This document shows positions 1 through 64,000 of a stretch of DNA of 64,000 nucleotides, in pieces. How positions within the stretch are numbered: position 1 is the stretch's first letter; each line of letters starts with the position of its first letter. The DNA is taken from contig OZ025672.1 in the NCBI GenBank assembly GCA_964019335.1, forward strand, positions 248,001 to 312,000, written 5' to 3'. The notes beneath the pieces are model-generated. The model made no database searches. It was not told where the DNA came from and saw only the letters and a list, made by a program, of their open reading frames with translations. The translations under genes and the position numbers were made by a program. Origin of the DNA: Diplonema japonicum. Taxonomy: Eukaryota > Protista > Euglenozoa: Diplonemea.

Positions 1-2
1 GT

Positions 3-1994
3 GCCTGCGATAGATTTTTGAAGCGCGACAAAATCCTGGGATCCAGAGACCAAGGAATCAACGTCTTCAGGAATATCAGGCGCCACCCCGAGCTTAACCT
101 CAGCAAGGGTCCTGTATACACCACAGTCCGTTCTGCGCAGCTCATCCCACATCCCAAGGGATGCCATGCACAGCGTTCTCGCCTCGGCGATGGTGGCCTG
201 TGTGAGGACCTTAGCATCGTTGAACAGTTTGAAGTCTATGCTCGCGTGTAACAAACTACTGTGTGCCACAACATGTCCCGCATGAAGCAAAGCATACTTC
301 TCCACAACTTGCTTTGCCTGAACAGGTTTCTTCCCTATCATATCAACGGGATCGTCCCGAACAGCAATTGCTGCCTGAAGCGCTTCCCTGCCATGCTGGA
401 CCACGTCAGTTGGGTTCTTTGCTGAAAGGCTCATGAAGTAAAGACACAATCCATATTCGTTTTTCATGTGGCATTTCTTCGCCAGACTCAGTGCTTTTGA
501 CGCTTGTGTGTACATGTTATGCAGATCGCCGAGCTTGTGGTACGCCTCAGTAACCTTGATGAGAACCGAGAACTCCTCGCAAGGCTTGATGACCAGCCCG
601 TTCTCCGTCTTTTGCAAGATATTCATCAGCAATGGTACCGCTGTTGCATACGCACGCTGGCCCATGTGCACGGAGACACGCTTCATGGCATCTAGGTAAT
701 CCTTCTCGTACCGATCCCGTTGCTCTGCTTTGGCCAATCGGATCATGTGCAAGCCCTGTTCCTGCATCATCCTGTCCTCTTCCGCCGCCACTTTGTTCAG
801 CCTCTCCACAAGAACCTGTTGCAGTTTTTTGTGCCTTTCCTTTTTGCAGTCCCCGCCCATCTTCTGGCTCTTCTGCACCGTGAACAGCTTCGCCAACAGC
901 TCCTCTTCGCCTTCTTCGTCCGTCTTCTCCTTTTCCTTTTTCTTTGTCTTTTTCTTCTGCTCCACTGGCACCTCAATCGCTTCGACCTCCTGCTCGTCTT
1001 CTGAGCTTGACACACTTGACTCTGACTGGTACGCAGGTAAAGCGGTTTGTTTTTTCTTAGGCTTCTGCACAGGGGGCTGCTTGGCTGTGACTGGTTGAGC
1101 TGCGGGTTTTCCTCTAGCTTCCTTCCATCCGCCTTTTGACTGTGCAGGCTTCTGTGTTTTAGCCTCTTTTGGTACAGGGGTGCTTGGAACCTGACGTTTA
1201 ATGAGCTCCATTTCACTGGTGTTGACGGCAGACTTGAACCGCTCGTTGTTGTTGGCAGGACGCTTTGGTTTAGCAGGCTGTTGATGTTGTGGAGAGGGCA
1301 GGGCAGGGACCTGCTGCTTCTGTTTATTCGGCTGCTTACTCTGAATTTGTGTAGCGAGAGTTGCTTCGATCTGCAGATGACTAGTCTCCTTCACTGCACT
1401 CTGCACCTTAGCATTCCCAAGCCGCACAACATCAGCAAGCGTCCTCCTAACTTTCACGCAAGTGTAGCTAAGAATAGAGGTGACGGCAGCCATGATCGTG
1501 GGCATAAGGAGGGGGCTCATACGGAACTCATCCCAATCATAATTCGCAGGGAGAGGTGCGGGGTAAGATTGCTCCATCACAGGGTAGGGGTGGGTCGGTG
1601 GAGGGAGCGGCGGCGGTGCTGTATTCTGCCCATAAGGGTCATGCATCCAAGAAGAGGACTGCCTCGGGATCTCTTCCTGTTGTGTGTATCCACCATACGC
1701 GTCATATGTGGTGTAAGAGTAATATTCGTTCGAGTACTCCTGGGTGCTCCCATACATCATCTGGTAGCAGTCTTCACAGGCGCAGCCAGTGAAACCAGTG
1801 TGTTCTACTCTTTCTTCGCCCTCCATCAGCACCTCGCCCTCCATCAGCACCTCGTTCTCTATCAGTACTTCGTCCTCTTTTATGATCCCGGAGCCTGGCA
1901 CGAACTCCTTGCTCGAAGGATTCAGCCCCACCTTGTGCATCTTCTGTTTTTTGTCGGAAAACACAGGCTCTTCTCGGTGCTCATTGTTACTCAT
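3..1994 (-). CDS. Partial CDS (runs off left edge): N-terminal PAM2 motif, Pro/Tyr-rich and acidic/Lys-rich regions, C-terminal TPR-like helical region
   Basis: Absent from the ORF track because there is no stop in the window. Manual translation from ATG 1994 (MSNNEHREEP...) is open to the edge (~664 codons). LNPSSKEFVP at 1896-1925 fits the PAM2 consensus LNPxAxEFVP. Confidence 0.85.
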   Translation of the reverse strand, partial: MSNNEHREEPVFSDKKQKMHKVGLNPSSKEFVPGSGIIKEDEVLIENEVLMEGEVLMEGEERVEHTGFTGCACEDCYQMMYGSTQEYSNEYYSYTTYDAYGGYTQQEEIPRQSSSWMHDPYGQNTAPPPLPPPTHPYPVMEQSYPAPLPANYDWDEFRMSPLLMPTIMAAVTSILSYTCVKVRRTLADVVRLGNAKVQSAVKETSHLQIEATLATQIQSKQPNKQKQQVPALPSPQHQQPAKPKRPANNNERFKSAVNTSEMELIKRQVPSTPVPKEAKTQKPAQSKGGWKEARGKPAAQPVTAKQPPVQKPKKKQTALPAYQSESSVSSSEDEQEVEAIEVPVEQKKKTKKKEKEKTDEEGEEELLAKLFTVQKSQKMGGDCKKERHKKLQQVLVERLNKVAAEEDRMMQEQGLHMIRLAKAEQRDRYEKDYLDAMKRVSVHMGQRAYATAVPLLMNILQKTENGLVIKPCEEFSVLIKVTEAYHKLGDLHNMYTQASKALSLAKKCHMKNEYGLCLYFMSLSAKNPTDVVQHGREALQAAIAVRDDPVDMIGKKPVQAKQVVEKYALLHAGHVVAHSSLLHASIDFKLFNDAKVLTQATIAEARTLCMASLGMWDELRRTDCGVYRTLAEVKLGVAPDIPEDVDSLVSGSQDFVALQKSIAG

Positions 1995-2571
1995 CGCACC
2001 CACCTAAGGGTTGCCCCAACCTCCACCCTCCCTTTCCCCCCCACCCCTTTTGGGAGAGGTTGTGGTCCTGAGGTGATTTTATTTTAAAAAAAGAAAACAA
2101 AATACCCCCCCCCCCCCCCCCGGTAAAATTTTCGGCAAACAAAAAAAACCCGACTTGAACCCACTGGACTACAGGACAACTCCGCAGAGACGTCCCCTCT
2201 CTCGGTTTACTGAGATAAAAGGACAAGACCCCCCACCTGCGAGGCGAGCAGGAGGGAGCTCAAACCCGACACGAACAACGACATCCGACGACGAACATCA
2301 AAAGTGCAAACGGACAAGAGCAGGAAAGACGAACTCCCAGTGCCGCAGATAGGAAGAACCGGCATGACCGACAAAGTGCGAAGCCACGGATGCCCAGGTG
2401 GTGAAGATGGGCTTTAACCTCCAAACCACAATAACCCGAAAAAAAAAAGCGAAAGAAACGAACAATACAAAAGAGGAACTGGCCGTTGTTTGTACGTGCC
2501 GGGTAAAAAAAAAAGAATAAAGAGGTATAAAGGCCTGATTTGGGACGTCCTGTTGAAAAAAGAAAAAAAAA

Positions 2572-2623
2572 GCAATCTAAAAGAGGCTCGGAAGAAGGCA
2601 ATCTAAAAAAAGGCTCGGAAGAA
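2572..2623. repeat. Two-copy ~26-bp tandem duplication (gcaatctaaaa(g/aa)aggctcggaagaa)
   Basis: Directly visible, just downstream of the stop codon of the 2652 gene. Confidence 0.85.
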
Positions 2624-2651
2624 CCCTTTTTTTTAAAAAAAAAAATAAATG

Positions 2652-5516
2652 CTACCTCATGGATGAAGGCAGCAGCAACATGAAGAGGAAGCCACGAATG
2701 AGCAGCGCATCTATGAACTGCGCGGGGGTGGGGTTCTCCTTGAAAACAGAGAAGACGTTTTGGAAGAGAGCATTTGTATGCGCGACAGTGAGATGTACAG
2801 TGAGATGTGGGTTGTATAAGTGAATTGCGTCCGTGACCCAGTCCTCACACGAGAGAGTCCCCCCGTGATCCCAAACGTTTCCTATCGGCCTGTTATTCTT
2901 CTCTATTTGCCAGCAGCGCGAGATGTAAGGTATGTCACGAGGCTGCGAATACACAGGAATGAACCCCAACGCGCGTAGCTTTTTGAGGCAGTGCCAGAGA
3001 TTGTGACAGCTTGCCAGGGTGTGATTCACTTCGAGATCGGTATCAGGCCCGATGGTAGATTTGAACATGCATTCAGGACCCACTTCGCCGACCAGCATCG
3101 GTCCCAAAAATACATCATATTTAACCACAGTTTTAGCAGGTAGAACATCGGTTTCTAACGGAAGCGACTTTGTGGATAGTGCTAACAATTTAGTTTCCGC
3201 CTCCCAAGACTTTTCAATGTCAGCGATGTGGTCGGTGAGGATGGAGGGCAGCTGCACGAGCTCGTCAGCAGCGGGGTTATGAACCAAGCAGTACGAGGTC
3301 ATCAGTGACGAAATGAAATCCTCCTTCTTAACCCCCGTGATCATTTCAGTACCGTAAGGCGGCAGCCATTGTGAAGCAGCCTCGCGGTAGGCTTTTATGT
3401 TCAAAGGGTACCCCAAGAGCGAAGCGACGTGTTTCCACTGTCCTTGGTCCAGCGTCTCACACTCGGGATGCGTTTGCATAGCATACATCGCGTGCAAGCG
3501 GGCATACAGCGCGTACACCTTAGGATCCACAATGAAGCCCCCCACCAACACCCGATACCAGTAATATCTGTATTCCTTCGGTGGCTGTACCCATGATCTG
3601 TTATTTTTCACAAATATTTCTTTGATGGTCTGTTTGTACACCTCTATGGTGCAAGCTCCATTGTGTACAAAAGCGGTGGAGCGGTATTCGGTCAGTTCGG
3701 ACTCTTGTAACAACGGCATTTGAAACTTCACGTATGATCCGTGGATGATGTGGCACGGGACTTCGATGTCGCCGATTCTCACCGAAACACCTCGTTTTTT
3801 GCAGAATCGCTGGCCTTTGATGACCACCTGTTCGTCAGCCCCGATGATCGGTGACACTGAAGAAATAAGCGGGGCACGAAGGATATCATCGTCTAGGTCG
3901 CTAAACATCGGAAATCCCGTCATTTTGATATAAGCGGGTTTTATGTACAACGTGAACAAGAGGTCGACCCATGCCAAAGTCGGCGCGTCCTGCGGCAACA
4001 CGTGCCATAATCTTCCAGATATTGCCATAGCGTTGGACAGCCTCACAACCGCGTCCGTGAACTCCGGTTCGATAAGAAGCAGTTCACTCCCGTTGATCTT
4101 CAAAGGATGATACACATATCCATTGGAAGCTGATAAGAACACATTAGTCAGCATGAACCCTGTAACAACCCTCGGGAAGAGCTCAATGTGCCGTGCAAAC
4201 TCGACAAACTCATCCTTTGTCATCGTTGTCATCCAGCGGCTCCCCTCACTGTCACACACCACCTCCTTATTTGGTGCCTGCGGGTTGTGCGACGCCGAGA
4301 AATACGAGAATATCTTGCTTATTATAAACGAACGGCAGTACATATAATCGTCCAATTCGTTATTTTTCGTCAACCACTTATCCTCAAACTTCTCATGCAT
4401 GGTGATGGTATTGCAGTACGGAAGGAGTGTGTGGTCAAGAAGCTCCCTTATGAGAGCAGATGGGTTCTCAGAAAAGGCAGCCTGATCCATGTCATCGACG
4501 TGGCACAGCATGATGAGGTTGAATATCATAAATGTGACGCCCCGTTCCATAATAAGCATGGACAGTGCGGTGGTTGCCTCTGACAGCTGCAGGTTCGCCG
4601 CTTGCAGGAACACTGAGAAGGTTTTGTACGATACCCTGTTCTTCAAAAGCCCCTTTTTCTCCTTCCCAATAGACATGAACACCTTGCTGAGATCCTCTGC
4701 GAGATCACGCTTCTCTTCAATGTACCTGATCAACTCGTTGTTAGAGGTGCATGGGTGGTGTATCAAAGGCATGTCAGACTTTTTAGGGCTCAATCTTGGT
4801 GACGCTGGCCGACACGTCATACTAAATTTCGGGCTTTTTCTTATCGTGCTTAGTGGCGATCTGGGTGTCTCTGAGCGTCTGGACCAATCTGCCTCATTTG
4901 CAACAACAGGCGTTTTGAGGATTCTAGTTTTTCGTTTTACAGGTGTCGCTGTCACGGTGTTGACAGTGACGAAGCTCGAACTTGTCTGTGATCTGGTGGG
5001 TCTTCGTGAAAATGAAACGTTTAGGTTTGGACCGCAGAAGAGAGATTGGCGAACTTTGTGCAAGGTGGTGGGGGCGCACTTTGATCCGCTGGAACGCCTT
5101 CGCCTAACAGGGGACTCTGTTGCGAGAACCACACCACGCAAGCAGAGTCGCTTAGTCTCCCGAAGCTGGAGTACGCAGAAGTTGAGGTCTATGGACCGTG
5201 ATGCACAGAACCTGGACTTAGACATTAAACTTATTGCTTGTGTCATCCTCCTCGTTTTAGCCCACATATTGTTTGGCGAAGTGGTATCGATTGGTGTCGT
5301 TTCAGTAAGAACAGGATCTGCGGAGAATAACGACAGGTTCGGACTCGAGCCGGAAGGCAGAGATAGGTCATCAACGTTCCTCCGTTTGAATGTTGCCTTG
5401 GATTTATGTCTGCTCGACTCGTTCGCTGGTGGTGGTGGTGGTGGTGACACGGTGAACTGAACCTGCTTGTCCATAGAGGGTCTCGACTGGAATCCGTTAC
5501 TCGGAACGGTTAACAT
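2652..5516 (-). CDS. Hypothetical protein: disordered Ser/Pro/Arg-rich N-terminus, EF-hand-like helical region, IPT/TIG-like domain
   Basis: Long ORF; first ATG (MLTVPS) at 5516 follows an A-run. PLISSVSP..G..EQVVIKGQRF...VSVRIGDIEVPC is IPT/TIG-like. Confidence 0.85.
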   Translation of the reverse strand: MLTVPSNGFQSRPSMDKQVQFTVSPPPPPPANESSRHKSKATFKRRNVDDLSLPSGSSPNLSLFSADPVLTETTPIDTTSPNNMWAKTRRMTQAISLMSKSRFCASRSIDLNFCVLQLRETKRLCLRGVVLATESPVRRRRSSGSKCAPTTLHKVRQSLFCGPNLNVSFSRRPTRSQTSSSFVTVNTVTATPVKRKTRILKTPVVANEADWSRRSETPRSPLSTIRKSPKFSMTCRPASPRLSPKKSDMPLIHHPCTSNNELIRYIEEKRDLAEDLSKVFMSIGKEKKGLLKNRVSYKTFSVFLQAANLQLSEATTALSMLIMERGVTFMIFNLIMLCHVDDMDQAAFSENPSALIRELLDHTLLPYCNTITMHEKFEDKWLTKNNELDDYMYCRSFIISKIFSYFSASHNPQAPNKEVVCDSEGSRWMTTMTKDEFVEFARHIELFPRVVTGFMLTNVFLSASNGYVYHPLKINGSELLLIEPEFTDAVVRLSNAMAISGRLWHVLPQDAPTLAWVDLLFTLYIKPAYIKMTGFPMFSDLDDDILRAPLISSVSPIIGADEQVVIKGQRFCKKRGVSVRIGDIEVPCHIIHGSYVKFQMPLLQESELTEYRSTAFVHNGACTIEVYKQTIKEIFVKNNRSWVQPPKEYRYYWYRVLVGGFIVDPKVYALYARLHAMYAMQTHPECETLDQGQWKHVASLLGYPLNIKAYREAASQWLPPYGTEMITGVKKEDFISSLMTSYCLVHNPAADELVQLPSILTDHIADIEKSWEAETKLLALSTKSLPLETDVLPAKTVVKYDVFLGPMLVGEVGPECMFKSTIGPDTDLEVNHTLASCHNLWHCLKKLRALGFIPVYSQPRDIPYISRCWQIEKNNRPIGNVWDHGGTLSCEDWVTDAIHLYNPHLTVHLTVAHTNALFQNVFSVFKENPTPAQFIDALLIRGFLFMLLLPSSMR

Positions 5517-7087
5517 TTTTTTTTTTCTTTCTTTTTCCAACTAAAAAAAGTTGTCTCGATTTTAGTGGTGCCATGCAGTATGTGACACAGCGGCCACCCT
5601 TGTGAAGCTTCGCCCCGAAGCCTCCCAAGTCCCCTGTGGTCCCGTAGAAAGTAAAAGTGGAGGTAAAGAAAGCTTGGAAATTGAAATAGGGAGAGGGGCC
5701 ACAGAAGCAATTAAAACACCAACTGGAGAGTTGTGGAGGCTTGCTTCACTGGCACGATGCCGCGGGGAGGCTACTTGCCTGACCTGGTGAAGCCACCTCC
5801 TTGTTCGATGTAATGGGATAAGGGACTCTCCGTTGAGGGCGATGCTAACTGGCGCCACGCGTAGGGTGGGCTCTCCACCCCCGTCCAGGTTTCCCCACGT
5901 GTACGGCTTTAGAACGAGAGTTTCCCTTTCGCTTGTGTTTCTCCAAACCACAATTACCAGGAACCACCACAGGGAGGTTGGAAACATTGGTCCCCAAAAA
6001 TAAAAAAAAAAAAAAGAGGAAATCGGTAAAAAAAAAAAAAAAAAAGAAAGAAAAAAAAAGACGGAAAGAAGATTGGGAGGGTTAACCCGAGGGGGGTGGA
6101 AAAAAAAAAAGCGCGTTGCCAACGGTTTATTGCTGGGTTAGGGGGAGGGGAGTTGAAGTTCGCTTACAAACTTCATCTCAACATATCAGCGATGTCCCTA
6201 TCACCGGGTCATGGCATGAGGGGGGGGGGGGGGGGGGGGGGGGGGCAAACGAAGGATGACAAAGAAAGAAAGAAGAAAAAAGAAAGATTAAAGTGAATCA
6301 TGAAAGGAATGGGAAAAGGAAATAAAAAAAGACGAAAACACCCCGGTGATCTCCCCCTCCTTTTTTTTTTTTAGGAATGAAGATAGAAATTAAGAAGTAA
6401 GAAGGGGAAAGACCCAACGCCTTTGAATGTTCGATAAACCAAACGGAGCCACCGGCTAAAAAATGTTGCAATATGGATTTTCTGTAAAGATCTTCTCAGC
6501 CGGCCTTCCTAGGAAGTTTCTTCTTTCTTTCTTTTGATATTTAAGATCTAGGTGACACGGTGCCGTTCCCACTTCTCGCGGTAGGTAGGAGGGCATCTTT
6601 TTCTGTTGTCGAAGTTAAGTGAACCCCTGCCAAATAAAAAAAAAAGAAAAAAAAAAAGCGGAAGCAGAGAAAAAAAAATAGGAAAATTGTATTGAATTAA
6701 GGTATGGGGAAGTGGAAGGAGAGTTTCAGAGGTTTCCTTTTCTTTTCTTTTTTTTTTCAGTTTTTCTATTTCCCCTCATGTTGCCAGTTCATGGGTCTTG
6801 TCAAAACAAGGGGGTTCTTTTCTTTTTCGCCGTTTTGCTTTTTTTTTTCTTTTTCTTTTTTTTTTCCCATACAGAAAACAAAAAAAAGAATTTTTTTAAA
6901 AAAAAAAAGCGACACTCCTTTCATTTCGACAGTATCTCTATACAAATTTATATGGGATAAAAAAAAAAAGAGGAAGAAAAAAAAAAGGGGGGGAAAAAAA
7001 AAGGTACACAATTTCTCCTTTCCAAAACCATTACCATTCCCTTGGGGGACCCGACCACAAAATATTAAATTAAGTACAAAAAGAGAA

Positions 7088-10000
7088 TCACGGAAGAAGT
7101 GCCTTGTCGTCAGCCTGAGTAAAAAAAAAAAGGAAATTTTTTTTTTGTTTTCTAAAAGCATACATCATTACTTAAACTAACCATCTCATGCAGGTCATCG
7201 TCTTCGTCCGGTACAATACCACTCGCTCGATCATTTCCACAGAGATCACTCTCACTGCTATTGTTGGTGGAGGCAGCCTCCTTTTCATTGATGTTTTTAG
7301 GGTAAAGGCACCTCTTGCAGCTGCCAGCCCTCAAGAACACTCTGTTGAGGGCCTTCGTGTAGGAGTCAAGACCATGGCCGCCCATATCCTTCACCCCCAT
7401 TGTTTTGGTAGGTTGGAAGGCTTTTTCAACCCAAGTCGGTTCCACAAGCAGGTTTCCCTTACGGTCTATACACACCTCCCGCCCGACATGAAAATTGTAA
7501 AAGGTACCGGATACATGAACACTTTTTTTTTTTTTTTTTTTTTTTTTTTTCCCCTTTGAACATACACAGGATCATACTCAAATACCACCCGGAAAGTGTT
7601 TGGCACAGCAGCCTCATAAGACCGTTTAAAAGCGGCGTTGCCCAGCTTGGGTTGTCCAAATGTATAAACAGTACATTCAAGCCCCCGTCGCTTCTTCATT
7701 GTATAAGCCAAGATACACGCTAAGGCAGCCCCCAGTGAATGCCCGGTCACGTTGATCTTCACATCAGCGCCCGGCCCGAATGAACGGATTGCCGCGTCTA
7801 TCGCATGAAGCACAGCATCGCGAAGGGGTATGTTCTGGAGAGGTCCTTTTAGAGCATGGCCGCCGCGGGATTTTTCCCACATGTCCATGAATCCGCGGTG
7901 TAGAAGCGGCTTTCCACAGGGTCCGGTCCCTTGCGTGACCTCTTCCATGGTACGCCAGACTCTACGGGCAAATCGCAGATCGGAGATAAGATTAACCTTT
8001 GAATACCTTATATCAGAGCCTCTAAACGAAACAAATATCGAACGTTCACCGCTCACGGGGGTAGCTATGACAACCCTTGTTCCAGCAAGCTCGATGACGT
8101 CGATCAACCGGAGATTTTGCCGATTCAGGTTAGTAGTTTCCATTATTGGCACTGCTGCTGGTAGTGAAGGTGAATTACGCGGGGTGCCTGCGGGTGTGGT
8201 ATTCGGGGTCAGATCCTTGCTTGGCTGGGGTTGGTGAACAAGCCCTGTGGACACCATTGCAATGCTGCTTGCTAGGGAGATAATGTTTATCGAGCAGTGT
8301 TCAATCGTCAGCGACCAACCGAAGGAGTTCTTGATGAGAAGCGCGTCTCGGAAATCCTCTTTCCCTGGTGGGTAGTACACGGAATAACACAGGTCGACAA
8401 ACCTAGCAGCCGTTTCCACGCAAAAGAAAAGTCTGTTCTCCCTCGCCCGCATTTGAATGGGTGAGTGTGTCGCCATGCTGAACCCGAGGTTGGACGGTTC
8501 CTTCCACACACCCTCAACACCGGTTTCCTTCAAACAGATAAAATTTCCGTCCGGAAGCTGGCACCAATCGTTGCTCATTTCCAGTGCTTCCACCTCTGCG
8601 CCAGTATGCAGGTAGCTGATTATTTTTGAAGTATCGCCGACTGAAGGTTCGGACCTCACGGGCCACCCGTCGGCCGCTGATAGCAGTATAATATTCTTCG
8701 GTTTGGCACGCTGCAGAATGGAGAACTCCTCCTGCTCTTCATCGTGGATGAAGTAGAACAACGCACCCCCGTGGTCCTGCAGCCATTGGTACCACGCTTC
8801 TTTCCATTTGCACCGTCTCCACCTGGGGTGCTCCCAGGATGGATCGTTGGGCAACGGAGGGCAAAGCTCGGGGTTACGCTCGGCTCCGGGTGAGAATTGA
8901 TACACTAAAGAGTAGGTTAGAACGGAGGATAGAATAACAGTTCCTGACTCGTCAGCAGACCGATATGCCGGTTGGTATTTTCCCAACAACAACCAGTAGA
9001 GGAGCAGACACGCGCTTCGAGACAACACGTACGAGGAAACGATGAACAGCAACGATCTTGACACGAGCTGCGCGCGTCGTGTCGGCCCGTATGGCGCTTT
9101 GCGAAGCCAGTTTCGTAATTTCTTCGTTTTCGTAATCGCTGCCACAAGCCAAGCGAGTGTCAACAGCATACCCGACACGTACAGCACAATGTACCAAACA
9201 CCAAGATGCGTGACCCTCGCACGGAGAACCCATCCCACGAAAGTAGCGGTGTAGTCGGTTGACGGGCCAGTGTCGATGATCGCAACTGTGATGTCAGCCG
9301 CGACCATCAATGCCGCCCACATGCCCCACACTGCTTTTTGAAAGGTGCTTAACGGCTCCTTAAGGCTACCCATGAGGCAGATGTACATAACCTGCACGGT
9401 GATCGTGAAATAAGTGGCTGCGTGAAACTCGATAAATTCCAAAACGTTTCTCGTTGTCTCGGAGTCGAAGTCGCCCATCGTCGCCACAAGAGCTGTTGGG
9501 TTGAGGTACACCGCAAGGACAGCAAGGAGGGGTGCAATCCATTTCTGTTCAGGGGTCAGTCTATGTACAGACCACGCGCGCTTCCTGTACGTGTAGTAGG
9601 CGAGGGAGGTACCAACGAGGAGCAACAACCTCATCAGAAAATCAAACAGCGTGTAGATCCCAGATTGAAATTCCAACATCAAGCCTACATCGTTCGGGGC
9701 GAAGCTTGTGTTCAACCCGTGCGGGTTCCCACTTGGCGAGAACACCTCTGCGTCCGATATCTTCACCTTTATTTTGTACCGTTTCTTCCCCGACGCCATG
9801 ACTCTAATAGGGGTTGAGTAGCACGTTCCTGTTGTACCCGTGCAGTGAGTCATGTCAACGACCATTTCTTTGACCTGAGGAAACTGTCTACCTATGACGA
9901 AGACCTCTTGAGTGATGAGAAGCATGCCGTAGCCGAGCTGGTCTCTCCCCTCCATTCCTTTTATCCCGACCGTAAGATGCATGAACCGGTTCAGCCAGTG

Positions 10001-10237
10001 AAGCCCTCCTAGTTCGCCTTCCCAAGTTGAATGGTCCACTAGACAGATATCACTTGTGCTCTTGCACCCCACACCGGAGTGGCACACATTCGCACATTCC
10101 CACATAGTTGAATAATCCCACACTGACAGTACAGTCGCTGCGATTGCCACCGTGTAAATCATGAGGAAGTGATTACGAGCCTTCTTCCCACTCAGGCCTT
10201 CTATCTCTGTTGGTGGGTACTCGTGAGAGGGGTCCAT
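7088..10237 (-). CDS. TMEM181/Wntless-like multi-pass membrane protein + SH3b-like domain + class-3 lipase (exons 10237-7566, 7521-7164, probably 7114-7088)
   Basis: TM region with EQKWIAPLLAVLAVYLNP (TMEM181-like). Lipase motifs VSFRGS, LHRGF, VTGHSLGAA. Removing intron 7522-7565 restores RVVFEYDPVVHVSGTFYNFHVGREVCID and the downstream catalytic His (GHGLDSY). Confidence 0.88.
7115..7163 (-). other. Probable 49-nt GT-AG intron before a short last exon (ADDKALLP*)
   Basis: GTATGC...TTTACTCAG, phase 0. Not strictly required, since an in-frame stop also exists at 7152. Confidence 0.55.
7522..7565 (-). other. 44-nt GT-AG intron, mostly poly(A)
   Basis: GTATGTTCAAAGGGG(A)28G; removal repairs the lipase reading frame. 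Confidence 0.9.
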
Positions 10238-10389
10238 TTTTTTTTTTTTTCTTTAAAAAGGTTTCGTTCCCTCCCTCCCCTCCCAACTTTTTTTTCTCTT
10301 TTTTTCTTGGTGTTGAAAAGACTACAGCTACGAGAGCGGAATAAGAAAAGAAAGAAAGAGGTGAAAAAGAAAAAAGAACGAATAAAAAG

Positions 10390-10486
10390 TAGTTTTTTTT
10401 CTTTTTTTCTTTTTTTTTTGGCCGCTTTTATTTGTTTGCGCACAATTTTTTTACCTGACAGAATTAACCACGCTGCCATCAACTAG

Positions 10487-10517
<31 letters not shown>

Positions 10518-10535
10518 TTTCGACAACAATTGTTT
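10390..10535 (+). repeat. Degenerate copy of the right part of the dispersed repeat at 31569-31935
   Basis: Shared atttgtttg.gcgcac / ttacct.a.a.aat / acgctgccatcaactagtttt / tcgacaa.aat. Confidence 0.8.
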
Positions 10536-11507
10536 AAAAAAAAAACACAAGAAAAAAAAGAAAGAAAAAAACTAAAAACAGGCTTGAGAGTACCAGCAAT
10601 GGGTGGCACGTAAAGATAACATGTAATAGGGGGCCATGTTCCATTTTTATGTAAGAGAATAATGAAAAAAATGAAAAAAAAAAGAAGAAGAAAATCGGCT
10701 TTTCGTCAGCTGCAGGGGTACTAATCACGAGACACCCTTCCCCCCAGAAAAAAAAGTATTTCTTCTCTTTATCTTTTATCCATGGTTTCTATTCCGTTCT
10801 AAAAAGGAAAAAAAAAAAGAAAGAGGAAATATCTAATCAAGCGGCTGACGAGTCCCCGATCTTAAAAAAAAGAGAAGCAAATAGAGAGAGTCAAAAAAAA
10901 AGGGCTAGTCAAAAAAAAAAAAAAAGAAAAAAAAAAAAACTTATGGTACCAAACCGAAATCTCTTGTTCCACTCCCTTTACTTGAATTGTTATCTTACAT
11001 AATCCCCTCCGACCGAAGGAGGGAAAAAAAGAAAAAAAAAAAACTTCGATCTTGGGGGGAGGGGAGGGGCATCTCTTTCTTGCCGAAGCCAAATGCGATC
11101 CATGCCACCCTGGCACAGGTGTCGTTACGCACCGAAAAAGAAAAAGAGGAGTCACCAGCGCAAGAGGGCTAGAACAACGAAGCAAATTCGAGGGGGGAAA
11201 AAAAGAAAATCTCGATAAAATCGGGGAGGTGCTCACTGTGAAGTAAAAATTAAAACGGGGGGGGGGGGGGGGGGGCATGAATTATTGTTCGTCATGATAT
11301 GAAACCATTGACCTGGATTTCGGTTATCTCTGATTCCTTTTTTTTTTTTTTTTTTTTCAAAAGAGAACAATCAACTTAAAAAAAAAAACACATAACAAAC
11401 CAGAATGAAGGGAAAAAAAAAAAAAAAAAATGGGAGAAAAAAAAATTATACAAAGCCCATATTGAGTGAAAGAAGCTCTTATAGCTATAGTACTCGGAAT
11501 CACTGTT

Positions 11508-12125
11508 TCATGGCTTCAAGAGCAACAGGTCGATGTCGCCACTAAGCGACTCAACAAAGTCTTCGACAGAGGGCTCATAGAAGGCGAAAGTATCGTCAGT
11601 TGACTCACCCTGAATGGGTGCCCTGCAGCAGGGGCACGTATACCGCACTCCCCTTGACCAAGAAAGAATGCATTGATTGCAGAAGCCATGGGAGCAAGGA
11701 AGGACCTGTTCGATTTGTGTGGCCATGCATATACAGCATTCTTCTTTGGAGATAAGGCTTGTTTCGGCCTTTCTTTGAATCTTGAGAGTCGAAGTGTAGT
11801 TGGCTTTCAGAATGTTGAGAAGCTGGTAAAACATTATTCCATCTATTGTTCTGTTGCTGCCTTTGTATGTGATGTGAACTTGCATTTTGCTGACTCGGCG
11901 CCGTTTTGACCCCCAAAACAAGCCGCTGATGCTTCTCACAGTGCACGGGGACCCTTCGCCCACAGCCTCTGCTTCCAGTGCAAGGTCAAACCTCCCACCC
12001 ATTAACTCGTGGAAGATGCTGCTTACCATTTGTGCCATTCCTACGTCCTCGCTGAACTTGTTCTCTGAAAAATCTTCCGGGAGGGCGGCCAGCTCTAGCT
12101 GTCTTCGCTTTAGCATCGTCAACAT
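11508..12125 (-). CDS. C3HC4 RING finger protein (RNF141-like E3 ligase)
   Basis: CCICM..IEQVLPCSHGFCNQCI..W....TCPCCR near the C-terminus. Confidence 0.88.
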   Translation of the reverse strand: MLTMLKRRQLELAALPEDFSENKFSEDVGMAQMVSSIFHELMGGRFDLALEAEAVGEGSPCTVRSISGLFWGSKRRRVSKMQVHITYKGSNRTIDGIMFYQLLNILKANYTSTLKIQRKAETSLISKEECCICMATQIEQVLPCSHGFCNQCILSWSRGVRYTCPCCRAPIQGESTDDTFAFYEPSVEDFVESLSGDIDLLLLKP

Positions 12126-12292
12126 TTTCTTTTTGTTTTTTTTTCTTTCCTTTTGTGGTTTTTTTTTTTTTTCTCGAGAGGGGAATTAAAAAAAAAAGGA
12201 ACATTTCTTTTGAAAAGGTCTGCGTTTGTTGTGCTGTCCACACACAAAAAAGAAGGATGGGGGGGAGGGTAAGGTGGAAGAGAACAAAAAAC

Positions 12293-12327
12293 TTCTTTAT
12301 GACTATTTTGTCTTTGTTGTTCGCACG

Positions 12328-12366
<39 letters not shown>

Positions 12367-12455
12367 TTTCTTTTTCAAAAAAGCTGCGAAAGAGGTTTTT
12401 TTTTTTTTTTTTTTTTTTGCTCGGCACAAGATGCAGTAATAAATCATTTTTTGAA
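12293..12455 (+). repeat. Copy of the left part of the dispersed repeat at 31569-31935, with expanded homopolymers
   Basis: ttctttatgactat.tgtctttgttgttcgcacgagc(A)n...aaaagctgcgaaag...(T)ngctcggcacaag.tgca shared with 31569-31680. Confidence 0.9.
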
Positions 12456-12489
<34 letters not shown>

Positions 12490-12575
12490 ACACTAATAGA
12501 GCTGGCGAGGAATTTTCGAAACATCCTCTCAGAGCACACATGGTTAAAAAAAAAAGCTTTGTCCGACTTGAAATA

Positions 12576-13457
12576 TCAGAGAGGGAAGCTGACCCCTGTC
12601 TCCTTCTCACTGAGGGACCAAAACCTCTCCCTGATACAGAAGTCCTTCGCGGCGTAGGGAGGGCCTGCAAGGCAAGGGCTGCCGAAACTCCAAAAGTAAG
12701 GCCCGTAGTAGTCACCAGACTTGACGGAAGAACCTGTTGCTGCAAGGATCTGGGGCCTAGCTCCCTGTGAAACCTTCATCGCAAGCAGTGGGTTTATGTA
12801 ACGGAAGATTGAATTGCGCTGCAGCTCAGTTGCCGTGTACCCAGGGTGGGCCGCAACAGCAATGATGTTGGTCCCCTCAAGCCTCTTCGCAAGCTCGTAG
12901 TGGAACACAAGGTTTGCAAACTTGCTGTGCCCGTATGCCTCCTGCGTGTTGAAACTCTTGTCGCAGTGGATGTCGTCGAAGTCGATCCACCCGCCGCCAG
13001 GCAGGAACCGCAACGCCATCATGCTGCTCACTGTCACCACCCTCGGCTTATCGGCCGCCCTCAAGGAAGGCAGCAGGTGCATTGTCAGAGCAAAGTGTCC
13101 AAAGTGGTTCGTCCCCATCTGCATGTCGAACCCCTGCTTCGTCTTCACCCTCTCCGTGAACATCACACCAGCATTGTTCATGAGGCAGTCAATTTTCGCA
13201 TGATCTTTTTTAATGTTATCAGCAAACTCTTTCACACTGTCAAGGTCTGCAAGGTCCAACCTCACGAACTCCACACCCCCCTTCCCGTTTGTCTCTTTTT
13301 TAACCTTCTCTATCGCGGCCATTGCTCTTTCCTGGCTGCGGCACCCCATCACAACATGTCCGCCTGCGAGCATTATTTGCTTCATCGACTCGTACCCGAG
13401 GCCCGAGTTGGCACCTGTGATCACAAAGGTCTTGCCTGTCTGGTCCGTGATGTCCAT
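12576..13457 (-). CDS. Short-chain dehydrogenase/reductase (retinol-DH/WWOX-like), tandem copy 1
   Basis: TGANSGLG, NNAG, NHFGHF, YGHSK (YxxxK), HPG motifs. Confidence 0.95.
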   Translation of the reverse strand: MDITDQTGKTFVITGANSGLGYESMKQIMLAGGHVVMGCRSQERAMAAIEKVKKETNGKGGVEFVRLDLADLDSVKEFADNIKKDHAKIDCLMNNAGVMFTERVKTKQGFDMQMGTNHFGHFALTMHLLPSLRAADKPRVVTVSSMMALRFLPGGGWIDFDDIHCDKSFNTQEAYGHSKFANLVFHYELAKRLEGTNIIAVAAHPGYTATELQRNSIFRYINPLLAMKVSQGARPQILAATGSSVKSGDYYGPYFWSFGSPCLAGPPYAAKDFCIRERFWSLSEKETGVSFPL

Positions 13458-13682
13458 TTTGCTGTTGTTGCGTGTTGACCTGTATACTTGATCTGTAAAG
13501 CACGGAGTTTGAAGGCTGTGTCTTTGTGGAGTGGTTCAGCCCTTTAGTTGAGCAGAACAGAAAAGAAAATACATCCCGTTTCAAACCGAGGCCAGTCTCT
13601 TCTCCGATTTGTATAATGGGCTGACCCGTTCTTTTCTTTTCTTTTCTTTTCTTTTCTTGAAATTCAACCCTGGAGGGTGAAT

Positions 13683-13768
13683 GGGCATTTCTACAGTAAA
13701 TGTCATACAGAAAACCGAAAATTAACTATTTCCAGCACTAGTTTGTGACATTTATCGTAGAAATGCCC
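13683..13768. mobile_element. 86-bp miniature inverted-repeat element with AT flanks
   Basis: gggcatttctac.. taaatgtca ... tgacattta ..gtagaaatgccc, flanked by AT at 13681-82 and 13769-70. Confidence 0.7.
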
Positions 13769-13811
13769 ATATACTTTTTTTTTCATTTCTTTTCTTTTAC
13801 AACGTTGTGGA

Positions 13812-13938
13812 GTGTCCCATACTCTCAAGAGAAGGGATCACAGCCCATTCTGTCGGCTCACAGCTCCTGTACAAGTGGTGCTTGTGTTCGTGTATCAACG
13901 TCTTCATCCCATCCGCAAGCCCGCTCACCTCCATGTTC
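13812..13938 (-). pseudogene. 127-bp captured fragment of the SPX-kinase gene (exon 2 plus putative splice donor)
   Basis: About 90% identical by eye to 26396-26522, same orientation. Confidence 0.9.
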
Positions 13939-13976
13939 TTTAGTATACGTTCTTTCAACCCCTAAAACCTTTTTTA

Positions 13977-14858
13977 TCAGAGAGGGAAGCTGACCCCTGT
14001 CTCCTTCTCACTGAGGGCCCACAACCTCTCCCTGATCACAGGGTCCTTTGAAGCGTAAGGAGGGCCTGCAAGGGAAGGGCTGCCGAAACTCATCCAGTAA
14101 GGCCCGTAGTAGTCACCAGACTTGACGGAAGAACCTGTTGCTGCAAGGATCTGGGGCCTAGCTCCTTGCGGGGCCTTCATGGCAAACACTGGGTTCATGT
14201 AACGGAAGATTGAATTGCGCTGCAGCTCAGTTGCCGTGTACCCAGGGTGGGCCGCAACAGCAATGATGTTGGTCCCCTCAAGCCTCTTCGCAAGCTCGTA
14301 GTGGAACACAAGGTTTGCAAACTTGCTGTGCCCGTACTGCGTGTATGTGTTGAAACTCTTGTCGCAGTGGATGTCGTCGAAGTTGATCCACCCGCCGCCA
14401 GGCAGGAACCGCAACGCCATAATACTGCTCACTGTCACCACCCTCGGCTTATCGGCCGCCCTCAAGGAAGGCAGCAGGTGCATTGTCAGAGCAAAGTGTC
14501 CGAAGTGGTTCGTCCCCATCTGCATGTCGAACCCCTGCTTCGTCTTCACCCTTTCTGTGAAACATACACCAGCATTGTTCATGAGGCAGTCAATTTTCGC
14601 ATGATTCTTTTTAATGTTATCAGCAAACTCTTTCACACTGTCAAGGTCTGCAAGGTCCAACTTCACGAACTCCACACCCCCCTTCCCGTTTGTCTCTTTT
14701 TTAACCTTCTCTATCGCGGCCACTGCTCTTTCCTGGCTGCGGCACCCCATCACAACATGTCCGCCTGCGAGCATTATTTGCTTCATCGACTCGTACCCGA
14801 GGCCCGAGTTGGCACCTGTGATCACAAAGGTCTTCCCGCTCTGGTTGCCGATGTCCAT
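13977..14858 (-). CDS. SDR tandem copy 2
   Basis: Near-identical to copy 1, same motifs. Confidence 0.95.
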   Translation of the reverse strand: MDIGNQSGKTFVITGANSGLGYESMKQIMLAGGHVVMGCRSQERAVAAIEKVKKETNGKGGVEFVKLDLADLDSVKEFADNIKKNHAKIDCLMNNAGVCFTERVKTKQGFDMQMGTNHFGHFALTMHLLPSLRAADKPRVVTVSSIMALRFLPGGGWINFDDIHCDKSFNTYTQYGHSKFANLVFHYELAKRLEGTNIIAVAAHPGYTATELQRNSIFRYMNPVFAMKAPQGARPQILAATGSSVKSGDYYGPYWMSFGSPSLAGPPYASKDPVIRERLWALSEKETGVSFPL

Positions 14859-15141
14859 TGTGTTGTTCGGTAAATATCTGAGAAAGTTGCTTGATAAAGC
14901 ACATGAGAACAGTCAAAAATAACAATAACAGAGATAGAGAGTAACCAAAAAGAGAGGAAGGAAGGTGGGAGCAATGCTCTCCTGTTTTATCACTTTGTTC
15001 AGGCAGACTCCTTAATATGGAGGATCTGCCTTTAAGATAGGGAACCAGAGGAATGGGTTCTCTCGGGTAAATGCACGTTCTGTAACAGAACGATTTGTTT
15101 CTAAGCGTTCAGCTCACAATAGTTCTTGTGAGGTGTTTGTC

Positions 15142-16008
15142 TCAAAGCGGGAACATTACTCCTGTCTCCTTTTCGCTGAGGGCCCACAGTTTGCCCCTGA
15201 TGACAGGGTCAAGGGCAGCTTTTGGAGGGCTTGCAAGATGGGGATTTCCGAAGCTCAACCACCGCGGCCCGTAGTACTCCCCGGACGTGACGGAAGAACC
15301 TGTTGCTGCAGTTAGCTGAGATTTTGCTCCTTGCGGGCCACTCATGGCTAAGACGTTTAAGAAACGGGCGAAGGAGTTGCGCTGCAGCTCAGTTGCCGTG
15401 TACCCAGGGTGGGCCGCAACAGCAATGATGTTGGTCCCCTCAAGCCTCTTCGCAAGCTCGTAGTGGAACACAAGGTTTGCAAACTTGCTGTGCCCGTACG
15501 CAACATACGTGTTGAACCTCTTGTCGCAGTGGATGTCGTCGAAGTCGATCCACCCGCCGCCAGGCATGATTCGCAACGCCATCATGCTGCTCACTGTCAC
15601 CACCCTCGGCTTATCGGCCGCCCTCAAGGAAGGCAGCAGGTGCATTGTCAGAGCAAAGTGTCCAAAGTGGTTCGTCCCCATCTGCATGTCGAACCCCTGC
15701 TTCGTCTTCACCCTCTCCGTGAACATCACACCAGCATTATTCATGAGGCAGTCTAGTTTCGCATGCTTCCTTTTTACATTCTCAGCAAACTCTTTCACAC
15801 TGTCAAGGTCTGCAAGGTCCAACTTCACGAACTCCACACTCCCCTTCCCGCTGGTTGCTTTTTTAACCTTCTCTATCGCGGCCATTGCTCTTTCCTGGCT
15901 GCGGCACCCCATCACAACATGTCCGCCTGCGAGCATGATCTGCCTCATCGACTCGTACCCGAGGCCTGAGTTGGCACCTGTGATCACAAAGGTCTTGGCA
16001 ACGTTCAT
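15142..16008 (-). CDS. SDR tandem copy 3
   Basis: Same motifs; more diverged C-terminus. Confidence 0.95.
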   Translation of the reverse strand: MNVAKTFVITGANSGLGYESMRQIMLAGGHVVMGCRSQERAMAAIEKVKKATSGKGSVEFVKLDLADLDSVKEFAENVKRKHAKLDCLMNNAGVMFTERVKTKQGFDMQMGTNHFGHFALTMHLLPSLRAADKPRVVTVSSMMALRIMPGGGWIDFDDIHCDKRFNTYVAYGHSKFANLVFHYELAKRLEGTNIIAVAAHPGYTATELQRNSFARFLNVLAMSGPQGAKSQLTAATGSSVTSGEYYGPRWLSFGNPHLASPPKAALDPVIRGKLWALSEKETGVMFPL

Positions 16009-16592
16009 TTTAGTTTAGAAATAAAAAAATCTTTTTTTTGTAATTTAAAAATAGAAAGAGCTAAAAAAGATTTTTTTTTTAAAAAATGCAAGTACGGGTC
16101 AATAGAAATGAAAAAATTGGTGTATGTATGCCTGCACATGTGGACGATTTGCCGAAGCTTACGACTTCTGGTAGGTGACAGTGTAGCCCGAGTTCTGAGC
16201 GGGAAGGTAAAGGTTACCAGGGAGGACGTTGTACGCCTGGTTGCCGGGAAGGGCGAAGGTGTACCCAGCACCGCCTTGGGGAGCCTGACCAGTCGGCATG
16301 GTTTTCCTTTTTTTTTTCTTTAAGTTAAGGTGTAACCTGTGATGTTAAGAGGCTTGAGAAATGCAGAGAACACGACAACGCAAAAGCCTTGAGGAAAAAA
16401 AAGAAAGAGGAAAAAAAGAAGAAAAAAAAAAAAGAAGCCGTACATTTTTGTGCGCTCACCAGCCTACTAAAGTTCAGGCCCCGTTGCCCCCATTCTGAGG
16501 GCTCCGACGGGGACAGATTTAAGGCGAACTAATTATTCATCAGAAGAAAGAAGAGAAGAACTAAAAGCAACTAAAATACACGATGATAACTT

Positions 16593-16657
16593 ATGAGTTG
16601 GAGCAAAGGAGGTCATTGAGACGCCCCTTTGTTCTCATCACCTTCGCATCTATCCCT
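16593..16657 (-). mobile_element. Very short 3'-end remnant of the LINE family seen at 52719 and 55952
   Basis: atgagtt...aaagga.gtc...gagacgcccc.ttgttctcatc...gca.ctatccc matches 52719-52782. Confidence 0.65.
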
Positions 16658-16779
16658 CAACAGAAAACAGAAAAAGAAGACAAGAAGAGATATCAGACTC
16701 TTGGAAAAGAGCTCGTAACATGGTGTTTCTCCTCTCGTCCCCCCCCCCCCCTTTTTTTTTCTCTTCCCTGAATAAAACT

Positions 16780-18549
16780 TCAATTCTTCTTTGTGACATC
16801 GGGTAGGGAGGAAAAGCCGACTGTGCTCGGTGGGGCTGGCTGCTTTGGAGGCCATATGAAGATTAGCTCAGCTGGGTTGGCATGGGGACAATCTTGAAGT
16901 GCAATTCTTCTCGCTTCCTGTACCGTGCTCTGATCGACTGCGAGACCGTACACCCGGGACCCATCGATGCATGGACCAACGACAAGAGACTTGCAATATG
17001 GTTTTACCATGAAATCCTCCCAGGATTGGACACCTTCACTTCCGTTCCATTGTATCTCTGAAGCCTCGGGTGGACGGGGCTGCTGTTGTGCAGTTCTCAC
17101 AGAGGTGCTTTTACTGCAGGTTTTTCTATGAATGCTCCAGTGGACAGCTTGACAAGCTTCCCCACAGTATGCTATGGAGTGGCATGGACACTTTCGCAAA
17201 GGGTGTCCAACCTCATCGGCCGCTTTCTTGCAACTCCCGCACACGTTTCGCTTGACCTTCCCAGAAGTTGCGGCGCTTCTCTTCATCAGCTCGTCGCTGT
17301 TCATGAACTTCACTATCGCTTCCCTCACCGACTGGTGCAGAACTTTGTTCGCAGCGACTGATGCGGTCACCTCCTCTAGCGACCACATCTCGCACTTTGC
17401 TGTCCCTTTGCTTACCCGTCGCTTCAAGGTGCCTACGGGCGGTGTGTTCAGTTGCGACATTGATAAGTCTGACTTCGAGATTTGTCTCGACAGACCCTCC
17501 TGGCACTGCGACACCATTTGGCTGGCCCGCAGTGACATGGCTTCTGCGAGGCCTTCCCGTGCATAGGGTGCGATCCCTTTAAAGATATCCACGATGTCCT
17601 GTGCCCCCACGGCACCGTGAGCGTCGGTTTGCAGGGATTCGAGGGTTTGAACACCCCATACGCTTTCACCGAGGGCTTGCGCGAGAGTTGCCTTGCCGAT
17701 CTTGCCGTCCAGATGGCCTATCTTGCTGCCGATGGTAGAGAAGGACGAAGTAACAGAGGACGCGATGTCCTCGGGTACAGTGGTGAACATTTCGAGGGTA
17801 CTGGTGGCGTCCGCGACTGTATTTGCTATAGATTCCAACCCGTCCCGAACGATGGTGCGGAGGTCGTTCATGACAGTCACGAGGCTGTCGTAGATAACGG
17901 TCAAGCTGTTTGCTACCCGTGTGCCGGGCCCTGTTGAGCTGGAACGCCGCATTTTACGAAGCTTGTCAAGCCTGCCTTCAAAAGGCGCTGTGATGCTGAT
18001 CCGTCCTGCTGAACGCAAAGGCGGGTGCGGGGAAAATCCTAACGGTTTATCTACCACAGAGACTATCTTCTCGTAATCGGAAATCCTTTCTTCAAGCTCT
18101 TCATTGCGTGCTTTGATGAGATGCATTTCTGTGTCGTGCCGCTGTGTGGTGTTTAACATGTGCACGCTGCTTCTCCGTGAGAGGCCTGTCTCGCGTTGCC
18201 GTGATAGTATGATTTGTTCGTCTTTTCTGATTAGCAGCAAGCTAAGGGCGGCGTGGGAGTCCTTCAATTCGTTGATGGCGTCGGGTATCTGCTTCAGAAT
18301 GTCCTTGTGTGTGCCTTTCTCTGCAAGGGCCGAGCAGGCTGTTCTAAACAGATCCTCAAGACGCTTTGTGGCGCACACGACCTCCTTCGGCAGCACTGGG
18401 TTCTCCTTCAAGGACACAATCGACTGTCTTCTGCCCCGATACCGTTCCATCATCTGCGGCTCGTCGTCTTCACTTACCTCTTCTGCAGCGCGGAGCTCCT
18501 CCATCATCTCCATGTTTATCCTCTCGCTCACAGCTTGCAGAAGCGCCAT
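16780..18549 (-). CDS. Coiled-coil protein with MYND zinc finger (5' end uncertain)
   Basis: CGSC...LRKCPCHSIAYCGEACQAVHWSIHRKTC; first ATG at 18549. Confidence 0.85.
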   Translation of the reverse strand: MALLQAVSERINMEMMEELRAAEEVSEDDEPQMMERYRGRRQSIVSLKENPVLPKEVVCATKRLEDLFRTACSALAEKGTHKDILKQIPDAINELKDSHAALSLLLIRKDEQIILSRQRETGLSRRSSVHMLNTTQRHDTEMHLIKARNEELEERISDYEKIVSVVDKPLGFSPHPPLRSAGRISITAPFEGRLDKLRKMRRSSSTGPGTRVANSLTVIYDSLVTVMNDLRTIVRDGLESIANTVADATSTLEMFTTVPEDIASSVTSSFSTIGSKIGHLDGKIGKATLAQALGESVWGVQTLESLQTDAHGAVGAQDIVDIFKGIAPYAREGLAEAMSLRASQMVSQCQEGLSRQISKSDLSMSQLNTPPVGTLKRRVSKGTAKCEMWSLEEVTASVAANKVLHQSVREAIVKFMNSDELMKRSAATSGKVKRNVCGSCKKAADEVGHPLRKCPCHSIAYCGEACQAVHWSIHRKTCSKSTSVRTAQQQPRPPEASEIQWNGSEGVQSWEDFMVKPYCKSLVVGPCIDGSRVYGLAVDQSTVQEARRIALQDCPHANPAELIFIWPPKQPAPPSTVGFSSLPDVTKKN

Positions 18550-19184
18550 TTTTCTGCGCCCGTTCTCCCTGTTCACATTGTGGGATACTGGGCTTACCAA
18601 AATATTGAGGGGGTTGAAAAAAAAAAAATAAAGGGGGTAATTCCCTTCTTTGTAATTCGTTTTTTTTATTATAATTTCTTTTCTTCTTCAACCTGGGCCG
18701 TCGAGTCCATGTCCCAATGTCACATCAGAGTCAATAAAGTTCAAAGGTGTTCCGAAATGCCATGCTTGGGGTGCGATGAAGGAAGCTCCGCTTGAGCCCG
18801 AAGTCGTGTCTCTGTGTTATTATTTTATTCCCCTTCTTTTTTTTGTTAACATACTTCGATTTCGAAGAGATCACATCGGCGTTTAGTAAGTCTGGCCCTC
18901 CTCCCATTTCCCCTCACTTCTTTGGGTAAATAAGGGGGGAGGGGGGTAGTAAATCATTTAATAAAAACGAACGAGGTAACGATGGGGCCTCCACTAAGGC
19001 ACGGGCTTGAAGGTGCTGGACTACGGAGTGCCTCTATGAGCATTCACGGCAACGGAACGAACGATGTCCCTGGGAGGTCAAAAAAGAAAATAATCACTCA
19101 ACACAAAATTAACAAAATGAATGGGGCTTTCTACGTAAGTATGGGCGGATAAGAAGAAGAAAAAAAAAAAGAATGTTAAAAAAT

Positions 19185-21152
19185 TTATTTTAACCGCGAT
19201 CTTTGGAAATAGTTGGTGCATTCTGAAGGCGGGCGGGGGATGTGCCGTGTTGTGGGGACGCTGCATTTTGTCTCATAATACTTACCAGACAGTATTTCGG
19301 TGATGTTGTCTACCCCGCGTGTATAACAAGCGGAGGGGTCCTGCAGCGCGGCAAGCTGCTCCCTCACCTGTTCTAAATACACCGCTGCAGGGTGACCATG
19401 CCTCGAAACCGTTTTAGGATTTGAAAGCAGCTCGTAAATAACAGGCATCTCTGAAGGACACGTTGAATCAAGCTGCTTGATGACCGGTTGAGATATTCTG
19501 TACACAATGGAAGACGCCTGCAGGGTTACCACTGAGTCGGGTGTGTCAGTCTTTGATGTGGTGAACATCTCATGCTGACCAACTACTCTTACGTCATCGC
19601 TGTCACGCAACTCAAGCATACCTTCTGCCACGTGATAAATCTCGCTTTCTGCAGTGATGTCGAGATGTGTCCTTGGAGCGAGTTTTAACCTTTCGGAGGA
19701 CAACAAAATTATGTTGAAGAAATCTCTGTTCTGAACAATGTTGTGAAACAGCGAATTTCGGTAGAATTCCTTGAACGTCTGCGACATCACCTGCCGTTCT
19801 CTCGCCGTGCCGGCGATGGTGTCGAACAGCGCGGGGAATAAATTCGCGATTTTATTAAACCCGCGGGTCGTCAACGCGATCGCTGAAATAGGCGCGGAAC
19901 ATGAGACAGAGGCGGTTCGGTAGGTACCGGTTAGAAGCGAAACCTCACCAGCAAACCCGTCTCGTATATTTCCTACAAGGCTCTCGTTGATCCATATTTC
20001 AAAAACGCCGGTTGTTATGAAGTACATTACATCGCCTTCGGTGTTTTGTTCAATGAGCGGCTGGTGCGCTTCACGAACGACAGTGTACATGTCACGGCAA
20101 ATGTGGGTTTGAAATATCTCATTATTTGCATACGGCCGCAGTACTGAATTGTGGTGAAGCAGGGACATTGCGTTGGCCCGCGCGCGTTTTTCAACAAGAC
20201 GGGAGATCACTGATATAACAGCTCGATGCGGTGAGCTGAACAATCCTTCCTTTGACACCACCGCAACTTCTGTACGGCATACCGCTACTACCGTTGCCGT
20301 TCTCATTGTCGGCAATAACAACGACATTTCACCGAAAAAATCGCCTTCTCGAAGAGTGGCAACCGCGCGATCTCGGAGGATCACATTAACCATCCCGGTG
20401 GTTATGAAGTACATTTCAGTCGGTTGTTGTCCGAGTTGTACGATTAGCTCCCCGCGGTTGAAGACTTTCGACGGTCTGGTTCGAAGAAAGAATTTGAATT
20501 TCGGTTCCATAACAGCTTCTTGAAACGGAACGGTAAGAGTAGCTTCCTTCGGGACGGTGGTGTAATGGGTTGCAGTGAGGTTTCCCTCCCGGCTTGGTTC
20601 GGTACCCTCGTTGTTTAAATATGATTTTTCCTTCCCGGACGGTCGTATCGCGTTCAAAACAGATCCACCGAAAATATCCCACGGGATATCAAAATCAACC
20701 TTCCCGGTACGCGGCACGAAATGTTTCGCCAACATCACAAGTTTATCATCAACAGTCGATTTGATTATGTTCAGTGTTTTATACGCGTCGGCTAGGCTCG
20801 CATTTGCCAGAGAAATGCTTAATTGCACGTTCTGATGCTCTTTTTTTATAAAAGCCTGTCTTGCGTGATGCCTCGTTATAGTCTCGTTGTGTCTCTCGAG
20901 AATGGCCTGGTGTGCGGATGTTAGTTCTCTTTCGGTGGTTAATAAGTCTGCTATTTGTGTTTCCAGTGCCTCGCACCTCCGTTGATCTATTTCGAGCCTT
21001 AATCTGACCTCGGATCCGTCATGTGACGTGACGCTCTTTCTTGCGGTGCTTGCTGTGCTGCGCTTTCTTTCGTCTCCGTTCTTTGGGGATAACATGCTGC
21101 TTCTGCTTAGGTTGCCCACGGACCCCTTCGACTTTCTCGGTTTTAACGGCAT
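19185..21152 (-). CDS. Cyclic-nucleotide-binding protein (coiled coil, two canonical and one degenerate cNMP domain)
   Basis: FFGEMSLL....RTATVVA and FAGEVSLL....RTASV phosphate-binding cassettes; ATG at 21152 after an A-run. Confidence 0.9.
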   Translation of the reverse strand: MPLKPRKSKGSVGNLSRSSMLSPKNGDERKRSTASTARKSVTSHDGSEVRLRLEIDQRRCEALETQIADLLTTERELTSAHQAILERHNETITRHHARQAFIKKEHQNVQLSISLANASLADAYKTLNIIKSTVDDKLVMLAKHFVPRTGKVDFDIPWDIFGGSVLNAIRPSGKEKSYLNNEGTEPSREGNLTATHYTTVPKEATLTVPFQEAVMEPKFKFFLRTRPSKVFNRGELIVQLGQQPTEMYFITTGMVNVILRDRAVATLREGDFFGEMSLLLPTMRTATVVAVCRTEVAVVSKEGLFSSPHRAVISVISRLVEKRARANAMSLLHHNSVLRPYANNEIFQTHICRDMYTVVREAHQPLIEQNTEGDVMYFITTGVFEIWINESLVGNIRDGFAGEVSLLTGTYRTASVSCSAPISAIALTTRGFNKIANLFPALFDTIAGTARERQVMSQTFKEFYRNSLFHNIVQNRDFFNIILLSSERLKLAPRTHLDITAESEIYHVAEGMLELRDSDDVRVVGQHEMFTTSKTDTPDSVVTLQASSIVYRISQPVIKQLDSTCPSEMPVIYELLSNPKTVSRHGHPAAVYLEQVREQLAALQDPSACYTRGVDNITEILSGKYYETKCSVPTTRHIPRPPSECTNYFQRSRLK

Positions 21153-21479
21153 TTTTTTTTTTGTTGTTACGAACCAACCTTTTTTTTTTAAAAAAAAGGG
21201 GGGGGGGAAACACCCGTCCACGTAAGCAAAAAAAAAAACTTTTTTTTTTTTACACCATGGTGGTCCAAAAAAAAAAAAAAAGATAGGAAGGTTTCAAAAT
21301 GGGTGAGTGCGTTAAATAGTTGTGCGTTTCACCACGGATGGCAAAAAGAAAAGCTCCCTGCATACATGGTTTAGTGACAAAAAAAAATAGATTCTGCTTA
21401 ACGTGATCGGAGTTTTCTCCTTATACACCTTTTTATTTTTCTTTTTTAAGATTGGCAACTCGTCAATAAAAGAATATAT

Positions 21480-22120
21480 GAGCTCGTCCGGAAAAAAATG
21501 TCAACAAATGACCCTCCTATGCGGCAGAAAACCCCCATTAAATTTCTAAGTAAAAAAGTAGTCCGCACCACTTTGTGTGCAGAAATGCAGTCTTGCTTGA
21601 ACACAATATAGGTCAAAATGCTCGCCGTTTGTTTTATTTCTAAAACGCACGTGCAAGAACATGTTTTTTAGAATGGTTTTTGGCAAACGAAGTTACAAAT
21701 AACCCAGACTCCATTTTTTATTTTCGTTTTTCCGTGAAAAGCGACAGGAGGAATGGACGCAGATTGAAAATCTGTGAAACCTTTGGTCATTTTGGGTGGG
21801 CTGGACTCTAAATCACTATTAAAATGGGGTGGGGAGAACTTACCCTTAAAGTGCCATTTTGGCCTATTTAAGGCTAAAATCCCTTTAAAACCCCTTAAAA
21901 AAGCAAAATTTTCACTTTTAAAGTATTATGAGTGCAAAAGAAAAGGGAAAACCTCAGCAGATGGGTAGAGAATGAAAGTTTACGCCAAAGATACCAATGT
22001 CGAAGCTCTGCATGAGCAGGCAAGTGTTAAGAATTGCCCTTTTTTTGCTCAAATAATCAAAAACAAGAAATTTTCGGAGGTGCCCAAAAAAAGTGTTGAC
22101 ATTTCCGTCCGGACGAGCTC
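21480..22120. mobile_element. 641-bp non-autonomous TIR element (MITE) with GAG..CTC ends and ATAT target-site duplication
   Basis: Left TIR gagctcgtccggaaaaaaatgtcaaca (21480-21506); right TIR tgttgacatttccgtccggacgagctc (22094-22120); ATAT on both sides. Confidence 0.85.
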
Positions 22121-22999
22121 ATATCCCTCTTTTTCTTTTTTCCCTGCTTCTTTCGGTGGGTTAAAACTGAAATAACAATACGGGGGAAAGGGGGGGGGGG
22201 GGGGGGGATCAACTAGTAGTTAGTGGTAAAGAAGAAAAAAAAAAAAAAAACAGAACTCGATTTTTTTTTTTTTTTTTAAACGTCAATGTAGTGCAAGCTG
22301 ATGACAACCGGCCAATGTTTGCCATATTCCTGTCATCCCGTCGTGTTTAGGAAAGGTGTCGTTGCGCACCCAGACCCAGCCAAAGGTCTTGCCGCCCTAT
22401 GACAGAAGCAAAGTAAAGAACGCCACTGAAAAGGGGGAAAAAAAAGGGGGAAGAATATCACAACACGGAGCAAAACAATATTCTCCCCAACCCCACATTT
22501 TTATCTTATATTGTCCGGATGAGCAAATTAAAACAGGAGCCAAATCGAAGCCCCTGTTATACTAAGGAATAAAGAAGAAGAAGAACATATAAGATAGAAA
22601 AGGCAGGGTTTTTTTCAAGATGATTTGCTACCCTCTAGGCGTTACATAAAAATAGCTATCAGCCAACAAATATTAGATCATAACACTCCTGTTTTTTCCG
22701 GCTTTTTCTCCCCTCCCTTTTTTTTTTCTTTTTTTTTTTTGTGTGTATTTCCAGTCAAATTTGTGCGAGTGAAGATAAGATTTTACTTTTTTACCCCCGT
22801 TGATTTTTTTTTTGTTTTGTTTTCTTTTTTTTTTTTTGGTTTTTGTTGTCATGGTAATGATCCAAAAAAAAAAAAATAGCGCGAAATATACAAGGTGCTA
22901 TGATCTTTTCTCCCCTCCCCCTTTTTTTTGTGAATAGCTTAAAATATAGGCACAAACTTTTGTTGGCAAGTGAGTTTTTCTTCTGTCTACTTTTTTTTT

Positions 23000-23033
<34 letters not shown>

Positions 23034-23561
23034 GGTACCTTGCAACCGAAAAGTTCACTTTTTAGGATTTTAGGATCGGCCAAAAAGAAGAGTCCTCAGA
23101 TAAAATCGTGAGTTGCTGCGAGGCGCGGTGGACGTAACCAAACCGCAATATTAATTAATATCCTTTTTTTTGATAAAAAGTTATGCACTAAAAAAAATCC
23201 TTTTAGGTGTGCAAGGTATGTAAACAGCGCGCTTTTTTTTTCTTTTTCCTCCCCCCCACCCCCCAGTTCAATTATTTTCTTTTGGCATTCATAGAAAGGC
23301 TGGCCACAGTGCAAAAACAGGCAGGCCGCACCTAGCCATTATGAACCAAAAATTGAACAAGGGAGGGGGGAAACAATGTAAAAAAAAAAAAAAAAACAAA
23401 GAAAAAAAAATCCAGTTTTGTCTATTGGTAAATAAAAAGAAATAGCGGGGATTCCGTGTAGGAGAAGGGGGGGGGGGGGGGGGGGGGGGGGAAACACCCC
23501 CCCTCCCCCAATATTATAGAACAAGAAACGCTTTCTCGTCACAAATAAAAAACATTTTTTG

Positions 23562-23602
<41 letters not shown>

Positions 23603-25149
23603 ACCCTCCCCTCCTTTTTTTTGCCGGCTGTACTTGCGCACATGAATCGCATTTCAAAAAAAAAAAAAAAAAAAAGTACGAAGCCGTGGCAAAATTCCAA
23701 GGTCCAAAAGAGAGGTGCTTTACACAAATCACAACATTTCGGGGATAGGGGAATGGCGAAAGAACAAAAAGGGGGAGCTTTTTTTTTTTTTTACCCCTCG
23801 CATCGGTTCTTTTTTTTTTTAAAAAAAGGAGATGAAAAGGTGCCTCGAACACGTTTAAAGTATAAATCATGCCCTCATTCCAACCCCCCAGAAAAATACT
23901 TCAGAAACGGGGTTACTTTAAGATTGCAGTGAACTCCCTTACTTGTTTAGCCTGACCTGCATTTGAGGCTGCTTCCTTAAAAAAAGTTAGGGCAGCGCAA
24001 CCAGCTCAAAGTGTACACCCGTTCTGCGGGTCTCTTTATTTCTTGTTAGAATTGTGCCCCCCCCCCCCCCCCTGAAATAGTATAACTCGCGCTATGAAGC
24101 AGCTCGTTACAAATTACTGCTTCTTTTTTTTTTTTTTTTTTTCTCCCCTGGTTCTTCTCTCAAATATGGCTTTCTATTCTCTTTGCCCCCCCTTTTCTTT
24201 TTTTCCCCCCTTCTCCCCTCTCATCCCAAAATCTTTCTTATTAGAAATCGCTTTTCTTTCCCCCTTTTTCTTTTTTTGAAACACAAGCATCTACTTGTCA
24301 GGGCTTCTCCGGCTGCTCTCGATAGACCGGCAACTGCAACTGCATGATCACCACTAAACGATGAAGTGTGAAGTGGGAACTACAAACATAGCTCTTTCGA
24401 CCTTTTTTTTTTTTGTTATCAAAAACCCAAAAACTTAGGCTTAAAAAAAAAAAAATTGTTGCCGAACCTAATAGGAATACCTCGTTTTGAAAACCGGGCC
24501 CAACTTTGTTGCGAAAAAAAAAAAAAAAAAGAGAAAACCGAAAGAAAAGAAAAAAAAAAAAAAAAAGAAGTGCTTCTTGGAAGATCGCTCTCGTTTCCTT
24601 TTTTTTCTTTTTTTTTTTTTATACTTTCCCTCTGAAGGAGCGATTCCTGTCCAATCAAGCCCTTCTTTAAAAAAAAAAAAAAAAAAAACAGATTTTGGGA
24701 GAAAGAGACAAAAAAAAAAGAGAGAATACATAAGTTCCACGATTTATTTTAATAAACCAAAACCCTAATTTGACTACTACGAAGGGGCTCCTGGCCGACT
24801 TCAGGGCCTTCCATCGTCTTTTTTTCACTTTCTTCCCCTCCTACATGTCTAAAACCTTAAAAATGCATCAAAATGCCCCGCTACAGTACGACATGAAGTA
24901 AGAAATTCAACCCCACATATCGGGATCCATTAGGCATTTACCGGGTTTTCAGGGAAAAACTTATCGAAATTTATCGAAATAAATCGCGGAACCTATTTGA
25001 GAATAAGAAAAGTAAGAATGAAAATGGCGCCATAACTGAAAAAAAAAAAACACCCCACCCCAAAGCGTATTGCTTCTTGTTTGTTGTCCCCCCCCCCCCT
25101 TTTTTTCTTGCGGAGTAAAAAAAATTCAGACTTCTCAACGAAAAGTTCC

Positions 25150-25182
<33 letters not shown>

Positions 25183-25334
25183 AAGAAACAAATATAACAG
25201 ATGGGGGAATATCCAAATAAAGGCACATAATTTAGCCCTTGGATTGGACTTCAGAAAAAAAATGAGGAAAATCCATTTTCGAAGTTGGGCCATTTCTGCT
25301 GGGCTGAGGACTGATCACGGGGCAAGTAAGGCGT

Positions 25335-25534
25335 NNNNNNNNNNNNNNNNNNNNNNNNNNNNNNNNNNNNNNNNNNNNNNNNNNNNNNNNNNNNNNNNNN
25401 NNNNNNNNNNNNNNNNNNNNNNNNNNNNNNNNNNNNNNNNNNNNNNNNNNNNNNNNNNNNNNNNNNNNNNNNNNNNNNNNNNNNNNNNNNNNNNNNNNNN
25501 NNNNNNNNNNNNNNNNNNNNNNNNNNNNNNNNNN
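25335..25534. other. Assembly gap (200 N)
   Basis: N-run; truncates the kinase 3' end. Confidence 1.
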
Positions 25535-26610
25535 CAGCATGCAAGGATGAGCTCCAGCTGCTGCTGTTGATCCTGTCCGGGGAAGAGAGGGACGCCTGTG
25601 AGGAGCTCAGCAAGGATGCAGCCGACGCTCCACATGTCGGAGGCTGTGGTGGTCTTCCGAGAGCAGAGGAGGACCTCTGGTGCCCTGTACCACTGGGTCT
25701 GGATGTAGTCTGGGTTGTCGTTGGTGGTGGTCTCTGTCCCGCCGGAGAGGGTGCGGGCGAGCCCGAAGTCCGACAGGTAGCAGCGCGGGGTGTCGTCCAC
25801 CAGGATGTTGCTGAGCTTCAGGTCCCCTGTGAACGACGCCCCGCTCGTGGATGTAGGCGAGGGCGCTGAGGAGCTGCAGCATGAACCATTTCTTGTGCTG
25901 CGCGAGGAGCTGCCGCCGTACGAGGAGGTCCTCGCACGTGTGCGGGATGAAGGGCATGATGAGGTGCACGTCCTTGTTGTTCCCGTTCACGATCACGTCG
26001 TTCAGCTCCACGATGTTCGGGTGCCGCAGCTGCTGCAGGATCTGGATCTCCCGGTAGGTGCGCTGCCCGAGGATCGGGTGCGACCACGTGTCGTGGATCG
26101 TCTTCACCGCCACAATCGCTCCCGTGTCCCGCTGCGTTGCCCGGCACACCACCCCGTACGCCCCCCGCCCGATCACAGGCCCCAGGCGGTACTCCCGCGT
26201 CAGCTTCGGTTCGTCGATCTTCGGTGGCTCCTCCCCTCCCTGCCACAGCATGGATGACAGGGATGGTGCTTTCCGTCGGGATTGGGATCCTGTGTTATTG
26301 TTGTTGTTGTTGTTATTGTTGTTGTTGTTGTTGTTGTTGCTGTTGTTGTGAGAGATAAAGAGAGAGAGTTGTGTTTGTTGGGGTAGGGGGGGAGGGTGTC
26401 CCATACTCTCAAGAGAAGGAATCACAGCCCATTCTGTCGGGTCACAGCTCCTGTACAAGTGGTGCTTGTGTTCTTGCATCAACGTCTTCATCCCCTTCGC
26501 AAGCTCGTTCACCTCCATGTTCCTCTCCACCAGGATTGTTTCGCTCTCACTCGGAAGCGTCTCCACACACGCCCCGAACTCTGCCTCGATGGACGCCTGT
26601 TGTTGGTATT

Positions 26611-26649
<39 letters not shown>

Positions 26650-27157
26650 TTTTTTATATATTCCACCACACCTTTGCACGCTGAGCATGTGCAAGCCCTG
26701 CGCTCAAGAAGAGCCACTTCGACGGGTCGACCACATAGGGGTTGGAAGGGACGTTCTTGTTGTACTTCTTCACAATCTTCGAGACCGCGATGGTGTTCAA
26801 GTACATGAACCACAGCACGAGGATCACGTCGTCGTACACGTTCGACAGCTGGATCAGAACGATCCCGTGCTCCTGCGCCTCCTTGTAGCCACGCACCTGC
26901 CGCGCAGCCACCAGCGCCTTCCGCACACGTTGAAGCACCTTGAGCTTCTGTTTTACAATACTGTTGACTGAGGTCATCTCCTCCTCTAGCTTTTTGATAA
27001 AGGCCCCCTGGTCGATCTCAGGGCCGTTGCTGTTCTCACTGCTGTTGCTTGATTTCACCGCGTTCAGCACCTTCTTCAGCAGCCGATAGTTCAAGGAGTT
27101 ATCGGCCACGCCATGCTGGGCGCTTACATCATGTAGGAACTTTCCAAAGCCCACCAT
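25535..27157 (-). CDS. SPX domain-MAPK (ERK7/8, MAPK15-like) fusion; spliced, 3' end lost in the gap, one extra G at 25824-25827
   Basis: SPX: MVGFGKFL, NYRLLKKVL, LNTIAVSKIVKKYNK. Phase-0 intron 26597-26671 joins AQRAK|ASIEAEFGACVETLP in frame. Kinase: GRGAYGVV, VAVK, QRTYRE, HR(D)LKLSNIL, DFGLAR, WYRAPEVLL, DMWSVGCI. Confidence 0.82.
26290..26406 (-). other. Probable 117-nt in-frame intron containing an (AAC)n microsatellite
   Basis: GTATGG...ACACAG; length is a multiple of 3 with no stop, so retention would encode poly-Asn. Confidence 0.55.
26597..26671 (-). other. 75-nt GT-AG poly(A) intron joining the SPX and kinase exons
   Basis: AAG|GTGTGG...(A)n CAATACCAACAACAG|GCG; removes the stop that ends the SPX ORF. 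Confidence 0.8.
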
Positions 27158-27874
27158 GGCCAACCCCTTTGTTTGATTTGTACACGAAAGAAAGGGGGGG
27201 AAATCTACAACAAAACGCGTGCAAAAGAACAATAAAATAAATATAAGTGAGGCGGTAAGCTGCCTGTTAAGCTAGCTAACATTGAAGTTCAACAGAAAGA
27301 AACAAGAAAAGGGAGTGTTACTCGTGTGTGTTGGTGGGTGCGGAAGCCACATGAGAAGAAGGGGAAAGGGGGCTTAATCGCTTTGCAGGCCTGCTTTCCT
27401 TAATGGAGATACGTGGAGGGAGGGGCATCCAACCCCTTCCCCTTTTGGAACATTTATAGGAAGAAAAAGGAAAGGAAGAAAAACACCTCCCTTATCTCCT
27501 GCTACGTTTATGTGTTTTTTTTTTTTTTTTTTTTTTTCTTAAACTACGAATTTGTGCCGAGAAACAAGGATCGCTTTCAATTTACTTACCACGTATATAT
27601 ATTTTTGACTCCCGTTTACCCTTCCTTCCGTCGTTTTCCTTTTCTTTTCCCCCCGTTTTGACTTTGTTTTTTTTTTTAATTTATTTCTTTTTCCAACTGC
27701 GGCCGCGTACGGGTTGTGGGAGCATTTATCTTTTTTTTTACCCCCTCTTTTTTCTCCTTCTTCTTTCCCAATCCCTTTACGCGGCCCTTTAAACGAAAAA
27801 AAAAAAAAAAACGAAGGAACAAAATTTGAAGGAAAAAAAAAAACTTTAAAACGAGGGAATGGGCAAATATATTT

Positions 27875-27920
<46 letters not shown>

Positions 27921-27982
27921 GCACAAAAGAAAAAAAAAATCTGTTGCCTTTCAGCAGTCAGAACACTTTTTTTTGGGGGGGG

Positions 27983-29586
27983 TCACACTTCACTCCTCTC
28001 TTCCTTCTCTCTTTCCTCGACCATAAGCTGGTTGTTCTTCATCACATAAGCCTCACAATCCAAATCATAAGCGCGGGGCTGGATCTTGACAACAGTACAG
28101 GGCGCCAAGTGCGTGGGAGCACATTCACCAAGATAGCTGTGAAGGGCTGTCATCACCTAAAAAAGAAAAAAAGTTTTTTCCCCCCCTTCTAAAATACCGT
28201 TCCATGCCCACAGATCATAAGATGCGTTGGGCACCTTTCAATTTCAAAGATAATGGGCTCCAGCCTTTCAATGATATCCTCGTAAGTCTCCCCTTGCTCC
28301 GCAACCGAAAACCCACACTGGTCAAGATACCGCCATGAAACATGAGGGTACCCCGCCTTCTGCAGCTGGGTTACAGTATCAGCATCGGCAGAATCGTTCG
28401 CCGACCAGATAGTAACTTCTTCTTTATTGGGGACCTGTGCTTCAAGGAGGCTGAGAAGAGCTTGGGCAAATCCTTCCGTGCCAGATCTGGCTGCCGACAT
28501 ATTTTTCTGTGAGATTTTTCGAAGACGTGCGGAAGAGGAGTCTAGAGGTGTTTTCCCGCGTTCCATGGAACCTTCTAAGGCGTCTTGCGGGGAGGGGTCG
28601 GACGATGTTCTCGTGATGTCGTTCAGAAAATCGGATTCGGGTTTGGACGCTTCGTCCGGTTCTTTTGAAGAGGTTCCCTCCGTAACACACAGGTACACGT
28701 GTCGGTGCATCACCTTTAAGTTCATTAGTAAGAAGGTCAGCTTCCCTGTTAAATACCCATTCGTCCTATGCATTTTCATCTTGTTGCGATAGCATTTTAT
28801 AAATGGGACGCCTTCGCTGTTGCTTAGTGTCTCGTAAGCTGACGCGTAGTAAGATATGCGTCTTTCAAAATCTGAGTTGGCTTTGGTGGGGTCGATGCCG
28901 ATATATTCGGGCATGAGCAGAATTTCTTTTTGAGAAACAGAGTCGGATGCCCCTCCCATGATATCGCACATCTCGATGAACATTATCCGGTCCTTAGGAA
29001 CGACTTGTAACAGCTTTTCTATGATGAGAGCTCTTCGATCGATGGAGTGGTTTGTTCCATCGAAAATGGCAACTTGTCCTTTATCGTTCGTGACCCAACT
29101 TACCAGATCTTCAAGAGCTTGCTCAAACACTTCTAACAATTTCGTTTTGTTCTCCGTGTTGTGGTGATTGAAGAATTCCGCATCGGGGAACCCAAGGTTC
29201 TTCCTACGATATATCGCTATGTTGAAGACCTGGGTTTTAACGCCCAGCCACGCTAAGTATCTCATTATCCTCCGTGATATGTATGTTTTGCCTCTTGCGG
29301 GTAGGCCCATCAGCACGATGACCAAAGGTTGTGTGTCGCGCTGCCTTATCGTCAAGGGTTGCTTTTGCATGTGTTTGCTGAGCCGCAGGGCTTGATCAGC
29401 ATCGTTTTGCTTCCTCTCAACAGCCTCCTCCTCTGTCATGGCGTGGTCCAAGGTGTAGTTTAAAGGGTGGGGTTCCAGATTGTACGGCTGTTTTTTTTCT
29501 TTTTTTTTTTTTCTTTTTTTGTTGTCGTATATACATCGCTTGCCGTCATTGCTATCGGGCTGTTCCCTGAGGAGGCGTCGTTCCAT
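27983..29586 (-). CDS. 6-phosphofructo-2-kinase with degenerate fructose-2,6-bisphosphatase domain (5' exon structure uncertain)
   Basis: LMGLPARGKT P-loop, FNIAIYRR, AIFDGTN, ETYEDIIERLEPIIFEIER. Intron 28157-28197 adds VMTALHSYL..CTVVKIQPRAY, ending at stop 27983. Confidence 0.9.
28157..28197 (-). other. 41-nt GT-AG intron
   Basis: ACG|GTATTT...TTTTAG|GTG restores the PFKFB-like C-terminus. Confidence 0.88.
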
Positions 29587-29601
29587 GCTCGGTTTTGCGC
29601 T

Positions 29602-29633
<32 letters not shown>

Positions 29634-30888
29634 TACCCTTCTTCGCCCCCGATGATGGCCAGCCGTTTTGCAACATTTGATGTGGGCATGTTGAAGAGCT
29701 GCATGTTAATCTCGCTTGCGTCAAGCTCTGTTTTAAAGACATCCACAGTCTGTGAGAGAATGTTTTTTTTTTGTTTTTTTGTAACGCACCTCCTTGCACC
29801 CTGGGCTTTGAGAGTTACTCCCACAAGACGACATTTTGGTTTCGCCTTTTTTTTTTTTTCTTTCCCCCCTTCTCCCCCGTTCCTCCTTGTTTTTTCTTCT
29901 TCTAAAATCTTGAGAAAAAAGTGGGGGGGGGTAAATAAACTTCTAAATAAATATTTTAGTGTAACTGAAAAAAAAAAAAAAAAAAAAAAAAAAAGAAAAT
30001 CACATCGCAATGTAAGAGTCAAGATCGCCTCCAGGAAGCACTATCCCATGCCCTGACCCTGGGGCCAAGTTTTGCGAAACAACAGCGAGGTCCTTGTGGG
30101 CTCGCTTGCGGCCTTTTGCCTTACCTGCGGCCTTTGCAGCCTGTACAGCCCCACCGCAAGGGTGGGCAGTTGAAGGAGTTTGCGGATGAAAGCTAACCTG
30201 GGTAGTGGACCCGTTCATGGTGTGTGTCTTCAAAGCGCCGCCGGAAAAGGAACCCCCAACCATGACTCCTTGTTCGTTACCCATTTTTTTTTCCTTTTTT
30301 TTTTTTTTTTGTAGTGTATGTTTCCCTGGGAAATCTGATGGGATTTCTTTGAAGAAGAGGGGGAGGAAAAAAAAAAAGTTAGTGTAAATCTAAAAGTTCA
30401 CCAAAAGTTATCGCTTTCATAGCGAGGGCTCCCATACGTCATTGGGCCCATTCCGAACCCGTTCCCTGTGCCGGTGGACTGCTCGTGGAGCGCGTGTGCG
30501 AATTGGTTGCTCGAGGCTTGGTTTTCCAGTGCTGTGATGTTCGCAATAGAAGTTCGTATCTTGGCAGCTCCCTTTGTGTTTTTTTTTTTATTTTATTTTT
30601 TGTTTTTTTCTTTTTTTTTTTTTTTAAATTTTCCCATGGCACACATTGTTCATGGACTTGTTAAACTGGTGATCTTCAGAGCGCACATACGCGTTCATTA
30701 CCTTCTTTGCACATTTGTTCATACCCATTTTTTTTCTTTCTTTTTTGTGTATTTGTGTAACCTCTTTTTTTTTTTTCTTTCTTTCTTTTTTTTTTTTTTC
30801 TTCCCCCGAAGAATCTTTTCGCTGGCAAATTCACTCCCTCAAACCCAGGTCCTTCAGGAGACGGGCTGCTGCCTCCTTTTTATACGTC

Positions 30889-30967
30889 TGCTTAAGGCAG
30901 GCTTCATTCTCACGGCAACCACACCTCAGACAGTGGAAGCCTGTCTTGTGCTCTCGATCACACCCGG
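30889..30967 (+). repeat. Dispersed repeat remnant; inverted copy at 46748-46827
   Basis: tgctt.aggcaggcttcatt...ccacacctc...cagtggaagcctg.ctt...cacccgg shared. Confidence 0.75.
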
Positions 30968-31270
30968 TGTTTTCACCTACAGTAGGGGTAAACGGGCAAG
31001 CTGCCTCTACTCTTTTTTTGCAATAACAATTCTTTTCAAAATTTTGTTTTACTTCCAGCAAAAAAAAAAAAAAGAAGAATAATAATAATAAAGAATGAGG
31101 GGAATTAACATAAAGAAAAACAGAAAGAAAAAGAAAAAAGAGTGGGGGGGGGAGGCCCCGTATCTCTAAAATTATTCCGAATATGCGTCAGGGGGTGGGT
31201 TTCCTCTCCATCACTTGCGCTGGGAGTCACACACAAGTCACCTAAAAAAATAAAAATAAAAATCTGTATC

Positions 31271-31315
<45 letters not shown>

Positions 31316-31568
31316 CATAGGAAAAGAAATTTAGCTCCGGTGGGCACTTTAGAGATATGAGGGGGCGTGAAAAGGAAAGAAAAAGAAGTATAATTAATTA
31401 ATCACCCCCCCCCTTTTTTTTGGCCATTGTTGTTGTGTTTTATTCGGGTTGGCTTATGAGTGGGGGAAATAGTTTAAATAAAAAACTTCAACAGGTGTAT
31501 GACCGCGTAACGCAGCAACGGTGTTTTTCCCATGGGTTTCCCAGCAAAAAAAAAAAAAAAAAAAAAAA

Positions 31569-31935
31569 TTCTTTATGACTATATGTCTTTGTTGTTCGCA
31601 CGAGCAAAAAAGGTTTTAAAAAGCTGCGAAAGTTTTTTGCTCGGCACAAGTTGCATATAGTTATAAAATCATTTTCTGAAAGATAAATATTTGTAACAAA
31701 AAAAAAAAAAATAAATAAATCTAAATTATAGCAGAATCCTCTTTTTTTTCCATCCTAGTTTGCATCAACACGAAAGGGGGATGACAAAGGGGGTTCAACT
31801 CATAAATAAATTTTAAAAAAGAGAAAAAAACTAGTTTGGCGCTCCATTTGTTTGTGCGCACGAGCGGAATTTTACCTAATAAAATAGCTCATTACGCTGC
31901 CATCAACTAGTTTTCGTCGACAATAATAATGTTAA
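31569..31935 (+). repeat. Longest copy of an AT-rich dispersed repeat (fragments at 12293 and 10390)
   Basis: Contains both homology blocks, with short homopolymers at the homologous sites. Confidence 0.85.
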
Positions 31936-32397
31936 AACAAAAAAAAAAAAAAGGACAAAAAAAAAAACCCACGTCAAGCAGCGGGTTTTTCTACATCAAC
32001 ACATCAACGTGTACAACAGGCGAACCGTTGCCTCTACAAAGTTTTTAAAATTTTTGAATACCGTATTTGTAACCCTCAGGCCACCAAGGGGCATTGTACA
32101 GAAGTTAAGTTTTTTTGGGGGGGGGTGGGAAGGGGATTATGATGAGAGCTGACTAAAGTGTCCGAGTGGTCGCTCATCAAATCCCACAAAGGGTGTCGGT
32201 TCATCTAGACGGCAGGCCATGGAAGTAGTAGTCCAACAATAGTGACAAACTATCTTTTTTTTTTTTTTTTCCCCCTCCCTTCTTGCCTCAAGACTTTGTT
32301 GGCGTGTCATTTCGCAAAATAGATATAAAAAAATAAAAATAAAAAAGATCGCAGAATAGAAAAATAAATAACTAAATAAAACAGGGGCCCACGGTTT

Positions 32398-32451
<54 letters not shown>

Positions 32452-33836
32452 AGTATTGAGCAGTAAATAACCGCTTGTTGTAAGTGTCAGGCCGAAAAAG
32501 TGCTCGAAAAAATTATTTTTACCCGCGGTCCCTGTATAAAAGTACATTTTCCCCCCCCTCTTTTGCTTTGTTTTGTTTTGTTTTGTTTTGTTTTGTTAAT
32601 ACAATTGCGGGTGTAAACCTCAAAAAAAGAAGAAGAACGACAACAAAAATAAAGATAGGGGGGGGGGGGGGGGGGGGTTATGCTATGCTATGGCCATGGC
32701 TCCACCTGATGGACTCGGGGGGAAATTAAAAAAAAGAATTCTAGAGGGTAAATGCAAGCACAAAATTAAGTTACTGCCAAATTGTTTTACCGGGGAGGGG
32801 GAGTTTTAAGTTTTCTTTAGGGGGACAGAAAAAAATGTGGCATAATAATAAGGGGAAAAAAAGAAAGAAAAAGGGTGTAAATAGAGCTTTTTTCTTCTTT
32901 TTTTTTTCCCCTCCCAACACCAGCTTATGCAGGAAGATTTACGGAAGCGGTCTTTTTTTTTTTTTTTTTTTTTTTCAACTGCATATTAAAGTGGTTCTAG
33001 GTGTTCTTTGTATTTAAAAAGAAAAAAAGAAAAAAGAAAAGATAAAAAAAAGTCAAATTGGCATGCAGCTGCACAGGGAAGGTAAGGGCTTCCCGGACAG
33101 GAGGTTCGTGGTTGTACTTCATCTCTTTGGTGCTGTTCTCGTCAGGCAAGAAGCACCGTTCAAGGGCTCCTCCTTGGTCGGTTTGGTGCACGGTAGTGGC
33201 TGACCTGTTGTGTCAGAAGACTGGACCCCTACCCGGAATCTTCCTTTAGAAAAAACCCCCCAAAAAAAGAAAAACAAAATACTTATTGAAATGTTTCTAA
33301 TGAAAGTGTCAAAAAAAGAAGTAATAAATGGCAAGTGTGTCCTGGCATGTAGAAAGTCTATAGCCAAAGAAGAAGGGGAAGGGGAAGGGAGGTTCGATAT
33401 ACTTGTAAAAGAGGAAGAAGAAGGAAGGAGAGAAAAAAAAGGGGGGGGGAGGGGCTTGTCAGTTGCAGCCTTACATACAACCCTCCTCAATCGCTTTTTT
33501 TCTTGCCCTCTCCAATCTTTCAAGAAAAAAAAAACTTTTTTTTTTAAAATCTCTTTGTGTCATACATATGAAGTTTCTAGGTTCTCCCCCACTCTTCCCT
33601 CTTCTTCACGTTTCGTAAAAAAAGAAGAAAGTATCTTGCAAAGAGTAGTAATCTTTGTTTTGAGCAGGGGAGGTATTTTACACTCATCACGCTGCCAACA
33701 ATTAAGTGTTTAGCCTCGACAACTAATTTTTGTTTAAAAAAAAAAATACTCGATGATTTAAAGGAAGCCGGTGGGGGCACCCTGCACAAGCACCATTTAC
33801 TAAAAAAAAACCCAGGTCTGACTGTCCAGCGATTTT

Positions 33837-34028
33837 GAGCTCGCCCGGAAGAAAAGAAAAAGAGAAAAGAGAAAAGAAAAGAAAAAAACTAAAAATCTTC
33901 AAACAGAAACTATCCGGCTTGACGACCGTACCTGTCGTGAGCCCGACTGTTTCATCTTAAAGATAGCTAAAGAGGCCCCATTACCCCCCCCAAAAAAAAA
34001 GTGTGAACATGTTTCCGCGGACGAGCTC
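33837..34028. mobile_element. Short, degenerate member of the GAG..CTC MITE family
   Basis: gagctcgcccggaa ... gtgtgaacatgtttccgcggacgagctc resembles the 21480/22120 TIRs; no intact TSD. Confidence 0.6.
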
Positions 34029-34052
34029 AGGATAAAAAAAAAAAAAGAAATG

Positions 34053-34088
<36 letters not shown>

Positions 34089-34248
34089 ACATAAAAAAAA
34101 AACCCCACGCATATCAGGGTTATAATGAAAAATCTCCCAGAGAATTCTGACCTCCCTTTTTTTTTCCCCTTGTGTGTGTGTAGTTTTTCGAATTGCAGCC
34201 GACAAAAAAAACCTGCCTCTTTTCCCTTTTTTTTTTTTTTTACTTAAC

Positions 34249-34923
34249 TCAACAAATCACATTTTTCTTGGGGATGATAAATGTAAGAACATGCATTAAT
34301 AAGTCTTGGTACGTGTTGCTTAGCGCAAGCCGCCAGGAAAATATGAGGAGAAGAGCTTCTTTAACAGCGCAGTCCCACTCTAGGGAGAGGAGGAAGGAGA
34401 TCTGCTGAGGGGACTTGTCAAGAGAATGCATGGCACCAGGTCGTCTGTCTCGAACTAACTGCACGGCTTCGCTCGCAAGCTTCCTTTCGGAGACTATCAG
34501 GAACGCTGCCAGGAGGCTTCCCGTGGCGTTGAGAGATGGGGCCGAAACAACAACGGATTTCCCCTTTTTGTTGATTTCGTTGATGAACAGCAAGCTTTCA
34601 TGAAGGACCTCCTCCGAGAGCATCACACCTGTGGTGTTGGATATGAGGTAGCATTGCAAGCCGCCTATATCCGTTCGCGTCCCTACAGCTTTGCCTCCTT
34701 CTTTGCCTATGCCTGTAACTGCAATGACACCCCCCACACCTCGTTTGCTCAGAGCCTTTGCCGCAGGTGAAACGTGCCCCGGAGTGGACGGGTCGAGTTC
34801 CGTGCACGCTGCAAGACGTTTGTCTACAACATAAGAAAAAAAAGATGGACACCCTTCAACATCCCCACAGCACCGTAGGCTCCGAAGCGACATGCTGGGA
34901 CAGATGCGTCTTCTCCGTTTCAT
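34249..34923 (-). CDS. Dual-specificity phosphatase-fold protein lacking CX5R (pseudophosphatase)
   Basis: FINEINKKGKSVVVSAPSLNATGSLLAAFLI...EAVQLVRDRRP aligns with the DSP pattern VLVHC..G.SRS...AYLM...A...VR.RRP. Confidence 0.7.
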   Translation of the reverse strand: MKRRRRICPSMSLRSLRCCGDVEGCPSFFSYVVDKRLAACTELDPSTPGHVSPAAKALSKRGVGGVIAVTGIGKEGGKAVGTRTDIGGLQCYLISNTTGVMLSEEVLHESLLFINEINKKGKSVVVSAPSLNATGSLLAAFLIVSERKLASEAVQLVRDRRPGAMHSLDKSPQQISFLLSLEWDCAVKEALLLIFSWRLALSNTYQDLLMHVLTFIIPKKNVIC

Positions 34924-35051
34924 TTTTTTTTTTTTTTTTTTTTTCGCACCTCTGAAATTCTTAAAAAATCTGAAAAAGTCAGTGGGGGAAAAAAAAAAAG
35001 AAAAAAAAAATCATTGAGTTTTGACTTCCCCCCCCCCCCCCCCCCCCCACC

Positions 35052-37028
35052 TCAAGATGTCCGGAGTTTTTCTTCCAATGTGACCGTTTCCAACTTTACC
35101 TCGCCCTTCCCCATGGGGCTCGACGGGGGTGTGAACGTCTCGTACTTGATTGGCCCCATTGTTTGAAAGTACCTTGGGCGTACCGGTTGTTTAATTTGAA
35201 CTTTTTTCCTCCTCCGCAGGAACTTGGAAGGTCTTTTGTACCGCCCGTCCAACGAACCCTCAAGCGTCTTCAGGTAAAGATCGTCCCGATGCCCCACCAA
35301 CTGCCGCAAATCGAAGATTTCAGACAGAAACGACGCAGGAGAGCTCCCAATAGGCAAAGTCGCTTTGATTTTCAATGAGGTGGTATGCGTTGTGCATTGC
35401 TTTTCGGGTGCCCCATTGCATTTTATTCTGTGTTCCCCACATGTCCAGCATCGTGTTGCGGAGGCTGGGTTAGACTTGGCACATGGGATACACTGCCAAG
35501 GAGATGTGAACAGCAACGATTTAACCCCTTTAAGGTTGAGATGTGTTCTTGTCGATCGAAGCATCGAAACGTCATTCCACGGCTGCACCCATTCAAACAG
35601 ATTACCTGACCTCGCTTCGACCGTTACGTTGCTAGCTATACCAACAAGCTTTCTATGTTGTGACTTAGGTAAATGGCTGCCGTTGAAATTCTCAAAATCG
35701 ATGTTGCTACGGTTGAGGACTCTACGAAGGTCGGGGAATGCAGTGTGTGTCGTGTTGAAGCCCAATGTCTTCAGAACCACCTTATCAATAGAATACTCGT
35801 TGTGAACCTTACATTTTACAATATCACCGTTTGAGAGTTCAACAAGATCACCGGGTATGGATCCTTCATGGCTGATTTTCAAACGCTCGCGGGCTAGCTG
35901 GTTCCAAACGGATGCCGCTGCAGCTTGTGTGAATCTGTTCAATACTGTGTCGGGTACTGCAGAAAGGGCTTTTGGAGACCATCCGCGGTACATTGGTGAG
36001 TTGGCCATGATGTCGAGAATGTCCTTGATCCACCCGTACTTTCTTGGAATCTGGTTGTAAAATCTTGCGGAGAATCGGTTTCGCTCTTTGTTTTCCAGGT
36101 CTTCTTCGGCAGATTTCAAACCGTAGTTAGCTCGTGTGACATGTCTTATGATTAAACGAACTGCTTCGTCGTAGTCAGAAGATAGTATCTTCTTCCCGAT
36201 TTCGATTGATGCAGGGTGGCTAAAGACACCTGCACCGGCGTGAAGTCCGACCTGATCCCAGTTGATGTAGTTTGGAAACATCGACCCGTCGTCGGACATG
36301 AGATAATTGATGTGTTTTAAAAGTTCTTTTTTGGGGATTTGAATCCCTCGGAGGACAACGGTGGTGTCGATGGAATTGAAGTTTTCTGGTTGTTGATGTG
36401 TGACGCCGCTTACCGTCATTGTGTCAGATGTCAACGCTTCCTTGAGCTCCGCTGGTGAAGCGTTTTCTACAACACACCAGATGCTGTTAACACCATGGCA
36501 CCAATCGACTGGGTTTATAGGTGTTATCGATGCGTTTTTGAGAGCTTTCCCAGCGTTTATTATAGCTTGTGGACCTCCCAAAGTTAGGTTGTAATAATGC
36601 AGCAGAAAATACAGTTTCGGGTACTTCCTCATAACAGACGTATCGGGTGCGACAACGTGTTGGACTGGTACCGTTTTTGTTGGCTTTCGTTTCACGTCGG
36701 AGGTGTGGCACCCATACAAACATTGTATTCTTTCGGAGCCCCCCCCGACCGGGCGGGGGTGTGCCTCCATGTAGTTCGACATTTCATCATAAGAGTGCCG
36801 TTTCTCTATGCAGTCGTGGTACAGCTGCCGTGCCCTCTGAAAGTACACGTCACGTTGGTTGATATGGTGCGCCTTCAAACCCATTGGGCCTCTTGCGAAG
36901 CTGTACTTGCCTCCCTCATCGTATTTGAAACGCCATATTTCCGATACCTTTGGCTGTTTAATCTCCAGATCCGACTTCATTCTTTGCACCAGCCACATGT
37001 TCCCGGTCATGGGGGTTCGCTTTAGCAT
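35052..37028 (-). CDS. Degenerate TruD/PUS7-like protein, probably mitochondrial
   Basis: FPNY, IGKKILSSDYDEAVRLII, VWNQLARERL, PGDLV, LPIGSSPASFLSE; no GTKD motif; MLKRT-type N-terminus. Confidence 0.75.
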   Translation of the reverse strand: MLKRTPMTGNMWLVQRMKSDLEIKQPKVSEIWRFKYDEGGKYSFARGPMGLKAHHINQRDVYFQRARQLYHDCIEKRHSYDEMSNYMEAHPRPVGGGSERIQCLYGCHTSDVKRKPTKTVPVQHVVAPDTSVMRKYPKLYFLLHYYNLTLGGPQAIINAGKALKNASITPINPVDWCHGVNSIWCVVENASPAELKEALTSDTMTVSGVTHQQPENFNSIDTTVVLRGIQIPKKELLKHINYLMSDDGSMFPNYINWDQVGLHAGAGVFSHPASIEIGKKILSSDYDEAVRLIIRHVTRANYGLKSAEEDLENKERNRFSARFYNQIPRKYGWIKDILDIMANSPMYRGWSPKALSAVPDTVLNRFTQAAAASVWNQLARERLKISHEGSIPGDLVELSNGDIVKCKVHNEYSIDKVVLKTLGFNTTHTAFPDLRRVLNRSNIDFENFNGSHLPKSQHRKLVGIASNVTVEARSGNLFEWVQPWNDVSMLRSTRTHLNLKGVKSLLFTSPWQCIPCAKSNPASATRCWTCGEHRIKCNGAPEKQCTTHTTSLKIKATLPIGSSPASFLSEIFDLRQLVGHRDDLYLKTLEGSLDGRYKRPSKFLRRRKKVQIKQPVRPRYFQTMGPIKYETFTPPSSPMGKGEVKLETVTLEEKLRTS

Positions 37029-37129
37029 TTTCTTTTGTTATACCCCCCTCCCTCCTCCTGCAGTGACGGGATCGAATTTTTTGTTTCTTTTTTTTTTTTA
37101 AAAAAAGAAAAGGAAGTCGATCAATATTG

Positions 37130-38644
37130 TCATGTGAAGGAATACTTGCCGGCGTTGTCGCGCTCCATGTGGTTCAGCGTGAACCTCTCGTCACACCAGA
37201 GACCCTTCCCCTTGTTCCCTGTGTAGTCGTGGATGATCTTTCCCTTTGACCTGTATGTGCCTGCTTGGGCTTGGTAGGAACCTGCTAAAAATGCCTTGCT
37301 TGCACCTTTCTTTTTCCCCTTTGATCTGACTGGCAGCGCACTGCCTGGGGGGGCGAACTCAGCGTCGCCGATGCCGCGGATCCTGAACTCGTTGGTGCGG
37401 CCGGAGCGGGAGGTGAAGAGGCGGTTGCCTTGCCGGCTTCCACCAGGGAGGAACTCGGCATACTCCACATCCATACCACGGCCAGCACCCTCAACAGGTG
37501 CATAGTAGTGTGACTGCACGGCAGGGACGTGGTCCGGCAGCGTGATGTCCCTCATGCTGCGCACCCTGCAGAAGTCGATCATCATCTTGTAGCTAAGATG
37601 CGGCGACCGTGCCACAGCGTTCTTGATCTTCTTCCCCGGTGTCAGGTTCTCAGACACATCGTCACTGTACTGTGCGGACATCCGCATCTGAACGTATTCC
37701 GAGGGCGTGGCGCCCGTTGCCTTGTACCTGTCGTAGAACATCCTCGAGTGGTGTTTGAAGCCCATGTCCAAGCACCCGATCACAGTCATTTCCCACGTTG
37801 CAGGGCGGGGTATGACACCCTTGGCGTCGATGACCCTCCAAGTCTGAAGCACCGTCGGCAGCTCGTTGTTCTTGAACGTGCTGTGCAGCACTGCTTCGTA
37901 CGAATCGCAGTTCGGACGTGCCTTTGCAAGTTTTAGTGCCTTCAAGAGCTTCATGCAGGACTGGATGTCGCCGGCCTCTGCAAAACACCACATCAACCCG
38001 TTCACAAGCGTGACGTCTGTGTGCCGCTTCTCTCTGTTGGGGTACGACTCGAACACGTTCTTCCCTGTCTGCGTGTCGCCTGTCACACTTGCGCACCGCA
38101 GCATGGCACTGTGTGCACGCATCCCTACCTCGTGGTCTGCCTTGAGTGTGTCCCACAGCTGCAGCGTGTCGTGGTACGCCCAGTGCAGGGCTGAGTCTTT
38201 CTGGGGTGTGGTGAGAGTCAGCTCACCAGGACGGCTTGACGTAATAGTCACCTCGTGTGCTGTGGTGTCCCCTTCCATCCCTTCCAGCATGCGCAGCACC
38301 ACGTGGCTGTGAGCGATCAAAACAGCTGATTCTTGCTTCGTGCACCGCCATTCGGGATCCCTGTCCCGAACGTCCTTGAACACTTGGTAGGGGTGCGGCG
38401 CATCGTCTGCCGTCAGCAACCCGCCAAGACCGACCCCAAACCGCAGCCTTTCAGAGTAAGAAGCCTCCTCCTCAGGCGGCTGGGGGACCTTTATCAGTGA
38501 GGATGCTGCAGCACAATGTTCCTCGTTCGGCTTCTCATCTTCTCGCACCCTCTCACACATGTTAGGCAGTTGCGTGCTTCCCGCAGGCGGCTTGTAGCTT
38601 CTGAACACCGACGCATACCGCCTTGATGCCCGAAGCAGCATCAT
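37130..38644 (-). CDS. Pentatricopeptide-repeat protein, probably mitochondrial
   Basis: 35-aa repeats (DVTLVNGLMWCFAEAGD.., PNCDSYEAVLH.., GVIPRPATWE..); presequence-like MMLLRASRRYAS from 38644. Confidence 0.85.
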   Translation of the reverse strand: MMLLRASRRYASVFRSYKPPAGSTQLPNMCERVREDEKPNEEHCAAASSLIKVPQPPEEEASYSERLRFGVGLGGLLTADDAPHPYQVFKDVRDRDPEWRCTKQESAVLIAHSHVVLRMLEGMEGDTTAHEVTITSSRPGELTLTTPQKDSALHWAYHDTLQLWDTLKADHEVGMRAHSAMLRCASVTGDTQTGKNVFESYPNREKRHTDVTLVNGLMWCFAEAGDIQSCMKLLKALKLAKARPNCDSYEAVLHSTFKNNELPTVLQTWRVIDAKGVIPRPATWEMTVIGCLDMGFKHHSRMFYDRYKATGATPSEYVQMRMSAQYSDDVSENLTPGKKIKNAVARSPHLSYKMMIDFCRVRSMRDITLPDHVPAVQSHYYAPVEGAGRGMDVEYAEFLPGGSRQGNRLFTSRSGRTNEFRIRGIGDAEFAPPGSALPVRSKGKKKGASKAFLAGSYQAQAGTYRSKGKIIHDYTGNKGKGLWCDERFTLNHMERDNAGKYSFT

Positions 38645-38760
38645 CCTAAAGAGGTGGGAATATGTGACATAAAGATAGAAAATAAAACCCTCCGTCATTC
38701 TGTTAAGAAAAAAAAAGGGGAGGGAGGGGGGGGAGGGGGGGAGAAGAAGGTGTCATCCAT

Positions 38761-39048
38761 TCACCCTTCCCACATGGAAGTGAGCACATCCCAGTCATCT
38801 CGAAAAACTTCAGACAACATGTGCACTGTGGGGATCACCACCACGGGAAGCACCACTAGAATAACAGGCAGCACACCCCATTCTAGGGGATTTTTTTTCC
38901 TTTCCGTTAGTGTGACGTGTACACCAAGACAAGTGTACACTTGCGCGGCAAGAAAGGAAAACCAGCCCCAGGCTTCCGATGAGAGGAAGACCCCTACTAA
39001 AACCAAGCTCCCTAAAAGGGTACCGGCTATCTGGGACTCTGAGGGCAT
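38761..39048 (-). CDS. Small hydrophobic membrane protein
   Basis: ATG-initiated 95-codon ORF nearly free of homopolymers, on the cluster strand, with 2-3 hydrophobic stretches; may contain an in-frame mini-intron. Confidence 0.5.
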   Translation of the reverse strand: MPSESQIAGTLLGSLVLVGVFLSSEAWGWFSFLAAQVYTCLGVHVTLTERKKNPLEWGVLPVILVVLPVVVIPTVHMLSEVFRDDWDVLTSMWEG

Positions 39049-39966
39049 AGATAGATTGTCGATGCAATTGTTTCCCCTTTTTTTCCCCCTTTATGTACTC
39101 ATTTGCAGCCTGTTAATTGATATTTTGTTTCTGTAAATGAATCAATCGTTAAAAGAAATAAAAAAAAAAGAGGGGGGAATGCATAAAAAAAACAGCAAAA
39201 AGGAGAGGGGAAAAAAAGGGGGGGAGAAAGGGAACGGGAGTAAAAAAAGGGGGGGGGGGGAGGGAGTGGGAGGAAGGGAAATGATTTTGTACTTTATTTA
39301 TTTTTTTTTTTTTAGTTCGGTTTCGTTCCGCTCTCGGTCGGACAGCAAGTGGGAAAAAAAATAAAGGGAGGGTAAAAAAAAAAAAAAAAAAGAAGAAAAG
39401 AAGAAAAAAAAAACTAATGAATACCCTCAATCTCAATGTGTTCGGTTTTTTTTTTTTTTTCCCCTTTTTTTTCCAATAACAGGAACTGCCAAGATAGGAG
39501 AGCGGGAGAGGGGCCTTTTCCCCCTCAGGAAAAAAGAAATGTATCCAGAAAACGAATCTATAAATTTTCAATGGTGTTTCGAACACATTAAAGATGTGAA
39601 GCATGAAAAAAGATCTTTTTAAATTAAGAAAGTGATCGGCAAATCTTTCTTTATTCGGAAAAACACCGCCCACGGTAAGCAAAAAAGAAAATATAATAAT
39701 CCCCCCACCGTTTCCTTAAACTTAATGTAGCTTGAGGTGCAAAAAAAAAAAAAAAAAAAAAAAAAGAAGAAGGCGTGGATGGCGGAAAGAAAAAATTTCC
39801 CAAAAAAAAAAATAGTTTTCAGAGTTTTTGTGAATATAGGTAAAATTGCTTGCAAACCTTGGTTAGGGAAAAAAAATTTCTTTTTGCAAAACGTGAAAGA
39901 TGTTTTTCCTTTTTTAATTTAAAAAAGGGGGGGGGGGGAGTTTAAATGAGAAAAGGGTGGGAAAGC

Positions 39967-40004
<38 letters not shown>

Positions 40005-40334
40005 ATGCTATCTATGAAAGACAAAAACGGAGAGAGAATGGTTTTCTTTTTTTTTTCTTCTTCTTGTTTTCTTCCTCCTTCTTTTCTATTCCAAGCACAC
40101 CCCTCTTCTTTTTTTTTTTTTTAAAGTTTTAATCTCTCATCACCTCTTCCCTGCCCCCTCCTTCAAAGAATTCTGTAATTCTTTTTTCTTTACCGATATT
40201 TCTGCACACAGTGTGGCCCAGTTTCAAGAGAATAGGGCATTGTATAAAACACCCAAAAGAGAAAAACAAAAATGGTGGAGCAAAGAGGAATAAAAAGAAA
40301 AAACATAAGAGAAAGAAATACTCCTCTAGGGTAC

Positions 40335-40367
<33 letters not shown>

Positions 40368-40764
40368 AAGAGAGTATTTCATTTCCCCTTATTTTTCTAT
40401 TTTCCTTTTCCCTCCCCCTTCATTTTTCTCTTTCTCATTCTCCTTCTGAAACTTTACCAGGAAGAATATCAGCCAAGGAAGGTGGGGGGGGAGCGGGGGA
40501 TATAAAAGATTCGGGTCGGAAGAGGGGGTAAAAGAAAAAAAAAAAGAGAAGATGTAACCAAAGCAAATGACACAAAAAAAAAGGAAAAGAGTGGCCTTCT
40601 TTGTTTTAAGTAAATTAATAAAGAATGGCTTTAAATTTTTTTATTTTTCCTCGGGGAGAGAGGGGGTGTCATCTATCAAAAAAAAAGAAAATTAAGGATC
40701 TTCAGAACCTTTTATTTATGGAAAAGCGGTAATGGGAAAAAAGGGGGGGATAGATTCTGCCAAA

Positions 40765-40796
<32 letters not shown>

Positions 40797-41576
40797 AAAA
40801 AAAAAAAAACAAGTGTCGGTTTTCTCCTTGTTCGTACTGTACTGATTACACACAACAACAACAACAACAAAAAAAAGAAAAAAAGAAAGCAGGAAAAAAA
40901 AAAGGTTGTGACAGCAAACAAGAAAAGCGGTGCTTTTCATATAGCAACAGACAGAATCATTTTTCACAAAAAAAAAAAGACTGCAAGCCACAATGAACGC
41001 GCACTAACAGGTGAACTTGCGGGTTTGCAAGAAAAACAGAGTGGGGGGGGGGGGGGGGTGGAAGGGAGCTTGCAGAACAAGGAATATTAAAGAACTTATT
41101 TAAGTAGGCGGACGGGTGGAAAAGAGACAATGGGTGCAGGAAACACACCCGTCGGTTCTCTGGTACTCCCTTCGCAAAAAAAAAAAACATTTTTTTTTGT
41201 TTTTTTTCTTTTTTTTTTTGTTCTTTTTTCTTCTCTTGTCCAAAAAAAAAGTGGGGTGGGGGAAGCCAATGGCATTTAATGGACTCAACCAAAAGGGGGG
41301 AGAAAAGGAAAAAAAAAAAGAATAAAAAAAAAAACAATAAAAGAAAACCATGCCAGCACCGAGGAGGTTTGAAGAAGGTTCCCCTTCTCCTGGCCGGTCC
41401 CAAGTAAAGCACAATGATTTTCTTTCCTTTTTGTTATTATTATTGTCATTTTCCTTCTTTTCTTTTTTTCTCTTTCCTCGTTTCAATGCCCCTTTTCGTG
41501 TTTCGGTTTTTTCTCCCTCTCTTCCTCGGAACGGGGAAAACTTCTTTTTTTTTTATAAAGTTTTTTCTATCAACAC

Positions 41577-41607
<31 letters not shown>

Positions 41608-41722
41608 CAAAATGGTAAAAAAAAAAAAAAAAATACCCTACCCCCCCCGTCCTATCCCTATTTAGTTTCAAACAGATAATAATAAAAAAAAAAAAAATAA
41701 TAAAATAAAATAAAAAAAAACT

Positions 41723-42772
41723 CTAGTTAGAAGACCCCGAGTCACACTCCGAGTTAGTTGTGGACCTCTGCCTACCAAGCTGGAAGGAGTTCCAAGATTC
41801 AGGGCAAAGAACGCCCTCAGGGTCGGTCTCGGTGGTCCAAGCCGCATTGATAACACCCTCTATCGAGGTCATGGGAGGCTCGGCAAGCGTGTGAATCGAA
41901 ACATCACCCTGCTCCGCAAAAATCTTAAACCTACGAAGGCCAGGCGCATACACGTGCATAGTAAACGCAGGCTTGTCGGTAGTGTTGCACACCATGTGCA
42001 GCCCGATATCGTTACGCACATAGGCACAATCCCCAGCACGGAGTGTGGACACGCACTTCTCTCTCAACGCGGTGCATCTACCTATAGCATTCCCTGTTTC
42101 TATTGTTGAGTCGTATTTTGGCACGTGGTACTGGATCTCCTTAACCTCACCCTCAACACAGTATGCCCAGCAAGACGATTCGTCGTGGTCGTGAATAGAC
42201 GATTTACACCCAGCAGGCCAGCACATCAAGATAACGTCCATGAACTCATTGCTAAACATCAGGTTTCTCGTGTATTTCTTCGGGCTAGGGTCCCAATGAA
42301 TATACCTCTTCCACTCCTCGTCACGCGGGTACCATTTGCAGATTTCCCTTCGGGTACCTTCGACATCATGTGAAGCGTAAGTTTTGGATTTTAACGTGCG
42401 CTTGAGGTACTCGATCATGGAGGCCATGGAATGGCAGTCTGGCATGAGGCACCCGCCTGTGAATTTTGTGTCCTTCCCCACAATGACGTCCATAAGTAGT
42501 TCGTATGCGTCGTTTGCTGGGCCCATTTTGAACTTTTCCATGTCGTCCTTGCCTGTGAAGGTGACGCAGAAGGCTACCTCGCCCTCCTTAGGGTGGCACA
42601 CCTTGATGTCCCTGATCCCCGTTCGCATGCTGTAGAAGCCGTGGGCCACCTCTTGAACGATGACGTCGAACTTCTCCTCGAAACCCGGCTTCGCTTCGTA
42701 CCCAAACATCAACACCTGCTCGCCTGTCCCGTTGGCGTGGCAGATCTTACGCTTCTCACAGCAGCTTGTCAT
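41723..42772 (-). CDS. CDO1: Cysteine dioxygenase type I with an N-terminal ABM-like domain
   Basis: YTRNL, CW..G..SSIHDH..S.C, Y.RNDIGLH.V.N, MHVYAP; ATG (MTSCC) at 42772. Confidence 0.88.
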   Translation of the reverse strand: MTSCCEKRKICHANGTGEQVLMFGYEAKPGFEEKFDVIVQEVAHGFYSMRTGIRDIKVCHPKEGEVAFCVTFTGKDDMEKFKMGPANDAYELLMDVIVGKDTKFTGGCLMPDCHSMASMIEYLKRTLKSKTYASHDVEGTRREICKWYPRDEEWKRYIHWDPSPKKYTRNLMFSNEFMDVILMCWPAGCKSSIHDHDESSCWAYCVEGEVKEIQYHVPKYDSTIETGNAIGRCTALREKCVSTLRAGDCAYVRNDIGLHMVCNTTDKPAFTMHVYAPGLRRFKIFAEQGDVSIHTLAEPPMTSIEGVINAAWTTETDPEGVLCPESWNSFQLGRQRSTTNSECDSGSSN

Positions 42773-43022
42773 TTCTTTTTTTTTTTTTTTTTTTGGTTTT
42801 GTTTTTTTTTTTTTCCCCCCTTTTTTAAAAAAGAAAAATAAGGTGTGGAGAAGCGGTGTGCAAGAGAAAAAAAAAAAAATCCCAGGGATCGTTCGAATCA
42901 TCCCTTTGTCACGGAACACTGCCGGGCTCTTTTTTTTTTTTTTTTTTCTTTTAATCCTTTTTTTCCTTCTTTTTTTCCCCTTCATCAGAAGTTCTTTTTT
43001 TTTTTTTTTTTTTTATAGTATC

Positions 43023-43686
43023 TCATGCCGAACCGAAGACATGATCCATGAACAACACAGTTGGGTTGCTGTCTGTTCTTCTCAGCTTTTGCGGAAGGGG
43101 TACTTCGGTGGTGCTGAAGACGGGAAGGATTGGCTGTTGTTGCGCGTGAAACACGTGAGGGGTGACCGTAGGCTGCACCATGGGCACGGGCTCGGGAGGT
43201 GCTGTGTTGAAGCCCCCTTCGCTGGAAAGGTGCTCGGAGCGAGGGGAGTACTTGGACAACTTCGTTTCGACTTTGTCTTTGTAAACGTTACCATATTGGT
43301 ACCTTTCTACCTCTTCCCCGTTCTCCATCCTGGCGCCTTGCTGTTTAACGTACCTTGCGAAACCCCCGTAAATGGTCATGGTCTGCACAACCTTCTCAAA
43401 ATATTCCTCTTGTGCCTGCGCTAGTAGAATCATGAATGGGACGGTGCTCGCTGGTTTTTTTTTTTTTTTTTTTAAATTATTCCCTCCAGTGTACCTAAGC
43501 ACCCGAGCACCCTCGATGCAACATGCCACTGCAGTTTAGCAGCCTGTATCTGGATCAGTTTTTCGGTTGCGCTTTTCGACAAAAATCCGAAGTTCTTGTA
43601 AAAGCCCGCGTCGTTTCTTGTCCCGGTGACCCACCATGTGAAGAACAGACCTTTTTTTTTTTTTTGTGTTTTTTTCTTTTTTCAGG

Positions 43687-43717
<31 letters not shown>

Positions 43718-43993
43718 TACCTGAAAAAGTCCCCTTTGACAGCCATGATTGCTTTCTTATAAATTTCTCCATATCTTGCTTTTCCACCGTGTTCAACTTA
43801 TACCGTTTCTGCTGCCTCCATGTGTGCAGCAGCTTCACCCTCCTTTCAGCCCGCGCTACAATCGGCCAGTTAGCCGACGGTATTAAATAAAGCTGAAGGT
43901 GGGGAAAATTGTTGTTTCCCTTCCCCCTTTTTTGTGTTGAAATACCTCTGTTTGCGCTCGCCCCTTGGGTATGAATTGATTTGGTGCCGCCAT
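43023..43993 (-). CDS. Four-exon hypothetical (membrane?) protein: exons 43993-43946, 43892-43721, 43650-43495, 43450-43023
   Basis: Three GT-AG introns (53, 70 and 44 nt) give one open frame: MAAPNQFIPKGRAQTE|LYLIPS..KGTFS|GLFFTWW..VLGCL|ASTVPF..FGSA*. Confidence 0.78.
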
Positions 43994-44124
43994 TTTTTCT
44001 CTTTCTTCCCTCCCCCACCCTGAAGACGGCAATATATAAAATGAATACCAAAACAAATACAAAAACAACAAAAAAAAAAAAAAAAAACTTTTATAAAACA
44101 TTGTCTAAAATCGGGCAGACTAAC

Positions 44125-44604
44125 TCACGCCTTCGGCATCGAAGAAGGCAGCCCACAGCTGTCAAGTAGCTCCTTAAGCTCCGCAAATTTCTTCATAACG
44201 TCATCATCGTCCTTATAAGTGTCCTCAATTGTCAACAAATCGGTTGTTTCAACACCATATTTCTGCCCTATCTGGGTGGCTGACCCCATGAAGATCAGAG
44301 CCAACATAGGGTCCTCAGACACGTGGCAAGGCAGGTTTTTTGCCTTTCTCTCTTCGAGGGTGTCTTGCAAGGTGCCTTTGCTTTCTTGAATCGCTTTCAG
44401 AATGGTTTCCCTGTCCGGGATTTGTCTCGGTTTCGGTTTCGGCTCAGGTTCTGCTGCCTTCGGGGGGCTCTGTTCTGGTTTTTTTTCTTTCTCTGGGGTT
44501 GATTTTTCTGGTTCCTTCTGCACGGTATTGGGTTTGTTCTCATCTTTTTTTTTCTCGTCGCGGGTTTCAATTACTTCACCCTTTTTACTCGAGCCACAGC
44601 CCAT
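44125..44604 (-). CDS. Small N-acylated protein (MGCGSS dual-acylation motif)
   Basis: ATG at 44604; MGC motif, K/E/P-rich linker, helical C-terminal domain. Confidence 0.8.
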   Translation of the reverse strand: MGCGSSKKGEVIETRDEKKKDENKPNTVQKEPEKSTPEKEKKPEQSPPKAAEPEPKPKPRQIPDRETILKAIQESKGTLQDTLEERKAKNLPCHVSEDPMLALIFMGSATQIGQKYGVETTDLLTIEDTYKDDDDVMKKFAELKELLDSCGLPSSMPKA

Positions 44605-45518
44605 TTTTGTGTTTCCTCCCCACCGGCTCCCCCTTCTGTGTGAATAACTAGAAAAGAAAAAAAAATGATAACTGGAAAGACACAAAAGAAAAATAAAATA
44701 CCTACTGCAACCAAATGGGGCAAAAAATAAAAGATAAAGACAACGTGTGGGAGGGGAGGGGGGGGGGGGAGGGGGCTGTGGAAGTAAACAAAAAAATAAT
44801 AATGTAGGGGGAGGGGGGGAAATATCATAAAAAGAATTTAGAGAACGTAATCACTGAATTGGTGTTTGATGGTTTTTGCTTTTTTTTTTTTTTTTTTTTT
44901 TTGTTTTCTTCCTTTTTCCTTCTATTCTGTGTTAGGCCGTGACAGGGGGAGCAAATAATGTAGCGTGTTTTCTTTTTTTTAGTTTCCCTCCGGAAGGTGC
45001 CATTGCACGGACGGGGGAGGAGTTTTCTTTTTTTTTTTTTTTAGTTCAGAAAAAATTACATTTCCCAAACAGACAGTTTCGCTGGTACAGAAGCGGATTT
45101 TTGCCTGTTAGTCGTTCAAGCAGACTGCTGGGGGAAAAAAAAAATTTATATTCTGGTCGAGAAAAAAAAAGGAAAACCCACCCCCAAAAAAAGAAGAAGG
45201 CCTGACAACAGCAAAAAGCGAACAAAAAAAAGGAGGGGGGGAGATGAAAATAACAAATGGTGCCAAACTGAACTTCACCCCTTCGTCATTTTTTTATATT
45301 TTTTTTATTTTTTTATTTTTGTTTTTTTTTTTTATAAAAAAAAAAAAAACAAAAATCTGCAGCATTTTTTAAATGCTACTGTGGAATATGGTCAAAAATC
45401 ATAAAATTTACTGATTGAACTACATCTGCTCAAAAAAAAAAAAAAATAATAATAATAATAATAAATGACGAAAGAGTGAAATAAGAAAAGAGAAAAAAAA
45501 TGCTACCTACCACCTATC

Positions 45519-45550
<32 letters not shown>

Positions 45551-46747
45551 GAGCCAGCATTATAACTCCCATTTCCGAGTTAATTGTGGCGGCCCGTTGG
45601 CAAGTTAAAAATAGCATGATTATCTCCACATTTCCCTCCCTTTTTTTTTTTTTTAAACATTGAAATACCACCCAAACGTGCTGCAGGTTAAGCAAATGAA
45701 ACCATTTTGTCCCTGAGCTACGGGGCGGAACCAAGGTTGTTTCACTATGATGGGGGGAAAAGTGTTCGCAAAGCTACCCATCAATAAAATATAAGAAAGA
45801 AGTAACAGAAATGAAGGGAACAGTCAGGCTGGGGGAAACATAGAACATGAGGAGGGTGGGGGAAAGCCATAAGGCCAAATATATGTTTCAATTTGTAAGA
45901 AACTCGCACTAAGGGGGAAAAAAAAAAAAAAAAAAAGAAAAGAAAAAAAAAGAGGGCAAACGGGGACTGATTTTTTTTTTTCTTACTGAAGAAATATTTG
46001 CTTTTTTTTTTTTGATTCTTGCTTCTTTCCTTTTTTTTTCCATCTTTTTTTATTTTTTGAGATTTGATAAATAACAACAAAACAAAAGTGTTTTCTGCTT
46101 GGTTTTTTTTTTTTTTTTTTTTTTTTTCGTAAAAGAAAAAAAAAAGAAAAAAAAAGGGGGGGGAGGAAATGACAAAAAATATAGAATATCCAACCCGAAA
46201 CCAGACTTCGAGCACTAAAAAAAAAAAATATTCTTTTTTTTTTTGTCTAACGCCCATCCCCCTCTCTTTTTTTTTTTTTTCTTCTTTCTTTTATTATATA
46301 TTTCAGAGGGAGAGGGGGAGCAAACTAAAGCTTCAGCCACTTGTCAGGCGCATACCAGAAATAAACAGAAGTAAAGACAGAAAGAGAGAGAAAGAAAAAG
46401 ATGGAAAAAAAAAAAAATTGGGGAATTGTTATCCCAGAGAAAAAGAAATAGTCCAAGACGGCTTTCTCAAATCTCTGATTGGTGTATAGGTCCCCCTTTT
46501 TTTTTTTATATTGTATTCCCTAGACAGGAAGTGTGCCTACGAGTTCGGGTACAAACACAAAGGGAACAGGGTGGCACAACCAAAAAAAAAAAAAAAAAAA
46601 AAAGAAGAAGAAGGAGAAAAAAAAAGAAAGAGGTCAGTTATTCTATGAGCGGCATGTTCCACGAAATTTCGAAGGGGGATAATTTTACAAACAAAAAAAG
46701 GCTTGCGACATCGATCCTTCTGAACTAACTGGATCTCGATTGAGCCT

Positions 46748-46827
46748 CCGGGTGCCGGTAGAGAGTATAAGTCAGGCTTCCACTGCCAGAGGTGTGGATG
46801 TCTAGGCAATGAAGCCTGCCTCAAGCA
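46748..46827 (-). repeat. Inverted copy of the 30889-30967 repeat
   Basis: Direct sequence comparison. Confidence 0.75.
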
Positions 46828-47919
46828 AAAAAATAGCCACAAAATATAAAATAACTGACCATAACGATATATGAAGAAATTGGTAGCTTTTTTTGCAAAG
46901 AGATAGTGCCCCTCCCCTACTCCTCCTTAACCAAACTAGAAAGATTGGATCTTTCAAAAAAAAAAATGGGGGGGGTGTTTGAAAAAAAGAATTGAAACGA
47001 AAAGGTGGAAAGGGGAGGGATTAGTGAGAAAACTCAATTTCTTTCTATTTCTTTTTTTTTTTTCTCTTTTCTTTTTCTTCTGCTCTTCTTTCCTCTGTTC
47101 TCTTCCTTCTTTTTTTTTCTCCCTGACATTACTATATTTGAGGGAGGGGAAAAAAAAAAGGGGATTAATTCCCCTGGGGGAAAAAATAAAATAAACTCTC
47201 TCTCCCTTTTTTCATCTGCACGAGAACCCTCCCTTTTCTTCTTCTTTTTTTAGACACAAATCAAAAAAAAAAAAAAAAACTCTTTTTTGTTATTGCCCAA
47301 CCACATAAACACAAAAAGGGAGGGAAAGGGAATACGGGATAGCAAACTTTTTCTTCTTCTTTTTTTTTCTTCTGTTTTCAAAATTTGTTTCTTTTAATTC
47401 TCGGTGTTTGCAACAGACAACAATAAAAAAAAATTCAAAAAAAAATACTAAAAAAAAAAAAAAAGGAAGATTGCCTGTCTCCGTAAAGGGGAATTGGAAC
47501 ATGGGGGAATGAGGGTGGGAGGTAAAATTATTATTTTGGTGCCTGGTCTTTTTTTTTGTTTCTTCCAAAATTCGTTCCCCCCCCTTTTTTTTGATGTTAT
47601 CCTTTTTTCACGTTTCATCAGTTGTGTGAGCAGCAGCATGCATATGGCAGCACACCAGCAGCACGGGGAAAGGCACCCTGAGGGCACGAGGGAGGGGGAG
47701 AGGGGGAAAGAACAAGAACCGCAACTTGGGTAGGGTGAAAGGGGAAAGGTTTAAAATTACTATAAAAATTTCACAAATACCAACAACAAGAAGAAAAAAA
47801 AAAGAAAAAAAAAAATAAGCAATAGCGTGCCAGGCCCAGGCCAAAACCCGATCCCAATTAAGGGTGGAATTAAGGAGGGAAACGAATTACGTTTTTCTTT
47901 TTTTTTCTTCTCTTCCACC

Positions 47920-47953
<34 letters not shown>

Positions 47954-49156
47954 AAAGAGAGAAAAATTCTCAGGGGCTCATTACTTCACGCTTGGCATGA
48001 ACATGCCCGCCCTCTCGGTTTCCGCAAGTAGTAACCATTCGATGGCCCTGCGGGCCCTGAAACGCTAACTGCGAAAGCCTTAAGGCAGCGGGAAAGTCAT
48101 TACTTTAATAAGCTCTAAGTTCTCCCCCATAAGGTACCGAAGGGTGAGAGAGGAGGTAATCACAAAGGAGCAGGTACAATACAATTCACATTTCAGTTTG
48201 CACAAACTATTTGTTTCAGTAAATCAACCATGCACGAAATAGAGAGAGAGATGGCAATGGCGGGCGCCGAACATTTAAAAAAAAAGGGGGGTAGGGGTGC
48301 GGTGTGTTTCTTTTTTTTTTTTCCACTCCTCCTTTTCTTTTCTTTGGACATCTTCTCAATCACAATATCAAACTTGACCAGGTAAACCGCTTTCCTTCTG
48401 CGCCATCTGAGTTGGTGTTTTTTTTTTTTTTTTTTTTTTTTTTGAAAAAAAAAAAGAAGAGGAAAAAAAAAAAAAAAAAAAAAGCAACCTCAGAACAGGA
48501 AACTTTAAGTTTGCTTTGTCGCATCAGAGGTACAGGACAGTTTACCGTTAAAGTCCACATTTAACCCCTTTTTCTTTTTATTCTCTCTTTCCCCCCCCCC
48601 CCCCACCTTTGAAAAAAAGGGGGAGAGAGAAAAGGGGGGGGAAAAAAAGAAGAAGGCAAAAGCAAACCTGAAGTTTCCCTGTTCTGAGGTTTTCTTTTCA
48701 AAAAATAAAAGAACATTCTTTATCATTTGATGCCCCCCCCCATTTTTTCTTTTTCGTTCTTTATTTTTTCTTTTCCAGTAGTGGCTAAAAGCCTCCCCAG
48801 GAGAAAAGAAACACGGTTCTTGTTTGCACCTGCAAGAAGATCGGTGCAAAAAAAAAAAAAAAAAATTCTAATTATAGTACAATTGGTCGTTGTCTCCCGT
48901 AAGAGAGCAAAGGAGAAAGCATGGGCTCGCAATCCACCCCCCACATCAGTGGGCAGGTGGCACCGGGAGCCGTTTCGAAAAAACTGATCTCTTTTTTTGC
49001 CACAGTACACACCTCTGTATCAACTGGCGCAAATGTTGCCAGGGCAGGGGCCCCCCTTTGACCAGCACCTTCGTGGAAAGGGATCACGGGACAACTCGGC
49101 CGCTCCTGCACGATTTAAGTTTGAAGAGAAATTAAAAAAAATAAAATAAAAAAAAA

Positions 49157-52100
49157 TCATACCCCTCCGTTCTTAATAAGCCTGTCAGGGCTGCGCGGCT
49201 CATCCGAATCGCTCTCCGCCTCCCTTCCATTCGAGTACTTGCACTCACTAGACTCCATCTTCTTGTGTTTGTAGAAGAAGAATATTGTCACAGCCAACGC
49301 AGCAGGGCCGAGCAACCAAAACACAATGCACAACCCAAGCCTCATTTTAACAAGCGCGTAAAGCTTGTTCTTAACATCATCTGCATCACTGTCAGTGAGC
49401 TCAATATATTGGTCCGCCCACAGTATAGGCATCATGGTACCAACAGGCGAGTTTCCGATATTCGGGAATGAGACAGGGAAGTGCACGCCACCCTTGTTGT
49501 TGATGTGGAAGTTAGCCTGAAGACGCCTCTCAGCCTTCATGACGATACCCGTGATGGGTTCGAAATAGACAATGGAGGTGTGGTTGGAATCGCCTACAGG
49601 GTCAGGGTTCTCATCCCTCACAAGGCCCTCCACACGTGAGGTGAGCTCTTCGGAATTGTTGAACGCGTATGAAAAGTGCGGTGCGGAGTAGAACGTCGGA
49701 ACACCAAAGTGCGGTGCCATGTTGATGAAACCGTAGAGCTCGTTGTTGAAACCACTGTCGACCCCGATCAGGTTCTGGTTCAAGTAATATTTCCTCAATT
49801 CGACACCTTTCACGGACACTGTCCCACCCCTCAGGAAGCTCACGTCCCTGTGGATCAGCTGCACCCACAGTGACACAGAGTCCGGTTCTCCAGGTACAAT
49901 ATTGTGGCTGTACGATATTTCCGGTGTGTACCTTGTGCCTGCCTTCGTCAGGTTGAACTTGTAGTCCCAGATTGTCTCTGCCGCGCGGCCGTAGTCCTTC
50001 TCGAAGAAGCCACGCTTCCTCCAGTCGTCCTTTCCTGTGTGCATAATGGACTCTCTGTCTTCACCTGATGCTTCGAAGAATGCCAGTGCCTCCTGCACTG
50101 AATACCAGTTGTAAAACGCTCCAGGGTAGTAGCTTCCTCGGAGAACTGTATACAAAGGGTCGTTGTTCCTGAACCACACTTCCTTTGCGGGCACCTTCGT
50201 GATGGACCTGTGAAACCAGCCGTCATTGTGGGTCAGCGCTGTGAGCGCGCCCACGCGGGTGGGGAAGTTTGTGTCGTATGTGATCTGGTGGAAGTACCCG
50301 ACAAGGTCGGCGGTGAGCGTTTCATTGTTGAGGAACGGGATTCCGAATGCTCCCAGGACGCCGTGCAGGGCCACCCTGGCCTCACATGTGGTCTTAATAC
50401 ACTCGTCCAGCGCATTGAGCGCACCCACTATGGCAATGAGGTTCGGCGCATTAGCTCCCGTGGTCCCGAAACGGACCTTCTGAAAGAAAAGCTCCGCTTC
50501 AGCGGCGTCAAGTCGGTAGTTCGTTCCGGTGCTTGCTGTGTAAGCCGCGAAAGACATAAAGAAAGGCAGCGCTGGTAGTTTAAGATATTGCGCAAAACCA
50601 GCATCCAGGTTAACAGGATCCGTGGCCCACAGAGTGGATGTGGCTGGACCCGCTACCTTTATCGCTGCCTCATAGACGAAGGAAGGCATGGCCATCTGGA
50701 TCTCGCCTTCACCTGCCACATTCAGCAGTTGCGCGAACCCCGCGATCAGCCCCGCGTAGGGCCCGTTGAACACGTAGAGGTTCTTCTCCGACTCGTCCTG
50801 CACACTCCTTTCGGGGATGAACTTGTAGCTCGTGACATCCACGTACGACACCTTCGTCCCGTTGTTCAGCACGGTGATGTTCACCGACTCAGTGTGGTAC
50901 TCATACACAAACGGGCCCACCTCCTCTAGCTTCGGATGCTCCGTCCCCGCCATCACCTCGAACACGTTGGTGATGTTGAAGGCATAGTAGTCCCTGTACA
51001 TGATGGCTGTGTCGTTCCTCTTCGTTGTCCCGAACTTGAACATTTGCTCAGCGTCATTGGTGTCGAGCGTCAGGCCATCGTGGAGGACGTTCCCCAAGAT
51101 CAGAGGAACAAGTCCCCACATGAGCAGACTGAGCGAGATCATCATGATGCCGCAGCAGTACCCGCACGAGAGGGACAGTTTCTTGCTCGACCCAAACACA
51201 ACAAGCGGTGTCAGAAGGGCTGTGAACCCAATGATGCTTCCCGCGATAACAACACCCATCCACTCATCGCTGTCCTTGGGGCCTTGTGTGTATAGGCCTA
51301 CATTTTCATTTGCCAGGACCTGCGGACTCGGTTCGGGTGTGGGCGGCACAGTGCCAGTAGGGATGGGGATGACACAAGTGCTGTCACAGCTCACCGTAGT
51401 ACAGGAGTGGATGTGGCGGTGGCTCACAGAGGAGGCGACGTTGAAGTACCAGTCGGCGACAGCCTTCGCAGCATTCACCCCGTCCACAGTGAAGAGGGGC
51501 ATCGCAGCGGGGACACCAGCACCAGCAGCTGCACTCACTCCTGCGATGTGGCTGTAGCAGGAGGTCAGGAAGAGACCGTGCGAAGAGACATTGGGGGACT
51601 GAAGAGTGGCTGCCATCCTCTCCCCGTAGTAGTTGATGTAATTGGTCCCCGCACTCACGTTCCCTGTCAGCCCGTTCAGGGTGAGCTGCAGGCCGTCGTA
51701 GCGGTTCTGAACAATGAACAGGCGAACGCGAGCGTCAGCGAAGGCATTCGAATTGGAGACCATCACTGCCGCCATGCTGAGGCACGCCCCTCCGAGGGGA
51801 CCCATAGCCCCAGCGCACCCAGCATGAACCTTAGCCTGCCACAGAACGAGGAGGGAGAAGAAACGCGAGGAGTCGGGGTCCTTCCCCGCCGTCACGAAGC
51901 TTGCGTAGTCGCTGGGGGGCGCCCAGGCAAACGCGCTTGTCAAGTCCAGCGAGGGGAAGATGAAGCCGTCGACAGGGACGCACGCCACACTCGACCCCGA
52001 GAACACCCCCGCTGCATAGTCGCAGTGCTGCAACACGGCGTATCCCCCAACACCCGAACCTGTGAACAAGAGGTCATCGTTCCCAAGCTCCGCCTTCAGC

Positions 52101-52585
52101 GCCTGCAGAATGAGCTCCATGTTCGTGGCCCCGGAGAACTTCATCCCGTGTGACATTGGTGTCGGCTTCGTGAGGCGGCCAATGTGCATGTCCCCGCTGC
52201 AGTGCGGGATCCAAACCTTGTTCGCTTGGTGGAAGCGCTCGTTCAGAGCTTCCACATTGCTCATCACCAGCACCTCGTACGGGTTGTAGTTTGGAAGCTG
52301 CTGCTCGCTTGCCACGGTCGCAGGGAACGACTTGCTGCTCCCTGCTATCCCTCGTGTCTGGGCTCTGCAGTCCTCACCCTTCGCTGCAGGGAACCCGCAC
52401 GGCTCCCCACCGCCTGCTCCCACCACCCACATCGAGGACGCAGCAGATCCAGCTGACTTGTAGTACCCTGCGGTGCTGCCGTCCAGGCAGCTTGTCCCGG
52501 CAACAGGCACCCATGTGAACTGAGCAGTGGACACGGTAAACAGTGCACTCAATAAAAATGCTATGTTCGTCATTTTTCTTTTCAT
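49157..52585 (-). CDS. Notum/pectin-acetylesterase-like domain + CD36/SR-B domain receptor, paralog A
   Basis: Signal peptide; CLDGSTAGYY, HCSGDMHIG, NRYD..Q, SCYSH; two TMs; CD36 motifs FNITN..EV...P.LEEVGPFVY, F.PERS, SAPHF, EPITG...A.RRLQ.N, PILW; C-terminal TM. Confidence 0.92.
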   Translation of the reverse strand: MKRKMTNIAFLLSALFTVSTAQFTWVPVAGTSCLDGSTAGYYKSAGSAASSMWVVGAGGGEPCGFPAAKGEDCRAQTRGIAGSSKSFPATVASEQQLPNYNPYEVLVMSNVEALNERFHQANKVWIPHCSGDMHIGRLTKPTPMSHGMKFSGATNMELILQALKAELGNDDLLFTGSGVGGYAVLQHCDYAAGVFSGSSVACVPVDGFIFPSLDLTSAFAWAPPSDYASFVTAGKDPDSSRFFSLLVLWQAKVHAGCAGAMGPLGGACLSMAAVMVSNSNAFADARVRLFIVQNRYDGLQLTLNGLTGNVSAGTNYINYYGERMAATLQSPNVSSHGLFLTSCYSHIAGVSAAAGAGVPAAMPLFTVDGVNAAKAVADWYFNVASSVSHRHIHSCTTVSCDSTCVIPIPTGTVPPTPEPSPQVLANENVGLYTQGPKDSDEWMGVVIAGSIIGFTALLTPLVVFGSSKKLSLSCGYCCGIMMISLSLLMWGLVPLILGNVLHDGLTLDTNDAEQMFKFGTTKRNDTAIMYRDYYAFNITNVFEVMAGTEHPKLEEVGPFVYEYHTESVNITVLNNGTKVSYVDVTSYKFIPERSVQDESEKNLYVFNGPYAGLIAGFAQLLNVAGEGEIQMAMPSFVYEAAIKVAGPATSTLWATDPVNLDAGFAQYLKLPALPFFMSFAAYTASTGTNYRLDAAEAELFFQKVRFGTTGANAPNLIAIVGALNALDECIKTTCEARVALHGVLGAFGIPFLNNETLTADLVGYFHQITYDTNFPTRVGALTALTHNDGWFHRSITKVPAKEVWFRNNDPLYTVLRGSYYPGAFYNWYSVQEALAFFEASGEDRESIMHTGKDDWRKRGFFEKDYGRAAETIWDYKFNLTKAGTRYTPEISYSHNIVPGEPDSVSLWVQLIHRDVSFLRGGTVSVKGVELRKYYLNQNLIGVDSGFNNELYGFINMAPHFGVPTFYSAPHFSYAFNNSEELTSRVEGLVRDENPDPVGDSNHTSIVYFEPITGIVMKAERRLQANFHINNKGGVHFPVSFPNIGNSPVGTMMPILWADQYIELTDSDADDVKNKLYALVKMRLGLCIVFWLLGPAALAVTIFFFYKHKKMESSECKYSNGREAESDSDEPRSPDRLIKNGGV

Positions 52586-52718
52586 GTTTTCTATTTTCTT
52601 TTTTATATTCCTTCGTCGAAGTGGGACTACATAACAGGGTTGAAAAAAAGAATAGTAAACATGACGTTAAAAAAAAAAAAAGAAGGAAGGGGGGAGGGAT
52701 CAAAGAAAAAAAATATAT

Positions 52719-53115
52719 ATGAGTTAAAGGAAGTCTTTGTGAGACGCCCCCTTGTTCTCATCTTCTACCTGCACCTATCCCCTTTCAGCAGCGGTTTCTC
52801 CTCCTTTGGTGGTCTTGCCGGCCTTCTCCCCAGCCTGGCCGCTCTTTCTCTTCGTTCCCTCGCCCATTGTCCTTTCAACGCCTCTAGGTCATGCTTGGTC
52901 TTCGGTGATGCAAATATCGCCCTCCTGTTCCATCCGACCGCCTTTGTCCTCCCGATGGATCGTAGTGTGTGCACCCTTGTGCTCGGCTCAGCTGGGAAGG
53001 CCCTCCTTCCTTTCACCTTCTTCAGTACCCTCCCTAGCTCCCATGTGTGCCAGATCTTCTTCATCAGTCCATGCAATCTCCTCGCTTTCTGCTGTACTTC
53101 TGCGAGATCCCCCAG
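52719..53115 (-). mobile_element. 5'-truncated non-LTR retrotransposon 3' fragment
   Basis: GDL..VQQKARRLHGL..KKVKGRRAFPAE...HTLRSIG..K.VGWNRR.IFAS is homologous to the C-terminus of ORF 56001-56822. Confidence 0.8.
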
Positions 53116-54202
53116 CTTCCCCCCAAAAAAAGGAAAAAGAAAAAAGAAAAAAAAGCGAGCGGGAAAAAAAGAGAACGGAAGGAAAAGAAAAAGGGAAAAA
53201 AAAAAAGAAAAGAGTAATAAGAATGAAAGGAAACAAACGGATCCAGGGCGAGAGGAAGAAGCTATCAATGGTCCCGGTTGGGAGTCGCCAGTGAGGTAAA
53301 AAGGAGAATTACCTCCCTTTTTTATTTTTTTTCTCTTTTTTTTTTCTCGGCTTCTGTTGACAGTGGTGTGAGACGCTATCATAGTGAAAGGATGGCCAGA
53401 AGCTGAAGAGAACCGGTTTTTTCTTTCTTCTTCTCTTTTTTTTCTTTTTTTTTCCAATTGTGGAAAAGATTCTTCACCATCTATGGCTTTTCACACGACC
53501 TACCGAGTTTGAAAGACGATTGCTTTTTTTTTTTTTTTTTTGAACAACATTTGCATTAAAATGTCAGGGGGGGGGGGGGGGGGGGGAGAAGGGGCAAATA
53601 TTCAAAGAGAGAGAGGAAAAAAAAAAAGAAGAACCCGTGTGAACATGTCGGTTAAAACTCTGTAAATTTTAACCCTAAAACACGTAACGAAGGTACAAAA
53701 AAAAAAGAAGAAGGCACGAGACTTCCGATGGAGGAGGGATTCACATGGGAGACAACGTACCACGGCATACAAAGAGGAAAAAAAAAATAAAATATAAAAA
53801 AGAAACAACAAGGGGGGGGGAGGACTATGAAGGAGCAATTGGGTGGGAAATATAGATTAGTAGTGGGGGAAGAAAGAAAAAAAAAAAGAGGTTTTATTTT
53901 TTTAAATCTGAAAAAATAATAATTTTTTTTTTTTTGAAAAACTCGATGTGGGCTATGGAGAACAACAACAAAACAAAAAAAAAAAAATATATTCGGCATA
54001 ACATACTCACGGACGCCGAAGATGTGTTATAAAAGCATTACAACGGCTTCAAAACCACGTTCATCGAGGAAGAAAAAGGGTGGGGGTAGGGGTGGGCACC
54101 TTGAACTTTTTTTATTCAATTTCTGCTAGTGATCCTGCGCCACACTAGAACTGGTAGGGCTGAGCGAACCAGCATACATACGGGTGTAAGTAAAATCGGC
54201 GG

Positions 54203-54246
<44 letters not shown>

Positions 54247-54922
54247 AGAAGGATAGGCGCCGAGGGGAAACGAGGGAAGCCCGCAACACAATTTAAAAAT
54301 ATAGTGACAAGGGGGGTGGTGAGACAGTGTTGCAAAGTAGAAAGAAAAATATTATTATAGATAACAGCCAAAAAAAAAAGGGGGGGTAGAGGTGTCCCTT
54401 TAGACTAATCTGCTCTTTTTTTTTTCCTTTTTTTTTTCCCCCTTCCCCGTGCAACTGCGGGGTATGAAGCATCATTTCTTGGCTCCGCGTGTTGCACGGA
54501 GAAGCTCCACAATAAAAAAAAAATAAAATAAAAAAAAAGAGCAGAAAGTGAGTTGGGCTGGGAATGCAAATCGGAAGTGTGGCACTTCCGAAGGTAAGGA
54601 ATAAGAAGAAATCGACCACTTTCAGTTTTTTTTTTTCCCATTTTCATAGGTCTCTTCTTATTTGTTCCGATAGATCGAAAGGGTTCAATTTACTGCTTGC
54701 TATTCTTCTCCTTTTTCTTTTTCGTTTTTTTTTTTTTTTTTTTTTTTTTTTCTTTTTCACTTGTGGCAGTTGTACAGGTGTAAGATTGACACCAGTGATT
54801 TCTTTTTCTTTTAAAAAAAAAAAAAAAAAGGAGAACGCAATAAAATAAAACATGCTCTCAGTTACATTCTTTTTTTTTTTTTTTGGTTGGAGGCATGAAA
54901 AAAAACTACAACAACTGGTTGC

Positions 54923-54953
<31 letters not shown>

Positions 54954-55951
54954 TCAGGCTTCCCTCAGCTGGGTTTCTTCACACTTGTTCCCTGTTTTTT
55001 TTTTTTTTTTTTTTCCCATTCCCCTCTCCATTCAGAGAGGAAAACAAACAAACAAACAAAAACAAACAAAAAAAAAAGAACTCAACAACCGGAACGTATA
55101 TGTCGAAACCACCCAACTGGGAGAAGATGAAAACAATATTGAAGGTATAGCACATGACAGTGGTGCTTTCCCCTCTTCTTTTTTTTTCTTCTTTCTTTTT
55201 CTTTTTGCAGAGCATACTTTTATAGACAAAAAAAAACAATGAGAATAGAAAGGCGCGAGGAGGGCGGGGGGGGGGGGGGGGGGGGCAATGAAGGAAGAAA
55301 AAGAAAGAGAATTAAAAAAAAGGGGGGGGAGAGGATGCTGTGCAAACGTCGACGAGATAACACAAAAGAACTTCTTGTCACAACAATCACCAACAACAAC
55401 CTACCCCTTTATTTTTTTCCCAATATACACTCTATAATGCTGCGAGAAAGATCAGTATGCGATTCGGCGCTCTCCTCGGTTCGTGTACTTGCAAGAAAAA
55501 TATTTTTCTCCGTGGGGGGGGGGGGGGGGGAGAGAGACTTAAAACAGTTTTATTTGAAAGAGAGGGTTCTTTGTGCCGAAGCGAAGAAGAAAAAAAAAAA
55601 AAAAAACACGGGGGAGTAAAAAAGGAAAGAAAAAAGAGGGAAAAAAAAAAACATGTTTTTTTTTTTTCCTCTTTTTTCTTGTTCATCACTCTTCTTGTTT
55701 TTTTTTTTTTTTTTTTTTCTTCCTTTGCCTCGCTTCGTGCACCCCACCTCCCCTACAAACAATGAAACAGAGAGGTAACAATAATTTTCTATGAAGCAAA
55801 CAAAAAAGCTACCAAAAACTCGAGACAAGTTTAGGCAAAACAGAATGAAGCTGGAGAAGAAAGGAAAAAAGAAGGAGGAGGGGGGGATTATTGCAGGCAC
55901 TCAAAAGGAGGCGCTACCGGGGGGAGGGGAATTATAGACCAAATTAAAGAG

Positions 55952-57170
55952 ATGAGATAAAGGAGGTTCCTGTCTTGGAACGTCCCCCTTGTCTACTTAT
56001 CTACCCCTTTCTCCCTTCTGGGGCCTCGGCCTTTCTTTCTTTTTTGGCTGTGTTGCCTTTCTCAAAGTATCCTTTCTCTGATGCAAAAACTGGCCTTCTG
56101 TTCCATCCCAGACTCTTCTTCGCACCTATGGTTCTGAGCGCGTGGTTCTTCTGGCTCTCCGCTGGGAAGATCCGCTTGCCTCTGACCTTCTTCTGTATGC
56201 GTGCTGTGTCCCACCCTTCTTGGATTCTTTCCAGGAGGCCGTGGAAACTCCGCGCCTTCTTCTGTATCATGTCCAGATCACCCTTCTTCCCCGTGATCGG
56301 CTCGACGCCCAGCGTGTTCTCGAAGTCTAGTACGAGTTCCATTGTGGTGACTGTCGTCTTCCTCGGTCCATCGTACCACTTCAGCTTTCTGAGCCACTTG
56401 ACGATGTCTTCACCGTGCTTCATCATCAGGCTCCCGCTCACATGCTTCCTCAGCTCCTTCCATTCAGGTGGCGCATGAGCGTTTCCTTCCGTTATCTGTT
56501 CCCAGGGGTGCGTCGTGTACGTTTCTAGCATTCTCTTGTCCTGGAGAAGCTGGTCTCGTTTTGCCACCACTTCCAGCAGGTAGTCCTGCGTCTTCCTCAG
56601 CCGGTGTTGGTGTGATCGGTGACCACGCGGGAGCGTTCCATGTAGCTGCATGCAGATTGGCATTTCCGTCTTGTTGGCCACTACTTCTGCATGTACTTCC
56701 TTCTGTTGCACCTCCTTCGCCACACTGCATTCCCATAGTGCGTGTCGTAGCATGTTGCTCTCGTCCTCCTCCGCACCGCACGCGTCGCATGTGACCTCGT
56801 CTGTTGTTGGTCTCTTGTTCACACGCTCGTGTGTCTCGTCTCATCCTTCCGACGGCGGCGCGAATGCAACATCATACAGATAGCTGGGTAGCACCGTCGT
56901 TCTCAGGACTTCCGCTTTCTGCCAGAAAGAGAGCTGAGTGGTCGCGAGCCTCCGCAGCGTGTCGCCCGCCGCCCTGGCCCTGATGTTGTCCGTCTGCGTC
57001 TGACCATCCGTGCGTATCCTCGCCCCCAGGATCTTGATCTTGTTCGTAGACCGAGCTGCCTTCCTGCCAACTATGTCGCAGAATGCGGATGCACTGTCCG
57101 TGGCTTTTTGTAGTACTTCTGCTAGTTTCGCCAACAGGTATGCGTCGTCAGCATACGACAGAGTCTCTGC
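55952..57170 (-). mobile_element. Decayed non-LTR (LINE) retrotransposon: RT C-terminal part and CCHC finger
   Basis: LSYADD, IKILG, LS..QK..VLRTTVLP..LY, then CDACG....HALWEC; frameshifted and internally deleted. Confidence 0.85.
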
Positions 57171-57266
57171 TGTAATTAAAAAAAAACAAAAAATCTTCTC
57201 ATCTTTCTTTTTTTTTTTGCGGGACAAGTTGACCAAAATTTTTTTGAAAAAAGAATTGTTTTTCTT

Positions 57267-57304
<38 letters not shown>

Positions 57305-57813
57305 TGCTGTGCCAGAATTTTCTCCTGAGAGAGAAGAAAAACAAAAAAAATTCGTTTTCCTCCCTAAATCAAAAGGGGGTGTTTTTTTTGTTTTTTTTTT
57401 TTAATGTCAACTTCTTCTCGCTTTTGTTTTTCTTTTCTTTTCTCACAGGCAGCCATGGATAAAAAAAAAGGGGGGAAAACTAACCGTGGTTTGTACGTGC
57501 CGGGGGGCAGAAAGCTGGAAGAGCTAATACCCCGTGGTACACGTTGTCAGTCCCCCTTTGTTTAGACAGAAAAAAAAAGGGGGGGGGGGGGAAACGAAGG
57601 GGAAGAAAGAAAGTTGCTTTTTTTTCTTTCTTTTTTTTTTTAAAAGTTCCGTTCGCTCATGAACGACAAAGAGCGGCCAACAGAGAATTCACTGTGAGGG
57701 AGCAGAAAAAGTGTTTTTTGCTTTTTTTTTTTTTGGAGGGGAGGGTGGGATTTTGCTTGACCGTTCATTCTTTTTCTTTTTTTTTTTCTCTTTTTTCTTT
57801 TCTTCCAAAATTC

Positions 57814-60800
57814 CTAGTATGGCTGAGTTTCAGGCTCTGCCTTGGCCTCTTCTGCCTCGATTTCAGGATGGTTCTTACTCTCCACATCTTCTTCGGGCAC
57901 CGGACGGGTGACTGCTCTGTAGAAAAGGAAGAACGAAAGCCCAATCATAAGAGCCCCAACGACCCACAATATCACACAGAGGATAGACCTGGCCTTCAAG
58001 GGGCCATGAACCCACATTTTGATAGTGTCAGCCTGATCGTCAGAGAGCTGTCCGTGCTCGTCGACGTAGAAAACAGGGAAAATGATGCCCTTGGGGTCTG
58101 TCTTGAGGGTGTCAAGAGTGGGGTACGACATTGGGAAGTAAACACCGTTCTTCGCACCGATTTCGACGTTGAGTTGGAGCCTCCTTGCGAGCCTGGTGAT
58201 CCATCCTGTCACAGGCTCCACCCACACTGCCGTCGCGTGATCGGTGTTCTCGGTGAAGGTCGGCTCCCCTAGCGGCTTCAGCCCGTCCACTTTCTGCGAG
58301 AATTCCGAGTCAAACGCGTACGAAAAATGCGGCCCCGAGTACACCACAGGGAACCCCCCGTTGACGCTCGTCATGTTGATGAACCCCTTGTTCCCGTTGA
58401 AGAAGTTCCCGTCGACGTCAAGCAGCGACTTATCCAAGTTGTACCTCACCATGTCCACTCCTTTCGTCGTTTCTGTTGCGATCCTCCTGAACCCTACAGG
58501 ACGCCACAACAAGTCCACCCAGATGGCCGCCTTCTCCGGTGTGCTCGGGATCCCTGAGTACGAGTAGTCCGGCTGCGGCACAATCCTCGCGTAGGACCTG
58601 TCGCACTTCAAAGGTTCCCTCCAGTACGGGACGTCCTTGAGGCCGTCCTCCTCGTACACGAAGTACGAGTCCCTCCAGTCTCCCTTCCCGTTGCTCTGTG
58701 TGGTCCACTCGCCCATGACATGCGGTGCCGCTTCTTCCTGTGAGTTGTAGTTGCTGAACACTCCGGGGAAGGGCTTGCCCTGCAGCAGGTTGTGCAGCGG
58801 GTCGTCGTTGCTGAACCAAATCCCCTTTGCCTCACGCTTTGTGAAGGTCCTGTGTACCCATCCGTCTTTGCCCATCGTCAGAGCAGACAGCACACCGAGA
58901 GACTGCGGACCAAGACGCCCATCGTAAATCAGTTGATGGAAGTAGCCGGTGAAATCCGGCACAAGGGCGGGGTTGGCGAAGACTGATGGGTTACGGTCAG
59001 TGCCGCCAATGCGGGCGAGGATACCAAGCAGGGCGTTAAGGTGCGCACAGGGGGAAGGCTGCGCGGCCAGGCACTCACTGGTTGCCTCGAGGGCACCCAC
59101 CAGAGTGATCAGATTTTTGGCACCTGCACCGGTTGTGCCGAATGACAGAATTGAGAAAATCTTTGCACCTTCAGCTTGCGTGATTGTGTTGTTCGACTTC
59201 GACACTGTGCTCGTGTACGCAGCGAACCCGAACACGAACGGCAGGCGCGGGACACCGAGCGCTCCGGCAACCTGTGCCTCGACATTCATGGTAGCCCAAG
59301 CAGCGCCTGCCGCGTTAAGACCGCCGAAACCAGCTGCGACTTTATCGAACAATAGCGAAGGTGCCCCCATCTGGATCTCACCCTCTCCGCTGCCTTTCAG
59401 CGAGATGGCCAGACGGCTCACTAGCAGAGTGTAAGGCATGTTCAGCACATAAAGGATCGTGTCCTCGGGGTGGGGGGAGGACTCAGGGATGAAGTCGTAG
59501 TCCCCGTAGTCGATGTAGCGGATCATCGTATCATTGACCTCTGTCACGTTCATGGCCTGCGAGTAGTACCTGTACACAAATGGACCGACAGCGTTGACAT
59601 GCGGCTTCTCGGTCCCTGCCAACACTGCATTGATGTTCGTGATGTTGAAGGCGTAGAATTCTCTGTACCGCACGCTCGCATCGTCCCTCTTCGTGTTCTC
59701 GAACTTCCTCACCTGTTCCTCATCCTTGGCGTCGAAGACGGAGCCTTTTCTGACATTTTCCTGGATGATCGCAGGAATAGCACCCCATGCCACAAGACCC
59801 AGCACAATGAACAATAGCCCAATGAAGAACAACGCGGCAGACGGCTTTGATCCTCTGATGCACATGTACACAGTGATCCCAATGCAAACCACCGCAAGAA
59901 TACTCGCTCCGACAATGCTGGGAACCCAGGCTTCGCTGTTCCTTGGGCCTTCATCAGGGTACCCCACACCGCTCAAGTACTCTAACTGAGGGCTGGGCAC
60001 TGGCGGTATCGTCTCACCCTCAGGGATGGGGATGACACAAGTGCTGTCACAGCTCACCGTAGTACAGGAGTGGATGTGGCGGTGGCTCACAGAGGAAGCG
60101 ACGTTGAAGTACCAGTCGGCGACAGCCTTCGCAGCATTCACCCCGTCCACAGTGAAGAGGGGCATCGCAGCGGGGACACCAGCACCAGCAGCTGCACTCA
60201 CTCCTGCGATGTGGCTGTAGCAGGAGGTCAGGAAGAGACCGTGCGAGGAGACACTGGGGAACTGAAGAGTGGCTGCCATCCTCTCCCCGTAGTAGTTGAT
60301 GTAATCAGTCCCCGCACTCACGTTCCCTGTCAGCCCGTTCAGGGTGAGCTGCAGGCCGTCGTAGCGGTTCTGAACAATGAACAGGCGAACGCGAGCGTCA
60401 GCGAAGGCATTCGGATCGGTGGCCATCACCGTTGCCATGCTGAGGCACGCCCCTCCGAGGGGGCCCTGAGCCGCTAACGCCCCAGCGCACCCAGCATGAA
60501 CCTTAGCCTGCCACAGAACGAGGAGGGAGAAGAAACGCGAGGGGTCGGGGTCCTGCCCTGCCGTCACGAAGCTTGCGTAGTCGCTGGGGGGCGCCCAGAA
60601 AACACTCATGTTTGTCAAGTCCAGCGAGGGGAAGATGAAGCCGTCGACAGGAACGCACGCCACACTCGACCCCGAGAACACCCCCGCTGCATAGTCGCAG
60701 TGCTGCAACACGGCGTATCCCCCAACACCCGAACCTGTGAACAAGAGGTCGTCGCCGGTCCCAAGCTCCGTCGTCGCGTTCAGCGCCTGCAGAATGAGCT

Positions 60801-61269
60801 CCATGTTCGTGGCCCCGGAGAACTTCATCCCGTGTGACACTGGTGTCGGCTTCGTGAGGCGGCCAATGTGCATGTCCCCGCTGCAGTGCGGGATCCAAAC
60901 CTTGTTCGCTTGGTGGAAGCGCTCGTTCAGAGCTTCCACATTGCTCATCACCAGCACCTCGTACGGGTTGTAGTTTGGAAGCTGCTGCTCGCTTGCCACG
61001 GTCGCAGGGAACGACTTGCTGCTCCCTGCTATCCCTCGTGTCTGGTCTCTGCAGTCCTCACCCTTCGCTGCAGGGAACCCGCACGGCTCCCCACCGCCTG
61101 CTCCCACCACCCACATCGAGGACGCAGCAGATCCAGCTGACTTGTAGTACCCTGCGGTGCTGCCGTCCAGGCAGCTTGTCCCGGCAACAGGCACCCATGT
61201 GAACTGAGCAGTGGACACGGTACATAATGAACTCATCAACAGCAACCAGCTCATATCAGAGGACCTCAT
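57814..61269 (-). CDS. Notum/PAE-like + CD36 receptor, paralog B
   Basis: Same architecture as paralog A; ATG at 61269 (MRSSDMSWLLL). Confidence 0.92.
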   Translation of the reverse strand: MRSSDMSWLLLMSSLCTVSTAQFTWVPVAGTSCLDGSTAGYYKSAGSAASSMWVVGAGGGEPCGFPAAKGEDCRDQTRGIAGSSKSFPATVASEQQLPNYNPYEVLVMSNVEALNERFHQANKVWIPHCSGDMHIGRLTKPTPVSHGMKFSGATNMELILQALNATTELGTGDDLLFTGSGVGGYAVLQHCDYAAGVFSGSSVACVPVDGFIFPSLDLTNMSVFWAPPSDYASFVTAGQDPDPSRFFSLLVLWQAKVHAGCAGALAAQGPLGGACLSMATVMATDPNAFADARVRLFIVQNRYDGLQLTLNGLTGNVSAGTDYINYYGERMAATLQFPSVSSHGLFLTSCYSHIAGVSAAAGAGVPAAMPLFTVDGVNAAKAVADWYFNVASSVSHRHIHSCTTVSCDSTCVIPIPEGETIPPVPSPQLEYLSGVGYPDEGPRNSEAWVPSIVGASILAVVCIGITVYMCIRGSKPSAALFFIGLLFIVLGLVAWGAIPAIIQENVRKGSVFDAKDEEQVRKFENTKRDDASVRYREFYAFNITNINAVLAGTEKPHVNAVGPFVYRYYSQAMNVTEVNDTMIRYIDYGDYDFIPESSPHPEDTILYVLNMPYTLLVSRLAISLKGSGEGEIQMGAPSLLFDKVAAGFGGLNAAGAAWATMNVEAQVAGALGVPRLPFVFGFAAYTSTVSKSNNTITQAEGAKIFSILSFGTTGAGAKNLITLVGALEATSECLAAQPSPCAHLNALLGILARIGGTDRNPSVFANPALVPDFTGYFHQLIYDGRLGPQSLGVLSALTMGKDGWVHRTFTKREAKGIWFSNDDPLHNLLQGKPFPGVFSNYNSQEEAAPHVMGEWTTQSNGKGDWRDSYFVYEEDGLKDVPYWREPLKCDRSYARIVPQPDYSYSGIPSTPEKAAIWVDLLWRPVGFRRIATETTKGVDMVRYNLDKSLLDVDGNFFNGNKGFINMTSVNGGFPVVYSGPHFSYAFDSEFSQKVDGLKPLGEPTFTENTDHATAVWVEPVTGWITRLARRLQLNVEIGAKNGVYFPMSYPTLDTLKTDPKGIIFPVFYVDEHGQLSDDQADTIKMWVHGPLKARSILCVILWVVGALMIGLSFFLFYRAVTRPVPEEDVESKNHPEIEAEEAKAEPETQPY

Positions 61270-61408
61270 TAGTTTTTGTTTTGTTTTGTTGGAACTGCGG
61301 AAATCTGATTGTCGTTTGTAAACCACAAAAAAGAAAGAAAGAAAAACGTAAGAGTAAACCAGCAGCCGGATCAACATCTGGCCTCACACCCACAGGGCTG
61401 ATACGAAG

Positions 61409-62998
61409 TCACGAGTTCAAGAAAGACGGAACGGGACACTCCGGCTGTTTGAGGAGGATCCCAGAGACAGTATCATCGTCCCATTCGCGTGTCGCAGGGA
61501 TATGAGTACGGGGCCACTGCCTGCGGGAGAGAGAATTGCCATCGAGGGTGAGGTCTGTGGGAGGGAGGATGAGAGTGCAGGTGGAGGTTGCATAAGAGTA
61601 GGTGAAGGCGGCACAGTTGAAATGGGAAAAGCAACTCCTCGCACAGCTTTCAGGGGAGTCCCTCCCGGCTGGTTCCTTTAGAGAAGAAGAACCAAGACTT
61701 GCCGAAGCCGTGTACTTGAAGTTGCTTTCCATATAAGCAACACCACTACGGCCGTCAGCTTCAAAGTCATAAAAGGCAATGTTTGTAGAGACGGCAAGGC
61801 CGAGGGACATATAGCGCTCACGCAAGGCGCGGACGAAGCGAAGGACCGAGTAAGAGACGATCCCAGACATGTCGATGATATCGATGTCAGTTCTGAACCC
61901 CCTTGCGTCTTGCATCTGCCGCCTAGCTTTTCTGTTATAGTACTGAAGACTCTTCGTGCCGTAGTGGTTGTAGCCGATCCCGGCTGAGCAACAGTTGGAA
62001 GAGTATTTCACAGGGTCGCGTGCTCCGCCACCTCGTCGCAGCCACCAGTCGCACTGCTCAGCATCGGTGTCCCACCGTGTCTCCACACAGCGTTCCGACT
62101 TCCAGTTCGACGTCACTCCTTCCGACTGCGGCCACAGATCGTTCGTCTCCTTCCACTCTGTGGTGTTCACAGGCCAGTGAACCCACCCGATGTGCTCCTC
62201 CTTCGCGCAGTGCTTTGTGTTGTACATGATTTTCATATGACGGCATTCAAGGCAATAATTGAAGGTGGAACGTTTGCAAAGAGAGTTTATACGGTGGTTG
62301 GAGTACTTTCCTGCGGTGAGATGCGCGCAGGCCCCGCCGGAGGACAAGAAGTTCTCGGTCATCAAGCCTGCTGGGTGGTAGTTGAAGTCGTTGGTGCCGA
62401 ACCGCTCCCAGCGCATGGTGACGTGGGATTGAAAAGGGTTGCAAGTTGTGCGGACGTACTCGGAGAGGCTACATCCGTTATGTGGGAAGATGAACTCATC
62501 TGTGTCGGCAAAAATGAGCCAATCGACTTTGTTCGCGACGTGCCTTGCGCAGAACTTCGGTGCTATGCAGTTGTGCTTCCAATTCTTAACAGACCTGTCC
62601 ATTGCACAGCCCGCATCGTGATCGGGGACCTTTTCTTCGATTATCGTTAAAAAACCCATCTCGCTGTAATACCGTAGAATAGCACCGGTACCGTCCCTTG
62701 TCTCGTCGGTGTTGTCATTTACAAGCCATAGGTGGTCGATTCCTGCTATGATCTGAAGTTCGATCCACTCGCGGAGCCAAGCACCGCTGCCTCTTGTCTG
62801 ACCGCAAACACCAACGTGCCATTCCCCTTCTTGTTTAAACCCTGTTTTTTTGCTTTTCGTTGCTGCTGGTGGTATATTGCTTGGTAGTGAACTAAGCTCT
62901 TCTTGTTCCACCGTTTTATTCTCCGCGAAGCTCATCATCAAGCAGATGCCCATTACACTGCACACCACCACTATAAGTCCGAACTTATTTTGACGCAT
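61409..62998 (-). CDS. Type II membrane GT92/DUF23-like glycosyltransferase with a C-terminal PAN/Apple domain
   Basis: N-terminal TM; WLREWI...GIDH..L.ND, DWLIFADTDEF (DxD), W..FG, NHY.TKS; PAN-like SPESCARSC....CAAFTY....TCTL. Confidence 0.85.
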   Translation of the reverse strand: MRQNKFGLIVVVCSVMGICLMMSFAENKTVEQEELSSLPSNIPPAATKSKKTGFKQEGEWHVGVCGQTRGSGAWLREWIELQIIAGIDHLWLVNDNTDETRDGTGAILRYYSEMGFLTIIEEKVPDHDAGCAMDRSVKNWKHNCIAPKFCARHVANKVDWLIFADTDEFIFPHNGCSLSEYVRTTCNPFQSHVTMRWERFGTNDFNYHPAGLMTENFLSSGGACAHLTAGKYSNHRINSLCKRSTFNYCLECRHMKIMYNTKHCAKEEHIGWVHWPVNTTEWKETNDLWPQSEGVTSNWKSERCVETRWDTDAEQCDWWLRRGGGARDPVKYSSNCCSAGIGYNHYGTKSLQYYNRKARRQMQDARGFRTDIDIIDMSGIVSYSVLRFVRALRERYMSLGLAVSTNIAFYDFEADGRSGVAYMESNFKYTASASLGSSSLKEPAGRDSPESCARSCFSHFNCAAFTYSYATSTCTLILPPTDLTLDGNSLSRRQWPRTHIPATREWDDDTVSGILLKQPECPVPSFLNS

Positions 62999-63730
62999 TT
63001 TGTTGTACAAATAAGGGGGAAAGAAGCCAAACGTTGGTGGAATCCCACTTAGGCCTCTGAAAAAAAATAGAAAAGAAAAAAAAGGAAGTAAAAAAAAAAA
63101 AAACCCCACCGAGTTGTTGTTTTTGACGCTCCCCTCCCCTTCCTGCTTTGGTTTTAAAAAAAAAAGGGAAAATTTGAGAGGGGGGGAAAAAGGAGGAGTG
63201 AATAAAAGACGTGAGAACTGAAACTTCTTCCCGATCCCCCCCTAAAAGGGGGGAATATAAAAAAAGAAAAGAAAGGTTTCGGTAAAATACTGGAGGATTA
63301 AAAAAAAAAAATAAGATTATCGATTGTTATACCTGTTCTTTCGGCCATCTACAAGAAAAATACAACAGGCTGCGGCCAACAGCATGGCACCATCCACGCT
63401 CTAATAATACAACCGCCTTTTCTTGTTTTTTTTTTTTTACAAGCACGAGATGTAGAGGACGTGAAAGGTAATACAGATTAATACACATCAGTCACACGAT
63501 AGACAGCTCAGGTCAGATATGAACAATCAGAGAGAAAAGAAAAGCCTTTTGATTGAGGAGAAAGAAAAAGGGGGTGAGGGGAGACGGAAAATTCGTTCGA
63601 TATTCTTTTTTTTCCTTTTTTTTTTTTCATTTTAATACGTTGGACGCCCTTCCTGCCATGCGGTGCTGCTCACCTAGGTAGGGTGAAACGGCAATCACGA
63701 GACAGGCGGGGGCGTAGAATGACAACATGC

Positions 63731-64000
63731 TTACTGCTTGTTGTCGTGGACCCATTTGAAGAGGTTAAGCTCCTTCTTGGTGAGGAGGCCGTCCTCCCAC
63801 TGGAGGCCGTCGGCGTTCCTGTTGAAGTAGTTGAGGAGGTCGTTCATCTTCTTGGACCAGGCGACCTCGCCGTGGGTGGCACGGTACTCCCTGATCTGCT
63901 GGTCAATGGGGACGTCGGACTCCTCGAAGCCGAGCATCTTGGTGAAGTGGTCGTGGGTCCTGCAGAGGGGCGGGGTGCACGCTGCGGGAGTCTCCTTCGG
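63731..64000 (-). CDS. C-terminal end of a gene entering from the right edge; possible degenerate EF-hand
   Basis: GC3-rich frame open to the window edge, ending ...FNRNADGLQWEDGLLTKKELNLFKWVHDNKQ*. Confidence 0.7.
   Translation of the reverse strand, partial: PKETPAACTPPLCRTHDHFTKMLGFEESDVPIDQQIREYRATHGEVAWSKKMNDLLNYFNRNADGLQWEDGLLTKKELNLFKWVHDNKQ

What the first reader, a model, noticed from the sequence alone, without database searches (positions are those of the whole stretch)
25535..27157. Hidden SPX-MAPK fusion: candidate inositol-pyrophosphate/phosphate-gated kinase
Seen: three ORF-track pieces become one gene after removing a phase-0 75-nt GT-AG intron (26597-26671) and one extra G in a G-run. 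The kinase piece has no convincing start of its own (the track starts it at GTG). The SPX domain keeps the ligand-binding basic surface (NYRLLKK; SKIVKKYNK). Known: SPX domains sense InsP/PP-InsP and are usually fused to EXS, MFS or CitMHS transporters, RING, VTC or ANK-GDPD; I do not recall a characterised SPX-MAPK. Inference: a one-component phosphate-sensing kinase that shortcuts the MAPK cascade.
Basis: partly seen in the sequence, partly recalled or inferred. Interest (0 to 1): 0.88.

Follow-up and report, generated by a model that had tools for sequence, protein, structure and literature searches.

The report
Phosphate-sensor domain fused to MAP kinase
This is a real, expressed gene of the marine protist Diplonema japonicum that joins an SPX domain, the usual cellular sensor of inositol pyrophosphates (phosphate status), to a MAP-kinase-like enzyme with a lipid-anchor signal; all sampled diplonemids have this design and no paper in the searched library describes it.

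Summary
On the minus strand, the SPX ORF and the kinase ORF lie in one frame. An RNA contig and public D. japonicum transcript ORFs (100% identical to the exons) join AHAQRAK|ASIEAEF. The "extra G" is an assembly error: contigs of four runs from three studies lack one base of CCCC 25824-25827.

- A second intron (26406..26290, 117 nt) holds the poly-Asn run.
- The 200-N gap hides about 267 C-terminal residues.
- A second gene copy probably exists, with the same core but different N- and C-termini, and is missing from the assembly.

The N-terminus folds as SPX (all top PDB matches are SPX structures) and keeps an invariant Y24 and KxxKKxxK. The kinase is catalytically intact and closest to ERK7/MAPK15-type MAPKs. 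Its activation loop reads PDY instead of TxY in every homologue. All complete homologues also end in a CaaX box, and most carry an IQ-like helix.

Orthologues exist in about ten diplonemid species and none were found elsewhere. Databases label them MAPK15, ERK2 or Hog1, and no paper found describes the fusion. Gating of the kinase by inositol pyrophosphates is plausible but untested.

The parts
26672..27157 (-). Exon 1: start codon (MVGFGKF...) and residues 1-162, covering SPX helices a1-a4 and the start of a5, including Y24, K28 and K127/K130/K131/K134.
   Evidence: 100% identical to D. japonicum transcript ORF P0015 residues 1-162. Pfam SPX 30.5 bits. AF2 plus Foldseek: all top hits are SPX structures.
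26597..26671 (-). Intron 1: 75 nt, phase 0, GTGTGG...poly(A)...AACAG. It contains the in-frame TAA.
   Evidence: RNA contig X6 record 12 joins 26595/6 to 26671. The transcript ORF reads AQRAK|ASIEAEF. It fits the published D. japonicum intron type: GT-AG, A-rich, CAG at the 3' end (PMC12621601). ORF calls in other diplonemid genomes stop at the same point.
26407..26596 (-). Exon 2: residues 163-225 plus the first base of codon 226. It covers SPX helices a5-a6 and the conserved linker motif HHLxRxxDPTxWAVxPxL.
   Evidence: 100% identical to P0015. Helices 153-174 and 179-204 in the AF2 model. Invariant columns in the alignment.
26290..26406 (-). Intron 2: 117 nt, phase 1, GTATGG...(AAC)n...CACAG. 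It has no stop codon, so it reads as a false poly-Asn insert.
   Evidence: The transcript ORF reads PSLE-R-SQSRRK in place of 40 genomic codons. RNA contig X6 record 10 joins 26287/9 to 26406.
25535..26289 (-). Exon 3 (partial): residues 226-477, from the kinase N-lobe to subdomain IX/X (GRGAYG, K288, E306, HRDLK, DFG, PDY, APE). It is cut by the gap.
   Evidence: Pfam Pkinase. 100% identical to P0015. All best PDB matches are MAPKs.
25824..25827 (.). CCCC run (GGGG on the coding strand) with one spurious base, which causes the apparent frameshift in HRD.
   Evidence: One letter is 'left out' at 25824 in the contigs of X1, X9, X3 and X6, which come from three studies. The transcript ORF is in frame.
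25335..25534 (.). 200-N scaffold gap. It hides the rest of the gene (residues 477-743: kinase C-lobe end, IQ-like helix, CaaX) and probably a second copy.
   Evidence: One search shows the N run. No match to residues above 477 in the window or in the assembly. Contigs of all four runs end at 25535.
13811..13938 (-). Dispersed copy of about 128 nt (94% identical) of the end of exon 2 plus the first 11 nt of intron 2. It sits just after the stop codon of a short-chain dehydrogenase gene.
   Evidence: tblastn, sequence, alignment. It explains X6 record 11 and the G>C at 26441.

Best explanation
SHOWN. Window 27157..25535 (minus strand) is the 5' two-thirds of a single expressed D. japonicum gene. 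It has three exons and two short A-rich GT-AG introns. The full product (718-792 aa in the public transcript ORFs) has this order:
- an N-terminal SPX domain;
- a conserved linker;
- a catalytically intact MAPK-family kinase, closest to ERK7/MAPK15, with PDY in place of TxY;
- an IQ-like basic helix;
- a C-terminal CaaX box.
The stop codon between the ORFs is intronic. The frameshift is an assembly error. The 3' end lies in a scaffold gap.

INFERRED.
- The SPX basic surface (Y24, K28, K127, K130, K131, K134) binds InsP6 or PP-InsPs. Ligand occupancy then changes kinase output by relieving or imposing an intramolecular or dimeric SPX-kinase contact. Cellular phosphate or energy status would thus be turned directly into protein phosphorylation.
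- The threonine of TxY is lost in every homologue, so activation probably relies on tyrosine autophosphorylation, as in ERK7/8, rather than on a MAP2K.
- The CaaX box places the kinase on a membrane.
- A second copy with an identical core but different SPX N-terminus and C-tail probably lies in or beside the gap.
For: Gene structure:
- Both ORFs are in the same frame.
- The transcript ORFs P0014/P0015 (EukProt EP01064 Diplonema japonicum) are 100% identical to all three exonic pieces and skip both introns and the extra base.
- RNA contigs of run X6 carry both junctions, and four runs lack the extra base.
- The introns match the published D. japonicum intron type (PMC12621601).

Conservation:
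- SPX plus Pkinase in one ORF occurs in Rhynchopus humris, R. euleeides, Lacrimia, Sulcionema, Hemistasia, Namystynia, D. ambulator, D. papillatum (two proteins) and unnamed ENA genomes.

SPX identity:
- Pfam PF03105 scores 30.5 bits on exon 1.
- phmmer against PDB gives SPX entries for 6 of 9 hits, with KxxKKxxK aligned.
- The exon 1 AF2 model has pLDDT 79.6. Almost all of its listed Foldseek matches, and every one down to rank 34, are SPX structures; the best is 5ijj at TMq 0.79.
- Y24, K127, K130, K131 and K134 are invariant.
- K129 of Vtc4 (= K127 here) belongs to the ligand pocket (PMC10167327).

Kinase:
- The best 60 PDB sequence hits and all of the Foldseek matches listed are MAPKs, including TgERK7 6v6a.
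- K288, E306, HRDLK, DFG and APE are invariant.
- PDY or PEY in all 21 sequences scored by the pattern search.

Other features:
- CaaX is present in all complete sequences but one (the ENA gene model P0012), and an IQ-like helix in most.
- IPK-family inositol phosphate kinases are present in the genome.
Against: - No binding or activity data exist for any member.
- Pfam scores the SPX domain below its gathering cut-off in the full-length proteins (20.8 bits for P0015), so the domain is divergent.
- The window itself lacks the C-terminal third. CaaX and the IQ-like helix are known only from transcript ORFs, whose four 'isoforms' are probably mixtures of two copies.
- Pfam does not recognise the IQ motif.
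- ERK7 affinity rests on best hits and a KEGG label, not on a tree.
- SPX domains in other proteins act by partner binding or oligomerisation rather than direct gating, so the exact mode is open.
Confidence: 0.68

Rival explanations
1. The fusion is real, but the SPX domain does not gate catalysis. It works as a ligand-dependent adaptor or oligomerisation module. It would recruit the kinase to another SPX-binding partner or to substrates, as plant SPX1 binds PHR or Vtc SPX domains pair with each other, or it would make the kinase itself a target of PP-InsP-dependent sequestration.
For: Known SPX proteins often act through protein-protein contacts that PP-InsPs make or break (PMC10167327; rice SPX1-PHR2 structure 7e40 among the fold matches). 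A 40-residue disordered linker separates SPX and kinase in the AF2 model. This allows independent movement and gives no confident docking.
Against: Part of the linker is strongly conserved (H208, D214, W218, A219 and P222 invariant). This suggests an intramolecular or fixed interface rather than a free tether. No partner is known.
Confidence: 0.22
2. The A and B N-termini and the C1 and C2 C-termini seen in the transcript ORFs are alternative exons of a single gene, not two paralogous genes with a homogenised core.
For: The same A/B pattern around an identical body is seen in D. ambulator. No B-type or C-terminal sequence was found anywhere in the assembly, so a second locus has not been seen directly.
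Against: - The A N-terminus is contiguous with the core inside exon 1, with no intron at the divergence point.
- No B exon lies within the 37 kb upstream in the window.
- Contigs of runs that retain the introns (taken as DNA) all break at 26950 and at 25535, the two divergence points, as expected for two genomic copies.
- D. papillatum and an unnamed ENA genome each have two full-length diverged paralogues on one contig.
Confidence: 0.15
3. There are two separate genes (a stand-alone SPX protein and a kinase made by spliced-leader addition at the 26597 acceptor), or a pseudogene broken by a stop and a frameshift.
For: In the raw window there is an in-frame TAA and a +1 frameshift. ORF callers on other diplonemid genomes output separate SPX and kinase pieces.
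Against: - A spliced RNA contig and complete Trinity ORFs join the parts.
- The frameshift is absent from four read sets.
- Fused ORFs occur in transcriptomes of at least eight other species.
- Catalytic and ligand-surface residues are invariant.
Confidence: 0.02

Closest known systems
SPX-domain sensor proteins (Vtc4, XPR1/Syg1, Pho81, Pho87/90/91, plant SPX1-4, SPX-EXS/MFS/RING, CtGde1)
   Same: Same fold: helical hairpin plus two long helices plus a5/a6, with Foldseek TMq up to 0.79 to 5ijj. Same N-terminal position in the protein. Same basic ligand surface (Y..LKK in a2, KxxKKxxK in a4).
   Different: The output domain is a protein kinase, which is not among the described SPX partners. The sequence is divergent and sits at or below the Pfam threshold in full-length proteins. 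The a2-a3 loop is variable, with a 49-residue insertion in the B form.
ERK7/ERK8 (MAPK15) atypical MAP kinases, e.g. Toxoplasma ERK7 (PDB 6v6a)
   Same: Best PDB sequence hit (E 2.6e-54) and among the best structural hits. KEGG label K19603 on two orthologues. Long regulatory C-terminal extension. From general knowledge, ERK7/8 autoactivate without a dedicated MAP2K.
   Different: PDY instead of TEY, so no threonine to phosphorylate. It has an N-terminal SPX domain, an IQ-like helix and a CaaX box. Orthology was not tested by a tree, and identity is only about 35-40%.
Yeast Pho81-Pho80-Pho85 module (SPX protein controlling a CMGC kinase in response to PP-InsPs)
   Same: Same logic: an SPX receptor coupled to a CMGC-group kinase so that phosphate status sets kinase output (PMC10511240 title and abstract).
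   Different: In yeast the SPX protein is a separate CDK inhibitor acting on a cyclin-CDK pair. Here the sensor and the kinase are one polypeptide, and the kinase is a MAPK, not a CDK.
Kinetoplastid SPX-PRPP synthetase TcPRPS4 and other euglenozoan SPX fusions
   Same: A lineage-specific N-terminal SPX fusion to an enzyme in Euglenozoa (bioRxiv 10.1101/2020.01.09.900860). Earlier scan notes list further SPX fusions in this genome (unchecked).
   Different: Different enzyme. The SPX-MAPK was found only in diplonemids, and the SPX proteins that paper names for T. cruzi are Vtc4, Pho91 and PRPS4 only.

Membership tests
SPX domain (PF03105) | Significant match to the family profile | tested here: inconclusive
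   Exon 1 alone scores 30.5 bits against a cut-off of 27.8. Full-length P0015 scores 20.8 bits, below the cut-off. Orthologues range from 8 to 33 bits. phmmer against PDB: 6 of 9 weak hits are SPX entries.
SPX domain (PF03105) | SPX fold: N-terminal helical hairpin, two long core helices, two shorter C-terminal helices | tested here: met
   AF2 helices at 4-14, 24-39, 51-88, 94-135, 153-174 and 179-204. All Foldseek PDB matches down to rank 34 are SPX structures with probability 1.00 and TMq 0.55-0.79.
SPX domain (PF03105) | Conserved basic InsP/PP-InsP-binding surface (Tyr and Lys in a2; KxxKKxxK in a4) | tested here: met
   Y24, K127, K130, K131 and K134 are invariant and K28 mostly conserved in 13-17 sequences. 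The motif aligns with KILKKYDK of rice SPX2 and KIIKKHDK of 5ijp. Vtc4 K129 is a pocket residue (PMC10167327).
SPX domain (PF03105) | Binds inositol polyphosphates or pyrophosphates | not testable with these tools
   Needs ITC or pull-down with recombinant protein.
MAP kinase family (CMGC) | Closest to MAPKs in sequence and structure, with intact catalytic residues | tested here: met
   The best 60 PDB sequence hits are all MAPKs. All of the Foldseek matches listed are MAPKs. Outside diplonemids the best database hits are MAPK15 and other MAPKs. GxGxxG, K288, E306, HRDLK, DFG and APE are invariant.
MAP kinase family (CMGC) | T-x-Y dual-phosphorylation motif in the activation loop | tested here: not met
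   P-D-Y (P-E-Y in Hemistasia) in all 21 sequences with a scorable loop. P418 and Y420 are invariant. It is therefore an atypical MAPK-like kinase, not a canonical MAPK.
MAP kinase family (CMGC) | Activation by an upstream MAP2K | not testable with these tools
   Loss of the Thr argues against classical dual phosphorylation. This is an inference only.
ERK7/8 (MAPK15) subfamily | Orthology to MAPK15 | tested here: inconclusive
   Best PDB hit is TgERK7 6v6a. Many MAPK15 proteins are among the best hits at 33-46% identity. KEGG K19603 labels appear on two orthologues. No phylogeny was made.
CaaX-prenylated proteins | C-terminal Cys-aliphatic-aliphatic-X | tested here: met
   CCVQ/CTVQ in D. japonicum. 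CVVQ, CAIL, CSLQ, CPLM, CSLM, CIIQ, CLVQ, CAVM, CVIL, CAIM, CTVA, CNVM, CSVM, CALM and CTVS in the others. This lies in the gap, not in the window. Actual prenylation was not tested.
IQ calmodulin-binding motif (PF00612) | Match to the IQ profile | tested here: not met
   No PF00612 hit at E <= 5. There is only a conserved IQ-like basic helix, AAxIQRFWRWRxRG.
D. japonicum canonical spliceosomal introns | GT-AG ends, short, A-rich 3' region, CAG acceptor, (G)/GTATG donor | tested here: met
   Intron 1 is AAG|GTGTGG...A-run...AACAG, 75 nt. Intron 2 is A|GTATGG...CACAG, 117 nt. Criteria come from PMC12621601.

The most novel reading that the evidence does not exclude
Diplonemids use a one-polypeptide, membrane-anchored receptor-kinase for intracellular phosphate status. 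PP-InsP binding to the SPX domain directly switches an autoactivating, MAP2K-independent MAPK. Two paralogues would be kept identical in their core by gene conversion, yet differ in the SPX a2-a3 loop and the C-tail, giving two differently tuned or differently located sensors. This would be the first SPX-gated protein kinase and a direct PP-InsP-to-phosphoproteome link.
Probability: 0.35. Interest if true: 0.8.

Novelty: new variant of a known kind. Interest (0 to 1): 0.64.

Why it matters
SPX domains are the general eukaryotic receptors for inositol pyrophosphates. All described outputs are transporters, polyphosphate synthase, ubiquitin ligases, transcription-factor inhibitors or a CDK inhibitor.

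A conserved direct fusion to an active kinase would show that phosphate or energy status can be written straight into protein phosphorylation. It would also give a compact, testable system: one protein, a defined ligand surface and a defined catalytic read-out. This occurs in diplonemids, one of the most abundant groups of marine heterotrophic protists, which live where phosphate is often limiting. D. papillatum, in which both paralogues are annotated, is the model species and a natural organism for the genetic tests.

On the practical side, the case shows three things:
- Public annotations (MAPK15, ERK2, Hog1) miss the SPX domain.
- The chromosome-level assembly has an error and a gap at this locus.
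- Short in-frame A-rich introns can pass for coding low-complexity sequence.

Tried and rejected
- Trypanosomatid origin with a rare cis-intron, or a Blastocrithidia-type reassigned stop codon: dropped. The exons are 100% identical to EukProt D. japonicum ORFs, and other ORFs in the window have no in-frame stops.
- Poly(A) run as a coding poly-Lys tract or a homopolymer artefact: rejected by the spliced RNA contig.
- X6 record 11 and the G>C at 26441 as evidence for the second copy: rejected. They come from the 128-nt dispersed copy at 13.8 kb.
- Depth ratios of Logan contigs as a copy-number test for the core: inconsistent between runs, so not used.
- Search for the missing C-terminus and the B-type N-terminus in the window and the whole assembly: nothing found. 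Only about 60 of about 530 candidates were scored, so absence is not proven.
- Search for SPX-kinase relatives outside diplonemids found diplonemids only. This covered exhaustive phmmer with exon 1, word-indexed searches with R. humris and Hemistasia N-termini, and a kinase-region search with precomputed Pfam columns.
- ESM Atlas gave only SPX clusters at 0.86, a lead only.
- The sigma-70 promoter scan is irrelevant for a eukaryote.
Exons were used by reference, and the public transcript ORF P0015 stood in for the full protein.
Full report
**What is in the window**

The feature lies on the minus strand. An ORF starting at ATG 27157 (MVGFGKFLHDV...) ends at TAA 26656-26654. A second ORF with a protein-kinase domain follows, and a third piece continues the kinase after a frameshift and runs into a block of N. 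Pfam finds SPX (30.5 bits, cut-off 27.8) in the first piece and Pkinase in the other two. Translating 27232..25535 in one frame shows that the SPX and kinase ORFs share a frame. They are separated only by TAA and a poly(A) run that reads as poly-Lys. The N block is 25335-25534 (200 N).

**Organism**

Earlier scan notes named Diplonema japonicum. I checked this independently. The exons are 100% identical to EukProt ORFs EP01064_Diplonema_japonicum_P032644/P032646. A genome note for strain YPF1604 exists (PMC13598402). A 2025 paper describes D. japonicum introns as follows (PMC12621601):
- 98% are GT-AG;
- the median length is 41 nt;
- the donor is (G)/GTATG;
- A is the commonest base in the 3' tract;
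- the acceptor is CAG.

**Gene structure (shown)**

tblastn of the transcript ORFs P0014/P0015 against the window gives perfect identity in three blocks.
- Block 1: residues 1-162 map to 27157-26672.
- Block 2: residues 163-225 map to 26596-26408.
- Block 3: residues 227-476 map to 26286-25537, with a one-base shift between residues 380 and 381.

The first junction reads AHAQRAK|ASIEAEF.

The genomic SLE-SMGHPPPLPQQTQLSLFISHNNSNNNNNNNNNNNNNNNTG-SQSRRK is replaced by SLE-R-SQSRRK. This defines a 117-nt phase-1 intron, 26406..26290 (A|GTATGG...(AAC)n...CACAG|GA). Because it is a multiple of three and has no stop, it passes for a poly-Asn tract.

Logan contigs were laid on 25536-27400.
- Run X6 carries both junctions. 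Record 12 joins 26595 to 26671, and record 10 joins 26287 to 26406. X6 is therefore RNA.
- X1, X3 and X9 run into the intronic repeats, so they are DNA.
- All four runs, from three studies, lack one base at 25824, within the CCCC run 25824-25827.

The frameshift in HRDLK is therefore an error of this assembly. It sits 300 bp from a contig end.

I did not build or search the joined spliced model. Exons were used by reference, and the public ORF P0015 was used as the full protein.

**What the gap hides**

P0015 has 743 residues, and the window ends at residue 477. No match to later residues exists in the window or in the 62.5-Mb assembly. Only about 60 of about 530 candidates were scored, so this is not proof of absence.

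The four Trinity 'isoforms' (718, 743, 767 and 792 aa) combine the following parts:
- Two N-termini. A is the one in this window. B begins MVQFGKFLNKMGEKHGV... and has a 49-residue longer a2-a3 loop.
- Two C-termini, C1 and C2.
- A core that is 100% identical, from NIVKQKLKV to LELILACC.

In all four runs the contigs end at 26950 (with a 30-nt overlap, 26921-26950) and at 25535. These are the two points where the isoforms diverge, and 25535 is also where the assembly contig ends. This is what a de Bruijn graph does at a repeat boundary, so a second genomic copy of the core is the most likely cause.

Supporting observations:
- D. ambulator shows the same A/B pattern.
- Across species, A is closest to A (64%) and B to B (58%), while the core is identical within each species. 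The duplication is therefore older than the species split, and the core evolves in concert.
- D. papillatum has two diverged paralogues on one 160-kb contig, KAJ9451808.1 and KAJ9451800.1. An unnamed ENA genome has two on a 126-kb contig.

Alternative exons of one gene remain possible (about 15%). Against that, A is contiguous with the core inside exon 1, and no B exon lies within 37 kb upstream. Contig depths were inconsistent and were not used.

**A side product**

A 128-nt copy (94% identical) of the end of exon 2 plus 11 nt of intron 2 lies at about 13811-13938 (minus strand). It sits just after the stop codon of a short-chain dehydrogenase gene. It explains X6 record 11 and the G>C at 26441.

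**The family**

An exhaustive phmmer of exon 1 against 1.84 billion representative proteins gave only 11 hits. Six were 725-851 aa long with SPX at the N-terminus. Pfam shows Pkinase in all six and SPX at varying strength.

The sources are diplonemid transcriptomes: Rhynchopus humris, R. euleeides, Lacrimia lanifica, Sulcionema specki, Hemistasia phaeocysticola, Namystynia karyoxenos, D. ambulator and D. japonicum. There are also two D. papillatum GenBank proteins, named 'Extracellular signal-regulated kinase 2' and 'Mitogen-activated protein kinase hog1', and unnamed ENA assemblies. Both diplonemid families, Diplonemidae and Hemistasiidae, are covered.

In the ENA genomes the ORF caller produced separate SPX pieces (176-267 aa) that end just after the AQxAK position, and kinase pieces on the same contigs. 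This suggests that intron 1 is conserved.

Searches with the R. humris and Hemistasia N-termini found diplonemids only. A search with the kinase region found nothing with an SPX domain outside diplonemids.

**SPX identity**

- The AF2 model of exon 1, built with 17 homologues, has pLDDT 79.6. The full-length model places helices at 4-14, 24-39, 51-88, 94-135, 153-174 and 179-204.
- All Foldseek PDB matches down to rank 34 are SPX structures: CtGde1 5ijj (TMq 0.79), Vtc4, XPR1 and rice SPX1, each with probability 1.00.
- In phmmer against PDB, 6 of 9 weak hits are SPX entries. SKIVKKYNK aligns to KILKKYDK and KIIKKHDK.
- In 13-17 homologues Y24, S126, K127, K130, K131 and K134 are invariant, and L27 and N121 nearly so. 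Vtc4 K129, N123 and Y22 are pocket or near-pocket residues (PMC10167327).
- Full-length proteins score below Pfam's cut-off (20.8 bits for P0015). This explains why databases list only the kinase.

**Kinase identity**

- The best 60 PDB sequence hits are all MAPKs, headed by 6v6a, which is Toxoplasma ERK7, and the C. parvum MAPK 3oz6.
- All of the Foldseek matches listed for the full model are MAPKs.
- Outside diplonemids the best database hits are MAPK15/ERK7-8 and other MAPKs at about 33-46% identity.
- Catalytic residues are invariant.
- The activation loop reads DNPDY(V/I)QTQWYRAPE. The Thr of TxY is Pro in every sequence.

By this defining feature the protein is not a canonical MAPK. I call it an atypical, ERK7-like MAPK-family kinase. 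Orthology to MAPK15 was not tested by a tree.

**Further conserved features (only in the part hidden by the gap)**

- A predicted helix at 630-659 carries AAxIQRFWRWRxRG. It is IQ-like, but Pfam's IQ model does not match it.
- A C-terminal CaaX box is present in every complete sequence except one ENA gene model (P0012), with a second invariant Cys a few residues upstream. From general knowledge, X = Q, M, S or A predicts farnesylation and X = L predicts geranylgeranylation. The protein is thus probably membrane-bound.

**Mechanism (inferred)**

The ligand-surface residues and the catalytic residues are all invariant across lineages that share only 40-50% overall identity. Both functions are therefore under selection in one polypeptide.

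The simplest model has three parts:
- InsP6 or PP-InsP occupancy of the SPX surface alters an SPX-linker-kinase or SPX-SPX contact and thereby kinase output.
- Activation uses Tyr420 autophosphorylation rather than a MAP2K.
- The CaaX box fixes the enzyme at a membrane.

The genome has three IPK-family loci and other SPX loci, so the ligand system is present. The main rival is an adaptor or oligomerisation role for SPX without direct gating. None of this has been tested.

**Novelty**

In the held library no paper combines SPX with diplonemids meaningfully, and none describes an SPX-protein-kinase architecture. The T. cruzi work names Vtc4, Pho91 and the SPX-PRPP synthetase PRPS4 as that parasite's SPX-domain proteins.

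The sequences themselves are public but are annotated as plain MAPKs. I therefore rate this a new variant of a known kind: an SPX sensor with a new output domain. It is restricted, as far as these searches reach, to Diplonemea.

Earlier notes of this scan list other SPX fusions in this genome. I did not check them. They suggest that SPX fusions are generally expanded in this lineage, which slightly lowers the surprise of any single one.

**Limits**

- Only one run-laying call was allowed.

Noticed in passing
window 13811-13938 (-): A 128-nt copy, 94% identical, of the end of exon 2 of the SPX-kinase gene plus the first 11 nt of intron 2. It sits directly after the stop codon of a short-chain dehydrogenase gene and is present in RNA contigs. 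It was copied from genomic DNA, not from mRNA.
   Followed up: partly
window 25335-25534 and 25824-25827: The chromosome-level assembly has a 200-N gap exactly where the two gene forms start to differ, and a one-base insertion error 300 bp from that contig end. A whole second SPX-kinase copy (B-type N-terminus, both C-termini) was not found anywhere in the assembly.
   Followed up: partly
window 12576-16008 (-): Three tandem, highly similar short-chain dehydrogenase/reductase genes (12576..13457, 13977..14858, 15142..16008). Pfam adh_short for the middle one.
   Followed up: partly
window 28189-29586 (-): The upstream neighbour encodes a 465-aa protein with a 6-phosphofructo-2-kinase domain (PF01591, 165 bits) and no detected bisphosphatase half.
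   Followed up: partly
P0011 (Rhynchopus euleeides, 1230 aa): A much longer relative with the same PDY kinase, IQ-like helix and CaaX (CTVA). It has a long N-terminal extension and only a weak SPX-like stretch at 388-438.
   Followed up: no
G000 C79:261910-262434, C79:390448-390636, C9:487882-488145, C63:260272-260367; C57:165947-166535, C6:380031-380669, C33:25057-25467: Other SPX-profile matches and three IPK-family (inositol polyphosphate kinase) loci in the same genome. The SPX profile search of the six-frame genome did not flag the SPX-kinase locus itself, which shows how divergent this SPX is.
   Followed up: no
window 26290-26406 (-): An intron whose length is a multiple of three, with no stop codon and an (AAC)n core, reads as a plausible poly-Asn insert. 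Such introns will be invisible to ORF-based reading elsewhere in this genome.
   Followed up: yes

Follow-up and report, generated by a model that had tools for sequence, protein, structure and literature searches.

A pectin acetylesterase-fold head joined to a CD36-type scavenger receptor body in two expressed genes of Diplonema japonicum

Introduction

The window analysed here, a 64,000-nucleotide stretch of contig OZ025672.1 from the marine protist Diplonema japonicum, contains two long minus-strand open reading frames (49157-52585 and 57814-61269). These paralogs place a domain of the Notum/pectin acetylesterase family (PAE) ahead of a CD36 domain. A pan-eukaryote survey of class B scavenger receptors (SR-Bs) defines these proteins as a CD36 domain between two transmembrane segments (TMs), takes extra domains as gene-model fusions, and did not sample Diplonema (PMC10715195). 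The locus raises the question of whether such a fusion is a genuine protein and, if so, what an esterase fold may contribute to a scavenger receptor.

Gene models and expression

The first-pass annotation of this DNA had described two intronless paralogs. Both ORFs were recovered, each with PAE and CD36 Pfam matches; the description as intronless is wrong for paralog 1, in which transcript ORF P0001 and a spliced RNA contig of run X8 reveal two GT-AG introns. The gene segments are as follows.

49163..52585, minus strand: paralog 1 exon 1, codons 1-1141 (ORF, translation, Pfam)
49106..49162, minus strand: paralog 1 intron 1, 57 nt, GT..AG, skipped by contig X8 and P0001
49013..49105, minus strand: paralog 1 exon 2, 31 codons, tail ...ERPSCPVIPF...
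48407..49012, minus strand: paralog 1 intron 2, 606 nt, GT..AG
48368..48406, minus strand: paralog 1 exon 3, 12 codons MAQKESGLPGQV plus TGA stop, exactly the C-terminus of P0001
57814..61269, minus strand: paralog 2 complete CDS, 1151 codons plus stop, architecture of the paralog 1 type

Exon 1 of paralog 1 encodes the signal peptide, the PAE head, the linker, TM1, TM2, the CD36 ectodomain, TM3, and the early tail. The stop of the naive ORF (49157-49159) lies inside the 57-nt intron, and the spliced product is 1184 amino acids long instead of 1142, with 43 tail codons gained and a CDS end at 48368. The exon 2 tail motif is common to the D. ambulator sequence P0003. Transcript ORF P0002 (99.7% identical and collinear) backs position 61269 as the start of paralog 2. 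Searches and folds of paralog 1 were based on exon 1 (1141 of the 1184 codons), the joined three-exon CDS serving only for the tail comparison with P0001.

The two paralogs are expressed, each as one ORF. P0001 and P0002 are complete Trinity transcript ORFs carrying both domains. Contig X8 (record 25) is unbroken over 49165-51388 with the introns spliced out: it spans the 3'UTR, the CD36 domain, both TMs, and the linker up to residue 399, from where head contigs continue with a 30-nt overlap. This RNA support consists of assembled contigs rather than single full-length molecules, and neither the transcript ORFs P0001 and P0002 nor the X8 contig splits the two domains. Splicing between the two paralogs, in trans or alternative, was also considered as the origin of P0001; this was rejected, the switch lying inside a 96%-identical tract, as is typical of an assembler chimera.

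Could the fusion be an artefact, in which an anchored PAE gene and a CD36 gene next to it were read as one through polycistronic transcription or mis-assembly? In diplonemids, genes lie close together on the same strand, some stand-alone PAEs have a C-terminal hydrophobic anchor, and the SR-B survey met gene-model fusions in other taxa (PMC10715195). However, across five species, all seven genes or transcripts have an uninterrupted frame and a TM1-TM2 gap of only about ten residues; DNA contigs from three runs of two studies match the assembly at the locus; and the independent Sulcionema and Flectonema transcriptomes, as well as the D. papillatum genome, show the same ORF. An artefact of this kind is extremely improbable.

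Domain order and membrane topology

From the N- to the C-terminus, each paralog comprises a signal peptide, a PF03283 domain, a Pro-rich linker, a TM hairpin, a PF01130 ectodomain, a third TM, and a tail, an order already proposed from the letters alone and borne out in both paralogs by Pfam and hydropathy, and in paralog 1 by AF2. In paralog 1, the PAE and CD36 matches reach 102 and 167.4 bits (4e-29 and 5e-49), and in paralog 2, 105 and 164.8 bits, the Pfam gathering cut-offs being 26.6 bits for PF03283 and 26.5 bits for PF01130. Scoring of the N-terminal domain as PAE/Notum had been set beforehand as a test, and both heads lie far over the threshold. By hydropathy, both proteins begin with a signal-like segment and have three TMs.

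51254..51373, minus strand: paralog 1 linker, Pro-rich and flexible, residues 405-444; pLDDT <50 for 409-442 (AF2, disordered)
51095..51253, minus strand: paralog 1 TM1-TM2 hairpin, TM1 445-463 and TM2 ~474-497 by hydropathy; AF2 helices H440-463 and H467-502
49277..49333, minus strand: paralog 1 TM3, residues 1085-1103, followed by KHKK and then the cytoplasmic tail
59860-59916, 59776-59832, and 57928-57984, minus strand: paralog 2 TMs, residues 452-470, 480-498, and 1096-1114, by hydropathy

The TM1-TM2 loop, about ten residues long, is Lys-rich and contains Lys-Lys, and a Cys cluster (CGYCC) is found at the cytoplasmic turn of the paralog 1 hairpin. TM2 and TM3 flank the CD36 domain, with the KK and KHKK motifs on the cytoplasmic side; this is the TM-CD36-TM arrangement of an SR-B, preceded here by an extra TM and a luminal head. 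As the extra TM pairs as a hairpin with the usual first CD36 TM, both domains are brought to the same side of the membrane. The exoplasmic or lumenal location predicted for both domains in the first-pass annotation is supported by this topology, by the placement of the lysines, and by the N-x-S/T sequons of paralog 1, all ten of which fall within the two predicted exoplasmic domains. The three-TM layout is common to all relatives examined. Each gene is predicted from its sequence to encode a single three-pass membrane glycoprotein, with both domains on the same exoplasmic or lumenal side.

An esterase-fold head that has lost its nucleophile

51440..52504, minus strand: paralog 1 PAE/Notum-fold domain, residues 28-382 (PF03283, 4e-29)
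52043..52060, minus strand: paralog 1 nucleophile elbow GSGVGG, residues 176-181, with Gly178 where the family GxSAGG has Ser

The paralog 1 head matches Notum by sequence (7e-8, ~20% identity), and its AF2 model (pLDDT ~90 over the head) matches Notum in Foldseek with TM 0.80-0.84 and E 1e-18. It shares with Notum and the pectin acetylesterases (PF03283, CAZy CE13) the α/β-hydrolase fold, the Asp, the His, the oxyanion loop, and a secreted or exoplasmic, disulfide-rich nature: Asp297 and His346 are conserved, as is the GGG oxyanion loop, and the motifs QNRYD and SCxxH as well as the cysteines are retained. Unlike them, the head has no nucleophile Ser, is membrane-tethered, and in the tree described below falls outside the Notum-like clade.

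Alignment to the Notum elbow GSSAGG places Gly178 at the Ser position. Ser fills this column in 86 family-alignment sequences; every fusion member has Gly or Asn there. The elbows of the five full-length members read GSGVGG, GIGTGG, GVGTGG, or GVNSGG, never GxSAGG, so that the nucleophile position is occupied by G, G, G, G, or N, preceded by S, S, I, V, or V; the +1 Ala is likewise changed. The Ser-Asp-His triad with its GxSAGG elbow is absent from the fusion heads; conversely, GxSAGG is retained by all nearest PAE-only relatives and by nearly all scanned stand-alone PAE ORFs of the same genome. The pseudo-esterase status suspected at first pass is upheld, the nucleophile Ser being replaced in 5/5 full-length members, and the head is, as judged from these motifs, a structural member of the PF03283 family and not an enzyme of it.

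The retained Asp and His leave some room for residual chemistry. A membrane-tethered active esterase using a non-canonical nucleophile beside the scavenger receptor would be in keeping with these two residues and the conserved GGG loop, but with the +1 Ala changed and no Ser, Cys, or Thr conserved at or adjoining the elbow across the five full-length members, it is very unlikely. A working analogy is offered by the neuroligins, gliotactin, and neurotactin, cholinesterase-like adhesion molecules in which the catalytic Ser is lost and which are membrane-anchored binding modules; they belong to another hydrolase family, are single-pass and known from metazoans only, and have no CD36 partner.

A specific kinship with Notum was not found: in a tree that included sponge Notum-like sequences and no bona fide Notum, the fused heads cluster with ordinary GxSAGG PAEs from environmental sequences, away from the sponge sequences. 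The Notum analogy of the first-pass annotation, with its acyl pocket, is based on family and fold and is weakened by this tree. Derivation of the head from the genome's own expanded PAE array was rejected as well, its identity to the organism's 13 intact PAEs being 22-28% and the clades separate.

The CD36 body and its helical apex

49334..51094, minus strand: paralog 1 CD36 ectodomain, residues 498-1084 (PF01130, 5e-49)
50216..50764, minus strand: paralog 1 multi-helix apex expansion, residues ~608-790, at the three-helix-bundle position

For the CD36 half of paralog 1, taken from TM2 through the rest of exon 1, the AF2 model (pLDDT 89.8, pTM 0.85) superposes on LIMP-2 with a Z of 35.3 and an rmsd of 2.7 Å over 370 of 389 residues, and on CD36 with a Z of 34.8, covering ~95% of the solved LIMP-2/CD36 chains. 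It predicts the asymmetric β-barrel ectodomain with a helical apex that characterizes these receptors. With LIMP-2/SCARB2, CD36, and SR-BI the fusion shares the ectodomain fold, the two flanking TMs, the cytoplasmic ends, many sequons, and membrane-adjacent cysteines on the cytoplasmic side. It differs from them by its added N-terminal TM and ~400-residue luminal esterase-fold domain, by an apex of about ten helices instead of a three-helix bundle, and by a sequence identity of only 20-23%.

The apex expansion, ~180 residues long, splits the Pfam CD36 match in two. It is modelled with high confidence as all-helical over residues ~608-785, and ~200 model residues have no LIMP-2 counterpart. Searched alone in ESM-Atlas, the insert returned weak CD36-context matches only (max 0.84) and no independent domain identity. 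The long helical insert noticed in the first reading is thus present in the AF2 models, but it is not new: Dictyostelium LmpA and the oomycete and ciliate SR-Bs carry lineage-specific multi-helix expansions at the same α4/α5 apex position, and the Dictyostelium SR-Bs with such an expansion act in phagocytosis (PMC10715195). None of these non-metazoan SR-Bs, in contrast to the fusion, has a second folded ectodomain (PMC10715195).

The tail of paralog 1 carries an acidic cluster and the sequence SPDRLI. The cluster and a SPD(R/Q/H)L(I/L) motif occur in three members (D. japonicum paralog 1, D. ambulator, and D. papillatum) and are absent from the tail of paralog 2. Dileucine sorting signals have the form [DE]xxxL[LI], which the tail motif resembles with a non-canonical spacing. 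This resemblance, together with the long disordered linker and the LIMP-2 chains that are the best structural matches (the LIMP-2/GCase complex 9fjf among them), would suit a LIMP-2-like resident of lysosomes or food vacuoles. Its CD36 body would serve sorting and lipid export, and the head, comparable to glucocerebrosidase on LIMP-2 but covalently fused, would be a passenger or form a protective coat on the luminal side; cleavage in the Pro-rich linker may release it. We consider this somewhat unlikely, given the motif spacing, the lack of the motif in paralog 2, and no obvious value in delivering an inactive hydrolase; moreover, Z values of 34.8 and 35.3 for CD36 and LIMP-2 mean that the fold says nothing on the compartment.

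The first-pass annotation favoured lipid capture and import, on the surface or in food vacuoles, in which a Notum-like hydrophobic pocket would bind an acyl chain and hand it through the CD36 tunnel to the membrane. This is doubtful, as the head groups with ordinary PAEs and is ~20% identical to Notum, and long-acyl specificity is, to our knowledge, known only in the Notum clade. The position of both domains on the same side with a short tether, the Notum fold of the head, and the completeness of the CD36 core nevertheless fit such a role, as does the tunnel-mediated lipid transfer established for SR-BI, LIMP-2, and CD36 (PMC10715195).

Distribution and evolution of the fusion

Among 1.84 billion representatives, searched exhaustively, the fusion was found in diplonemids only, the 6 matches below 1e-30 being all diplonemid. 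Its members are the two D. japonicum proteins, two from D. papillatum, one from Sulcionema, one from Flectonema (with an eroded head), and one from D. ambulator (a truncated transcript). A published survey found Rhynchopus and Hemistasia without such a fusion. With the family alignment as query, JGI metagenome contigs gave 167 pattern matches, of which 0 were confirmed. A word-indexed homolog search with the same alignment returned D. japonicum transcripts only and missed even D. papillatum, so that its blank is uninformative.

The D. papillatum pair belongs to the true family: domain order, three TMs, and nucleophile loss are the same, and the two copies share one 108-kb contig. At 37-39% identity to the D. 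japonicum proteins, they are entered in NCBI nr under names that describe the inactive head alone, KAJ9447140.1 as "Pectin acetylesterase 3" and the neighbouring gene product as "Pectin acetylesterase 7", with both Pfam domains precomputed. The novelty claimed for the architecture is qualified by these entries; a literature search found no paper describing a PAE-CD36 fusion, which is not widely catalogued.

In trees, the fusion heads form one clade (99), as do the CD36 halves (100/100). Phylogeny indicates that the fusion arose once and was kept in several diplonemid genera. The stand-alone PAEs bearing a C-terminal hydrophobic anchor suggest a route to it. In the Flectonema transcripts the head has eroded to 25.5 bits, and it may be dispensable there.

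The two D. japonicum copies have not diverged evenly.

51359..52551, minus strand: homogenised tract of paralog 1, residues 12-409, the whole PAE head
60022..61235, minus strand: homogenised tract of paralog 2, partner of the paralog 1 tract

The tracts are 95.6% identical in nucleotides over 1214 columns, and dS between the paralogs is 0.047 within the tract and >2 outside. This pattern indicates that gene conversion maintains a near-identical head in both proteins, the CD36 bodies of which have diverged strongly. The D. papillatum copies, by contrast, are ~50% identical evenly from end to end, without a homogenised head.

Proposed function and significance

Our preferred reading, at a probability of about 0.45, is that the two expressed paralogs are class-B-scavenger-type capture receptors with a dead esterase as binding head, the functional half of which we infer. 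The receptor would act in a feeding, endocytic, or phagolysosomal pathway. Its head would be a non-hydrolysing, lectin-like module for ester-bearing ligands, candidates being O-acetylated glycans of prey walls or exopolymers, the ancestral substrate class of the family, or alternatively O-acylated molecules. The head would keep the ligand beside the CD36 domain, which would then provide uptake or sorting, possibly with passage of lipid via its barrel. Pectin-type polysaccharides and the walls of prey are among the materials that diplonemids digest (PMC10161547), and CD36 proteins of protists act in phagocytosis, the apex being the ligand-recognition site (PMC10715195).

A bolder version, which we hold improbable, is a diplonemid two-step uptake machine: the dead pocket would trap an ester-linked acyl or acetyl prey ligand, dock on the enlarged apex, and feed the hydrophobic moiety into the CD36 tunnel, as a fused counterpart of the animal binder-plus-CD36 pairs (LIMP-2/GCase, SNMP1 with odorant-binding proteins). 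On this view, one head would reach different membranes in D. japonicum, depending on which of the two bodies carries it.

Independently of these roles, the fusion is a real, lineage-restricted new variant of class B scavenger receptor. It indicates that an added TM lets CD36 proteins take up a second ectodomain, a layout ruled out by the definition used in the main SR-B survey. It also corrects the misleading database names "Pectin acetylesterase 3/7". D. papillatum is genetically tractable, and its orthologs are a directly testable target. Combining a non-catalytic form of the organism's signature polysaccharide-esterase fold with a scavenger-receptor body found across eukaryotes, the fusion is a candidate lineage-specific receptor of the surface or endomembranes, and would be a clean natural case in which a pseudo-enzyme has been co-opted for the head of a receptor.

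Architecture of the two paralogs

Two neighboring genes encode proteins in which a PAE/Notum-fold head precedes a CD36 body. ORF calling and translation place them as follows (window coordinates; paralog 1 membrane segments from hydropathy).

49157-52585, minus strand: paralog 1, long ORF of 1142 codons
57814-61377, minus strand: paralog 2, long ORF
paralog 1, residues 445-463, ~474-497 and 1085-1103: membrane segments

The N-terminal 400 residues of both match the Pfam pectin acetylesterase (PAE) family (PF03283) at 102 and 105 bits, and the C-terminal 650 residues match CD36 (PF01130) at 167 and 165 bits, the latter match being broken into two stretches by an insert. By hydropathy, each has a signal-like stretch at its N-terminus and crosses the membrane with three segments. 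A loop of ~10 residues containing Lys-Lys lies between the first and second of these in paralog 1, whose 10 N-glycosylation sequons all fall within the two large domains. As the CD36 ectodomain must be exoplasmic, the esterase-fold domain is likewise exoplasmic or lumenal, whether the signal is cleaved or not. The order proposed in the first-pass annotation (signal, PAE domain, TM hairpin, CD36, TM) is thus borne out by Pfam, hydropathy and sequon placement; the N-domain, whose failure to score as PAE had been named beforehand as a possible refutation, scores far above threshold.

The neighborhood displays other features. A dispersed repeat of ~400 nt (52730-53130) lies directly upstream of paralog 1; 414 candidate genome copies were counted at first look, the 40 scored are 98-100% identical, and read depth reaches 1e4-1e5 versus ~200 on either side. 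The repeat has the look of a young element, SINE-like or MITE-like. Upstream of paralog 2, a gene with GT92 glycosyltransferase and PAN domains (61409-63109, minus strand) ends 140 nt from its start codon. At 41723-42985, minus strand, an ORF of 420 aa scores 79 bits for a cysteine dioxygenase type I domain (PF05995).

Gene structure and transcripts

EukProt transcriptome ORFs of D. japonicum (EP01064) match both window ORFs. One of them, P0002, is collinear with paralog 2 (99.7% identity) and backs the start at 61269 annotated initially. The CD36 half of paralog 1 is carried by transcript ORF P0001, an assembler chimera in which paralog 2 sequence gives way to that of paralog 1 within the near-identical head. 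P0001 reveals two introns, so the description "intronless" was wrong for paralog 1, whose product is 1184 residues long.

49106-49162, minus strand: intron 1, 57 nt, GT-AG, holding the stop of the long ORF
49013-49105, minus strand: exon 2, 31 codons
between exons 2 and 3, minus strand: intron 2, 606 nt
48368-48406, minus strand: exon 3, 12 codons

Exon 1 was used for searches and folding of paralog 1. Four public runs were compared over 48000-53500: three are unspliced DNA, while the fourth, X8, yields a 2789-nt contig that skips exactly both introns. Starting in the 3'UTR, this contig covers the CD36 domain, both TMs and the linker and stops at residue 399, at the edge of the sequence common to the paralogs; beyond, the head is covered by further contigs overlapping by 30 nt. 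Both domains are therefore joined in transcripts, as seen in assembled contigs rather than single molecules, with no spliced-leader site observed, and none of these transcripts splits them, an outcome that had been set as refuting the fusion. That the architecture is an artefact ranks last among the readings considered and is barely credible.

A head without its nucleophile

The GSGVGG segment of paralog 1 aligns opposite Notum GSSAGG, Gly178 replacing the nucleophile Ser, while Asp (QNRYD) and His (SCYSH) are kept. This column is Ser in 86 sequences of a 142-sequence alignment; the five full-length fusion proteins exhibit G, G, G, G and N, and the +1 Ala of the elbow is also changed. GxSAGG is intact in the nearest PAE-only relatives and in nearly all stand-alone PAE ORFs scanned in the D. 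japonicum genome. Judging from sequence, the head is a conserved pseudo-esterase, as first suggested. Residual catalysis by the head would be quite improbable, ranking below the acyl hand-over discussed at the end.

AF2 modelled the head with confidence (pLDDT ~90), and superposition of this model on Notum structures gives TM 0.80-0.84. Since Notum is the only family member returned among solved structures, the match reflects the family fold and not Notum kinship. Tree building unites the fused heads in a single clade (99) that sits amid environmental GxSAGG PAEs, apart from D. japonicum's own PAE clade and from sponge Notum-like proteins.

To note, eight PAE genes on one strand form a tandem array (G000:C77:227615-244172; L007-L010, L012-L014, L016) that has the GxSAGG motif intact in every scanned ORF and is probably, from its sequence, a working pectin acetylesterase set. 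The Sycon ciliatum "Notum homolog" proteins P0058, P0059 and P0065 (950-978 aa) each match the PAE/Notum profile in two separate stretches.

The CD36 half and its apex insert

Folded alone with 60 homologs, the CD36 half gave an AF2 model (pLDDT 89.8, pTM 0.85) that matches the whole solved ectodomain of LIMP-2 (Z 35.3, rmsd 2.7 Å, 370/389 residues) and of CD36 (Z 34.8). A LIMP-2-like lysosomal role is a possible but doubtful reading, placed second to the capture receptor presented below. The ~200 unmatched residues (~608-790, ~ten predicted helices) fall where the Pfam match breaks, at profile positions ~140-160, which is where the apex three-helix bundle lies. Other protist matches split the CD36 profile in the same way, and a 2023 eukaryote-wide survey of class B scavenger receptors (SR-B) described non-metazoan proteins whose apex has been enlarged in just this way, independently and by multiple helices at alpha4/alpha5 (PMC10715195). 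The long helical insert reported initially is real, yet variation of this kind was already known.

One of the two ordinary D. japonicum CD36 genes, L002 (~731 aa; locus G000:C8:151226-155608, gene C8:152726-154108, minus strand), encodes a CD36 domain preceded by ~five hydrophobic segments and is another non-standard SR-B architecture.

Distribution, origin and paralog dynamics

Searched exhaustively with phmmer, a set of 1.84 billion representatives yielded only six proteins below 1e-30, the next matches being single-domain at ~125 bits; a second search added one further protein.

Proteins among the search matches
D. japonicum: paralog 2
D. ambulator: P0003, 5'-truncated transcript
D. papillatum: KAJ9447140.1, "Pectin acetylesterase 3"
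D. papillatum: "Pectin acetylesterase 7", on the same contig as KAJ9447140.1
Sulcionema specki: P0005
Flectonema neradi: P0006 and P0152, head eroded (25.5 bits)
one plain PAE

Flectonema neradi (EP01060) has two transcript isoforms (P0152/P0006, 1050 aa and 807 aa): the PAE head of the longer is cut to the first ~60 profile positions, and the shorter begins in the linker, reflecting either decay of head sequence in this lineage or an assembly effect.

The CD36 halves group in one clade (100/100) that excludes the two ordinary D. japonicum CD36 genes, and the three-TM layout is common to all fusion members, indicating that the fusion arose once. It may plausibly have come about when a PAE with a C-terminal anchor was read through into the CD36 gene downstream of it; some PAEs do possess such an anchor. 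Among diplonemeans, the SR-B survey covered Hemistasia, with four TM-CD36-TM proteins, and Rhynchopus, with none, and no others (PMC10715195); it thus missed the fusion, which is mentioned by none of the papers in the library searched.

The D. japonicum heads share 95.6% DNA identity over residues 12-409 (dS 0.047), whereas past residue 409 dS is saturated and protein identity drops to ~40%; the D. papillatum copies are ~50% identical, evenly along their length. This pattern points to recent gene conversion limited to the head in D. japonicum.

Separately, some Asgard archaeal MAG proteins end in a stretch that matches the CD36 domain: P0118/P0157 (MHA2249150.1, Kariarchaeaceae, 1648 aa; P0118 280 bits on PF01130) and P0045 (MBD3340896.1, Lokiarchaeota, 967 aa; by phmmer only, 1.5e-19). 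A literature search for "Asgard" and "CD36" returned no relevant paper. These matches may bear on the family's origin or be contamination.

Possible function

The head keeps its pocket-forming motifs, but its nucleophile is gone in every lineage of the fusion. A flexible tether holds the head next to a complete scavenger-receptor domain with an enlarged ligand-recognition apex, and three tails have in common an acidic cluster and SPDxL[LI]. The diplonemid diet includes prey walls and pectin-type polymers (PMC10161547). The device handing over acyl ligands proposed in the first-pass annotation is an unlikely reading, ranked after the LIMP-2-like role. Pocket, tether, apex, tail motif and diet together favor a putative capture receptor that would belong to the feeding or endolysosomal pathway and whose dead-esterase head would act in a lectin-like manner, a statement to which we assign, as a whole, a probability of about 0.45.
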